A DNA stretch of 64,000 nt from assembly GCA_013239625.1 (NCBI GenBank), contig MU053810.1:5674071-5738070 (forward strand), in the 5' to 3' direction. The position numbers and the translations under genes were made by a program. Below are positions 1 to 64,000 of this stretch, piece by piece; the stretch's first letter is position 1, and every line of letters begins with the position of its first letter. The notes below the pieces were generated by a model, which had not been told where the DNA came from, did not search any database, and worked only from the letters and a program-made list of their open reading frames with translations. The DNA comes from Lama guanicoe. Taxonomy: Eukaryota.

Positions 1-61
1 TCACATCTGACCTTTTCACCTCCCCCATCCTCCACACCCCCAGTGCTCCATTTCCAACTCT

Positions 62-420
62 TGTGCCTTAGTCTGTTTGGGGTCCTGTAATGAAATACCA
101 TAGACTAGTTGGCTTATACACAACAGATTTATTTCTCACAGTTCTGGAGGCTGGAAGTCTGAGGTCGTGGTGTCAGCATGGTTGGGTTCTGGGGAGAACC
201 CTCTTCCGGGTTGCAGGTGGCTGTTTCCTTAATGTCTGGGACAGAGAGGGTGAGACGGCTCTCTGGGGTCTCTTCAATAAGGGCACTAATCCCATTCATG
301 AGAGCTCCACCCTCATGACCTAATCACCTCCCAAACGCCCCGCCTCCAAATACCATCACATTGGAGGTTAGGATTTCAACATGTAAAATCCAGGGAGACA
401 CAAACATTAAGGCCATAACA
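62..420 (-). mobile_element. MaLR solo LTR (MLT1 type)
   Basis: TG...CA ends; ttatttctcacagttctggaggctggaagtc, gggcactaatcccattcatgag, ggatttcaacat motifs. Confidence 0.85.
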
Positions 421-1213
421 CCCTGTAAAAATTTCCAAATTTCCATCTTGCTAGATTGTTCCTATGTCAGTAAATTAAGTTCTTCTGGAACAAGCCCAGG
501 CATCCATAAATAACACTAAGCAGAAACGTAGCAGCACATTTTCAAGAAGGAGAAGAGTCTAGTCAATGATTATGTCAAGAAACTGTCTTAACACTGATCT
601 TTGCAATGACGGAGGTTATCAAGACTGGTCTTAGGAACAGAGATACTCTCTACCTAGTAAGATTTCTGTATTTCTGTTCACCAGAAGGGTTCCCTGTAAC
701 CCCACCAATACCCTGACTGCTTTTGTGGGGTCCAGTCATTCCCTAATGAGCCTACCTTGTGGAGACGTACCAGTGTGTCAATAATGGGTGCAGATGAACG
801 TTGCTGTATCCCTCCCTGACATCAGGCTCGGTGAGGGGACTGAGATGGCGTAGTCAGAGACTGCCAAGTCTACTTCCTCCACACCTTGGATGACATTCAG
901 GCCTTGATGTTACAGAAATTCATACTTTGGTGAGAAGCTCATTAGAGCCTGTGTTGTGAACCAAAGGCAACTTCCAGAGAAAGAAAAAAATCATCCTTTC
1001 CTTTTCCATTCCTTCATCATAAACTACACTTTTAAGAAATTTGCTTTCTTTTGAAAATTAGAAATTGTGTGGCTTTTGCATGTGCACATGGGCTTTTTGG
1101 TCAAATGACTCAACAATACTTGAATTTTACTTTCCTCGTAATATTCCCTTTTAGGTCAAATCAAAACAGGGGTTCAGCTGATGTTTATCCTCTACCTAAT
1201 ATTTTCTCCAGTC

Positions 1214-1401
1214 CAGTGGTCCTCAAAGTGTGGCTCCCAGTGCAGTAGCATCAGCGTCACTTGGGAACTTGTTACAAATGTCAGTCTTTGGGCCCCAGCC
1301 CAGGTCTGTTGAATCTGGAGTTCTGGGGGTGAGGCCCAGCCCTTGTGTTTTAACAAACCCTCCAGCAGATTTTAATCTGCACTGATGTTCGAGAGCCACT
1401 G
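1214..1401. mobile_element. MER5A-like hAT/Charlie MITE
   Basis: Terminal inverted repeats CAGTGGTCCTCAAA / TTCGAGAGCCACTG; internal gcatcagc..tgggaacttgtta..tttaacaa motifs. Confidence 0.85.
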
Positions 1402-1848
1402 CTGTAGTAGAACTTATCTGTGTGTCTTCCGGTCCTAGTCAGCTTTATTATACAGCTTTCCTCTCTTCACAAAATCCCACCTTAACTTCACCACCTCAAC
1501 TAATCGAATTTTCAAATTTAAAAGTATTTTTTTAATTGCTTCTTGCCTTTGAAATAGACTCTCACAAGTTTTGCAGATGATTTATTTCCCTAATAAATTG
1601 GTAAAGAATTTAACATATTAATAGTTGAAGGGGAAGGAGAAGTTGAGATTTTTTCTATCAAATATTTAATCCCTGCATTACAAATAGTCCCAACTATTTA
1701 ATATACACATTTCCACTGTGATCATTTAACAACACCATGGTTAACAGAATTTCCTTGTCAGAAAGTGCCTAGTGTAAGGACAACAGAAGTTTCCCTAGAA
1801 TAAGAATGATTATTTATGTGGTCAGGTTGCTATAACAATAATACTTGG

Positions 1849-1972
1849 GAGGAGGGAGGGTATAGCTCAAGTGGTAGAGCGCATGCTTAGCATGCATAAG
1901 GTCCTGGGTTCAATCCCCAGTACCTCCTCTAAGAATAAATAAATAAACCTAATTGCCTCCCCCCACCAAAGA
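1849..1972 (+). mobile_element. tRNA-Ala-derived camelid SINE (Vic-1 type)
   Basis: GGGTATAGCTCAAGTGGTAGAGC..GGTTCAATCCCCAGTACCTCC head with A/B boxes, AATAAACCTAATT tail, imperfect TSD ending TACTTGG. Confidence 0.9.
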
Positions 1973-2899
1973 AGAGTAGTACTTGGAAGAATCATGGCAT
2001 TGAGCAAGGAAGTTAAATTTACATTTAGAAATCTACTTTTAAGTAATTATAAAATCAAACACCGTTCTGTTTTAGAATTAAGAATTATGAAGAAGGTGAT
2101 TCTAGTAGCATACTGAGTAAAAAATGTAACTTAAACCTGGTGAGAAATTAAGAATTCATCTAGTAAACTCTCTCACTTACGTTTGAAGAGAGTTTCATCA
2201 CACTCGTTCCACCAACTTTTATTAATGGTCCAAATATACATAAGTCTGTGCTTTGGAGGCTCTCAGAATCTGGTAGAGAATTCTAGAACACTTAGAGGAC
2301 ATGCCCAAACCTAGACAGCCTTTGTTGGAGCCTCAACTCTACCATAAGTACGTCAACTCATTGCTTGGCTTTTGGGGGGAGGAAAGATTGGCCATGGCTT
2401 AGAGGGGTTTTACTGTCCTAGGGTGAAATTCTGGCTGTGGCTCTGACTAGCTAGTTGTATGATTTTAGACATGTGACTTAGTTTTAGATCCTCAGTTTCC
2501 TCATTTTTAAGACAGGAGAATAATAACTATCTCTAGATATTGTGAAGACGCCGTGCCATGATGCTTCCTTCATCAAGAAATTTGCATTGATGATGAGTGG
2601 CTGACAATACCCAGTTTTGATGAGGATGTGGTATAATGGGGTGTGATGTCATGTTCATGGCTGGTGAGAATTCAGTGGTAGGATGGTATCTGAATGCACT
2701 TTAGCATCTTTTACTAGAGTTGAAAATAAACATTGCCTATGACCCAGCAACTCTACTTCTGGAACATAAACAAAAGAAATGTACTCACATACTCACAAGA
2801 GACATGTACAATAATTTCCTAATAACGTTGTTGGTAATAACTAGACTGCAACAATGCAAATATCCTTAACAATAAGCCTAAACATGCAACCGGAAATAA

Positions 2900-3750
2900 T
2901 ATCAACATCCAACAATTTCACAAACATAATGAAAAAGATTTGCATTGAATGCTAGCTGCATGTCTGGCAATGTGCCAGGGATAAAACCAAGATAAAAACT
3001 CACCTCCATGAATGTCACCACCATCACCCAGTTGCTCAAGCCCAAAGCGTCCTCCATTCCTCCCTGTCCCTCTCCTGGGCTTGGACAATTTGTGTCCATC
3101 CACTTGTCTCCATCCTGCTGTTCCCATGCCAGTTCGTCCCACCGGGACTGGAATTCTAGAATAGCCTTCCAGCCTGCCTCTTACTTCCATGGTTGCTTCC
3201 CTAGTCTTCTCTCCCTGCAACAGCCACAGTGATTTTCTTAACACTTCAACTGGGTCTTGTCTCCATCCCGCCTAAAACCTATTGTGACTTTCCACCACTC
3301 TTAAGGTAAATCAAAACTCCTTACTGTGGTTGGTAAGGCTCCCCTTGGCCTGACTGTCCAGGGTCATTTCCTGCCCATGGTCTCCCTTCATTGCCTCCAT
3401 TGTTCTGCACCCCAAACTCTTTCTGTGTGTCCCCCAGGCTTGGAGTCCCTTCTGTCCATTGCACAGCTGAATCCCCCCTCATCTTCCACATCCCAACTAG
3501 TCGTCAACTCCTGAGAGATTTCTTCACCACCGTCTTTCCTCCCACTCTGCTTATTTCTTCCACAGAACTTTAAATGATTCATGGAATGTGTCATGTGTGT
3601 GTTTACCTCTTTCTTGTCTATCTTAGTCACAAGCAGGAGGCGAGTGCTGGGAGCTGAGGGTCCAGATTTGACTTGTTTTCCACTGTTCTTCCAGAGCTGA
3701 GCCCAGTGCCTTCCTCACAGTAGGTCCCCTACAAATGTTGAATGAAGGAA
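2900..3750 (+). mobile_element. Degenerate L2 LINE 3' segment
   Basis: cagccacagtgattttcttaa, cccagtgcct..cacagtagg..aaatgttgaatgaa terminal motif; approximate. Confidence 0.55.
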
Positions 3751-4120
3751 GATGGCCTCCCTTCTCTTAAAGTAAACAGAGGAGTGAGGGGATAAAGTCC
3801 AATGGGCGAGGCTAACATAATGTGATGGGTGCTGAGATGGGGGAAGACTTCAACCCCCTAGGAGCATCCAGGAGAGGTTTTGCCAAATATTTAGAAATAA
3901 GAGAAAGCTTCCTAGAGGAAATGATGTCTAGAGATTTCAAAGATCCCTAGGAAATAACTGTATCTGAGGTTACAGTATTACCATTTAATTTCTCATAATC
4001 TTTATATCAAAATAGTATGTTTCAACCTTTTTCACTATTGCCTCCTTAAGAAAGAGCCTTTTTTAGACTATTTTTGCCTAATCACTATGCCCTCCTCCCA
4101 CTGAAATGTTATACCACAAA

Positions 4121-4126
4121 TATATA

Positions 4127-4186
<60 letters not shown>
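4121..4186. repeat. Compound (TG)n(TA)n microsatellite
   Basis: Direct inspection. Confidence 0.95.
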
Positions 4187-4187
<1 letters not shown>

Positions 4188-4308
4188 AGTTTATGTACTC
4201 TTTGTAAATCTATGCTTTATACATAAAAGGAGTAACTTTTTTTCTTCTCCTAAGAGCACAGTTTTGCCCCTGGAGGGGTGAAATTTCCCCCATTGAAAAT
4301 GCAGGTAT

Positions 4309-4467
4309 GAGGGGGTATAGCTCAAGTAATAAAGCACATGCTTAGTATGCATGAGGTCCTGGGTTCAATCCCCAGTACCTCCTCTAAGACTAAATAAACC
4401 TAATTCACTCTCCCCCCACTGAAATAATTAAATAATACAATAATAAATAAATAAAATATTTTTTAAA
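4309..4467 (+). mobile_element. Vic-1-type SINE
   Basis: tRNA head + A-rich tail; TSD GAAAATGCAGGTAT / GAAAACACAGGTAT. Confidence 0.9.
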
Positions 4468-5383
4468 GAAAACACAGGTATTAAACCACTTAATATAGAC
4501 TGTTGGACCAAGTTTTGAAGAAAATGCAGTTGATAACATCACTGTAGTACTTGCTTTTTAAATGTCAGATAGACTGTATACTATTTTATAGCAATGCTTT
4601 TTTTTTCCTATTGGGAGAAAAAGAGATGAAGTTTTTTTTTAATGTAATATATGTGCTCATTGAAGCAAAAAGTCACCATTAAAATCATAACGAGAGTTCA
4701 TGTAATAATATCCACCAATATGTAACGGGGCACCGACCTCCATCAAAAGCATTAAAGGGTGTATCAGAGGAACTTGTATTTTTAGGGAAAAATGTGACAG
4801 ACAAATGCACAATACTCATTGCACAGTTTGGAAAGGAACATGTGGGGGCTGGTTGATGCTGAGAGTGCTTGGTGATATATTGGGACGATGACTTAGTAAG
4901 AACTTGTTGCCTAAGATGATTTAGAAATGGTAATTAAATTATTAGGTAAATGAGTGCTGATCAAGTTGCCTAGAAGAATTAGGGGTTGGAGAGCTCTGTG
5001 CTGAAGGTTCATGGAGCTAAGAGAACATTTTCAGAGAAAGGGAGTAATCTGGCTTACATCTGACTATAACTGTCTCAGGAGATGACTTCTGTTTGGAAGG
5101 CGTTCATTAAAGCAGGTAGATACCAAGTGGCTATTCCTTGGAGGATAGAGTGTATGGAATTAGAATGGAGAATACTGGGAAAGGAGTTTTCTCATGGAAG
5201 TTAGCCCAAGGGCAAACTGTATCTCACTCGGCAATTTTCACCAGCTTATCTTTCAGGAATTTTAAGAAAGTTAAAGCATTAAGGTTGGCTAAATGGTTTA
5301 ACTCCACAGGCTCTATGTATATTCTGGCTGTTATTTTTGCACCTGCAGATGGATTCTGATTCAGTATTATAATAAGGAGGGCA

Positions 5384-5405
5384 ACACACACACACACACA
5401 CACAC
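5384..5405. repeat. (CA)n microsatellite
   Basis: Direct inspection. Confidence 0.9.
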
Positions 5406-6539
5406 CCCAAAAGTGGTGGGCTTCTAAGTCTGCCTTTTTAGCAGAGTTTCTTTTCATTAGCTAAGTGGAATTGAGCCTTACTGATGTGCAGTGAAATGAG
5501 GCATGACCTAGCTTGATGGTCCATGAAGGATGCTCAGTCAGGGTGACATTTCATCCCTTTAAAGTGGATGTTCCTATTTATACCAAGGATAGGTTTTGCA
5601 GTTATCCAGGAGACAAGGTATTTGCTGGTTTTACAGATAATACAGATATACATCATTTACGTTTATTCCACTTCCTACTTAACCAGACTCCTTATTGCCA
5701 ATTATTCTTCCTCATCTATTTAGTGTAATCTTCTCTTTCTTGACAGGTTAATGTAAATCATCACTTCGATAATGCATCCCCCTTAAGAAACTTCCTGCCA
5801 ATCCATATTGCCTGCAGACTGCTAAACTCCTTCATTAACTAGCTGACCCATGTTACTCTCTAATGAAGGTTTCTTCTTCATTATTCTTCCCAAACACAAA
5901 CTCTGCGGTCTAATCTGTTTCTTTTCCTTAATGCCGGTTCCCTTCAACCATCCCTTAACATCTCCGCGTCACGTGTTTGCACCCTTCCTACTGTTCTTTC
6001 TCTCCTCCAGAGCCAGACCTCTGCCTTCTATTACTGAGCATATTATGCATACTGACCTTGGATTAAATATAGAATGCACCCTTTCATACTAACTTCAAAA
6101 CAAGGTGAACAGCCCTTACTCTGCGTTCCAGCAGTGTCTGGATATGTGTTTACCACCCTATTTCAGTCTTCCTTCAATGTTGTAGAAGCTAACCTCCTGA
6201 GTTCATTTAAGACTCGGCATGTGCGTTTGTGAAACCAGTGTTCCAGCCCTGGAGATGGTTTGCCCCTGTGTATGTTGACACGCTAGATACATATAGTGAT
6301 GGCTGCTACATGAATGTTAATGGATGTTACGTGAATTTCATTTGTTAATTGAGCATTTAACTAACTAATGAGAAACGATATTGGATGACAGTTGTTTGGA
6401 TGAGCGTATAGACACAGAGTTTGTCCCTTAGGAAAAATTTCTCGTTGCTTACAAGTTCACAGATTATTAATGTGATGATTCACCTCTAAGATTCTTTTTT
6501 TTTTTCATTTTTGTGTCATGTTGGAGGGGGTTGCAATTT

Positions 6540-7020
6540 TTTTACTGTGGTAAAATGTGCATAATAAAATTTATGTTTTTAACCGTTTTAAAATTTACTA
6601 TTCCACAAAGTGTATTCACGTTGCTGTGAAACCATCACCACCAGCCATCTCCAGAACTTTCTCAAATTCTCCAACTGAAACTCTGTCCCATTAAACACTA
6701 ACTCTCCATTCCCCTATCCCCTGACAGTCACCATTTTCTGTATCTAAAAATCTGACTTTTCTACGTACCTCATATAAGTAGAATCACACAGTATTTTTTC
6801 TTTTGTGACTGGCTTATTTCACTTAGCATAATGTCTTCAAGTTTCATCCATGTTGTAGCGTGTGTCAGAATTCCCTTCCTTTTTAAAGTTGAATGATAGT
6901 CCATTGCGTGTGTCTCCTACATTTTGTTTATTCATTCATCCATCAATGGACACTTGGGTTACTTCTACTTTGGGGACCATTGTAAATAATGCTGCTGTGA
7001 ACATGGGTGTACAGATACAC
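6540..7020 (-). mobile_element. L1 3' fragment (older L1M type)
   Basis: tgtgactggcttatttcacttagcataatgtcttcaagtttcatccatgttgtagc, ataatgctgctgtgaacatgggtgtaca. Confidence 0.85.
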
Positions 7021-8721
7021 TACCAAGAACTTTTAAAAGAACTTTTAATTATATTCAGAAAAACTTATGCTATTACCTTAGACTGTATGGCATAAATTGA
7101 ATTCCTCCTACACAATGTAATGCTGCATTTTAAAATGCTGCTAGGTAGCAGTGCCTTTCAATTTAAAGATGTTCTGATTCCCCTTGGCAAAATAGTGATC
7201 TTTTTCAGCAACTTCTTTAGAGAGTGAAGGAAAATTAGGGGCAAATGTTTGGAGAACTAAATATGAAAGTCAACTTATTTTCAGTTGAATATATTGTTCT
7301 CAACATGGCTAATTAATTTTAGATAGTCACCAGTCTTGGACTACACATCCATTTCACTAAGTCAGCAAACTAGTTTTGAAATATTTTAATGATGCAGAGG
7401 GGAACCATTTTACCAATTCTGTAACTTTATTGGCTTTTATCCCTTTAAATGTATACAAGCATATTCACTGTGCAAACATTTAAGTTTAAAAATCAGAAAA
7501 GTCCATTAAGGTGTTCAGTTGCTGGCAAATTCATATCCTCTTATGCAGCAGCAATTTGAGATAAAAATATTGAGCTCTTATTAAAAAACATATTTGGGAA
7601 AATAAATATTATTTAAGTCTAGAAAACATGTGAAAACTGTATCCTAATTCACTTTAATGTTCCACCATCAATTTTCATGTAGTGAATTTCTTCTTGTATT
7701 GATTCTAAGAGATTGTGTAAATTCCACAAAGATGGGGATTTTCTCTGTTTTGCTTATTGCACACAGTAGGTACTCATTAGACACTGGATACAAACAAATG
7801 AATAATGGTATCACTTGGAAACTCTTCTGTAGACTTCCTTTATGTCTTAAAGTGAAATTAATAAACAGAATTTTAAGAAATATCCTATAAGGCCAAAAAA
7901 TTGCAAAGGACTTTAAATAATAATACCAATAAAATTGAGATTTTTTTTTCCCACTTTTTAATTATCGATCTCACTCTAATGACCAGCTAACTCAAGGCCT
8001 TCTTATGCTAGGATGAAAAAAGAAAGTTTTACCAAGCTCTTCCAAAAATTTTGCTCCTGATGGTAACTCAGCATTGAAGATCGATTCTCTTTATGAACTT
8101 TTATGGGACTTTTTTAATAACCTGTAGTTTTGGCTTTTGTGAAAAGAGGGCTAGTTGCTACCTCGGATTCACACCTGCAGCTGTGAATACTAAAATATCC
8201 TGCACTGATGGCATCAGCAACTTTAGACCTGTTATCACTTGCCCCTCCCAGCTAACTTTGCTGTATTTCTTCTGCGGAAATGTCTCTGTCCTCTGGAACC
8301 GTTCTGCAGGAAGGAAGTGGCCAAGATCATGCAACTGGCCATGTACTTTTCTGACCAGTTGGATGATCTTTTGTTAGAGTTCCATGGGGGCGACCCCAAA
8401 CAACAGACCCCCTCTGTACTGTGGTGTGCCAAATCCTTCGGGTTTTGGAAAGCCATAAAATGGTGCTGCCTGTCAGGAGCTCAGAATTCCTTACCTGGGC
8501 AGTGTTCCATGGCATGGCCGATGCTAGAATGAAATTCACCAAACATGACAAATAACCTTTTTTCCCTTTTGTCTTGGTATCTGTGTTATTATTCCTAATT
8601 TAAAATATCCATAATATTCTAGACACTGTGTATAGTAATTTGGGCAGTTCTTACTCCCCAGCATTTTGTAAAAATAGAGTACTGACATAATCAGGGTTTC
8701 TTTTAAGAAAATACATATTTC

Positions 8722-8835
8722 ATTGTGTATGTATATGTATGCAATAAAGTATATATACATACATACGTGCACATATATACATACAAGCATACATATGGAC
8801 ACATATATACACATACACACATACATATATATATG
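8722..8835. repeat. Degenerate (TA/CA)-rich low-complexity repeat
   Basis: tatatacatacatacgtgcacatatatacatac... Confidence 0.8.
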
Positions 8836-11800
8836 TCTTCTCTAATGACAAATGAAATCATCAAAATCCATAATAAGACATAAAAGAAGAGTGTGGGAGA
8901 AATAAGGCATGTTGTGTTAATTCATGTTTGTCCTCCCTGTTTAGGGCTCTCGAAATACTAGCATACAAGCAGGTTGGGAAGAACCAGAGATAGTCTTTTA
9001 GCCTGAGATTCTAGACCCTGCTCCCGCATTTATAGTCTTTGTCTCAGCGATGAGTCCCCAGAGGTTGGGTAGAGATTTGTTCTGATGGAACTTTCTTGAC
9101 TCTTCATTGACAGGGTTTATGCCATCACAGCTCTGATGTTTAAGTAAGACTGATTTTTTTTATAACTGTAGGAATATTTCCAGTTATTCATCTCTCTTGC
9201 CCGTGGGAGTTCTGAGGTACACAAGTGTAGAGGTTGAGTCCAGTCATTCTTCCAGGTAGAATTCGTTTTGGCAGATTACTATGTGTTTGGATCCCTGTGG
9301 TTGTTCTAATTCTCAGCACCAGTGCCTCTTCTTCATTTCTGGAGACCATGATCCTCGGGGCAGGTTGTCCAGCCACATCTTCTGACCTTGGTCCAGAATA
9401 ATTTTGTGGCCGTGGACATATTTCTCTCTGGACTGACCCCTTTCTAATTTGCTTGTCTGATAGCACTCTCCCTTTCTAGTTGCCTGCAAATCCAACATCC
9501 ATGTTTTTCCCCTGGATTCTGTTTAGATAAATGTGTGTCTTCAGACTGTACATCTTTTGCTTTAAGCATATTGATAAAACCTCTAATTTGCGACCACTAT
9601 ACTTCTACCTGAGTCTGGAACTCCTCAGACAGTATGATAGGGAAATGCCAGTGGTCTCCGTCTAGCCTATGTCACCCCAGGAAGGATTTCAGACATAGCT
9701 GTCTCCAGGGTATGAAATCTCCCTGGAGCTCTGGAGAGAGGGCTAAGGTTGCATTTTTTTTTCCACCTGGGCTGTTCATGTATTCCAGGAAGGGATACCT
9801 CTCCACCCTCACAGTCAAGAACTCATCCAGTTCTGGGGAACTGGTCATACCCTCTTGTCCATTTTCCCCTGCAGAAACCACTAGCAGGAGATTTCCAGCA
9901 GCCTTGATCACACAGTCTTTTTCCAGAACCCTGCAAGATATCCAAGGATCCCAGGACAGAAGATTCACAATAAAAATTCATGAGAATGCATAAAAATAGA
10001 AATAGTTCTCATATTGCCCATTAGACAGCAAATAAGAGCTATTTATTCATTTAAACAAGATAGTTCACCTTCATATAATCTAAGATGATTTTCCCACCTT
10101 CTCCTCTTTCCTCAAGCTTCTTATACTCCTTCAGTTTTAGTTGTTTTTTTTTTTAATACTTTTTGCTTATTTAGTTTCTCAGAGCTCACTGTGCACTTCA
10201 CTGAGAAAACACAGGCTCACAGATGGTCACAGGATCATCTTGCCACCAGCCACCTTCATCTGTGTTCTGTGTTTTCCACCTTCCTTTCTGTTAGAATGGA
10301 AGAGGCATCTCTCCTTTTGTCAGAATCCTCTTGTCCTGTTTCTCACCTTCCAGGAATTTCCTGCCTTCAGCCATCTCTTTTCCTGCAGCATCCAGTCTCT
10401 CCCTCTCTACGGGACAATTTCATTGGTATGACACAGTATGGAGGTGCCCATCCTAAAAGCCAAAAAACCCTGTATCCCAGATCCTCCAGCCACAGCTTTA
10501 TATCTCCACCCTGCTTCCCAGCCACACTTCCTCAACCAATCTGCCTGCACTTAACCTCTGCCTTCCTCATCCCTCACCAGTCCAGACTCTACCCCTAGAA
10601 CTCCAGTAACTCCAACAAACTGCTCCATGTGAGGTCAACCCTCTCTGTGCTGTCAGATAAGTCGTTAAGTTTTGTCTTATCTTACTCAGGCCATCAGCAG
10701 CATTCAGAATGGTTGATCACTCTAACTTGAGATGTCTGCTCTTGGCTTCTGTGACATAATGATTTTTGGCCATCCCTTGCCAGTTTTTTTTGGGGGGGGA
10801 GAGAGGGGGCAGACTCCTCCCTCTCTTCTGAACCTCTCAGAGTTGGAATTCTTCAGCACTCAGAACTTGGCTCTTTTTTCTTTTCTCTCCACCCTTCTTT
10901 CTGGTTGATATTTGCAACTTCCTCTGTAGCCTCTTCATGTGTATGGTCACACAGACCTCAAATTCATCTTGTCCAAATCCGGAGTGCTTGGTTGCCCACT
11001 TCTACATCCCAACATGCTCCTCTCTCAAGTTCCCCATCTCAGCAGTGGCCTCAGCTACCCATAAGTCCTATCGTTTCCATCTCCAAAATACACCCAGCTG
11101 TTCCACTGCAACACTCATCCAAGCCACCGTCACCTCTCATCTGGGTCCTTCATCTACTCTTGCTCCTTTCCAACTTGTTAAAGAAGTAAAATTATAGAAA
11201 ATGGCAGCATCTCTAATGAGCAGCATCTGTACTTAAACAGGGGCAGTAGGAGTGAGAGAGAAGGGGAGACATTAAAAATATACATATTTGGCAAGCAGGA
11301 CAGACAGACTATATAGTAAGCCAGTGGGCGGTGGGGAAGGACTAAGAGGAAGGGGTCCAGGTGAAGGTGCTGTTTTTTTCAAGGGGGAAAATATGAAGGT
11401 TTGGACTAGATGCCTTGGTCCTTGGACATGCTGAGCTGTGGATAAGCTGATGGATATTCCTGGAGGCATTTGGATGCCGACCACTAGAACCAAGCTTTCA
11501 GGGCTAGATGTATAGACATAGGAATCATCCGCTATAGGTTATACCTGAAGTCATGGAAGTGTATGAAATTGCCTTGGAAAAGTACAGAGATGAGAAAATG
11601 ACAGTGTCAGTCCTTCTTCTGAGCCACCGGTTGACTTCTTGTATCTCCCCTCTGTTTCTTTCAAGACCCAAGTCCTCATTTCTCCCATCTTCCCAGCTGA
11701 ACAACACTTTCCATTGTCCCCTGGCTCTTGCCTCCCCAGGATGCCTGCAGCATGAAACACAGTGTCCCATGTACCTTTTCAGCCCTGTTATTCACAAAAA

Positions 11801-14625
11801 TAAGCACATACATCCACTTTCTTGATAAGGGATTTGTTGCTGAACATTTTGGCACTTAATAATCTCCGGTTATCTAGACCTAGCAGGAGGGTGACAGCCC
11901 TTGACAAACAAATACGGTTACACCTCCCCACCCTGGGCATGACTTATCTGACATTCCGGTTATGGTGCACGAAGCCAAGAATCTCAAACCAGCAGAAAGA
12001 ACCTTTCAGCCATCAAAGTAATGGTAGCATCTAGGCACTAAAACTGGGGTCTGCTTCCCTCTATTTTTCCTCTACTCCTAATGAGCTTGGTTTTGTGAGT
12101 GTGGCTGCTAATTTTTGCATTGTAGGGAAGTCCCACATGGAAGGTTCCATCCTGGAGTTTTGGCAGAAGGAAGAAAATCAGATTCCTCTGTAGCCACTTA
12201 ATTTGATCCTCCATCCTGGGTATTAGCATGGCGGTAAGACAAGGTCTAGATCGACAACAGTTAGAAACATGTTAATAAACTGGACCCCAGGTTTAAATAA
12301 GTCTAAACAAAATGTGAAATTTAATGCCAAAAAATGCTGACATAATGTTTTAAGTGGGATAAAATGAAGTAGAAAGGCATTCTTTTTGAGAGTCTGAAAT
12401 AATCCGTTCTAAAGTCATTCCATTGAAATGATAAATTCACACGGCACTTTCCTTTAGTAACATTTACTGATTGTGGTCAGCACTAGTATTTAAACCTCAG
12501 TGTTAGACACTTCACACTTGAAGACCATCTGTAATCTCAGGGAGTGTTAAGTCTAACTTGGAGGTCAAGGTAAATTTACTGAGTGCCCAGCCCATGGCAG
12601 GCACTGGGAACACAATGATGTCCCTACCTCTACAGGCTTAGAGTGTGATGTGTTTACAGTCTAGTAAGACAAGACCTGCATAAAAGATACAGAGCATTGC
12701 AAAGAGGTCAAGGTCAGGTGCCTGGGAGTGGAGTTGCATATACGTTAAATGCTACAGGACTTCACAGCAGGGAGAATCTGGTGGGTTACAGTAAGAGTGG
12801 TTGGGGAATAATTTTTTCCTTCCAACAGCAGCTGCCAGGAACCTGGGAGCCCTCCTTGTCTGACTTCTTGCCCCACTCACATGGCTTCACCCTCAGGAGC
12901 TTTTCCATCAACCTGCTCCTTCCTCTTCTCAACCCCTCACCAGGCAGTTCTCAGTCCCTTCTCTGGAACACGGACACTTCTGTTCCTTCTTCTTCACTCT
13001 GCGCAACTACCTGGGGTGCACTGCAGCCGTTGTTGGCATGTCTGCTCCCCCTCGAGATTCTGATCTTGTTGAGACTGTAAGTTTTGTCTGGCTCATCTTG
13101 AAATCCCTCCTGCCCCGATGTAGTACCTAGAGTATTGTTAGGGTTCCCCCCAGAAAGTGTTTCTTGCCTGAGTGAATAGAGATACGAATGAATTCACAAG
13201 GCACGTGTTGAGCCCTGCAGAAAGTTTGCAACCTTACATTTTTAAATCAATAAAACAAAGACCTGTATCAGGCAGGTGGTAATCAAAAAATAAAGAAAAT
13301 TAAGTAGCCCAGAGAAAAGGAGTTCTCACACTCACTCAGTGTGTCTCAGAGTTACTTAACTGTTAAATATACAGATAATATAGACTCACCCCAGATCTCA
13401 TAAGTCTGAATCTCAAAGCATGGGACCTGGGCAGCTGATATATATGTTTTAACATTCCCTACCTGGGTGATGTACTGGCAAGGTTGAGAATCATCATGAG
13501 ACATGAATATCTTATTAACTTGATATCTTTGGGAATAAGGTGCTGCATACTGGTTTTATAGATAACTGGTCCTGGCTCTTGGGAACAGACAGATATTTTA
13601 AATTTTGAAGGAAGTATATTAAAATGCTCTCTTGCCTTCTTAAACCAAAGTGCCGAGCGTAGTGTGGTATTGCCCTTGGGAGTTCAGGGTCAGCTCTATG
13701 GACATCACCATTGGATGTCTTGGGTTTTCTCATTCCTTCTTTCATGCCAGTCTGTCAGTTATCCCAGCTCCTGACATCACTGTTATGTTACTAATATTTC
13801 CGCCTCTCTTGTGCCATCTTACATATTGCTTTTCCTAAAAGTTGAGGTATAATTGACGTATGAGTCTCAAGTGTACAACATAATGATTCGATATTTGTAT
13901 ACATTTCAAAATGATCACCACCACAAATCTAATTAACCTCCATCACCATCATCATATTACTCTTAAGATGCTATTGGCTAGGACAACAGATAACCCAGCT
14001 TGTCAACAATTATATTTTGAATGAAAATCAGTGTCATGGATTTGAGTGACTTTATAAAGAAAAAAAAAAACGATTTTGGGTGCCCTACAGCTCTTTAGCT
14101 TACTTCTGGCTAATTTTTGAAACCAACCCAAACCTAGAAGTCTGACCCTAAGTAGGGAGTTCGTGCAATTACTTTAGAAGAGAGTACAAGTAGTTTGTTT
14201 CTAACCTCCTTATTTTATATTCGAGGAAACTGAGGCTTAGAGAGATTTCATGACTTTCCTAAGATGGAGAGTTACTGTTAATAAACCAGGTTCAATACAA
14301 TTTGCATGATTTGAGCCAGGAGTCACTATAAAATCTTAACTATATCCATGGAAGGAGTATCTAGTTACCAGTAAGAATCAGTTTAATGGTTGGTACAGTT
14401 TCTCTGAATTCCCCAAGCACTTTATTAAAACCTATTTGATCACATCTGTGCTTATTTTTGAACATTTTCCCACCCTGACAAGGCACAGGTATCTTGAAGT
14501 TCTTTTGATTTTGAGACCTGGTTCTTTGGATCTTTGTTTGTAGCCCAAAAACTTAAACATGCTTAATACTTTTTTTTTGCTTTGTCATACTATAAATCCA
14601 TTTTGCAATCAAGAATTTATATGAA

Positions 14626-14758
14626 GGAGAGGGTACAGCGCAAGTGGTAGAGTGCATGTTTAGCATACACAAGGTCCTGCGTTCGATCCCTAGTACCTCC
14701 TCTAAAAATAATAATAATTAAATAAATAAACCTAATTATCCACCACCAAAAAAAAAAT
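14626..14758 (+). mobile_element. Vic-1-type SINE
   Basis: tRNA head GGTACAGCGCAAGTGGTAGAG..GTTCGATCC, AAACCTAATTA tail, poly(A). Confidence 0.88.
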
Positions 14759-17480
14759 ACCTAACCTGATTTTCACAAGCACTTAAGCTTGTCTTCGGAC
14801 TGGCACACAATAACATAATAGCCTTTCCAGTGTTGGTTGAAATCTTTGCTGAATGCTGGGTGTAGAGGGCAGTGGTGGTGGCAGAATAAAAAAGATAAAG
14901 GAAAAACCATCAACAGACATGCCAATTTCCATTCTCCTGGTTCCAACTCTGGGCGTTAATGCCAGGACGGACCCCACTTCAAGTCCCGCCCATGTAACGT
15001 GGCCAACAGTAAGATGCGAGGTGTCAGGCTTGGAAGTTGGTACAAGGAGTATTTCTATTAGACCTAAAAATTAAGGAATTATTTGCAGAGGATTAAAAAA
15101 AGAACAACTGTTCTCCTCACCAAATGTTACTAAAAAAATTATTGTTAACATCTTAACCATTCACTCGTGTTAGTATTATTGTCTCCAGGCTAGGAAGCCG
15201 TTATCTTGCCGCCGCTGGTCTTTATTAAACCGCCCTTAGTTGAAGCCTTTGGATTTTCCACTTCCTCTGGAGCACTAGTTAGCAGAAATTATGGTGCAGC
15301 AGAGGTGGAATTACGGGTTAGAGTCCGACCTCTGCCACATACTGCCATATGACTTGAAGTTTGCCCTCTGGTTTTCCTCATATGCAAAGTGGAAGTCATA
15401 GTACTTAATTTACCCACTGAAAGCATTTGACATGCTGGCTCAGAAGGAATCTTGAAATTTGCAGTTTACCATCGAAGCACAGAAGAAATGGCTAGGTGGA
15501 GAGATGTGTGTAGCAAAGGATGAAGTGTCAGTAAAGATGTTTTATGAATTGCAAGTCTTTCTGCAAACACCATGCACCCACCGCCTGACATTATAGCATC
15601 ACCACACATTTGTTTTCTGCTTAACTGTCTTTAGTGTATGTATTGATAAAGCCAAAATATGCTCCACCCCAGAAATGCTAAATTCCAGTATCTACCTGTG
15701 TGACTACAGTCATGTCTCTGTTTGGCTCCTTCATGACCATCTTTCCTGCTACATCAGCTCTGTGATCGCACGTGCACTTTACAAGGATAGGTTCCTCCAT
15801 TTTCTTTTGTGGACCATGCCCTCCTGGCTTCACTTCATTTTCTACCTTCTAAAACCCCATGGTTGACCAGCTGAACCATTTTTGAATAGCGTTTCCATTT
15901 CTTGGACCTTCAACTCATCCTTCCACACAACCTGCCTCCCTTGGTTCCGTGATGTAAGCCACCTCCTTGCCCTTATGTTAACGCAAAGAGTAAGGGGTTA
16001 GGGGGTTAACAGAAGAGCTTTAATGACTCTGCTATCAATTAGGTCTGGTTTAAAATTGTGTCTGACACAGTTCCATCTCATAATAACCTTCCTGGTTTAC
16101 TATTTTCAGTTTGGTTTTTAGAAACCAAGAGGCCTTTTAGGAAATCTTCCAGAAAGTTTTAGTCCTTCAGTTCTGTGTGTTTCTGAGTCTTCAGCAGAGC
16201 TTTGTTAAAAATGCAGCTTTTTAGGTTTGGGGAAAATTTGCCATTTGTATTTTTAACAAGCCCCGCCCCCAGCAGCTGAATCAGATGCAAAAGCAAAGTT
16301 TCAGCATTACTGCTATAGAATACGGTCTCTCTTCAAATGGTGAGTCCCATTCCTGAACATGGGGAGATTGGGGAGATGTTAAAGTGGGAAAGCAAAATTT
16401 GCATCGTGTTCTCTGGATCAGTGATTTTTCCTCGAAGACAGGTGTCAACCATGGTGCTCTTAAAGGCCATCGATGGAAACGATCCGTGGTTTGGCTCCAC
16501 CTGCTGGCAGTTTCGTGCAATCGTTTTCAGTAGGGGCCCAGCACCTCTCGTTTTGTTTTTTTTTAATGCATCACGATAATTCTATTTCATATACTAAGGT
16601 GTAATACATCTGCAGTGGAAATAAATGCATGCCTTGGAGAGCAGTATTCCAATTTGTTTTAAGTTAATAGGTTAATAAATATAAAGGCAATATTGAAGTT
16701 GTTCTTCAAAGAACTTATAGAAATAGTATCTTATAAAAGTCTCTTGATTTACTACCGGTCCTTTTTTTTTTTTAAATATTGCTACCACCAAGCCCTGAAA
16801 ATAATGTTATGCTTACTTCTTCCCTCAATGAAATTACATTTAAATTCAGAGCCACCAGCACTAGTTTACATTCAGTTCAAGACAGCAAGCCCTAAAATAG
16901 CTTTAATGACGCATGCAAAGCATTTTCCTAGGAACAGACTCTGGACTTATTAGTGTCTGAAGCCATCAGTCAATACTCATCTGGTGCACTGCTGTGTTAG
17001 GAAGTGATGCCAGAAATGTGTGCTCTCTCCTGTCAGTTACACCGCCGCTCGGAGAAAGGACGCAGCTTGCTTTAAATAGACGAAGTGGAGAAAGAAATTG
17101 ACTTTTCAGTTGTTTTCACTTCTCCAAAATGCTTATCTTTTTCTGGCTGTAAAACAGCAATTGAAAACTACCATATAAAGTTAAAAATAATCTCCTGAGG
17201 TTTCCAGTTTATTTTCCCTGTGTTTTAACCAGAGGGACGAGGAGCTCGGAGCCCCAGAAGCTGCTCCTGCCACACAACAATCTGTGACCTTGAACGAGAC
17301 CTCAAAGGGCCGGGCTTCATCTTTTCATTTTGAAAATGAGGGAGCTGGACTCACTGGCTAAAGGCTGTCTTAGCTCTAAACAGCAATATGATGAAATATT
17401 AATTTCAAGATATTTCACTGAAATGTCTCACGTAGAAAATGGGCCTTTTAAAAATATATAATGTTAGATTAAAAATGCAT

Positions 17481-17662
17481 TTCTTCTGTATAGTACAGGG
17501 AACTATATTCAATATCTTGTTATAACCTTTAGTGAAAAAGAATATGAAAATGAATATATGTGTATATATGCATGACTGGGACGTTCAGTTGTACACCAGA
17601 AATTGACACATTGTAACTGACTATACTAAATTTTTAAAAAAGAAAAAATATAAAAAATAAAT
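17481..17662 (+). mobile_element. 5'-truncated L1 3' end
   Basis: acagggaactatattcaatatcttg..gtacaccagaaattgacacattgtaactgactata + A tail; TSD AAAATATATAATG. Confidence 0.85.
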
Positions 17663-18419
17663 AAAAATATATAATGAGACTTTGAGGTAGGAAAAGGTGG
17701 GGGCAGGGGGGCAGGGAATACTGCGAATCCAGACCTCACCACAGCTCGCAGGATTATCTCATGTTAGAACTGAGGAACATCCGCAGACCTGTCACATCCA
17801 AGGACGTCGGGGACGGAGAGGCAGAGTGCTTTTCAGGGACTGTGGACCCTGCTCCTGTGGTCGGTTTCTGGCAGCAGGCTCGTGAACTAAGTTACCGCGA
17901 GTCAATCAGTGTGAACCATCAGGCTGTATGAAGGTAGAAAAGGAAGACATTCTCTGGTTTCTGAGTAATTGGCAGCAAGTTTGGGGTTTGTTTTTTAAGA
18001 GAGAATACTGGAAGGAAACGCCTTTTTTGTATACATTTGCTAAAGTGTATATTTAGGCAATTGCAAACAGACTGCTGTTGTATTAAGGGACCTTATAGAT
18101 GGACAAACACTGCCATCCTGGGCAGAAACGTGTCAGCTGAGCCTAGATGTGTGAGAAAGGGCAGCATTTTATGGCATCGGGATAGAGGATTTCTGAGCCC
18201 CCCACCCAGAGAAGGAATAAGTGGCAATTAATATGAAACCCTGCAATATACCATTTGTAATATATTTATACATAATCATGCTTATGTTGCAACAAGATAT
18301 GTTGGACATATTTTTCATTCTGTAATGTGAGTTTCCATTTTTCTTAATATTTCTGTTGTCTATAGAAAGTCCTCCAGGATTATCAGTAGCTATTCTGGGG
18401 CATTAAAAAGAGTCGTTAG

Positions 18420-18735
18420 TGGGGGAAGGGGTGGAGAAAATAAGGAGATGTTGATAAAAGAGTACAGGCTTTCAGTCATAAGATGAATAAGGTCTGAGGG
18501 CCTGATGTACAACATGGTGACTCTGGTGGACAACACTGTATTGTGGGATTAAAATTTGCTAAGAGAGTAGAACTCATTCTAAAAAAAAAATAGGTAAAAA
18601 TATGAGAATGGTTAGATATCTTCATTAACTTGATGAAGGGAATTATTTCCCAATGTATGTGTATCTCAAATCATCATAGTGCACATTTTAAGTAGCTTAC
18701 AATTTTATTTGTCGATTAGACCACAATAAAGTTGG
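18420..18735 (+). mobile_element. L1 3' end fragment
   Basis: cagtcataagatgaataaggtctgag..tgtacaacatggtgact..aaatttgctaagagagtaga. Confidence 0.75.
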
Positions 18736-19029
18736 AATTTTTTTTTTAAATAGAGGTGCTGAGGGGGAAAAAAACCCCCTCTCTTCAAGGCTGTTTCCTC
18801 CATGGATGCTCTACAAATTACTTATCAGCCTAAACAATTATGGGATACCTAGCACTGCTGGATTTAAATAAAATGAGCAAGAGACACAAAAGGAAAGATG
18901 TTAATTGTAGTTCATGTCTCCATTACTACTTCTCTCAAATTCTTCTACTGCATCTGGGAGGGGAAAAAAATCCTATAAATCTGTGACTACTTGAATGCTT
19001 AAAACTGTGGTTAATATTTAGCATTTCTT

Positions 19030-19157
19030 CTTTTTATTCTTATTAAAGACTAATCAGTTTACTATGTTGTGTCAATTTCTGGTGTACGGCACAGTGTTTC
19101 AGTCAGACAGGAACATACGTGTGTTCATTTTCATGTTCTTTTTCACCGTAAGTTACT
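19030..19157 (-). mobile_element. Short L1 3' end fragment
   Basis: gtgtcaatttctggtgtac motif; flanked by TAGCATTTCTT duplication. Confidence 0.7.
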
Positions 19158-19499
19158 AATATTCAGTAGCATTTCTTTTTAAAAGTAGGAAGGTTTAATT
19201 TTGTTGGATGAATAAAGATATAGATATGTATATGTCTGTAGGTTCCTGAAATGTTTTTCCTGATTTTTTTCTGCCAGAGGTAATTGCAAACAACCACAGA
19301 GCCAGTGATCCCATCTCCTGACAGTCTTGTGCTGAGAAATTTCAGCAGGCATACCTGGAGTTCTTAGTAAAAATTCCAAGAAGACAGCCTATAGGAACCG
19401 TAGAAAAAAAAAATTAAGAAAACTTCTGGGATCCATGGCAGGGACTGGTGTTCTCTCAAATGGAGTGGGCACATTGTTATGACTGGCCTCTGTGGCACT

Positions 19500-19830
19500 G
19501 CGTTAAGTACACAAGATAACTCGTTACTTTTAGAATCAAGCACTGTGTTTAACTTTAAAAGTTTCTCTCTCAGATTGTTATCTGTTAAACTTGGCCTTGA
19601 ATGACTCTGGGCTGTTTCAGATAAACTAACTTGTCCTCAAAGGAAAAATGAGTTATCAATATTTAGGGCATTCAAAATGTTATGCTTTTGATTTTGTTGA
19701 CATTTTCAAAAATTTAGTTTTACATAATTTTAAAATAGTGGAAGAACTCTGGAATAAATGTACATTTTTTCCCCCAAGAATGCCTTCTGGAAGGGGTCAC
19801 AACTAACTTGGATACGTTTATACGTGCTTA
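19500..19830 (+). mobile_element. Highly decayed mariner-type transposase fragment (MARNA-like)
   Basis: 19579-19644 translates YLLNLALNDSGLFQIN*LVLKG, resembling the mariner YSPDLAPxD..LF..LKG motif; WNKC at 19750. Confidence 0.55.
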
Positions 19831-20511
19831 ATTAGAAAAAAAAAATTCCTCAAATTATTTGAGGATAACAGTCCATCTTTAAATTCGTGTTTTAAATATT
19901 CTTTTAAATTTGGATTTTTTTTTTCTTTTTGGGTTACCAATCTGGTTACTAAAAGGCTGATTCTCCTTGACCTTCTAGAACAAGGCAAGCCCTTCTATTT
20001 AAACCCTAACTACAGTACATAGCCATCACATACAATGCATCGCCTTTGTAATTCTTATCACAAGTGCGGTAAATAATGTTGTTGTTATAATGTCATTGTT
20101 TCTCTCCTGCTGGGATATCAGCCTCACAGAGGAAAAAACGGTATCTCTCATGCTGACATCCCAAGAAGAGGGCACATTACACATGGAAGAACTCAATAAA
20201 CACAGGATAAATTAAAGAGGAAATTATTTGGTTACTGAGCTAGTTCTTACTGGTGTAAGTGGTTCAGCTGCAGATAACAGGATTCATAATTTTTATATCT
20301 CTAGCCTGTCATCTTAATGGCCACAGCTTAGGCTCCACAGTCAGAGCTAAGAGGAGATAGAAAATCTTAGCCCCGGTTTGTGGGCGAGAGAATTGGCACA
20401 TCTTTCTTGGGGGAGGTTTGGTAATACGTATCAGATCATTTCAGGGATAAACACTTTTTGATCTAAAAATGTATGTAAGGAAATAACTGAGGATAGAATG
20501 TTTCAGGTGTA

Positions 20512-20878
20512 TGCAATGGGCTAAATGTTTGTGTCCCCCGCCTCCAGAAAAAAAAAATTTTTATATGTTGGAATTCTAGACCTGCAGTGTGATGTTATTA
20601 AGAGGTAGAGCCTTTGAGAGGTAATTAGGTCATAAGAGTGAAGCCTTCCTGAATGGGATTAGTGCCCTTATAAAAGGGACCACAGAGAGATGTCTTGCCC
20701 TCTTTTGTGCCCGTGAAGAAACAGGATGGAAGTCTGCTACTGGAAGAGGGTTCTCACCAGAACCCACCCATGCTGGCACCCTGACCTCAGACTTCCAGCT
20801 TCCCGTAGAGTGACAAATATATTATTATTGTTTATAAATCACCCAGTGTATGGTACTTTGTTAGCCTGAACTCAGAGA
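20512..20878 (+). mobile_element. MaLR solo LTR (MLT1 type)
   Basis: atgggctaaatgtttgtgtcccc start, gaatgggattagtgcccttataaaa, accagaacccacccatgctggcaccctga; opposite orientation to 62-420. Confidence 0.85.
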
Positions 20879-22358
20879 ATACACATTTTAAGTAGTGCAA
20901 AGTTAAAAAATCTCACAATCGTGCAGGGGGCTCCTGTGCACCCTGGGGATGCTCTGACCTCACCTGCCTCTTGTTCCATCCATCTCTTGTGGCAGTCCCT
21001 CTGCTCGGGCTCTCCCTGCCCCTTGCCTCATGTTCACTCGGGTCCCCACTCCAGGTCATCCCTGTTGACAGTGGTGAGGTGTCCAAGGGTCACGTCATCG
21101 TGCCCATCATGCTGGGTTCACAAAAGCACGGGGAGTCATGCCCATGGGGGCACACCTTTGACCAGTGGGTGATTGAAGCAGTGAAATGACACCCTCCTTC
21201 TGACCAGCTGTCCCAAGATACAGTCAAAGCGGCATCTCAGAGGACGGTCCTGGAGGATTAAGCGATCAGTCGTAGCTAGTGGTGGCCTAGTCAACCATGG
21301 CGCTCTTGTGGTTTCCTTCTCTCTCCTTCTTCGCTTTCCTCTCGTCCCTCCCCTCCACTCTCCGGAATTGCACTACAGTGTGAACACTTTGCCTCAGCTT
21401 CTGCTTCCTGGGGGCCTGAGAGGCTTTCTAATCCATTAAATAAGATATATGATTTATTCAGTGGGTAGGCACAGCCATTAAAAGTAACGTGGAAAGACAA
21501 CAGCTTTTAAGTGAAATAAACTGGTTAAATTGTGTGTTTAATATGATACCTTTTTGTTTTTTAAAGAGCATATATTTAGTCTCTAAAATGTTAGCTACAC
21601 GATTAAAGTCTAAATGACATTTCCTCTCTTTCGTTGACTGTTCGTAGTTAAGTTTTTAAAGGGGAAATTCAGTGTGGTATATATTTTATAAGAATTTCAA
21701 CTAGGAAATATGAAAGAAACCAATGTAAATGCTGTAACCAAGAAACTCCGAATTTAAATTATTTGAAGAGCGGTGACAAATATGAACTAGTGAAACATTA
21801 TAAGAAGTTATGAAATAAGTAAACTTTACAGTATTCCATGGAATATTATGACATGTAACAGGAATTTCGGGGGAACTCAGAGAATGAGCAGAAATAAATA
21901 AAAACGAAAGTGCTACAGAAGAGGCTGTGGTCTGTCTCGATGACAGTTCAGCGACTACAAGAGAGCACGTGCTTTTGTAGCCAAAAAAGACCAGGACTTG
22001 GATCCTGAATCCTCACTTCCTAGACGCATGACCATGGGGCTTTTATGGAGACTAAAAGAGAGACGGTTAAGCCCAGTTGCTTCTATGCAGTAAGTACTCA
22101 ATGAATTGAGGCAGCTATTAATTGCCTAATATTTGAGAAAATCAGTCTGTTTACCAAGCCAAGTCGTATCTTTCTACTGCTGCAGATACGCCCAAGGAAG
22201 TCAAGTAGATACTTCATTCACACCCAATAGCCAGCTGCTTCCTCTGATGCCTTGACTCACAGGAAGCCATAGGGAAGTTGGCTGTATCCCCTAACTTGAC
22301 TGAAGATGTCTTGAATAGATATTTGAGATGCCTTTGAAGCCTTTAGAATAACTACAGG

Positions 22359-22727
22359 TGTTAAAGTAATTAAACCAGGAGGCCATTGGACTGAGGTAGT
22401 GCTAATGACCTAGGAACCTTCGAAAGCACAGCAACACCTAAACCAAAGGGACTTCCTATCCATGGACGTTCTCCCAGAGAATAAAATTTAAGAACAATCA
22501 GTCACCAACAGCCAATGAGGTTTTCCCACACAAGGGAGCCACTACAGCTGTAACCAGTCAAATCCTTTCCTTGCTTTGCTTCCATGTCTTCTCTGTAAAA
22601 GCTGCTCCCCTCAGCTCCTACTGGTGGAGTGTCCCTAACCACTTCTAGGGTGGTGCTGCCTGATTTGAATCAATGTTTGCTCAGCTAAAACCTTGAAAGT
22701 GTCTATATGCCTCGGTTTATCTTTGAA
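22359..22727 (+). mobile_element. ERV1-like solo LTR
   Basis: TGTTAAA start, CCAAT-like boxes, TATA-like ctgtaaaagc, end resembling gaatc..tttgctca..aaa ERV1 U5 motif. Confidence 0.55.
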
Positions 22728-24215
22728 TCCAGATTATTGTCAGAGATCAGTTGTAGATGTTCAAATGATAACATTGCATCTAAAAATACAGCTCTGGCAA
22801 TAATCAGCATTTGCCATGATCAGAAAATTTTTCATCCATTAAGCTGATTTCTGCCTTCCTTCCATGTGGACCTGTGGGTCCCTGTTCTGCCTTCTTATCA
22901 TGCTGCCAGTCAGTCACAAAGCTTGGCTTTGGAAAGTCTTACAACAGTGGAGCGCACATAGCAACAAAGGTTTTACTAGTTTCTAGAGAGAAGTCAGACA
23001 GGATCTCCTGTTCAGAACTTGTCACCCACAGCCCTCTGCACTGATTTATTCCCTGCCAAAACATTTGGTTTTGGTCCTGGAGATACTCTACTCTGGTTTT
23101 CTTTTCTGTTTAAGAAAAGCAAAACACTTCGTGTGAAATAAACAATAACAAAATCGACACACGCAGACTTGCATGACTTTCGATCCCTAGGACTGGGTGG
23201 ATGTGGCTCAAACCACAGCTGTTGGATTGAAAAAGAAAGTGAAGATTACGGAATTAAAACAAAATATAGCATGTCTCCCTGTGTGTGTCAGCCTGTACTT
23301 TGCAAAGGCTTTCCTCGCGTCTGTTTGGAATGCTTCTTTGGAAATTCTCTCTAGTGTATAATTTTCTGAGTAAGTACAGAAGAGACATTTTTATAGCACT
23401 TTAAATGTGAAGCAGTAGTTTGGAAGGGACACCACCATTAGTGCCTGTTATGTTTTTCATTCCCGTCCTTGTCGTGGGATAAAGTTATAAGCAAAAGCGT
23501 GGTGGTGATGTGTAAAACCACTCAGAGTTAGACTTCTGGAAGTTTCTGAGCTGTCCACCGTGGACTGGGGCATTTCATAGAATGTGCCTGGCCGCTGTTG
23601 AGATGGTCCTACGCCATCCCAATTTTTGGTTTTTAAACTTTTGCACTTTCAGAAAATTAGAAATAGTATAAATTAAGGAAAAGCAGCTAAGAAATGGGAC
23701 AGCGGTGTGGGCGAAGTCTAACAGATAAGCAAAGAGAAAGGATGGAAATGTGAAGTTGTTATTCAGGACTTGGAAGCAGCAGGTCCATTTAAAAGATGTA
23801 GCCAGCCAGTAGCCAAAGAGAGTGAACAGGAACATTTGAACCCAGCCACACATGAATCCAAACTTCTCAACTGCCTTATTATATATATTATATAACTAAA
23901 GTATTTTAGTCTGGTGTAAACACAAGCTCCCTGACTAACGTCTCAGTGGGCTTAACCCTGCAGCATCATGTCCTGTGAAGTGTGTGCAGTGATGGATTTT
24001 AAACAAAAATAGATGCTAAGTAAACACGTGTTAGAAAAAAAAAAGGAGTGAATTTTTATTGGCTTGGTCTTTTCCTAATTTTCTCTGAAAAGTATGTAGG
24101 AGTTTTGGGTAAAGAGTCTTTCATTGTGGACGACTTTGATATCCAAATAATACAGGTGGAACTTGTGTTTTTCGTTGGAAGCATAGACCCTTCATATTGG
24201 TTTGGTTAGGGCAAC

Positions 24216-24514
24216 TGTTTTAGTCTATGTGGGCCACCATAACAGAAGGCCGTGGACTGCATGGCTTCAACAATGGAAACTGATCCTCTCATAGTTCTGG
24301 TCATAGTCTGTTTCAGGTGAGGGTCAGTTTCTGGTGAGGCCTCTTCCCTTGGTTTGTAGATGGCCACCTTCTCCCTGTCTTCACATAATCTTTCCTCTGT
24401 GAGTGCCTAGACAGAGACTCTGGTGTCTCCTCTTCCTCTTAAAAGGATACCAGTCCCATCAGATTAGGGCTGCACCCTTATGACCTCATTTAATCAAATA
24501 TTCAGACCATAACA
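24216..24514 (-). mobile_element. MaLR solo LTR (MLT1 type), internally deleted
   Basis: ctcatagttctgg, gatggccaccttctccctg, gattagggc..cccttatgacctcatttaa, attcagaccataaca. Confidence 0.75.
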
Positions 24515-25819
24515 ACTGAAGAAAAAACAAATTTGGGCTTTTGGGTGTTGTTTTTGTTTGTTTGTTTGTTTGTTTTTTACAACAAGCCTAAAGTAAAAAT
24601 CGCTTGCTCCCTTTAGCTCCTAAATAACTTGAGAACTACTGTTACCCTGCTTGGTAAGACCAAGCCATAGTAAAATTAAATATAAACAATTCATTTCTTC
24701 TTAAGCTGACTTAATTGAAAATTACTTACCCTTTCTGCTAAGGCAGGGAGACAGCTATTTCATTACCCAGAATAAATAAAATCAAGTACTTTCTCGCCAT
24801 ATTGGTGGTTTCTTTCCTAGTGGCCTGGAGGAGTTGCAATGCCCTTTGAAGATGCTGCTCTAGGGAGAGACAGCTCCACTGGGGGAATGAAGCTAGTGCA
24901 CTTTTATTGAAGGAGAATGCTGTACTAATACTAAACGATGTAAGGGACAGCAGACTGCCCCAAAATTACAGATATCGTCTCTCCTTCGTGTAAGATTTCT
25001 CCTTGGATAAATTTATCCACGGATGCTTGCTTTTCCTGATGACTGGTAATTAATCCCTTATATACCTTAGTTGAAGGCCTCAGGTCCAAAGTGATAAATT
25101 CTCTGATAAGCAAATTGAAAGGGTGCTACATTCTCTCTCTGTGTAGACAGATGGATAAATCTGTATGTCATTATTATTCTCATCTTTACCTTGCATGTTG
25201 ATTCTGCAACTTTGAGTGCTACCTCAACCTCAGCATTCACATAAATGTTGCCTTTGTTTTTGTATTTCAATTCAGCTTTTTAAGGAGAGTCTGATATTTT
25301 AAAGGTTACCATTATTTATTCCCCAAAACATTTCTGTAAGAGCTTGCCTACTTTAATCATCTGTTGAAAAGAAAAAAAACAGATATTCCTTTTCTTTTTG
25401 CTTCATACGTAATTTGAACTTATTTTATATTGTGATTGTGAGTCATTTCAGTGACTTTTAGGGTGACAGTAGTTCAAATTTTGTTTTAAACATTTGCTCC
25501 TTTGTTTAATTCTAATTAATATAGCTATTTTCAATCTAATAAATGTATATGTACCCTGTACTTACATATATGCATATTAATCATATAAAACAAAGTCCTC
25601 ATCAGACCAACCTTACCACTGTAATGATTTTGCCATTCTACTTTTGTGGGCCCTGGAGCCATGGTAACAGAACTTTGCATAGAGTTAGGTGCACCTGTAA
25701 TTGATTCCTCTAACAGAAAGGAATCAATCCTTTACTTGAGTCCTTCAACAGTTATTAATGTATACCTAGTATTCTGGTAAATGCTTGGAGGCTGGCATAA
25801 AAAAATACATAGGAATATA

Positions 25820-25966
25820 ATAGCACAGAGAACTATATTCAATATCTTGTAAAAACCTTTAATGAAAAAGAATATGAAAACAAATATATGTATGATATAT
25901 TACTGGGACATTATGCCGTACACCAGAAATTGACACATTGTAACTGACTATACTGCAGTAAAAAAA
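25820..25966 (+). mobile_element. 5'-truncated L1 3' end
   Basis: Near copy of 17481-17662. Confidence 0.85.
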
Positions 25967-26685
25967 TAGGGATATAAATCATTTACCTGAAAAGGGTTGT
26001 AAATTCATGGAGAGATCAATTCAGGAAAGTAGATGAAAATGCTTCCACATATATAGAATGAATTTGTAGCTATACTGTAATACACACTTCTACGAAATTG
26101 CTGTAGAAAATTCAAAGCCAGATGGGAAAAGGTAATTTCAAGACCATGATATTTTAAAGGTGAGGGATGATGGGTTTAACTCTGTTATCTCTGCAATGAT
26201 GCTCATTCCATTTCCGCATGGTGTGGCCGGCTTACTATCAACCCATGACCCTGACTCTCAAGTAGGCTTTTAATACAGCCAGGCAGCCCCACCACACTTC
26301 CCTTGTCCGACTGATCTCCCACGCTCTTGCATGACTGTATTGTGTTCTTTCCTCCCTTCTCAAACCTCTAATACCTTCTTCCCTGTCTTCACTCCCACCA
26401 CCCTATTCCCCTGGGAAACTGAAACAGGAGATGACGTTACATCACCTCAGTACCACTTTCTGCACTTGGACATGCTGCCTCCCTGCCGGTTTTCAGAAAT
26501 ACACCCCCTGCCTCTGTCTAAGGCTGTGTCTCCTCCTTAAATACTGGACCCCCTGCCTCCTCTGCCAAAGCAGAAACACTGCCCCAGAAGTTCTGTTTTG
26601 AGTTAATATAGCATCACTTTTTATTCCCTCTTTACTGCCTCAGTCCCATCAGCATCAATTCTTGTTAATGCTCCTAATTTTTTTC

Positions 26686-26821
26686 CTTTTTTTTTTTTTT
26701 GAGGAGGCAGGTAATTAGGTTTATTTATTAGTTTTTTTTTTATGTAATGGAGGAACTGGGGACTGAACCCAGGACCTCATGCATGGTAACTACGTGCTTA
26801 ATCACTGAGCTATACCCTCCC
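26686..26821 (-). mobile_element. Vic-1-type SINE
   Basis: Poly-T, GGTAATTAGGTTTATT, GAACCCAGGACC..GAGCTATACCCTCC (reverse complement of head). Confidence 0.88.
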
Positions 26822-26849
26822 TGCTAATTTTCTTACTTTCAATAAAAGA

Positions 26850-28200
26850 ATCTTGACCCACTTCTCAAACCACCAGTCACACTATTTCTTTCTTCCCTTT
26901 GTAGCCAAATCCGTTAAAAGAATTGTCTATATTCACCGGATCCAATTCCTCTCTGTCTTTCCTCTTTTAATTCCACTATGGCTTTCATCCCCCTCAAGCT
27001 GTTCCCGGGCTCTTGTCCGTGCTGACCTGCAGGTTGTAAAATCCATGCGGCAGTTGTCAGCCCTCATCTTACTTGACCCATCAGCAGGTTTGACACAGTT
27101 GATCACCTGCTGCTCTTTGAGACACTTTCTTTCTGGAAAGCACGGGGTTAGCAGTCATTCTCCACTGTTGCTTCTTCTGAGGCTCCTTTGTAGTTGGCAT
27201 GCCCCCAGGTATGTTGATTTCCTTGGCAGTGTCACCCAGTCTCATGCCTTTAAATGTCATCAGTGTGCCTAAGACTTACCACCTTATATCTTTAGCCCAG
27301 ATCTTTTCTGCCAAACTTTCAGACCTTAAGCACTCTTCCAGATTCTACTTGGATGTTTGGTACGTCCTCAAATTTACATGTTCAGAACGTGTAAAATTTC
27401 CATATAATCTATAAAAATAATTGAATTACTATGTTGTATGCTTGAAACTAACGTAATATTGTAGGTCAACTATATTTCAACTTAAATGCAGTGTAAAATA
27501 TTTTTATTTTTGCCTCCTAACCTCTGTAGCCTGCCCCACATCACTTGATTGGTGCCCAACCCTTCTCATCACTCAGACCCAAAATATTTGGCATCATCAT
27601 TCACTCTTTTTCACACCCTCATCAAATCTGTCAGCAAATATGGTTGACTCTACTTTGAAAATGTAACCAGAATTGGACCACTTTTTTAACCACCTTTTTC
27701 ACTGCCGCCCTGCCTTAACCACCATCTCTCCCCCTGGGTTGCTGTGAGCATCTCCAATTGATTTCCCTGTTTCCACTTCAAAGTCCCCAAAGCCTCTTTT
27801 CGGTTCAACAGCCATCAGAGTCCTTTTAACATGTCAGACCACATCACTCCTCTGCTGAAGACCCTCCAGTGATTTCTCATCTCACTTAGAATAAAAGCCA
27901 CAAGTCTTGACTAGGACCTACGAAGCCAGGGGTAACCTGAGAGCTCTGACCTCATCTTTTGTTCTTTCCTCTGGTTCTCTCCACTCAGCCATTCTGACCC
28001 CCTTGTCTCCTTCCAGTACGTCCAGCCTGCTCCCACTTTAGGGCCTCGGCACTGGCTCTTCTGCCTGGAGTTCAGGTACCTGCATTCTCTCACCTGCTTC
28101 ATGCTTCCATCCAAATCTTACCTCCTCAAGGCAGACTCCCTGCGCTCCCATTTAAAATTGTCCCTGCTCTGTCACCTTGCACCTGGCTTTCCTTACCTTG
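26850..28200 (+). mobile_element. Degenerate L2 LINE segments
   Basis: cctcatcttacttgacc.atcagcag.tttgacacagttgatcac, catcactcctctgct.aa.accctccagtg motifs; boundaries approximate. Confidence 0.65.
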
Positions 28201-28267
28201 TTTTTTTTTTTTAAAGCTAAAAATTATTTACTGTTTTTCTGAAATTCAATTTAACTCTGTGCCCTGT

Positions 28268-28775
28268 ATTTTTATTTTATTATTTTTTAAATTGTACTAT
28301 AGTCAGTTACAACGTGTCAGTTTCTGGTATACAGCACAATGTCTCAGTCATGCATATACATACATATATTTGTTTTCATATTCTCTTTCAGTAAAGATTA
28401 TTACAAGACATTGAATATAGTTCCCTGTGCTATACAGAAGAAATGTTTTAATCTATTTTTATATATAGTGGTTAACATTTGTAAATCTCAAACTCCCAAA
28501 TTTATCCCTTCCCACCCCCCGTAACCATAAGATTGTTTACTACGTCTGTGAGTCTGTTTCTGTTTTGTAGATGAATTCATTAGTGTCTTCTTTTTCTCTC
28601 TTTTATTTTTTAAGATTCCACATATGAGTGATAGCATATGGTATTTTTCTTTCTCTTCTGGGCTTACTTCACTTAGAATGATGATCTCTAGTTCCATCAA
28701 TGTTGCTGCAAATGGCGTTATTTTATTCTTTTTATGGCTGAGTAGTATTCCATTGTATAAATATACCACAACTTC
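28268..28775 (-). mobile_element. L1 3' end including ORF2 C-terminal remnant
   Basis: Minus ORF 28488..28769 contains ITPFAATLMELEIIILSEVS..EKEKYHMLSLICG, the L1 ORF2 C-terminus; poly-T at left end. Confidence 0.9.
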
Positions 28776-30199
28776 CTTCTTATTTTTATTTTATTTTTCC
28801 ATGGAACTTATCACCTTCTAACATATTGTATACTTTATTTGCTTAGTGTATCTTTTATTTATGACCTGTCTCTCTCCCCTGTAGAATGTAAGCTCTTAGA
28901 GGACAGGAAATCTTAGTTTCTGTTGGTCACTGATATAGCCCATCTGCCCAGAACAGTGCCTGACACAGAAATAATGGATGGATGAATAAGCAGATCATTG
29001 AAAAGTCAAAAGTAGCCTTCCCTAACCACCTTATTTCCAGTTGCCTGTCCATCCTACCCCTGAGGTTACTCTGTACTCATGTAACTTTGTTTTATTTCAT
29101 TCATTATTTGAAATTATCAGTTATCTTATTAATGATAGCTCCTCTAGTAAAATACAAGTTAAGCTGTGTGAGAGCAAAAACTAGAGATAGTAAGCATGTA
29201 CTTAATAAATATTTATTAAGTGAATCAATTCTAGATAAGAAACTTGACTTTCTCAAATCAGTTAACTGCATATGTAAATCTTATCTTATGACAAATATGT
29301 GATTATTTGTTTATTCAGTCTGATTCCGTATTCAGTTATCAGAATACATAATTGGTTGTTACATTCTTTTTATCACCGTGGTTTGCTTTGGCTTGCTCTT
29401 AAAGAATTCTCAGACTACCCTTGATAGCTGATAATAAATTAAGCAAAGATTTTCAAAAAGTTCAGTGATTGGCAAGTATTAATATGTAACAAATAAAGCA
29501 GATAGCTCTGAGCTTATTCCTGAAAATATTTCACCGTCTCTTTGACTATTTCCATTCTAAAACTCGATGGCTATATTCCCAGTTGAGTCATTTAAAATTA
29601 TAGAAGAGTATGGCAAGTTTTATAGGAAATTATTATGTACAAGAAAATGGATCAAAAACTCATTAGAGTTTTAAGTTCTCTTCTCTGTAGTCTCTTAAAA
29701 TAGGAATCTGGGTCATTTTTTAAAATTTCTTTTAAAAAATACTACAAGTTGGGAGTAGTTAATCTTTAAGACAAATCCATTATAGACATTAAAACAAACT
29801 ATGGATCTTTTGTATGTTATTAGCCATTAATGATTTCCCAGTGAAAACAAAAAAAATTATTTTCCATTTAGCATAATAAAATGCAGCTATATTTAAAAAT
29901 GAAGAAATCGATGCCTGAAAGTTCTAATAACTATTAATCATGATCAGACGTCTATTTTTATTCTTATTTGACTGAATTTCAACTTGTTTTTTAACAGTAG
30001 GTAGTCTGTCATTAGCACCTTTTTAATAAACTGGAGGTAAACATTCGTTATATCCATTAAAATGACTAGTTTCACTATTAGCTCGTTAAATCGTCGCTTA
30101 GGAAGAAAACTCAAAAGAGTGCTGTGAATTTGTGATCATTTATTTCATCCAACTTTATGACCAGAGTTTTTTGGGGGTTTGGTTTGGTTTTGATTTGTT

Positions 30200-30580
30200 T
30201 TTGAGATTCCACATACAGGTGAGATCACACAGTGTTTGTCTTTCTCTGCCAGACTTATTTCACTTAGCATAATACTCTCAAAGTCCATCCACATTGTTGC
30301 AAATGGCAGGACTTCCTTCTTTCTCTTGGCTGAATAATATTCCTGTGTGTGTGTATACATAGACACATTCTATATGTGTAATGTATACGTTACATATTCT
30401 ATATCTATTCATCTGTTGGTGAACACTTAGGGTTCTTAGGAAACACTTAGGGTGTTTCCATGTCTTGACTATTATAAATAATGCTGCTGTGATCATGAGG
30501 GTCTAGATAGTCTTTGACATCATTTTCTTGTTTGTTTGTTTCCTTTGGATTTATGTCCAGAAGTGGAGTTGCTGGATCCA
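30200..30580 (-). mobile_element. L1 ORF2 3' fragment
   Basis: Minus ORF 30145..30366 EYYSAKRKKEVLPFATMWMDFESIMLSEIS = L1 ORF2 C-terminus. Confidence 0.85.
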
Positions 30581-32249
30581 AAGAGTTTTTTTAAGTTAAT
30601 TATCTCCTCCTTACAATAATTGTTTTCTGACAGCCTTAGGTCTAATGATTCTAGAAGACTGTGAGAGAATAATAATTGCTCCTGATAGAAACTTCAAACA
30701 TATCTCTGGCAGGAGCCTGTGAGCGTCCAGAGGCCTGGCCTCCGTAGTGCTGATGGAGCTGCTTCTGGTTGTGAGAAAAGGCAAAGCTAGTCATGAAACT
30801 CCAGAGCTGTCTACAGACTGCCCCCGGACCTGCCAGATGGGCTCCCATACATGCTCCCTGTTAAGGACCAGACCCAGGCAGAGAAGGGCATGTAGCATCA
30901 TGGTGCGGGATGAAAGGTAGGGATTAGCGGGCATGAGTTAGAGCAGAAACATCCAGGAGGGAAGTTTGGGAAGGTTCAGTAGACTTCGCTGGGCCATCCT
31001 TCTGGGTCTTTAGGCTGCTGGTGGTCCTGCAGTTGGAGTGAGGAGAGGGTGGTGGAAACAGGGAGTCTGGATGTTGGGGAGCCTTCTGCTGTGCTTACGA
31101 CTAAGTGCAGTCACCCATAAAAAGAAGTCTGTCCTAAGATCCATAAACCAAGTAAAAACTCCCCAAGCAACCACCGTTGAAGCCAAAGAATCTTCAGTGA
31201 TACCGCAAAGAGCTGACGCCACGGCAGCTGCTCCCAGACAGGTGCACAGAAAAGGAATCTTTCCAAGAGCAGTAAACTTCCAAAGCAAACTTGAAATGTT
31301 TCCCAAATAACTTTAAGGCTAGTTAAAATCTGTAAAGGGAGCCCATGAAACATTTCACCATAAGGAACTTTGCGAGACCATTTCTTACCTTTGTAGGTCT
31401 GTAATAGCCGGGAGCTCTCGGTTCTCCCAGTGCAGCGACCCTGGTGGCACTTTTGGAAACGATGAAACCACATGTGTTTTAATATCTCAGGCCTCTTTGC
31501 ATGAAATAGAGCTTTCTGTGTTGTGAAAAAGAGATGTGAAGAAAGAAAAGTCTTATCCAAATCAACCAAAACCATGCTTTGACATTGTTTTTGATTTAAT
31601 GGACCACAAATTGATGGAAGGGCCAAGATGCAGAAACACATGACCTTTGTAAAGAATGCCTGTAGTTCTAATGTGTAAAACTGCTTGTTTAGTATTTTAT
31701 GTTTTTTTTTAATGGACTAAATTAGGCAACAAGGCAGGCATAGACCTAAATTTTTACTTTTTTTTGGTACCAAACTATTTGCGAGCATCTCGTAAAATAT
31801 TAATTTCCAGTATTTAAATTTTCACCCAGACATCTAAATGCTCTAAAAAGGCCCATTTGAATGAAAAATGTACCTCCATTTGAGTGAATGGCCAACTAGG
31901 ACTGCAGAAGGGAACTCGGGATTGAGTCAAACAGTTGGATTTGAAGATCACCTCCATGGCGTGTAGCCCTGGAGAACTTTTTCTGAGCCTCAGTTTCCTC
32001 ATCCAGGAAGAATGGTTGTTGCTGGGATGAATGAAAGGCAAAAATCTATGCATAATACACAGCACACTGCACCCTACTTCGCAGGCATCCAAAGCGGTAG
32101 CGTGTATCATTTCATCCTAAGTTGTGCCAGGTACAAGACAAAGAAGGGCCTGGAAGAGGAGAGTAAGCATATCTTTCCATCCGTGTCGCTTAACTCATTC
32201 CCTCCTTCTGAAATGTTATTTGAAACCAGACTGCAGATCGTGGGGTGAC

Positions 32250-32960
32250 ACGACACACAGCCTTAGTGTACCTATGCGTCGTATTCCATTGTGCGTACAT
32301 GTACCACAACTTCTTTATCCAGCCATCTGTTGATGGACATTCAGGTTGTATCCACATCTTGGCTGTTGTAGATGGTGCTGCTATGGACATTGGGCGCGTG
32401 TACCTTTTTGAATTAGAGATGGCTCATTTTTTAAATCACTGAATAATATTCTGTTGTCTGGATGTACCACAGTTTACTTATCTATTCACCTACTTAAAGA
32501 CAGCTCGTTGGCTTCCAAGTTTTGGTAATTATGAATAGAGCTGCTCTACACATTCATCTGCACGATTTTGTGTGGACATGTTTTCAGCTTACTTGGGTAA
32601 ATACTCAGGCCCATGACTGCTGGACTGTATGATGAGTATGGTAAGAGTGTTGTAAGAAACCAACAAATCGTCCTCCAAAGTGGTTGTACCATTTTACATT
32701 CCCACCGGCCATGGGTGGGAGTTCCTGTTGCTCCACATCCTCGTCAGCTTTTGATGTTTTCTGGGTTTTGGCCATTCTAATAGGTGTGTACTGGTATCTT
32801 GTTGTTTTATTTATTTTTATTAAAGTATAGTTGATGTATAATGTTATATAAATTACAGGTGTACCATATAGTGATTCACAGTTTTTAAAAGTTACACTCC
32901 ATTTATAGTTATCATGAAATATTGGCTATATTCCCCGTGTTGTACAATATGTTCTTGTGG
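32250..32960 (-). mobile_element. Cluster of L1 fragments
   Basis: ORF2-like CPSTDGWIKKLWYMY; ctccaaagtggttgtaccattttacattcccacc; younger L1 3' end at 32810-32955. Confidence 0.8.
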
Positions 32961-35362
32961 CAGCCTTAGTGTCTTTAAAAGCACTTTTGTATTACTGTCT
33001 GGACAGTGAGATGCCATTCTTCTACAAATTGGTACTTAATTGATCTGTTTTGAGAATCCGTTCAGTTTTCAAGCTGAAATGCAGCACACATTTAATTCTA
33101 TATCAAAAAGGCTGCTACCACATACATACACGTGGTTTACCAGCCACCTTTAGGCTCTGTATCATATGCTAGATAGGGGGGACCCGAAAGGGCATAGAAC
33201 CAATCAGAACTTCTCTGTTGGCACAGGAGAGTGAGAAGCAGAGACTGGCTGAGTAGTGAGCTTCTCCATCACGTATCCAGAGATCCACCACCACAACACA
33301 AGTTACCAGGTAGAAAGAGACAGCAAAACTACATGCAGGCTAAGGCACTGGCCTGGGAATAAAGTTCTTAGGATATTAAAGGGGTTGATTTAAAAGAAAG
33401 ACAGTGGACTTAAGGATCATAATGTCAACTCAGTATCCTAATGATTCTGTAGAACCTGTTATTTCAGGCTAACCTTCACCACCCTTTTATTTTTGTTTTC
33501 TCAGCATTCCCCCTTCCTGCTACTCTAGTGTTTGAAAAGTTGATCATTGTGTAAAAGACATTGTGTTTTCTGTGGGGTCCTCTGCAGAGTTGCACATTTG
33601 AAATGTGTGTCTTCCATAAGTGATGAAACAAATACATACGCTGCATTTAAACTGTGTCCTCTAAGAAAGAAAATAAAGTCCCTGGGAGAAATGAGAGCTA
33701 ATGTAGCTTTTAAAAAAAATCTTGGATTTATATTTTTGTGATCAGAAACTCTCCTGAGTAATCCTATTTCTAGTAGTAAAACTGAGCCTGATTAAGACTA
33801 CATCTTATTGCAAAGGGCACCAAAGCTATTGCTGGTTGCAGTTTAAAATGGTGCAGCCCATTTGGACAGTGGTTTGGAATAGAATTTCAAAAGGTCTTGA
33901 TAACTCATGGCTTACTCATGCTACCTCTGGGAATCTATCCCAAGGAAAGAATTCTAAATAGACAGAGGCTTTTGGTACAAAGATGTTTTTCAAAGCAGAG
34001 CATTTATCATAGTGGGAAAAAAATGGCAAACCTGAATGTCAAAAAAAAGGGTTAAATGATTGAGGTAAGTTTTTTAAATGGTAGATTAAAAAAATGCATT
34101 GTGTGAAAAATACCATGTTACACTTAAGATTGGACAAAAAATATGATTATAGCTATGAGAATAAAATTAATATTTTTTTTAATTTCAGGAAAAAATGGAA
34201 ATACCATTATATGATCAAGTATTGTGTTTCAGTGATAGAACTGTGGGCAACTTGTATTTCTGTTTTTTTAAGTCCGTATTTCCATACAAGGAGCGTCCCC
34301 TCTTAGATTATTAAATCTTGCAATGGATACCAAGGATTGGATTTCATATATTTAAGTCTGCTTCTTGTCTACCATGCCTGTATCCAGGGGGTGGTCCTCC
34401 TTTCCCGTTCTGCACATTGTGGAGGGATCTGAGTAACTGCATGGTCCTCACCTCAGTCCTCAACCCAGACAACAGTCAGATTAACCATGGAAGATTTGGA
34501 AATGAAGACTGGTTCTTTCTACTCCAGTTCCTCCTTGTCCTTCATGACCAGTCCCAAGGACGAGCTCTTTGAACAGGGAGAAGCCACTCAGAAGAACCCG
34601 CATGCCCATAATGTGAAAGAAACCCAATGCCAGATAGAACAGTACCTCTTCCCCACATTTCTGAGTTTACCTGTTTATTTTCACCTTGTGGACTAACAGG
34701 TATTATCTAGTTAGAGGACAGACATGTATCTGTAAATTCACAGCACACCAAATAATGGAGGGTAGCTTAATGAATGTTATCATCTTTAGTGGCTGAGTGA
34801 ACTTAAGGAGGGAAAATAATAGAAGAAAAAAATCTTTGCTTTCATAATGCCCAGAGGCCACGACTATAGTTGCTGTAGACATAAGCTATCTTCCATGGTT
34901 CTTTCTTCATCACAAACATTTTACCTTTTGGACTTCTGTCATTGATTATTAATTAAAGTAGATGTTCGGGGTGGAGATGGCAGCTGCTAAGTGGTTTTCA
35001 CTGAAGTTGAAGAACTGGGCATTTCAATCCTGTGTTTCCTAACTTCCATTTGCTACAAGCTATTATGTTATAAACACATATTTCAGTAGTTCGTCTTCAC
35101 CTTCATTATTTGTGCTTTCAAAGAGCACAGTGGCCTTTTTCTAGCTCAGAAATGGATAGTATGTAGCTGCGTGCTTGCGGGTTTTACGTGGTGTGAGTAC
35201 TTATAAGCTGTTTTGCAATAAAGGACCAACCGAAGTGGGGAAGACAACAATTACAGCAATTATTCAGTGTATGGTTGCATTTTGAGGGGAAAAAAGAAAG
35301 AACACTATTGTTTCTTTTTTATTATTATTAGTATTATTTCTCTCGTCTTTTTCCCAATTTAG

Positions 35363-35485
35363 ACAAAGCCCGTTGCATTTGCCGTTCGGACAAATGTCAG
35401 CTATAGTGCAGCCCATGAAGATGATGTTCCGGTGCCAGGCATGGCCATCTCATTCGAAGCAAAAGATTTTCTGCATGTTAAGGAA
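35363..35485 (+). CDS. CACNB2: CACNB2 coding exon 4 (start of SH3 domain), [41 protein letters not shown]
   Basis: 123 nt, polypyrimidine tract + AG at 35361-2, donor GTAAGG at 35486; translation matches Cav beta-2 SH3 region; phase 0/0. Confidence 0.97.
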
Positions 35486-37166
35486 GTAAGGAGAATAATT
35501 AGAGTTTCTATCTGTGCGATTGTTCTTTTAACCTTGAAATATCCTTTCTCATTTCTCACTGCTGTGAAATAGCATTGCGTGTAACTGCAGTTGTGTAACA
35601 TACACGTGAAATCAGTGTCTCTCAAGCTTTTCTAATATAAATATAACATTTTTAATGAAGAAAAAAGCCACAGGCCTCTTGGAATAACCTCAGGGCTCCC
35701 CTGGGCTCTATGACCCAGAAATTGGGAACTGCTGGAGGAGATGATCCTTTTTTTAATGCTTAACTTATACTTTGTCTTTTAATGTTTAACCTTGACTATG
35801 TGTTCTTTTCCCCTGGTATCCCAGGCTTAACCATCTGGGGAGGGTTTAATAATATCTAGAATTCGTGATCTCTCCTCCCTGTTAACAAGGTCTAAACTCA
35901 GGCCACTGGTGCCCTTTGACCTTCTTAGGTGGCAGATTGCTACAAGGGAAGGGGAAATGGATGGAGTTGGAGCCAACGAGGCAAGAAACAGAGATCAGAA
36001 AAACCCCTTTTCCACCATGTCAAATGCCTCCACCTTTCAATAACAGTGACTCAATGTGTTAATCAGAAAAATTCCCTCTTATCAAGGCCTATTTTGAGTC
36101 AATATTTACCAGATGCCTGCTGTGCAGAACACTGTACTGAATAGCCAGAAATTCCCCCTACATACTGTTCTCAGTGTGTGACCGTGACATTGTCTTGAAC
36201 CTGCAGGAGCTGAATACTGGAGCACTCTCATCTGGGAGATGTTATGTCCCAGGGAGAATGTGTAAATTTCACTGCTCAGGCATTAAAGACAGTGAGCAAG
36301 AGGTGATGACTGCCAGTTAGAAGCTGCTAGAGACAGAGCCCACCATTTAGTTCTTTAACTTTTAAAAAGTGACGTAATTTCTATTTAACTAGAAAGGAAA
36401 GACAGAAAAAGTTTTCAGGAGTATGGGGTGCCTAGAATCTCACTTTACAACGGGAAGTAAGATTAATCCAGGCCCTCCTCCCGATGGCTGATGCTTAAAG
36501 AAGTCAGAAAAGAAAAACAGAGTGGGTATCCTTCTTTGAAGTGTCCAAAAACAGACTCATAAAATACTCTTCAGTGGAGAGACATCAAACCAGATCATAA
36601 AGATTTAGGATACCTGTTCCATGCAGAAGAGAGAAGTTGCCAGCATCAACATAAGTAGAGAAATCATTTGTGAACACCATGTCATGGTTATTGTGAAGCT
36701 GTTTGCCCAGAGGTAAATTTTGCTCTGACACCAAATAGTTCGAGTAGATTTCAGTATTAATCACTCACTCTTAATGCTTCTAAGTAATCTGATTACGTAA
36801 GAGGAAGGTCTCTGTAACACTGCTGCGTTCCTAATGGTCTCTTGCTGGGAAGACCTGTTACTCTTTGAACAAGGAGCATTTATCCTTCTCACGGTGACAC
36901 CAACAGCTGTGATGGAATTCAGGCCAGTCTCAAGGCCAGGGAAGTGAAGGCTGAGTGAAGCCTGAGAGGCACTGTTGAGAACATCAAAATTCCTTCGCTC
37001 TTAGCGTGCTAGGGTCTCTTGACTCGTGGGATTTGAAGCATGGTTCACTGTAATTGACATAGTATTTCTCTCCACTGAAAATCATTAATGGGGAAGAAAA
37101 AGAATTTGAAGACTTAAACTTCTATGCACTGGTTTTAACAATTTTGACCTTTTTTTTTTTTTTTAG

Positions 37167-37303
37167 AAATTTAACAATGTCTGGTGGATAGGGCGATTGG
37201 TTAAAGAAGGCTATGAAATCGGATTCATTCCAAGCCCAGTCAAGCTAGAAAATATGAGGCTACAGCATGAACAGAGAGCCAAGCAAGGAAAATTCTACTC
37301 CAG
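37167..37303 (+). CDS. CACNB2: CACNB2 coding exon 5 (SH3), [45 protein letters not shown](S)
   Basis: 137 nt, poly-T + AG acceptor, GTAGGA donor; [17 protein letters not shown] Cav-beta signature; phase 0/2. Confidence 0.97.
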
Positions 37304-37919
37304 GTAGGAGAAAACTATCAAGTGTTTGTGTCAAAGTTCAGATTCTTCTGTCATTCATGAGCTGTCGGTCGCTGTAGTCGACAATCTTTATTATGTATTA
37401 AAAAGCAGGCTGATGGTAGGGTTTATTGCAGGTATCACAAATCCTGCATTTTAAAAATTTCATCCAGCCTTTCATTTTCATCCTCTTCAGGAGAGAATCA
37501 AATTAAGTATTATCATGAATGAAAATAGCTAAGTTCATAGAGTATTAAATTTGGGCTTCAGGGCAGAGGAAATTCCCAAGTCCTAATATTTTGCTTAAAA
37601 TACTCAGGTATCGCGCAATTGTGGTGACTAATCCCAGTGTCTGTAGCTGCCTGGCAAGGCAGGAAGACGTTTTAGAAATGACCATCTCACACATCAGCAA
37701 ACAGGAGCTCTTGTGGTCTCAGTTTCATTTTCACTTAAAAAATTCAATTTTCAGTTCTACCTACTGCTAAATACTTAAGGGAAACTCAATCTGAAACCAG
37801 TTAAAATTGTCATTGCAGATAGCAGTTAGATGGGTTATGTGGTAGGCTGGGGCCAAATGATTTTTCTTAGGACTCTTATGGTTGTTCACCCCTCACTAAA
37901 AGAATCATTAGAAGGGCTA

Positions 37920-38109
37920 TACACAAAATGTTATGATAAATCACAGAGAAAAAAATGTGACAATGAGTGTGTATATGTCCATGAATGACTGAAAAATTGT
38001 GCTGAACACTGGAATTTGACACAACACTGTAAAATGATTATGAATCAATAAAAAAATGTAAAAAAATAAAAATAAAATAAAATGTGCTACCGAAGGAAAA
38101 AAAAAAAAA
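37920..38109 (+). mobile_element. 5'-truncated L1 3' end with long poly(A)
   Basis: 10-bp TSD AGAAGGGCTA at 37910 and 38110; A-rich tail. Confidence 0.8.
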
Positions 38110-40944
38110 AGAAGGGCTACTCAGACGTGGAGTGATTTTTTTTTAATTGAATCCTGTGCAGACAACTCCAAGAATATGGCTTGCTTCTCCCTCTGTAACG
38201 GGATGTGATATGGGCAAGTCTTCTCTTTAATATGAATAGTGAGGCTTCTGTTTTCTTAAGCTTATATTTTATTTGTTTCTATAATGATGCAAAATCCTTT
38301 GTCAATGACCATATGCTAATGTTAGCAAGAGTTTTTTCCAAGGGTCCACCAACAAGTAAAACTGAAGATGCTTTTGGGGTTGCAACATCCATCTGCATTA
38401 ACTAGTATCTTATAACTCTGAGGCTCTTTTAGTTCATATGGATTCCTCCCTTTTTTGAGACCTCTAGCCCACATTTGACTTTTATTAATCCCTGAGTTAT
38501 TGGGGACCCTCAGATTTTGAGTTGTATTTAGTCATATAAAATTAGACACACGTGGATCAACAACGCTTGTGCTTTTTTCTTGTAGGATGTTGAAGATCTG
38601 ATACTATTCATTCGATTTCTAGTGTTGCATTGGCTTTATTGTATATTTTTCTATTCTAAGTATTGATAATGGTATCTTAATACTAGTGAATAAAATCTTT
38701 CTCTGCTTCTTCATAAACAAACTGGGAAAGGAAAACTGCTCATCAAAAAGTAGAAAGGGAGAACTTTTTCCCCAAATCGGTAAGAAAGCATGAATTCCTT
38801 TGCCTCCCAACTGGGCATCCCTGGTCTAGTGTTAGTGGTCAGCTCAGCTTTATGAGAACCTACAGGAATGGTAGATATTTGAGCCTTCACTTTACAGATG
38901 AGGAAGCAGGCTAAGAGAAGATAGGGAACTTGGCTGAGGTTGCACAACTCATAAGATAAAATCAGGATGAAAACATAATCAGTCTGTCTGTAGCCTGACC
39001 TCAGATGGACTCACTGTGAGCTACGCTGCAAATTGTGCAGCCAGGGCCTGACAGAGCAAGCATAGAATAAATCATTATTATTATTGCCATCTGTTGCCAT
39101 TCACTGTATTCAATACATTGTTTTGCTACTGCGTTTTTCCCTTAAAGAACTATAAATCATCTGTATTTGAGGAGTGTAACATCTCATACCTTATTCTGAG
39201 GAACTGGGGTACCTTTCCTGTGTATAACCACATACATTTCCCTTTGATTTTTCTTGATTTGATTTTGCCCTGTCCCTTGACCTATACACATTTGCCTAAG
39301 TATGTGAAAATGCTGTTACTGGGTTTCAGAGTTTTTACATTTGTTCCCTCACGTTTTAAATACACTTTTGTTTGGAGGACATAAGTTGAATTCAGCTGTA
39401 TTTTAAAACTCTGAAATATAAGTTATTTTAAAAAAAAATCAGCAGCAATCAAAGGCAGTACAATTGGAGCACAGCTCAAGAACGTGGCATTTTTATAGAA
39501 TTAAACCTGAAGGGCAAATTTGCATTCTGAATCTTTTGATTCTTTGCAAGGTTTGGCATAACTTTACACAATTCAAACAATACTCTAACTGTTATTAAAA
39601 TTCAAAGAGAATGTAGAACAAACCCAAGCTGGAACTGGAATTAGACTTAGTATTTTAGAAAAACAAAAAACAAAAAACTTCTAGAAGAAAAAGTTTTAGT
39701 CTTGGTAATGGATATTCTTGTATAACTGCCGGAAAGTGCTTCTCTAAATACTGCTTTTTATTACTTTAACATACTGTCTGGTGTCCTTGTTAAATGTGCT
39801 GGGGTAGCTTTTAAGAACCTTAAAGAGATACAGAGGCCTCCTGGTAGTTACTTGGAGCTTTTGATGTTTGTCTGTTTTCTACATTAATGTTGCCAGAATA
39901 GTAGCAAATTCAGCCTGTTATTGGTATTTTAGTGAAACTCATATTTTCATATTCATATTTCTGAAATATTCAGTATGTACAAATGTTTACACGGTATTAA
40001 ATATTACCCTTTGATGCATAGACTCTGTAACAGATTCTTTCCACTAGACCCTGGCTAGTGATCAAATTTGTTTGGTAATAAGATTGTCTTGCTGAAATTC
40101 CCTGTCACTCTTTTAAGATGTTTCTTCCCAGCCTCATCTCTGAAGGGGCCATTTAATGTATTCTTTAGCGTGCTGGTAGTATGCTTAGTAAAAACAGAAA
40201 TGCCGCTGTTCCAGTTTAACTCCAAAGTTTCTGAGATACTGAACCATGTCTTGGATAAACTTTAGGATTCAGTAACTCTGAAGTGTCTGTTCTTCAGAAC
40301 ATTCCTAAATTAACCAAGTTGAGTTCCTCCATGGTAGCCACACTTGAGAAATGTTCCAGATTCTTTTTGAGGGTTAAATTGTGTAACACGCTGTTGAGTT
40401 CCTTTCGTGTGTCTTTTAAAAGTTGGCTAGTTTTCGTATTGCTGTGTTGTTGGGTTTGTTTGTTTTTTTTTTTTCAATAGGTTGCTCATGAAAACTTGAA
40501 TACTTTGTATCTTGGTTCACTAAAAATAACCAAGATGAGAGAAACAGGAGGAGCCAAACAAGAAGGAAACAATAAGTGCTGGTGTTAGCATTAAGGTTCT
40601 ATGCGTTGCTTCCAAGAGGCTCTAAGAAGCAAAGGAAATCTTTGCTCTTAACCTATCTGTGATCCTGGCGGAGAATTTGAGGGCTGTAGAAATTACCCTA
40701 GTTTTCTTCCATTCTCTCAGGGCCTTTTAAAATTAAACCTTGAATTTGAAACAGAGACCATTACATGGCTGTTTCAAGTCCTCCAGATATCTCCACTGGG
40801 AAATGACTGTTTGCTGCCTGGTAAGCAAGACAGACTTAAAAATCAATAAAAACACAATGAATGAGCATGTTTATTGAGCAACTGCAAATCTCTCAATATC
40901 TGAAATAAATGTCGGATGTAATATAAATTTTTGCTTTACTCCAG

Positions 40945-41021
40945 TAAATCAGGAGGAAATTCATCATCCAGTTTGGGTGACATAGTACCTAGTTCCAGAA
41001 AATCTACGCCTCCATCATCTG
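40945..41021 (+). CDS. CACNB2: CACNB2 coding exon 6 (HOOK), (S)[25 protein letters not shown]
   Basis: 77 nt, CCAG acceptor, GTAAGT donor, phase 2/1; peptide also visible in ORF 40931..41116. Confidence 0.96.
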
Positions 41022-42115
41022 GTAAGTCGGTAGTGAGTGCTGAATGGTACCTACTGCATCTCATGCTTTCCCCAGTCTTTCCTAGTTGTGTGAGTTTACA
41101 TAGACTGCATTACTAGGTTAACCCTCAAGGTGTTAAAAAAAAACATCAGAAATAAGAATGGCCAGGTGGAGTGAGGAACAATATGGGGAACTTTTGTTCT
41201 GGCTTTGGAAAAAAAAAAAAAGAAAGAAACTAGGTCAGTGTGTCCACTGTAAGTTACTTTGATGATCAAAGCGATGCTCGGTTTTAATTTTCTATCCCAC
41301 CATCCACCATGGTGCCCAGAGCATGTCATGGGCAATAAATGGATGAACGCTCACCATCAACCACAGTGCATTGTGAGGTGTTAGCCTCAATATTAAATTA
41401 AAAGGGTTATAAAACCTTTAGAAAGGTGAGGAAAGGAGAATGAAGTGATGACGGATTGATTGGCCTGACATGAGCTACACCCAGGAGGCTCTGTGGAACG
41501 CGTAGAATGTGGGCAGAAGTTCTGAACGGAAGAGCGAAACACTTGCAGAGAGAGTAACTGTTTTCTTTCCAAAGCCACGGAGAAGGACACCAGGTGGAAT
41601 TTAAATTTCTGACGAACAATGACTTCTTAGTCTAAGGAAATATTGTATGAGATCTATTTTAAAAAATTACTTATTGTTTACCTGAAATTCATGAACTGAT
41701 TTTCTGTTTGCTGAAGCTGGCAGCTCTGCCATTCTGTGTAGAACTTGGAGTTGTGTGTGAATAGAAGACGAATTGGCCGAATTGGCTAAAAGCCCTCGGT
41801 CAGGGTCTCAGTTTGCTAAGAGACGCAGTTGGGAGTCAGTAAGATTTTAAGGACTGGCCAGTGGAGCATTTGAGCAAAATAATCCCATCTGATGTCTAGG
41901 AAGCTGGAGAAAGCTGGAGGCGGGCAGAGGTCAAAGACAGAAAATCACGCACCTGTGGAGAAGTTAAGGCGCTACGTAGTTGCGCTGTGACTGCTGTCCT
42001 AGGAACAGGTTCCCTGTTACCGATGAAAGTGCCTCCTTCCTGGACGCTGGCAGCTTTTAGAGACCGCTCACGGGCTTCTTAGTAAAAATGAGAGAGCTTT
42101 TTCTCCTTGCGGGAT

Positions 42116-42257
42116 GTTTTGTTTTGTCTTGTTTGAGTTGGGGGGAATAACTAGGTTTCATTTAATAGTTTATTTTTTTAATGGAGGTACTAGGGCTTGA
42201 ACCCAGGACCTCACGCGTGCTGAGCATGTGTTCTACCACCGAGCTATACCTCCCCCC
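42116..42257 (-). mobile_element. Vic-1-type SINE
   Basis: Reverse-complement tRNA head; TSD GAGAGAGCTTTTT / GAGAGGGCTTTTT. Confidence 0.88.
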
Positions 42258-45200
42258 GAGAGGGCTTTTTAAGTGAGCAAAATCGGTGCCCAATAAGAAA
42301 TAGTTTGGGAATGCATATTGATTTCCAAAACCATGTACTTATAATTAGCAGTAATTCTAAGCTGCCCCAAATTAAGTGAAGTAGTATGTCTGAAATGAAA
42401 AGCGAAGCCCTTCAGGTATTACATGAGGAGGCTTCTGACTTCCCTTGATTGGTGGTGAGTAGACACTCCCTGAATGCACGGGCAGAAGGAGGCGTCTCTC
42501 TGCTCCTTCTCAGCTGTGTGCAGTTGTAGCGATTATGGTACGAACCCTGTACTATTTCTGTGCGTCTTACAGACTGTCTCAGGCATTCCTGAGGACTGTC
42601 ACTAGGGTCCTGAAACGAGAACAGGCTAGTTCACACTGTGATAATATCACATTTTGATAATTGTCCAAAGCCCTGCCCAGAGATGTCCGCCCCACTTCTG
42701 TAGATCAGGAAGAGCCTTCCGTCCCCTCTAGTGGAAATGTAACCTTCTCAGCCTTTCAGCAATGAGAGCCCACATGTACATTTTGAAGAATAAGTGAGTG
42801 TGTTTGGAAAATAACATGTCATGTATGTAGCCAGATGTTAGTCATTACTAAAAATCAAGTTCAATTAAGAGTTTTATGTAAAAGATTATTTTAAACTTCC
42901 TCCAAATTTTATACAGAGACAGGGCTTTGGAATAACTTTTCTGAATACCAAGAGCAGAAAACACTGTGACTAAGGGGACTGGAAATATTAACCAACTACA
43001 AGATGTGTAACTGGCCCATCATCTCCACTATGATTTCCATATCAATGCTACAATTTACCTAATGGAAAACATCAGAAAATTCTACAGAGAGGTTCCCCCC
43101 ACCCTACCTTCAGGGAAAAAAACCACTAATCTATCAAATGTGGATTGGCCTCCAATTATAACTGTCATCTTGGTTTCCTGAGGCCCTAGCTACAATTCCC
43201 CTCACCCATTGCTAGACCAAAGAAAAGAAACATTTGCCTAAACTAAATATACGTGGAGGTTCTCAAGGATTTGGAAAAGGAAAAATTTCCACCTCACCCC
43301 TGGGTGATGAGGTAGTGGCTGGTTGGGCACCACACACCCCATACCTATATGTGTGGTATCCACACACTTGTTGCTCCAGCACGCCACTCAATTTGACCCA
43401 ACTGTCTGAGATTAAATTAAATTTGGAGTTCAAAAAATGTTCCCAAGGCTCTCTAACAAGAAAAACAAACAAAGAAACAAACTTGCTAGCGATGAAGAAA
43501 AGAAACTATTTTTAAATTTATGGAAGCAGTTTTTCCCAAGTAAATACTAATGTTTGCCAAGGTATGCAAATACAAGTATGAAATTAACATCTCTCAGTAC
43601 AAGGAGAACCATCTGATCCCAATAAAATATACAGAACTAGAAAAAGAGTTAACAGGCTTCTTAACTCTTCGTAGATTTCCTTAATATGTTTTGAAAGTAG
43701 GCAAATGTCTTAGAATCCTGTGTTTCAGAACAAACCCAGATGCTTTTAGGTTTGAGTTAACCAAAGGCAGGAGTAGGAAGCTGGAAAGTTCTCAGTTTGG
43801 GATTTTGAGCCCTTGAGTCCAAATGCAGGTAAATTTCAAACCTGACTCAGGCTTTGTGGCAGGGGAGAGCCAAACATCTGGGCAGCATCCCAGCTAAAGT
43901 TTTTATGCATTTCCACTCTTCCTTTAAATAAATAAAAACCATCTGCTGATCACAGCAGATGGCATTCAATGGGCAAATCATAAAATTCAATTCATGAACT
44001 TTGCCATCCTTATCCCGAGGTCCTGTCAACTCTGACAGGCAATTAGGTATCCTCAGTTTCAGAGAGGCTTTCAATGGGTTCGGTCCCTTGAATGTGGCCT
44101 TTGTAAGCCCAGTAAAAGATGAGAAAGGTAAAAATTTATGGGAGTTTGCCACCAGAAGGGAAACTTACTTGACATTGCTTAAGATGTACTATAGAAATAA
44201 TAAAAAACTGGCCGAGGTCCTCTCCATCTCATCCAGGAAGACACTAATGACATACATCCTCCCTAAACTGGAATTCAAGGAAAAGCCCCACCAGGTGGTA
44301 TGACAGTCAGCATCAGTACAGACCACTAGGCACGGGGTATAAAGTTTCATTGTACAACACATGCTGAGCCTTGTAGCTTAGCAAAATGCAGAGATGGGGA
44401 AAAGAGAAAGGGGAGAGATGTTTACTAGGTATGTATAACTGCATACCTGGAATTAACTCAGTCCATTGTTAACTTTCACTGGAGGAAGAGACCCCTCCGT
44501 CATCTTCATGCAAGCAGTAGCTGATATTTGCAATACTGGGCAAACAGTGCCAGCTATTCACTCCATCACAGCTTTTCAACCTACTCAAATGAAGAGGAAC
44601 AATTAAACCAGAGAGCCTAGTTTTCGCAAGGCTGAGTGAGTCATCTAATGTCCATAATGAATTCAAAATTGAAAAATCGCATGATGCCCATCAGATGATC
44701 TCCTGTCATTTGGAAAGGTTAGCAGCAGCTGTCAGGAGCACCAGGGCAGCTTAGGGGGGCTCACAGGGAGTGGAAGCGAAGGTTGTGCAACACTGGGCCA
44801 TCTGTTATTTCACAAGAGTAGTGTGGTCCTTAAATCTGATTGTAATTCTAAATTGTAGTTTTCATCAAGAGAACTGTATGTGTCATATGATGCTTTCCTG
44901 GGATGAGTCGATTTCCTCTCTTCTGCTTGACCTCAGCTACAGTACAGCATCATTTGCTAGTGAGCTCCACTCCATAGCGTCTTCCTGAATCCTCACACTG
45001 AGGATGTGACCCAACTCGGGAAGCTAAGGAATTGAATGAGGGCACCAGGTTTGCTAAGGGACCTCAACCAGAGTCTCAGCCTCAGGGAGGGATGGGTTAC
45101 AGAGTCCTGGAGGCAGAACTGGATTCCCAGTCCTGGCTCTGCTGAGTTGCTACCAAAAACAAGTCCCTTCAACTCTGAGAGTTTATCTTTTAAATCTTGA

Positions 45201-46238
45201 AAAATAAGAGAGTTGCCGTTGATCATTAAAACTCTCTGATTGTCCTGTTGATAAAACTCTCCAGGGATGGCATGTGGATGCATGGTATAAACTTCACAAT
45301 GAGATTGTGGACTTTTTTCATGGAACACTTGATTTTTAAGTGCCCTATTTTCAGGGCAGAAGAGTTGACAGCGTGTCACACCACAAAGCTAAACCTCTCA
45401 TTCTCCAGATGGGGGATCAGCGGCATATTCTCTTGGGTCTTTCTGCCCTTCTGTGCTGCCTCTCATGTAAATCCAGTGGCTTTGTATAATATCATCGCAA
45501 GGCTCCTTATGTCACTGTGTAAGGTTCATTTCACTTGGAGATCGTCAGATCCAGCATTTTCTAATTAGTCTTCGGTCAGAGCTGCCTCAGGGTGGGGCGG
45601 GGGTGCCCAGATCATGAAATCATTTTAATCCTGTCCATCTTGGACCCCCCCCCTGGAATCTGCCTTGTGTGTAACTTCTTTGTGTTGCTGGATTTAGGAT
45701 TTTCAGTTCTCTCTGTCCCTCAGATGCCTCTTGCAATTTCCGAGAACCTTTTCACATTGCCTTTATTTTCACCCAGAAGCAAACACAATAAGAAATCAGG
45801 GTTGCAATGTGACACAGGTTTCCGATGGAGTTGCTGATTATCTGAATGTGCTGGTTTAAGATATGGGAAGATGTGAAGCCAGGTGTCCTGCCCTGTCCTC
45901 ATATCCAGTTGATTCAGAAAAATATTTATATTATATTTGAAACAAAACTACACATTGAAAACTTGTTTCCTTAAGAAATATCATTCGAGAGATTTAGCAT
46001 GAAGCAGAGTTGTCCAAGCAAACACATTACGAGAGGGTCTTTCCGTTTTGTTAGATTTGATGACATTGCATTCTTCACGGGCTTTAACCTTTAAATTTTA
46101 CTTTGTTGACTGTGCTGAGCACTGATGATAGATCTTTTACTGTGGTTAGTTTTGTTTGCTTTTCATTTTATTTTTTTTATAACCTATTTTTCCTCTCCTG
46201 TCTACCTGATGACTTTTGAATTGTTTGTCTGTATATAG

Positions 46239-46372
46239 CTGTAGACATAGATGCTACTGGCTTAGATGCAGAAGAAAATGATATTCCAGCAAACCACCGC
46301 TCCCCTAAACCCAGTGCAAACAGTGTAACGTCACCCCACTCCAAAGAGAAAAGAATGCCCTTCTTTAAGAAG
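46239..46372 (+). CDS. CACNB2: CACNB2 alternative exon 7A (long HOOK), [45 protein letters not shown]
   Basis: 134 nt, TAG acceptor, GTAACA donor, phase 1/0; matches the beta-2 long HOOK peptide. Confidence 0.96.
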
Positions 46373-46474
46373 GTAACATGACCTTTCAAGCTCCCATCTG
46401 TCCACGCGCTCAACTGCACTGCGTCACATTTCTGGTCCTGTGGACTGTCTGCGTCCTTGATAAAGCCAATAACA

Positions 46475-46517
46475 TGCATGCTTTGTTGTTCTTTGTTTCT
46501 CTTCCACGCTGCTGTAG
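46475..46517 (+). promoter_or_regulatory. Candidate splicing-regulatory elements upstream of microexon 7B (RBFOX TGCATG; TGC near 3' splice site)
   Basis: TGCATG at 46475-80; TGC at 46510-12 just before the AG; a second TGCATG downstream at 46825-30. Confidence 0.55.
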
Positions 46518-46537
46518 CTAAGCAGAAGCAGAAATCG
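46518..46537 (+). CDS. CACNB2: CACNB2 alternative microexon 7B, AKQKQKS
   Basis: 20 nt CTAAGCAGAAGCAGAAATCG, TAG acceptor after pyrimidine tract, GTAAGT donor, phase 1/0; AKQKQK motif is shared among Cav-beta short HOOK exons. Confidence 0.95.
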
Positions 46538-47011
46538 GTAAGTGGACATTGACATCAGCTCTGTGTATCCTGCCCCTGGCATCATTAGCATTCAAACCCA
46601 CAGTTCTATTCGATACAGTCATGTCTGTCCTCAGAAACGAACCTATCAAGCAGCTCATTGAGTCCATGCATTTCAAACCAGCTCAGTTCAGTGAGTGACC
46701 TGTGAAAGCACCATTACAGTATTTATCCTTTTTGATGGAATAATATCGACCACCCAGGGAATTCGTTCCAACATTTCCAGGAACGGCAAACGCTGACAAA
46801 ACTCCATATAATGCACCTCTACTGTGCATGCGTCCTGTCTGTCTCTGTCTCTCTTTTTTTTTTCCGGAAATTTAACTGATAATCAAGCATATGAAAACCA
46901 TGATTAGATTCTGATTTATGATATCCAGATACATAGCTTGTACTAAAAAAATTTTTTTTACGAATTATTCAATTTTTAATTTAGTCAGTATTTAAACTTC
47001 TAATCCACTAG

Positions 47012-47073
47012 GTGCAAAATCTGCAGATGAACAAGACCATTGGAAAACTGCAGGCTTGTTTTGGCGGTTTACT
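47012..47073 (+). CDS. CACNB2: CACNB2 alternative exon 7C, GAKSADEQDHWKTAGLFWRFT
   Basis: 62 nt, TAG acceptor, GTGAGT donor, phase 1/0; matches remembered human 7C peptide GAKSADEQDQWKTAGLFWRFT. Confidence 0.9.
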
Positions 47074-50063
47074 GTGAGTTTTTCCTATTGTCCTATCTAA
47101 ATACTCTCCCAATGTTCTTGCCTCCTCCATCACTCAGATGTCAGCATCTCACCTGTCAGATGATGGGGGTGGCTGTGCGTAGAGCCTTTGCCACTGGCCA
47201 ACCAAGATGCTACCAGTGATGCTCCTTGTCCCCCCGACTAGAAACGAGGGTATTCGTGAGCTCTCTTTACTCCGAAGTCTGTTTTCTCCCAGCACATTCT
47301 GTAGCTCTGAAGCATTATTTTTTAAAGATGCCTCCCCTCCAATTCCCATTCTTTCCCTTCTTTTACACACCACTTTTCCACCGCCTACCGTGCTTTTAAA
47401 GTCATTCTCCCTGATGTCAGCAAAGTCCGGCACAGCCATGAGTCTATCGCAACATTGTAGGAGTGCAGTAAAATCCACTCTGCCTTACACTCTCAATGCC
47501 CTGAACTCTTTTCCTCTGCGCACAAGTATTCTGCTCCCTGGAGGAACTCTCAGGTCATCAGTGAGGTGTCAGATGCTGAACTGTGTTTTGTTTTGGTTTT
47601 TTAAAAATAAATTATGGTTGATTTAATCATGGCAGGCCTAGCCACTTCAGGCAAAAATTAAAACATGTGGATTTTTGTATTAACACAGTAAGCCCCAGCT
47701 TGATGTACATACATGCACAACAGCAGGTCCATTTCTCTGGTCCTGTCTTCTTGTCCCACCTAAAACTTGCAGCCAAGTGTTGACTCACAGCATTTATAGC
47801 CATAGAAGTCTGGAAATTCAGCCTCGCTCAGCTGCTCCGGGCTTTACAGAACAGCAACGTGAACTAAAACCACATTCATCAAGATAGAGTGTTTGGAAGT
47901 TTGCTGACTCTCAAATTCCAAAACTTTAAAAATGTTTCTTGTAATTTTTCCACTCAATAATCCAAACTAATTAAATTAAGCAGGGAAGGATAGCTAACAA
48001 TGATGGAGTCATTATCAATAGGGCACAAAGTACCACTATTCCATCAAATAAGGTAATTTCTGTAGTACCCTATTGATTAAGAAGCTGATTGATTACCAGC
48101 ATGGGTAACCCTTTGCTAGTTGGCAGTCACCAATCAAAGGAACTGAAGATCTATCAAATAATGGGCCACTTAATATTTAAAGGCATGAAATAAAATTTCT
48201 TGGGAGCTGGGACTAAAATACAGGCAACTTACATTCCTCGTTGTTGTAACGGTGGGAAAGGTCTTCTCAGACGGCAGAGTTACAAGGACTTGGCTTCTAA
48301 ACATTTTCAGCATAATCCCAGGTGGTAGCAATGTCGTAATTTAATGAACATGCTTATGATGCCTTCGGCACTGGTATTCATTCTTCTCATGTTATCGATT
48401 ATGTGGTCAACTTCACTGTAGAGTTCAAAAGCCAAAAAAACCTGAGATTCAATGAGAAGACTGTTTTCCATGTTTTTGGTTGCTTTTCGAGTGGTGCTTG
48501 TTGGCATTTGTGCTGTCACTGTATTATGTTTGTCTTGTTTTTTTTTTCTGTTTAAAAATGTACTCTATCTTGATTGTGTCTATTAAAATTAATTTTGAAA
48601 GAAAGTCTTCTTTAGTAAACTAGAGAAGGTTTTAAGCAGTGAAATACGACAGCACCGTCACAGTAGCATTTTCTCCCCTCTGATTACATCGTCCGTGTGA
48701 CTGTCGGCAAAATCTCAGATGGAAGCTTTTGAATTTGAAATGCTTTTGAATACCCCCTCCGTTTAGGCAAGTTCAACTCTATCAAAGTCAGAAAGTTTGA
48801 AAAGGGCAATTTCAAGCAACAGGAAAATACTCTTGAGTGACAGCCTGATGTAAAAATTACATTCACATTTGCAGTAAGATTATCAAATTTTTAAAATAGT
48901 TTAAAGACTTTTTTCTCTTGGGCTGTGTGATTCTTAAAATGTATTTTTTCAGATACTCCTCAGTGCAGGAAGAGTCATATCACAATGATTTTTGTTTATC
49001 CCAATGTCTACCCATCTCTCTCTCTTCTACATGGAAAAAAAAAAAGGCACTTTTGGGGTCAGTTTAACATTCTCAGCTGTTAAAATAGCCAGTTTTAATG
49101 TAATCAAACAAATCGTTATCTGATTTTTTGAAAAAAAAAAGTTATTTTAGTCATTTTATTTGAAGCAGTTAAGCTGAAAATTTTTGCCAGTCTTAGAAAT
49201 GGCTACAAAATTAGGTCCTCCTCCTCCTGCTCTTCTAAAAAAGAAAGAAATTGTGGGAAGACGTGAGTTAGTTACTTAACAGAAGCACCACCTGAACAGC
49301 GCTTGAGAAGCACGTTAGATACACAAGGTGAGCCTTTCAAGGCCATGGGCACAAGCTTGAAATGTACAATCATACGGGGAGCACTTTCCCTCCAAGACAC
49401 ATATTCTGACGTGTTTTTTAAGATCCAAGGTATGGAAACCCAAAATCTAAAAATATGAATCACTGAGTTGTGAATCATGATCATGATTACCATTTACTAG
49501 AACAAGCACGCAGGCGAGTTTAAACTCTCGCAGTAAAATAAGACAGGGTCAAGCATTTGATAATAAGTTAACAATGTTTTGAAGTTAGGTTTTACACAGG
49601 TAAGGCAAACATCCAAGACACCAAGGTGATAAGACCTTTCTTTTCCTTATAATTAACCACCTTAGGCCTGATCATTCGACTTTTCAGGAAACTCAGATGC
49701 ATCTGAAAAGCCATATTAACCATCAGCCAAGCCTAAAAGCACCTCTTCTGCATGAGGCATGTTTCTGTCTGTTCTGCTGAATAGTTTTTTTTTTTTTGCT
49801 CAAAAGCAGCACGTCCTACTTGAGGAACTAATATCTCAGTAGCATTCCTTGAGGAGAGCGAGAAAGCTGTAGGCAACTCAGGAATTTCAACATATTAGGG
49901 AAATCAACCCACCCATCTTGGATTGGGTTTATTTAGAAAAAGAGGCAAGTGATTTAAAAAAAAAAAAGGAAATTTCTGGAAAGTTAGTGCCTCATATTAC
50001 TGAGTTCAGAAGAGCAGTTGAAACATAAAATATTTCGGTTCCCTCCTCTTTTTAACCATCTGA

Positions 50064-50207
<144 letters not shown>

Positions 50208-50574
50208 TGAACTGCTTTGTGACATCACCTCCCTCTCCAGACTCTTGAGCTTAGAACTTAAAGAGCTGGGAGCAACAGAGCCGATTTTTCTCAAGCTGCA
50301 GGACATACATGGCTTCCTGTTTTGTTCTATTCTGTTTTCTTGGCTGTTGCTCTGGAGAGTTCCGCCAGCCACAGTGGACTCCATCTGGGGAAGGGGTATC
50401 ACCTGGAGAGGGACCGAAAAACCACTTGAAGTGTCATCTCTTGTCCCTACAAGAGTGAGTTCACGGAACCTTGTTAATCGTCATCAGATCAGAACGAAAC
50501 GGGTGGCAACCTCACCTAATGGGAAGTCCCGGTTTTCAGACACTCTCTTGAGGAATAAAACTCTTTGAGTCTAA

Positions 50575-50682
<108 letters not shown>

Positions 50683-50869
50683 TGAGTATTTCCGAATACT
50701 GGGGTTCGTGGATTTGGTCTTGAAGATGATGAAACCTGAGTGAGACAGGCATGTGACCTCGAAGGAAAAGTAGCTTCTGATGTCTGGGAGGGTTAACAGG
50801 AGATAAGTTCCATTCTGTTCAATCTGGTTTAATAAATATTTGTCATACCTGCTCAGCCCATCCTGAACA

Positions 50870-52030
50870 CTGGCTATTCCAGCCCTCTGACTCTGCACCT
50901 GTGTCCATAAACTGAACTTGGTCAAATCCCTGCTGACTTGTCTCCCCCAAATTCATGATCAGCTGGTCCCCGGTGCTGTCTAGGAATCATTCTCTTCCAC
51001 CCAACTTTCTCCTCTTCTGAAAGACTTTCACACCATTTCCTCTCTCATCAAACCCTTCTCATCTCACGCCCCACCATGAACTTACTTCCTATTTCATTAA
51101 GAAAACATCGGCAGAGAAGAGCTTCCACCACCTCACCCATGCCGCTGCGTATTTGCCAGGATGCTCTGCTTTTTCTCCTGTGACTGTTAGCAGTGGTCAA
51201 CTCCGGCTTCGGCAGTGGATCCCAGGCCCCATCCCCACCCCAACACAACTCTTAACAGTCCTTCCCTCCCTCCTCATCAGTGTTTCTCTTTCTAATGGAA
51301 ATACCATCAGCATGTAAAGATGGAGTTGTTACTCCCTTTGGCAGAATTTGACCTCACGCTCCCCCCTGGCTGTCCCATTTCTCCTCTTTTCTGTACAGAG
51401 CTCTCCTTGAACAAGTTGTGTCTAATTGCTCTCCCCGTAGTCTCCTGAGCCTCCTCACCCCGAACTAGTCACATCTGATCACCAGCGACCTTCACGTTGA
51501 TAAATTCAGGAAGAAATCCTCAGTCCTCCTCTTCATTGACATGGTGGATGACTCCATCCTCTTTTAAATTCTTCATTTGCTTAGTTGCTAGAACCCCACT
51601 TCCCTGGCTTTCTTCTCTCTGACTAGTCACTCTGTGTCTCCTTTGTGGTTCTTCCTCACCAGCTAGACATCCCAGAGAGCCCAGGGCTGTCCTTTGTCTT
51701 CTGTCTCCACTCACTCTTTTGGTTGATTCCATTCAATGTCAGACTTTTTTTTTTAAATAAAGTACTGGGGATTGAATACAGGACCTTGTGCATGCTAAGC
51801 AAGTGCTCTACTACTGAGCTATACCCTCCCCCAATGTCAGACTTTTAAATAGCATTTCTTTGCTGGTCTCGCCTCTGAATCCCAGATCCCTATGTCCAAC
51901 TAGCTGTGCTGCATCCCCACTAAGATGTCTAATGGACTCCTCAGACTTAACCTCCCGATTCCACCCCCCTAACCTGCTCCTCTCAGTCTTCCTTATCTCA
52001 ATCAATAGCTTCTCCATCTTTCAGTCCCAA
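50870..52030 (+). mobile_element. Degenerate L2 LINE segment (interrupted by SINE)
   Basis: Pyrimidine-rich L2-like motifs (accagcgaccttcacgttg.taaa, catccccact.agatgtctaat); approximate. Confidence 0.55.
51749..51831 (-). mobile_element. Short Vic-1-type SINE (tRNA head + A tail only)
   Basis: Perfect 15-bp TSD CAATGTCAGACTTTT at 51734 and 51832. Confidence 0.9.
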
Positions 52031-53880
52031 GACCTTTCAGCCCCAGGCAGCTCAGCACAGGCACATCTAAGATACAGGTAGCATAAAGGGAGGAGGGATT
52101 AACACTGACAGGGATGTCAGCAGCCAGGAAGGGTTTTGAAATGGTACCTAAGGTTTCACCAAGTGAATTAGGAGGAGAAGGACATGTCCCGCAGAGGGTG
52201 TGAGGTGTGTGAAGGCATCAAGGTGTGACACAGCATCATGCAGAAGGCACGCCACCTAGAGGTCTTCAGGTGAAACTGCTGGGGAGGAAGGGACTGGTAA
52301 CCAAGCCGAGGCCATGTCCAGTGTGTCATGTCAATCAGCTGGGACTTAATCCCTTCCCTCCCCACCTTATAGGCTTTAATAAATATTTATGGAGCCTAAT
52401 CTCTGTGCCAGCCATCATGAAGAGCAAAGTCACACAAGGGCCTTGGCTTCATGAAGCTTGGTCTCTGGAAAGGCAGCCTTGAATCAAATAGCCAGCGGGC
52501 ACCACAGTAAAGGTTTGGCCAACTTCTGAAGCCTCAGAGACATGATCAGTGTCTCAAATGGAAACTTCAAAATTTAAACTAAGAGTAGGCAATGGGAGAC
52601 CTGGGAACAAACAGGGCTAGGGTATATTTCTATATTTTTAACAAGAAAAATATGATGCCTCTCTTTCCCACGTTTCTTTCCTTCTCCTGTCTTAATACAA
52701 GCACAATAGACGCTATCTGTAGGTTTCCGTGTTCTTGTAGATTTCTCAGTGTGGTACTTTCTTCCTTGACCATATCTGCTCCTACAACTGTTTCTTATTT
52801 ACATTGACTTCTGGTAGGGGAGGCAGGGCAGGCAGGGAAACTGTGATGGCAGAAGAGATATTGTCAGCTAGTGATCAAGCAAAGGACTGAAAGAGACAGA
52901 AAAAGGAAGACAGAATCTGTGTTTCAAGGCATTAAAAAAAAAAAGACTTTCGAATCAAAGCCTGCCTAACCGAATGCTCCTAATCAGGTATTTTTGTTTT
53001 TCATAACTTTATGAAATGGGTTTTATTTCGTGCCAGGAAACACAGCTTGGTCCTTGGGCCTCTGGCTCGGTCCAAGGCTCTCAGGCTCTGGCCAAGCATA
53101 AAAGGCATCCCTGTGGTCGGGCCCATTCAGCTTTCACTTCTGTGTTCCTGACTTTCATTTATCACAATTTGAAATTGTCCACCCGAGCCTGCTTACCCAG
53201 AAAATTCCTCTAGACCAGGGACTTTGCTTTCTGTGACTGAGTTAACCCACTGCCCTTTTCTAAATGCTAAAGATGGGGAAATGAAATGGGGCTTCCTGAC
53301 TTAACTCTATTTAAACGAGTTAAGGTTTGCATTTAGAAGATAGATTCCAGCCATAGGGTGTATCTTGGACCCATGTTTTCAAGTATCAGCCATCCAGGTT
53401 GATTTCACTTAAGAAACAGACAAAATACCTGAATGTTTCTGGCCAGAAGTAATTTCCATATGGCTTTATTATTGGACCTGCCTTGTTTCATCTGGATGCA
53501 GAGAGCTGGAGTTCAACATTCTAGACCTGGGATCGCCAGTTAAAAATGTTCAAAGGAAGTCATAGGGCCCAGAAGGCAGAATTTCAAAAAGGCATGCAAA
53601 AATGTAGCTTTTTTTACTCAAGGCAAGACATGCAGAATTACTGAATCATTCAGTGTCTGCTTCTGGTAAGCCAGACTGCACGAGAGGGTGGAAACTCCTC
53701 ACAAGTATCAATCAGGTGTGTCTAATTCAAAATAGACACAGGAAAAATGCATTACTCCTTAATTATCTCTTAAATAAGCAAAACGTATTTTTTTTTAAAT
53801 TCAAACCCAAGAGGGAGAAAATATGAAAAGACGTGTTGTTGATGGAAAGATTTTAGACAGGAATTCTTTTCTGTTTCTTT

Positions 53881-54010
53881 TCATTTTTTTTTTAACTTTG
53901 GGGGGAAGGTAATTAGGTTTTTATTTTATTAATGGAGGTACTGGGGATTGAGCCCAGGACCCCGTGTGTGCTAAGCAAGTGCTCTACCACTGTGCTACTT
54001 CCATAGCCCC
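53881..54010 (-). mobile_element. Vic-1-type SINE
   Basis: Poly-T, GGTAATTAGG, ATGGAGGTACTGGGGATTGAGCCCAGGACC. Confidence 0.85.
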
Positions 54011-55665
54011 TTCCTTTCTGTTCTTAAACCCAGTTAGGTTCATTTGTTGAAGCCCCAGGGAGTTGTCAGAATCGCGATCCCAGTTAAAACAGCGTTAAGT
54101 GTGTCAGGTCAGAGGAGAGATGCTGAATCATTATCCTTTCTGTGATGGGCGGCACCAGAGTAGCCCATTTAAATCAGACACACCCTAAACGACTGTGTCA
54201 TCCTGTACACAAAGCAGTCTTCCTACACACTTTGTAGGACAAGGACAGGTAGATGAACCAGGAAATCGGGGACAAGAGGGAAAGCCACCATCAGCGATGA
54301 AATCCGTTGTCCTCTTCAGTGATTTTGAAGATGTCAGCTCTGGGCACAGAAGTGTTTGGAATGGGTACTGAATTCTGCCGGGGTATGAACATGCTGAGCC
54401 TTGGGTTCAGCACAGGACTCTTACTGGAAAATCAACCATCCCGGGAGCCATGACATCGCTTTATTTTGTCGTGTGGCAAGTTTAGTTACATATGAGACAA
54501 CTTCTTCTAAACTGGTGGTTCTCTACCCTGGCTACATATTAGAATCAGCAGCAGAGCTTTAAAAATTAAAATAAAGAAATTTTTAATAAAAGAAAAACTA
54601 AAGGTGTGTATCCCACCCATGACTAAGGGAAACGAAATCTCTAACTGTAAAATCTTCTGCGGCAATTTTGTTACACTGTGAGGGTTGAAAACCAGTCCTC
54701 TACACTGACTTGTCCCCAAAATTTTGCCCTTAGGATTTTCAAGATAGATTTTTTGGTGGAACCTCAAGTAGTAACAACTCAGGAGTTGAAATAAGCTAGC
54801 AGCTGTCTTCACACAGCCTACGAAGCTAACCATGCAGGCAGGTCAGTGGAAACCTGGCTGAGTGATACCACGTGTAGAAAAAAACCAAGCACGTGAGACA
54901 GAGAGGAAGTTGTCTTATTGACAGAAGATCTTGTCCTTCTGCTGAATCCATCCCCCAAGGCAGACGATGAGAGGCTCCTGGCCGGATCTGGTCTGTCTTG
55001 TCACTGCTGCATCCTCAGGATGGTTGCATCTCAGGGCAGCCTGTCTCCCAGTGAGTATCCAGGGCTCGTAGATTCTGGTCCTCAGCAAGGCTTGGGTCCT
55101 ATCAGCTGTACTGATACAGTGCCCATCACTTCAGGTACCAACTACTCCGCCTCGAACACCCTGCCCACAACATCCATGTGGCTCATCCCTCATTTCCCTC
55201 CGGTCTCTGACCAAAGGTTGCCTTTTCTGAAAAGTCTTCCCTGAGCACCCAAAATGTACCTTCCCCAGCCCCTCATCTGTATCCTCATCAGCCTGCATTA
55301 TTTTTTAATGGCATTTAATACCACCTGACATCAGACATCTGTTTGCCTCCATCCCTCTGCTCTCCCTCCATCCAACAAGAATTTCAGTTCCATCACAGCA
55401 CCCTGGATGGTGATTCGCACATAGTAGGCACTCAGTAAACCTGTGTTGAGTGACTGATTCCCTCCAAGGCATGCAGGTGCTCAGCATGGGGGCACTATTC
55501 CATCACTCTCCTCAACCACACTCACCTCCTGATAAATAAAAGTATTTTAAAACAACTACTAAACATGGGATGGTCCCCACCTGTAGTCTGCTTTCACCTG
55601 TGAATGCACCGTGACGTAACAGTGAAATTGGTGGGCTCAGTATCTCTTTTCTGGTTATTGCTTTT

Positions 55666-55991
55666 TTTTGGAGAGGGGAGGTAATTAGGTATTTTTTTAT
55701 GATATGTGCTAAATATTTAATCTTTTTTTTAGTTTTCATATATGTGCTAATTATTGTTGCTAAGAACAGATCTTTAGCTTTTTAAACTTGCATAGTTATC
55801 AAAGGAATAAAGCCAACTACAAAATAAGAATCAACAGAATGCAATAATCCAATCATAAAGGACAGTCAAATGTGCTTACACATATTCAAGGTGTATTTTT
55901 TTTTAATGGAGGTACTGGGAATTGAACCCAAGACCTCGTACAAGCTAGGCCCGTGCTCTGCCACTGAGCTAGACCCTCCCCCACCCCCACC
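55666..55991 (-). mobile_element. Vic-1-type SINE interrupted by a ~200-nt insertion
   Basis: TSD CTGGTTATTGCTTTT at 55651 and 55992; tail portion 55666-55691, head portion 55889-55991. Confidence 0.9.
55692..55888 (-). pseudogene. Short 5'-truncated retrocopy of an unidentified mRNA 3' end, inserted inside a SINE
   Basis: Non-SINE AT-rich ~200 nt that splits a Vic-1 SINE; on minus strand it ends ATTAAA (55716-21) + 17 nt + A7; flanked by AGGT-ATTTTTT / AGGTGTATTTTTT imperfect duplication. Confidence 0.55.
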
Positions 55992-56069
55992 CTGGTTATT
56001 GCTTTTTGCATGTTAAGTAAAATTTTCATCCAAGTACAAAAAGCTTAATCAAATAGATTTACTTTTTAA

Positions 56070-56410
56070 ACGTAGGAATCCCACTCAGCAATAAAAAGGA
56101 ATGAAATGTTAGTAAACGCAACATCGTGGATGAATTGCAGATCCATTATGCAAAGTGAAAGGAGCTTGGCTCAAAAGGGTACAATGATACATTCTGGAAA
56201 AGGCTAAACCATAGGGATGGAAAACAGCTCCGTGGTTGACAGGGGTGGGGTGGGGGCAGGACTGACTACAGAGGGGGCAGCACAAGGGAATCGGGGAGGC
56301 AATGGAACTGTTGTGCATCAGGAATGTGATGGTGGAGACAGAATTTTATGAATCAGTCCAAATTCATGGAACTGTACACAGTAAAGGATGGATTTTATGG
56401 TCTACAGATA
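56070..56410 (+). mobile_element. Old L1M 3' end fragment
   Basis: actcagcaataaaaaggaatgaa..gcaacatcgtggatgaa..cattctggaaaaggc. Confidence 0.7.
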
Positions 56411-56944
56411 AACATCATTTTTTTTTGTTTTTGCAAAAGTAATTCCCTTTCCACGCTTTACCCAGTGCCCTGCTCTCCAGATGGCAACCCCTTTTAGCAG
56501 TTTCAGTTGTATCTTTTGGTATTTACTCCTTGCCTCTAAATAACTGCTTAATTTGCTGCTTGAGTTTTCGGTGTCAGGCATTATGTGTTGACTTCCGACC
56601 TCAGTGAGTATTTAGCTTGTCTCCTGTATCTTTCTTCTCTCTCTCATCCCCGTGACCCTGCAGACATCTCGTCCTCCAGTCTCCCACCAGTTAAATCATA
56701 ATTTTGAGTGGTTCCATATTTCATATGTGTTATGACCATGTAAATAACATTTAAATGAGCCATGTCCTACACTGTCATTTCTTTCTCTTACATGTTTTCT
56801 TTGTGGTTTCTACGAGATTAATAATTGTGCTTTTTACTCCTGCTTAAGTTTTTATATCATTGGCACCAGTTTAGCCCCCAATTCTCCCCTGGTGTCTAAA
56901 GCTCCTCACAGTATATTCATATACCTACAGCAATCTCACAACTC

Positions 56945-57577
56945 TTTTTTTCCTGCCTCAGGTTTGTTTGTACAAATAGCACAGGTAGACATGAGCCCCA
57001 TGCAGACAGCAGCCCAGGGGTCAAACTAGTCCTTATATCCTCACATCAGTAGACGAAAGCCTCTACTCTGGAGCCTTTGTGGGGGCCTGGGGGCCTCTGG
57101 GAGCCTGAGCCTGAGCTGCAGCTGCAGCTATGGCCTTGGTCTGAGCCTTGTCCTTGGCCTTTGGCCGACAGAGCCTGAGACCCATGGCGATGCAGACACG
57201 AGCACGTTTCCCGAGCCTGGGGTGAGCAGTGTAGGCAGGTCAGCTGAGCTTGCGGCTGCTGCCCTTTGGGACCTTGGGCTTGACCTCCTTGGGCTTTCCG
57301 AGAGCCTTGACAGCCTCAGCACGTGAGCTCGTGGCCTTGGCGTTGTTCGCCTGCATCTTCTTCAGGCCCTTCTTGTTGTGCTTCTTGGCAAAGCGCGTGT
57401 TCCTCAGGAATTTGGGATCCACCCCCTTAAGAGATTTGTATCTTTGTGATCGGGGCTTTCTGATGCCGTTTCTGTGCCATTTTCGGGACTGGTTGTGTAT
57501 GGTGTGGTTCTTTGACTTGGCCATGCCTGCACCGGAGCCGGGAGATCCCGAATTGCCGGGGACCGGAAGAGAAAGAG
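56945..57577 (-). pseudogene. RPL29: Processed pseudogene of 60S ribosomal protein L29 (eL29), full-length mRNA copy
   Basis: 5' TOP tract CTCTTTCTCTTCC at 57577; ATG 57524 (MAKSKNHT..); intronless; premature TGA at codon 95 (57240-2, probably CGA>TGA); frame continues to native TAG at 57063-5; 3'UTR with AATAAA degraded to AACAAA; short A tail 56945-51. Confidence 0.95.
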
Positions 57578-58200
57578 CTCTTCTTTTTTTCATTGTAAGT
57601 TATCACAAGATGCTGAATGTAGTTCCCTCTCATATACAGTGGAACTTAGTTGTTTATCCATTTTATATATAGTAATGCATATCTGCTAATCCCAAACTCC
57701 TAATTTATCCTTCCCCCTCCCTTTTCCCTTCGGTAACCGTAAGTTTGTTTTCTATGTCTGTGAGTCTCTTTCCATTTTGTAAATATGTTCACTTGTATCT
57801 TTTTTTTTTTAGATTCCACGTGTAAGTGCTATCATATGATACTTATCTTTCTGTCTGACTTTGCTTAGTATGATAACTTCTAGGTCCATCCATATTTCTG
57901 CAAAAGGCATTATTTTATTCGTTTTATGGCTGAGTAGTATTCCATTGTATATAAATATACCACATGTTATTTATCCAGTCGTCTGTCAATGGACACTTAG
58001 GTTGCTTCCATGCCTTGGCTATTATAAATAGTGCTGCTGTGAACACTGAGGTGCATGTATCTTTTTGAATTAAGAGTTTCCTCCAGATATATGCTCAGGA
58101 GTGGGACTGCTGGATCATAGGGTAACTCTATTCTTAGTTTTTTAAGGAATCTCTATACTGTTTTCCTTAGTGGCTGCACCAGATTACATTCCCACCAACA
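57578..58200 (-). mobile_element. L1 3'-region fragment abutting the 5' end of the RPL29 retrocopy
   Basis: Same L1 3' motifs as 28268-28775 (aagttatcacaagatgctgaatgtagttccct, tttatggctgagtagtattccattgtat, cattcccaccaaca); lacks the terminal 3' segment and its own poly(A). Confidence 0.85.
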
Positions 58201-58553
58201 CAACTCTGCCATCCTGATCTTCCTTCTAGGAATGGCTGGTCTGTCCTGCTCCGGTCTGGCTGGTTCGTCTCTGTGCTGAGTGCACGTCTGTCGTTCTGGG
58301 ACAGCCCTTCCATTATCCTTGGGACGCCTTTTATCTTCTTTTTGGGTGGGAACCCCTTTTTCCTAGAGCACTTGAACTCTTTCAAGGTTTACCCTGTCAT
58401 TTCTGTCAACCACATCCTCTAATAGTTCCTTAGAAAGAGTATGTAAAAACTTTTTGAGACCCTGAATGTCTTAAAATCTCTTTAATCAACCCTCCCATCT
58501 AATTGATAGTTAAAGTGAGTATGGAATTCTGATGGGAGTCATTTCTTCCCAGA

Positions 58554-59910
58554 TTTTTTTTTAAATAAACATTCCATTTATTCACTTTCAAGCTTGCTCA
58601 AAGTGACAAGTAAAAAGAAGATATTATCCATCTTGAAAAAAAGTCACTATTATGACACAGAACAAAGAAAACTTTGAAGAAAATAAGACTTAAAATATCT
58701 ATTTTCAGACATATAGGGAAAGGGGTTTTAGGATTTAGGATTATATGCAGTACAATTTTACATAATCATATATAATGTCGGGGTCAATTTCTATCAAATA
58801 TTCCCATGCTCTGGAACTTTGTTACTCAGAAAGTGGCCTGACACCAGCAGCATCAGAGTCATCCAGAGCTTATTAGAAATGGTGGACCTCAGCCCCCACC
58901 TCCTACCTACTGAAATCAGAATCTGCATTTTAATTCATTCCTATGAGATTCACATACCTATGAAAGTGCGAGAAGCACTGACTGCACCAGGAAACCACCT
59001 CAGTAACCATACTCTCCTGGTGTCCTAGAACCCTGTTTGGTTTTTGCCTACTACATTTGACACATAAATTTTACATATCCATACACTGAAATCACGTTGT
59101 GTATAAATGATATAAAGGTATATATATTTACCAACATAGATCATCATGTAGTTAATTTTTTAAAAAGCATTTAAATATTTTATATGGTTCCATTAGGAAG
59201 AAAATATACAAATGTAAGTTTACACAGAAAGACATCTAGAAGTCTCTACTCCAAATATTAAGGGGGGGATCACAAGTTTTTTTTCTTAGTTTTCATTGTT
59301 TTCTAACTTTTTAAAAATAAGCACAAATTACTAGTATAGTTTTTAAAATAATAAAAGTTTAAAAAAACATGGAAAATTGAAAATGGGATAGAGCTGCATC
59401 AGGACACAGACGGTTCAGCAAGCCAAAGGCAATGCATTCTCTTGTATCTTGGATGGACTGTTGAAGCCCATAGGCTCCCTGGAGAAGCTGTGCTTTCAGG
59501 CGTAGCTCCTCGAAGGACTTCACTGAGCAAAGAGGGGAGTTTGGATCCCGCTGTAGGACTGCCACTTGGTTGGTGTTATCAACAAGGTTGCTTCTGATCA
59601 GCTTGTTGAGTAAGGATTGGGCGGCTCTGTCCTCTTTCTCTTCTTCGTCTGTCTTCTCTGCATTAGCATTGGTCTTGACAACAGCACCACTGGCATCTGG
59701 CTTGATTTTCTCTTCCTTAAGATTCAAGTTGCTCAGCGACTCGGCCGCCGCTTCCTGCTCGCCCACCGCCAGGGCGCACGAGTCGGTGGCCAAGGTGCCA
59801 GGCGCAGCTGAGGCGCTGGTGCTGGCGAGCTGGCCGGCCAGCGCGGCGCGATGAGCCATCCGCGATCCCCGACAACTCCGGCCCCGCCAACGGGGAAGGA
59901 AAGTCATTCG
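58554..59910 (-). pseudogene. DDX19B: Processed pseudogene of DEAD-box mRNA export helicase DDX19B, 5'UTR + first ~130 codons + non-coding 3' segment and poly(A)
   Basis: Intronless (L)ATDSCALAVGEQEAAAESLSNLNLKEEKIKPD..DRAAQSLLNKLIRSNLVDNTNQV..SVKSFEELRLK; AESLSNL/VVKTNANAEK match DDX19B rather than DDX19A; start ATG>TTG at 59791-3; ~5-nt deletion near 59470 and ~2-nt deletion near 59422; AATAAA at 58577-82 (minus), A tail 58554-62. Confidence 0.9.
58815..58985. mobile_element. MER5-like MITE carried inside the DDX19B retrocopy 3' segment
   Basis: accagcagcatcag..gagcttattagaaatg..cctactgaaatcagaatctgcattttaa..aaagtgcgagaagcactg. Confidence 0.7.
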
Positions 59911-60580
59911 CTCCTCCCAGAATTGTTAAGGCTCTTTGCTCCGTTATCACCTGGCTTCCAGTGCTGCTGTTGAAAAGTACAAGCATTTCAATTCCTGACA
60001 CTTTATATGGGACCTGCCTTCTCCTCTGGAAGCTTTTAGGTTTCTCTTTGTTTCCAGTGGCATGAAATTTATAAGAATATGTCTTGATACGGAAATTGCA
60101 ACCTTTGTACTGAACTCCCACCCCCGTTCGTTCAGTTTGGAAAATCGGACTCTTCTAGAATTTTTTTTTTCTTTTTACTTTGCTCTCTTGTGTTTGCTTT
60201 ATTCTCTTTTTTTTTTTCCCCCTGAAACTCCTGTTATTTGGAAGTTGAAGCCTCTGGGTAATTCTCTAGTTTTTATGCCCTTCTTCTCCTATTGTCCATC
60301 TCTTTGTCCTTTCTGTTTTACTCTTTAGACGCTTTCCTTAACTTTGTCTTCTAGACCGTCTTTTGAATTTTCATTTCTGCTGTTATATTTTTAATTTCCA
60401 AAAACTCTTTCTTATTCTGAGTTTTTAAATAGAAGTTTGTTCTAGTTTCGTAGATACAATCATCTCTTAGCTTTCAACTTTGGGTGTTAGTCATAGTTGA
60501 TTTTTCTGTTTGTTTTGGTCTCTCATGTTAGAAGTTCTCCAGGGAACACTGCTGTGCTCACATTGAAGAACGAGGCATCA

Positions 60581-60712
60581 GTCGGGAGGGCAGAGCTCAA
60601 TGGTAGAGCGCATGCTTAGCATGCACGAGGTCCTGGGTTCAATCCCCAGTACCTCCTCTAAAAATAAATAAACCTAATTACCTGCCCCTGCTGAAATAAA
60701 ATAATTAAATAT
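60581..60712 (+). mobile_element. Vic-1-type SINE
   Basis: tRNA-Ala(AGC)-like head, tail AAATAAACCTAATTACC; imperfect TSD AAGAACGAGGCATCA / AAGAACAGGCCATCA. Confidence 0.9.
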
Positions 60713-61187
60713 AAAGAACAGGCCATCAAATAATCAAAAAACTGGCAGCTCTGTGTTCATAGGTAGAGCTTGTCACCCTTATGCTTCCCTGAAGGACAAC
60801 CTCACTGGACCATCTACATAGGAAACCAGCAAAGTCATTATCTTTGGGTCTTTTCTATGTGGTGGTCAGATTCCCCAGAGAAGAATCTTCCATTTGAGTG
60901 CCTGGAGGATATAAACTTGGCTACCAAAATTCCAAGATGAGGAAGAAGGCTGGGGGCTCAACACTTAGAATCCTTTCTTTTCTCTGTCCCTGCTCTGCCT
61001 AGCATCTCCTGGTCAGATGCCTTCCATTTTGTCGGTTTTACATCACATAGGAAAGGGATGGCCACCTCTTGGCTTGATGGCTCAGAGGGGAGGTGGAGGA
61101 ATCTAACTATGAAAGACTCTTCACCAAATCTCATTTGTTTTTAGTCCCCCCTTCACCTTCTTCTTCAGAGGTTTTGTGAGCCTTCTG

Positions 61188-61496
61188 GGTTGGTTGTTTG
61201 TTTTTATTATAGTATAGTCAGTTACAATGTGTCAGTTTCTGGTGTACAGCACAATGTCCCAGTCATGCATATACATACATATATTCATTTTCATATTATT
61301 TTGCATTAAAGGTTATTCATGCTATTGAATATAGTTCCCTGTGCTATACAGGACAAATTTGTTTTTTTAATCTATTTTTATATATAGTGGTTAAGATTTG
61401 CAAATCTCAAACTCCCAAATTTATCCCTTCCCACCCCCTTACCCCCATAAGATTGTTTACTATGTCTGCGAGTCCCTTTCTATTTTGTAGATGAGT
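61188..61496 (-). mobile_element. 5'-truncated L1 3' end
   Basis: 11-bp TSD TGAGCCTTCTG at 61177 and 61497; same family as 28268-28775. Confidence 0.88.
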
Positions 61497-61829
61497 TGAG
61501 CCTTCTGTTTTGATCCACACCTCTTCCTCCTGCTGGCTTGTTTATTAGCTGTTTCCAGTCTAAGTCATCTACTCTTTCCAGCTGCCAAATTTTTTTGTTC
61601 TCATTTCTACCTTCTCTGACATGACCCCCTCACCCAGCTCATTATTATCTGTCACAACACTCTCTGTGGCTTCTCCAGAACAGTCATCTTAATCAGTAAT
61701 CATTGCATTAATTTATTTGCTTATTTCTGATTACCCGTCTCTGCCACTAGACTCATAGCTTCCGAGGGAAGACCTTGTGTGCTCATCCTTATTTATTCCT
61801 CATGCGTACCACACACCATGCTCGTGGGA

Positions 61830-62085
61830 GAGATTACAGCCCAGGAGCTAAGAATATAGGCTCTTGGGAGTTCTAGGTTCAAATCCCAGCTTCACTTCTT
61901 ATAGTAAATGTATAGCCTTGGAGAAACAGTCTACCTATGGGTCATTTTTTTTTCATCAGCAAAAGTGGGATAATCATCATCTTCTCTGCTAAAGTTTTGG
62001 GGATAATTTAATGAGAGAAGCCAGGTAGTGAGACAATGCTGAGTGCATGCCTGGCACTTGGTAGGCAACCAGTAAATGCTAAGGT
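61830..62085 (+). mobile_element. MIR SINE
   Basis: ggttcaaatcccagctt, agccttgg, aaaagtgggataat, gtgcatgcctggcac..gtagg core motifs. Confidence 0.65.
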
Positions 62086-62248
62086 AGGCACAGGATTTTA
62101 AAAAATTAATGATTAAGTGCCCTAACATTTTTTAGTTTGAAAATATGGTCACTATATATATATTTCACACACAGTTTGGGGCATGTGCTTCTGTCCCCTT
62201 TTGTTCAGTTAATAAGGTCAGGGTCTTCTGTTGTTTTCTCCCCAACAG

Positions 62249-62358
62249 GATCTCCATCACAAGGGTCACTGCTGACATCTCGCTGGCCAAGCGCTCAGTG
62301 TTGAACAATCCCAGTAAGCATGCAATAATAGAGCGATCCAACACAAGGTCAAGTTTAG
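62249..62358 (+). CDS. CACNB2: CACNB2 coding exon 10 (GK), (R)[36 protein letters not shown]
   Basis: 110 nt, CAG acceptor, GTAAGT donor, phase 2/1; peptide visible in ORF 62145..62387. Confidence 0.97.
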
Positions 62359-64000
62359 GTAAGTGTGACCAGAAACTGGCACATTGAAACTGACGGTACT
62401 TAAATTTAAAAAAAAAAGTTTACATAAGTGTGCGCCCTGCCGAGGAGCCAAAGCGCTTTAAAGCCTTCTCTCCGGAGGCTGCCAGTAAGGAGATCTAACT
62501 CGATAATTTCATGTGTCACAGAGCAGAGAGGAGACAGACACATGCTGCCAGTTGCTGCTGCTATAGTCTTAGCGATTTCACGGTATGGAAGGGTTTGTTT
62601 TGAAAGCTTGAGTTAAAAATTCCACAGGCTGTCAGCATGAATGTTGTGGTTGTGGTTTGTTTTCACGGATGTAACCTTTGGTGTCTACAGACTCTCAAAA
62701 CGCCTGGCTTTGCCTCAGTGTTGGCACAAACAAGGTCATTAACCTCTGTAAGGCCCAGTTTCCTCGTCGAAACAAAAAGAGATAATAGTACCTACCTTGT
62801 AGAATTATTGTAAGGATTAAACATAGTGTGTCCTCTGTAAATAACGGCTGTTATCCCAGCTCCCCCTTAATGCTTGAATTATATCAATAATTATATTCAG
62901 GATATTTGTGTGTGAGTGTGTATGAGCTTGATAAAGGATGAAGTCAGTTCCTGATCATGTTCTACTGATTGAGAGCAGTATTTTTGTTTCATCAATAAGA
63001 AACAGTTTGGAGATTTTAGTTAACGTGTCTACAGGGTTGTGTTTGAATATTGTTGATTAACTTGTGCTAGTTTGATCAAATGAAACATCTGTGGCAACTA
63101 TGTCGTCTCTCCGGCACCTGCTCGGAGTCTTGGGTTAATCGCTGTTACACATGTAACTTATTGGGTTGTTAGGCTTCTGTTTTTAGAAACGAAATTCTCT
63201 CCAGGTTCTATGAGATCTTTGGTTTTAGTTCATTTTTTCTATTTATATGTAAATGTATAAACCCTTTGAGAGGCTGGCTTTTAACACAGAAGTTTTGAGT
63301 GTAGTCTGAAGTATATTCTGTAACCAAAAGAGAAACTGTTAAGAATAAGGAACTTTCTGTTAGTACTCATTACACTATTGATAATACTTTAGTACTTTGT
63401 AAAGTATACACTTATTGCTGTGGTACTATTGCTGTAATACTGCATAGAACTCAGTTCTGTTCTTCACCAACCTACCCCTCATTGACTAAAACTGTAGTAA
63501 TCAGAGCTTTAGAAATACACTGAGGAGAAAATGTGATCATACATTTTGTTGATAGTGATTTCATACCCTTATCATCTGTGACCCTTAAAACTACACATTT
63601 TCAGTGCTCACAGGAGTTGTTACAAAATGCTCATTTCTTTGATTCAGCTGATGAACAAGATCAGGTGAACTTTCTAACTATATAGTATAGTTAAATGGGC
63701 CTGTCTGCAGCATATTGTTTATTGGGCATCCACCAGACACTGAATGTCATGCTAAAGTCTGGGAACAAAAAGGTGAATGAGATGAAGCCCCTGCCCCACT
63801 GGTGCAGCAATAAGGCAAATACGTTAACAGCTCCCCGGAGTGGAGGGGGTGAGGAGGGTGGTCGTGCACTGAACTGGTTACCAAAGAGCTTACGCTGCAG
63901 CAGGTGGAGCCACCGGAAAAGGCCTCCCCCAGCTGCTCAGCCTGAGCTTGGACTTGAAGCCCGATAGGCTTTAGCCAAGAAAAAATGGGGAAAGAGTGAA

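Follow-up and report, generated by a model that had tools for sequence, protein, structure and literature searches.

Shemesh et al. are said to have described retrocopies, in 2006, as archives of transcript isoforms. This archival role is accepted (PMC4772013, PMC5470649), and the truncation of retrocopies is normally found at the 5' end (PMC5470649). Previous studies described three systems that are close to the present one. The LCORL retrocopy of equids comes from an alternative-last-exon isoform, in which the terminal exon is separate and spliced, and it was amplified by segmental duplication (PMC10249811). Intronic polyadenylation with a composite terminal exon was reported in intron 19 of TOP2A (PMC9265003) and in intron 3 of CSTF3, the gene of CstF-77 (PMC3708835); these sites combine a weak donor, a signal within about 1 kb downstream and a short truncated product. 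The tailless retropseudogenes are made by L1, carry a target-site duplication and are 3'-truncated in comparison with the full mRNA (PMC5322556).

In our study, a processed pseudogene that probably records an old short transcript of DDX19B was found in the window, which is the whole stretch of 64,000 nucleotides analysed from Lama guanicoe (GCA_013239625.1, contig MU053810.1, positions 5,674,071 to 5,738,070). It is a clean case of a known kind of fossil and represents no new type of element. As in L1 processed pseudogenes, the introns are gone, a target-site duplication and an endonuclease-type site are present together with a possible tail remnant, the copy has decayed, and an isoform of the parent is recorded. 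Unlike them, the DDX19B copy is nearly complete at its 5' end and ends within an intron at a poly(A) signal. The LCORL case involves a separate terminal exon and amplification by segmental duplication, whereas the DDX19B copy shows donor read-through and was found once. The nearby signal and the short product are common to the TOP2A and CSTF3 sites and to DDX19B, the DDX19B donor may be weak as well, and the parent is, like CstF-77, itself an mRNA-handling factor. However, the TOP2A and CSTF3 isoforms were shown in RNA and are regulated, whereas the DDX19B isoform appears in the present work only as a DNA fossil and its intron 5 measures only 2.4 kb. The tailless retropseudogenes resemble the copy in their 3' truncation, their L1 origin and their duplication, but they end at internal A-rich priming sites with zero added bases (PMC5322556), whereas the DDX19B copy ends past AATAAA, in sequence that is not A-rich, and carries untemplated bases.

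The initial annotation had described a GC-rich 5' part, intronless DDX19B homology up to 59412, the hexamer GTCTGT, an AATAAA at 58582-58577 and a run of nine A's, and all of these were located where it had placed them. All parts of the unit given here are on the minus strand, apart from an internal repeat. The 5' UTR of DDX19B (59794-59911; clear alignment from 59898) is followed by the coding part of exon 1 (59737-59793), in which the ATG has become TTG at 59793-59791. Exon 2 (49 nt; 59688-59736), exon 3 (54 nt; 59634-59687) and exon 4 (136 nt; 59498-59633) are followed by exon 5 (59412-59497), which has 86 nt here against 93 in the parent and contains deletions of 5 and 2 nt that shift the frame. 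The parent introns 1-4 (6,915, 890, 586 and 283 nt, respectively) were precisely removed, all four exon junctions being exact at the GT/AG boundaries. Exon 5 of the parent ends at CDS base 389, in phase 2 of codon 130, so that the boundary at GAA CC stated in the initial annotation was correct. From here, the alignment to the parent continues without a break into intron 5. The unspliced donor GTCTGT (59411-59406) and a read-through stop TGA (59401-59399) together occupy 59399-59411, and, of the 2,424 nt of this intron, an initial stretch of about 850 is kept (58566-59411), which would have formed the 3' UTR of the template RNA. A repeat of about 160 nt (58820-58979), identified by its dispersed genome matches and presumably of MER5 type, was inherited from the parent intron. 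The AATAAA at 58577-58582 is the first of five in the parent intron 5.

The parent DDX19B was found in the same genome as the copy, on a different contig. Searching the genome with 59411-58563 returned the copy itself and one full-length match with 93% identity (G000:C7236:13812436-13813288), which begins at base 1 of DDX19B intron 5. The 38 other matches listed covered the internal dispersed repeat only and were all short. The prediction that this segment would match the start of the intron after the LAEP exon, repeat included, was therefore borne out. An origin of the non-coding part from host DNA was rejected, since the part aligns to DDX19B intron 5; this outcome and a different exon boundary were among those that would have spoken against the initial annotation, and none of them occurred. 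With 59910-59412 as the query, five separate exon matches were obtained upstream of the same place on C7236; a tandem paralogue at a distance of about 24 kb was matched less strongly, and one old copy was found on contig C8876. DDX19A was rejected as the parent: its identity is lower in all five exons, and its intron 5 is dissimilar and devoid of AATAAA. Human DDX19B chains of the PDB were matched by an orthologous camel copy, which is described below. The N-terminal pieces were assigned to no Pfam family, and Rfam, run over 56500-61000, gave only a tRNA-like match, outside the copy.

The old copy on C8876 (L013; G000:C8876:20475391-20475710) is an older DDX19B-type retrocopy in which exons 2-7 are spliced and exon 5 is joined to exon 6. 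Its identity is 72% over the matched part and 77-85% per exon; it also has no 3' exons nearby and runs into unrelated sequence. The short RNA was therefore not the sole form copied, as normal mRNA was copied too. Other young retrocopies were sought with the final DDX19B exons and the 3' UTR as the query; of the four matches obtained, none is a spliced copy according to the match table. At the DDX19A locus (G000:C7236:13781463-13785127), a near-perfect repeat of 1,347 nt and 1,198 nt identical to DDX19B were observed, which probably reflect mis-assembly or else a very recent conversion. Contig C53834:1-888 is identical to the 3' region of DDX19B.

The K2P distance to the parent was 0.054 +- 0.008 in the intron part of the copy and 0.038 +- 0.010 in the coding part. 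These similar values argue against a DNA-level event, in which an ordinary retrocopy would have gained intron 5 by recombination or conversion with the parent locus, or in which the unit would be an assembly chimera. In its favour, the sequence near the DDX19A paralogue is clearly disordered in the assembly; however, a single duplication brackets the whole unit and an independent Camelus ferus record has the same join of exon 5 to intron 5, and we regard this explanation as highly improbable.

The duplication claimed in the initial annotation (11 nt, 58543-58553 and 59911-59921) does bracket the unit, but its extent had to be revised. The best ungapped target-site duplication was found to be 16 nt long, the 5' copy at 59927-59912 (59912-59927) and the 3' copy at 58559-58544 (58544-58559) being identical at 13 of 16 positions. 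Across the window, with both strands counted (128,000 positions), these two alone reached this score. The duplication is preceded by TT, giving a TT/A-rich, TT/AAAA-like site of the kind cut by the L1 endonuclease, and the same site is present in paralogous L1 copies. The A-tail claimed at 58554-58562 was affected by this revision. The nine A's (58562-58554) are present, but six of them fall inside the duplication, and only about 6 untemplated nucleotides of T and A (58560-58565), half of them T, are left as a possible tail remnant. A longer duplication means a shorter true tail, so this line of evidence is weaker than had been claimed.

Old L1-like host sequence lies before the insert (59928-60496, by comparison with paralogous L1 loci) and after it (58290-58543). 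Among the 16 old-L1 paralogues compared, both flanks were matched in three. In one of them (L036) the flanks meet base to base, window position 59912 corresponding to 1116 and 58544 to 1115, and in the other two (L028 and L030) the flank matches are collinear and non-adjacent. The host L1 is continuous across the insert, as the initial annotation had supposed. Its assignment of the host gene to CACNB2 agrees with the next host exon (62250), which has calcium-channel beta-2 as its best match; the copy occupies the intron before this exon, in antisense orientation. The segment 59911-59899 resembles both the parent 5' UTR and the host continuation past the 3' duplication, so the exact start of the copy is uncertain by about 13 nt, and this double resemblance suggests a microhomology at the 5' joint. 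In the neighbourhood, a second processed pseudogene was observed on the minus strand at 57580-56950. It is RPL29-like (Pfam L29e) and of full length, codon 95 being an in-frame stop. A younger L1 3' fragment (about 58199-57581) harbours it in its A-rich end, and an A-rich motif resembling a duplication flanks it on either side. The Rfam tRNA match (60586-60657, plus strand, 43 bits) is, by its context, presumably the head of a tRNA-derived SINE.

The 3' end of the copy was found to lie at a specific place in intron 5. The homology to the parent stops 11-14 nt past the first AATAAA of the intron, which is at intron position 837, the others being at 1121, 1230, 1311 and 1354; an ATTAAA is found at position 484. 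Beyond the end point, the first 20 nt of the parent contain 4 A and the first 40 nt are 52% T; thus there is no A-run for priming, and a U-rich stretch follows. The template 3' end has the layout of a poly(A) site, that is, a position 10-30 nt past an intronic AAUAAA, U-rich sequence downstream and no genomic A-run. Positions lying 10-30 nt past an AATAAA make up only 4.3% of intron 5, or 5.6% if ATTAAA is included. The upstream exons are spliced and exon 5 is extended through its own donor, which is the layout of a composite terminal exon. The distance from the donor to the signal is 837 nt; intronic polyadenylation is described with weak 5' splice sites and signals about 100-1000 nt downstream of them (PMC9265003). 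Judged from the sequence of the copy and its parent, the end point strongly suggests cleavage and polyadenylation in intron 5, and the proposal of an intronically polyadenylated template was supported: exons 1-5 are spliced, the fifth donor is read through, and the copy ends just past the first AATAAA.

The same end point bears on a second explanation, in which L1 would have primed internally on a nascent RNA with introns 1-4 spliced, giving a tailless or partly processed retrocopy whose stop near the AATAAA is a coincidence. Tailless 3'-truncated retropseudogenes are known for many types of RNA, including mRNAs (PMC5322556), an intron is occasionally retained in retrocopies through incomplete processing (PMC2584115), and most of the A-run of the present copy falls in the duplication. 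In the tailless model, however, the target is complementary to the A-rich RNA site and joins it without any addition (PMC5322556). The parent end point is not A-rich and mismatches the start of the duplication, with about 6 untemplated bases between them, and a chance stop in the poly(A) window would occur in about 4-6% of cases. We therefore consider internal priming quite unlikely.

The donor of intron 5 was described in the initial annotation as donor-like GTCTGT. It does occupy the position of the intron-5 donor, but the parent has CC|GTATGT, and it is the copy that has changed, to C, at +3. This +3 A>C change is common to the window copy and the Camelus ferus copy. In pig, lemur, deer, dromedary and platypus, the protein models that continue into the intron carry YV, which makes A the ancestral base at +3. 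On a crude score, the parent donor of intron 5 agrees with the U1-type consensus at 5 of 9 positions and those of introns 1-4 at 6 of 9, a difference of one position. The substitution may be a further early mutation of an already dead copy, or it may be the cause of the read-through. In the latter case the template would already have carried +3 A>C, the damaged donor would have forced read-through to the first poly(A) signal, and the copy would preserve a vanished splice-defective allele. The sharing of the change by both camelid copies, with A as the ancestral state, favours such an allele, and a change in +3 to +6 on the shared stem has a chance of only about 6.5% (a rough figure). However, five other derived residues are also common to both copies, so that one more calls for no special explanation, a conserved gene should only rarely carry such an allele, and the wild-type donor is already the poorest consensus match of the five scored. 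A donor-mutant template is thus unlikely. In searches limited to short proteins, 51 of the 119 proteins have the motif; 13 end exactly there, two end in YVS (pig and Prolemur) and one ends in SVS. Short models ending at the LAEP codon were not counted as transcripts. The pig and lemur short models also have an aberrant second exon, and a short lungfish model clusters with a 519-residue full-length sequence.

The age of the insertion was estimated from a second copy. When the 46 C-terminal residues of the pig model were used as the query, the Camelus ferus predicted protein EPY77174.1 (P0078) was retrieved, which ends in AEPSVS like the window. Over 134 codons, five derived residues are common to both copies, six are found only in the window, two only in the camel, and two differ in both. 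The first ~31 residues of EPY77174.1 were located at C1724:5744997-5745098 (L050:1501-1602), on the contig and strand of the copy and at a distance of about 11 kb from it, which shows that the insertion is the same in both species. The insertion is therefore older than the split of the two lineages. The divergence would place the window in a camelid distinct from Camelus ferus, probably a New World one, and the split is dated to 11-25 million years (PMC4884201). The changes common to both copies are about as many as the later ones per lineage; on this rough basis, the age of the insertion may reach about twice that of the split. In EPY77174.1, named 'DDX19-like protein isoform 3', a short open frame at this distance of about 11 kb, on the same strand, is joined to the pseudogene; the record is most likely a gene-prediction artefact.

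The copy is dead and shows no sign of a function of its own. Neither camelid copy retains the start codon, and the window copy, with its two frameshifts in exon 5, has seven amino-acid-changing and four silent changes in 106 codons. The Camelus ferus frame is open to the stop; neutral simulation leaves the frame open in 11-33% of runs. A functional retrogene was thus rejected, as the ATG is gone in both copies, the window frame is broken and the open frame of the camel may well be due to chance.

The copy is best read as a processed pseudogene formed by L1 target-primed reverse transcription of a natural DDX19B intronic-polyadenylation transcript, a reading to which we give a probability of roughly three in four. 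The template, as the copy records it, was an RNA with introns 1-4 removed that continued beyond the intron-5 donor. The apparently weak donor CC|GTATGT would have been left unused and the RNA cleaved and polyadenylated 11-14 nt past the first AATAAA, exon 5 becoming a composite terminal exon; the position of the end point speaks strongly for this step. The L1 proteins would then have nicked the TT/A-rich site in the old L1 within the calcium-channel beta-2 intron. With the tail as the site of priming, reverse transcription would have come close to the 5' end of the RNA, and the 16-nt duplication would have arisen; the hallmarks are seen in the copy and the mechanism is taken from established L1 biology. 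We infer that priming took place on the tail and that the template came from a normal allele. The insertion took place in an ancestor common with Camelus ferus, in its germline or at an early embryonic stage, and the copy has decayed since, as the shared locus and the lesions indicate.

The parent, when read through the donor of intron 5, gives 133 residues ending in AEPYVS. The initial annotation had expected an isoform lacking most of the helicase core; this product contains none of it and stops just ahead of the segment encoded by exon 6, which we take, from general knowledge of DEAD-box proteins, to be the P-loop. In human numbering, it keeps W6/V10 and helix 54-67. W6/V10 of DDX19B are needed for CTIF binding (PMC8373075) and helix 54-67 is auto-inhibitory (PMC5998080). 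It is doubtful that mammals still make a conserved, regulated isoform from the intron-5 site, predicted to lower helicase output or to yield a 133-residue piece competing for CTIF. If it were so, the piece would keep both of these N-terminal elements without the helicase core, and the site might be likened to the intronic site by which CstF-77 tunes its own gene. DDX19A and DDX19B were absent from the examined supplements of a human immune-cell study, which list only differentially used sites (PMC5928244).

Retrocopies that archive isoforms and intronic polyadenylation are both known already, and the DDX19B instance was not found described. The literature searched, which lay outside most subscription journals and the poly(A) atlases, gave no description of the intron-5 isoform, and a retrocopy of any intronically polyadenylated isoform was not found by title or by the start of the abstract. 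The value of the copy lies in its record of a transcript. It explains the public Camelus ferus record EPY77174.1 as a pseudogene-based gene model, and it points to a general method, by which retrocopies that end in a parent intron just past an AATAAA would date intronic poly(A) sites without RNA data. It also provides a precise and testable address for a putative intronic poly(A) site of DDX19B; in the best reading, this site would have been active in germline or early-embryo RNA before the two camelid lineages parted.
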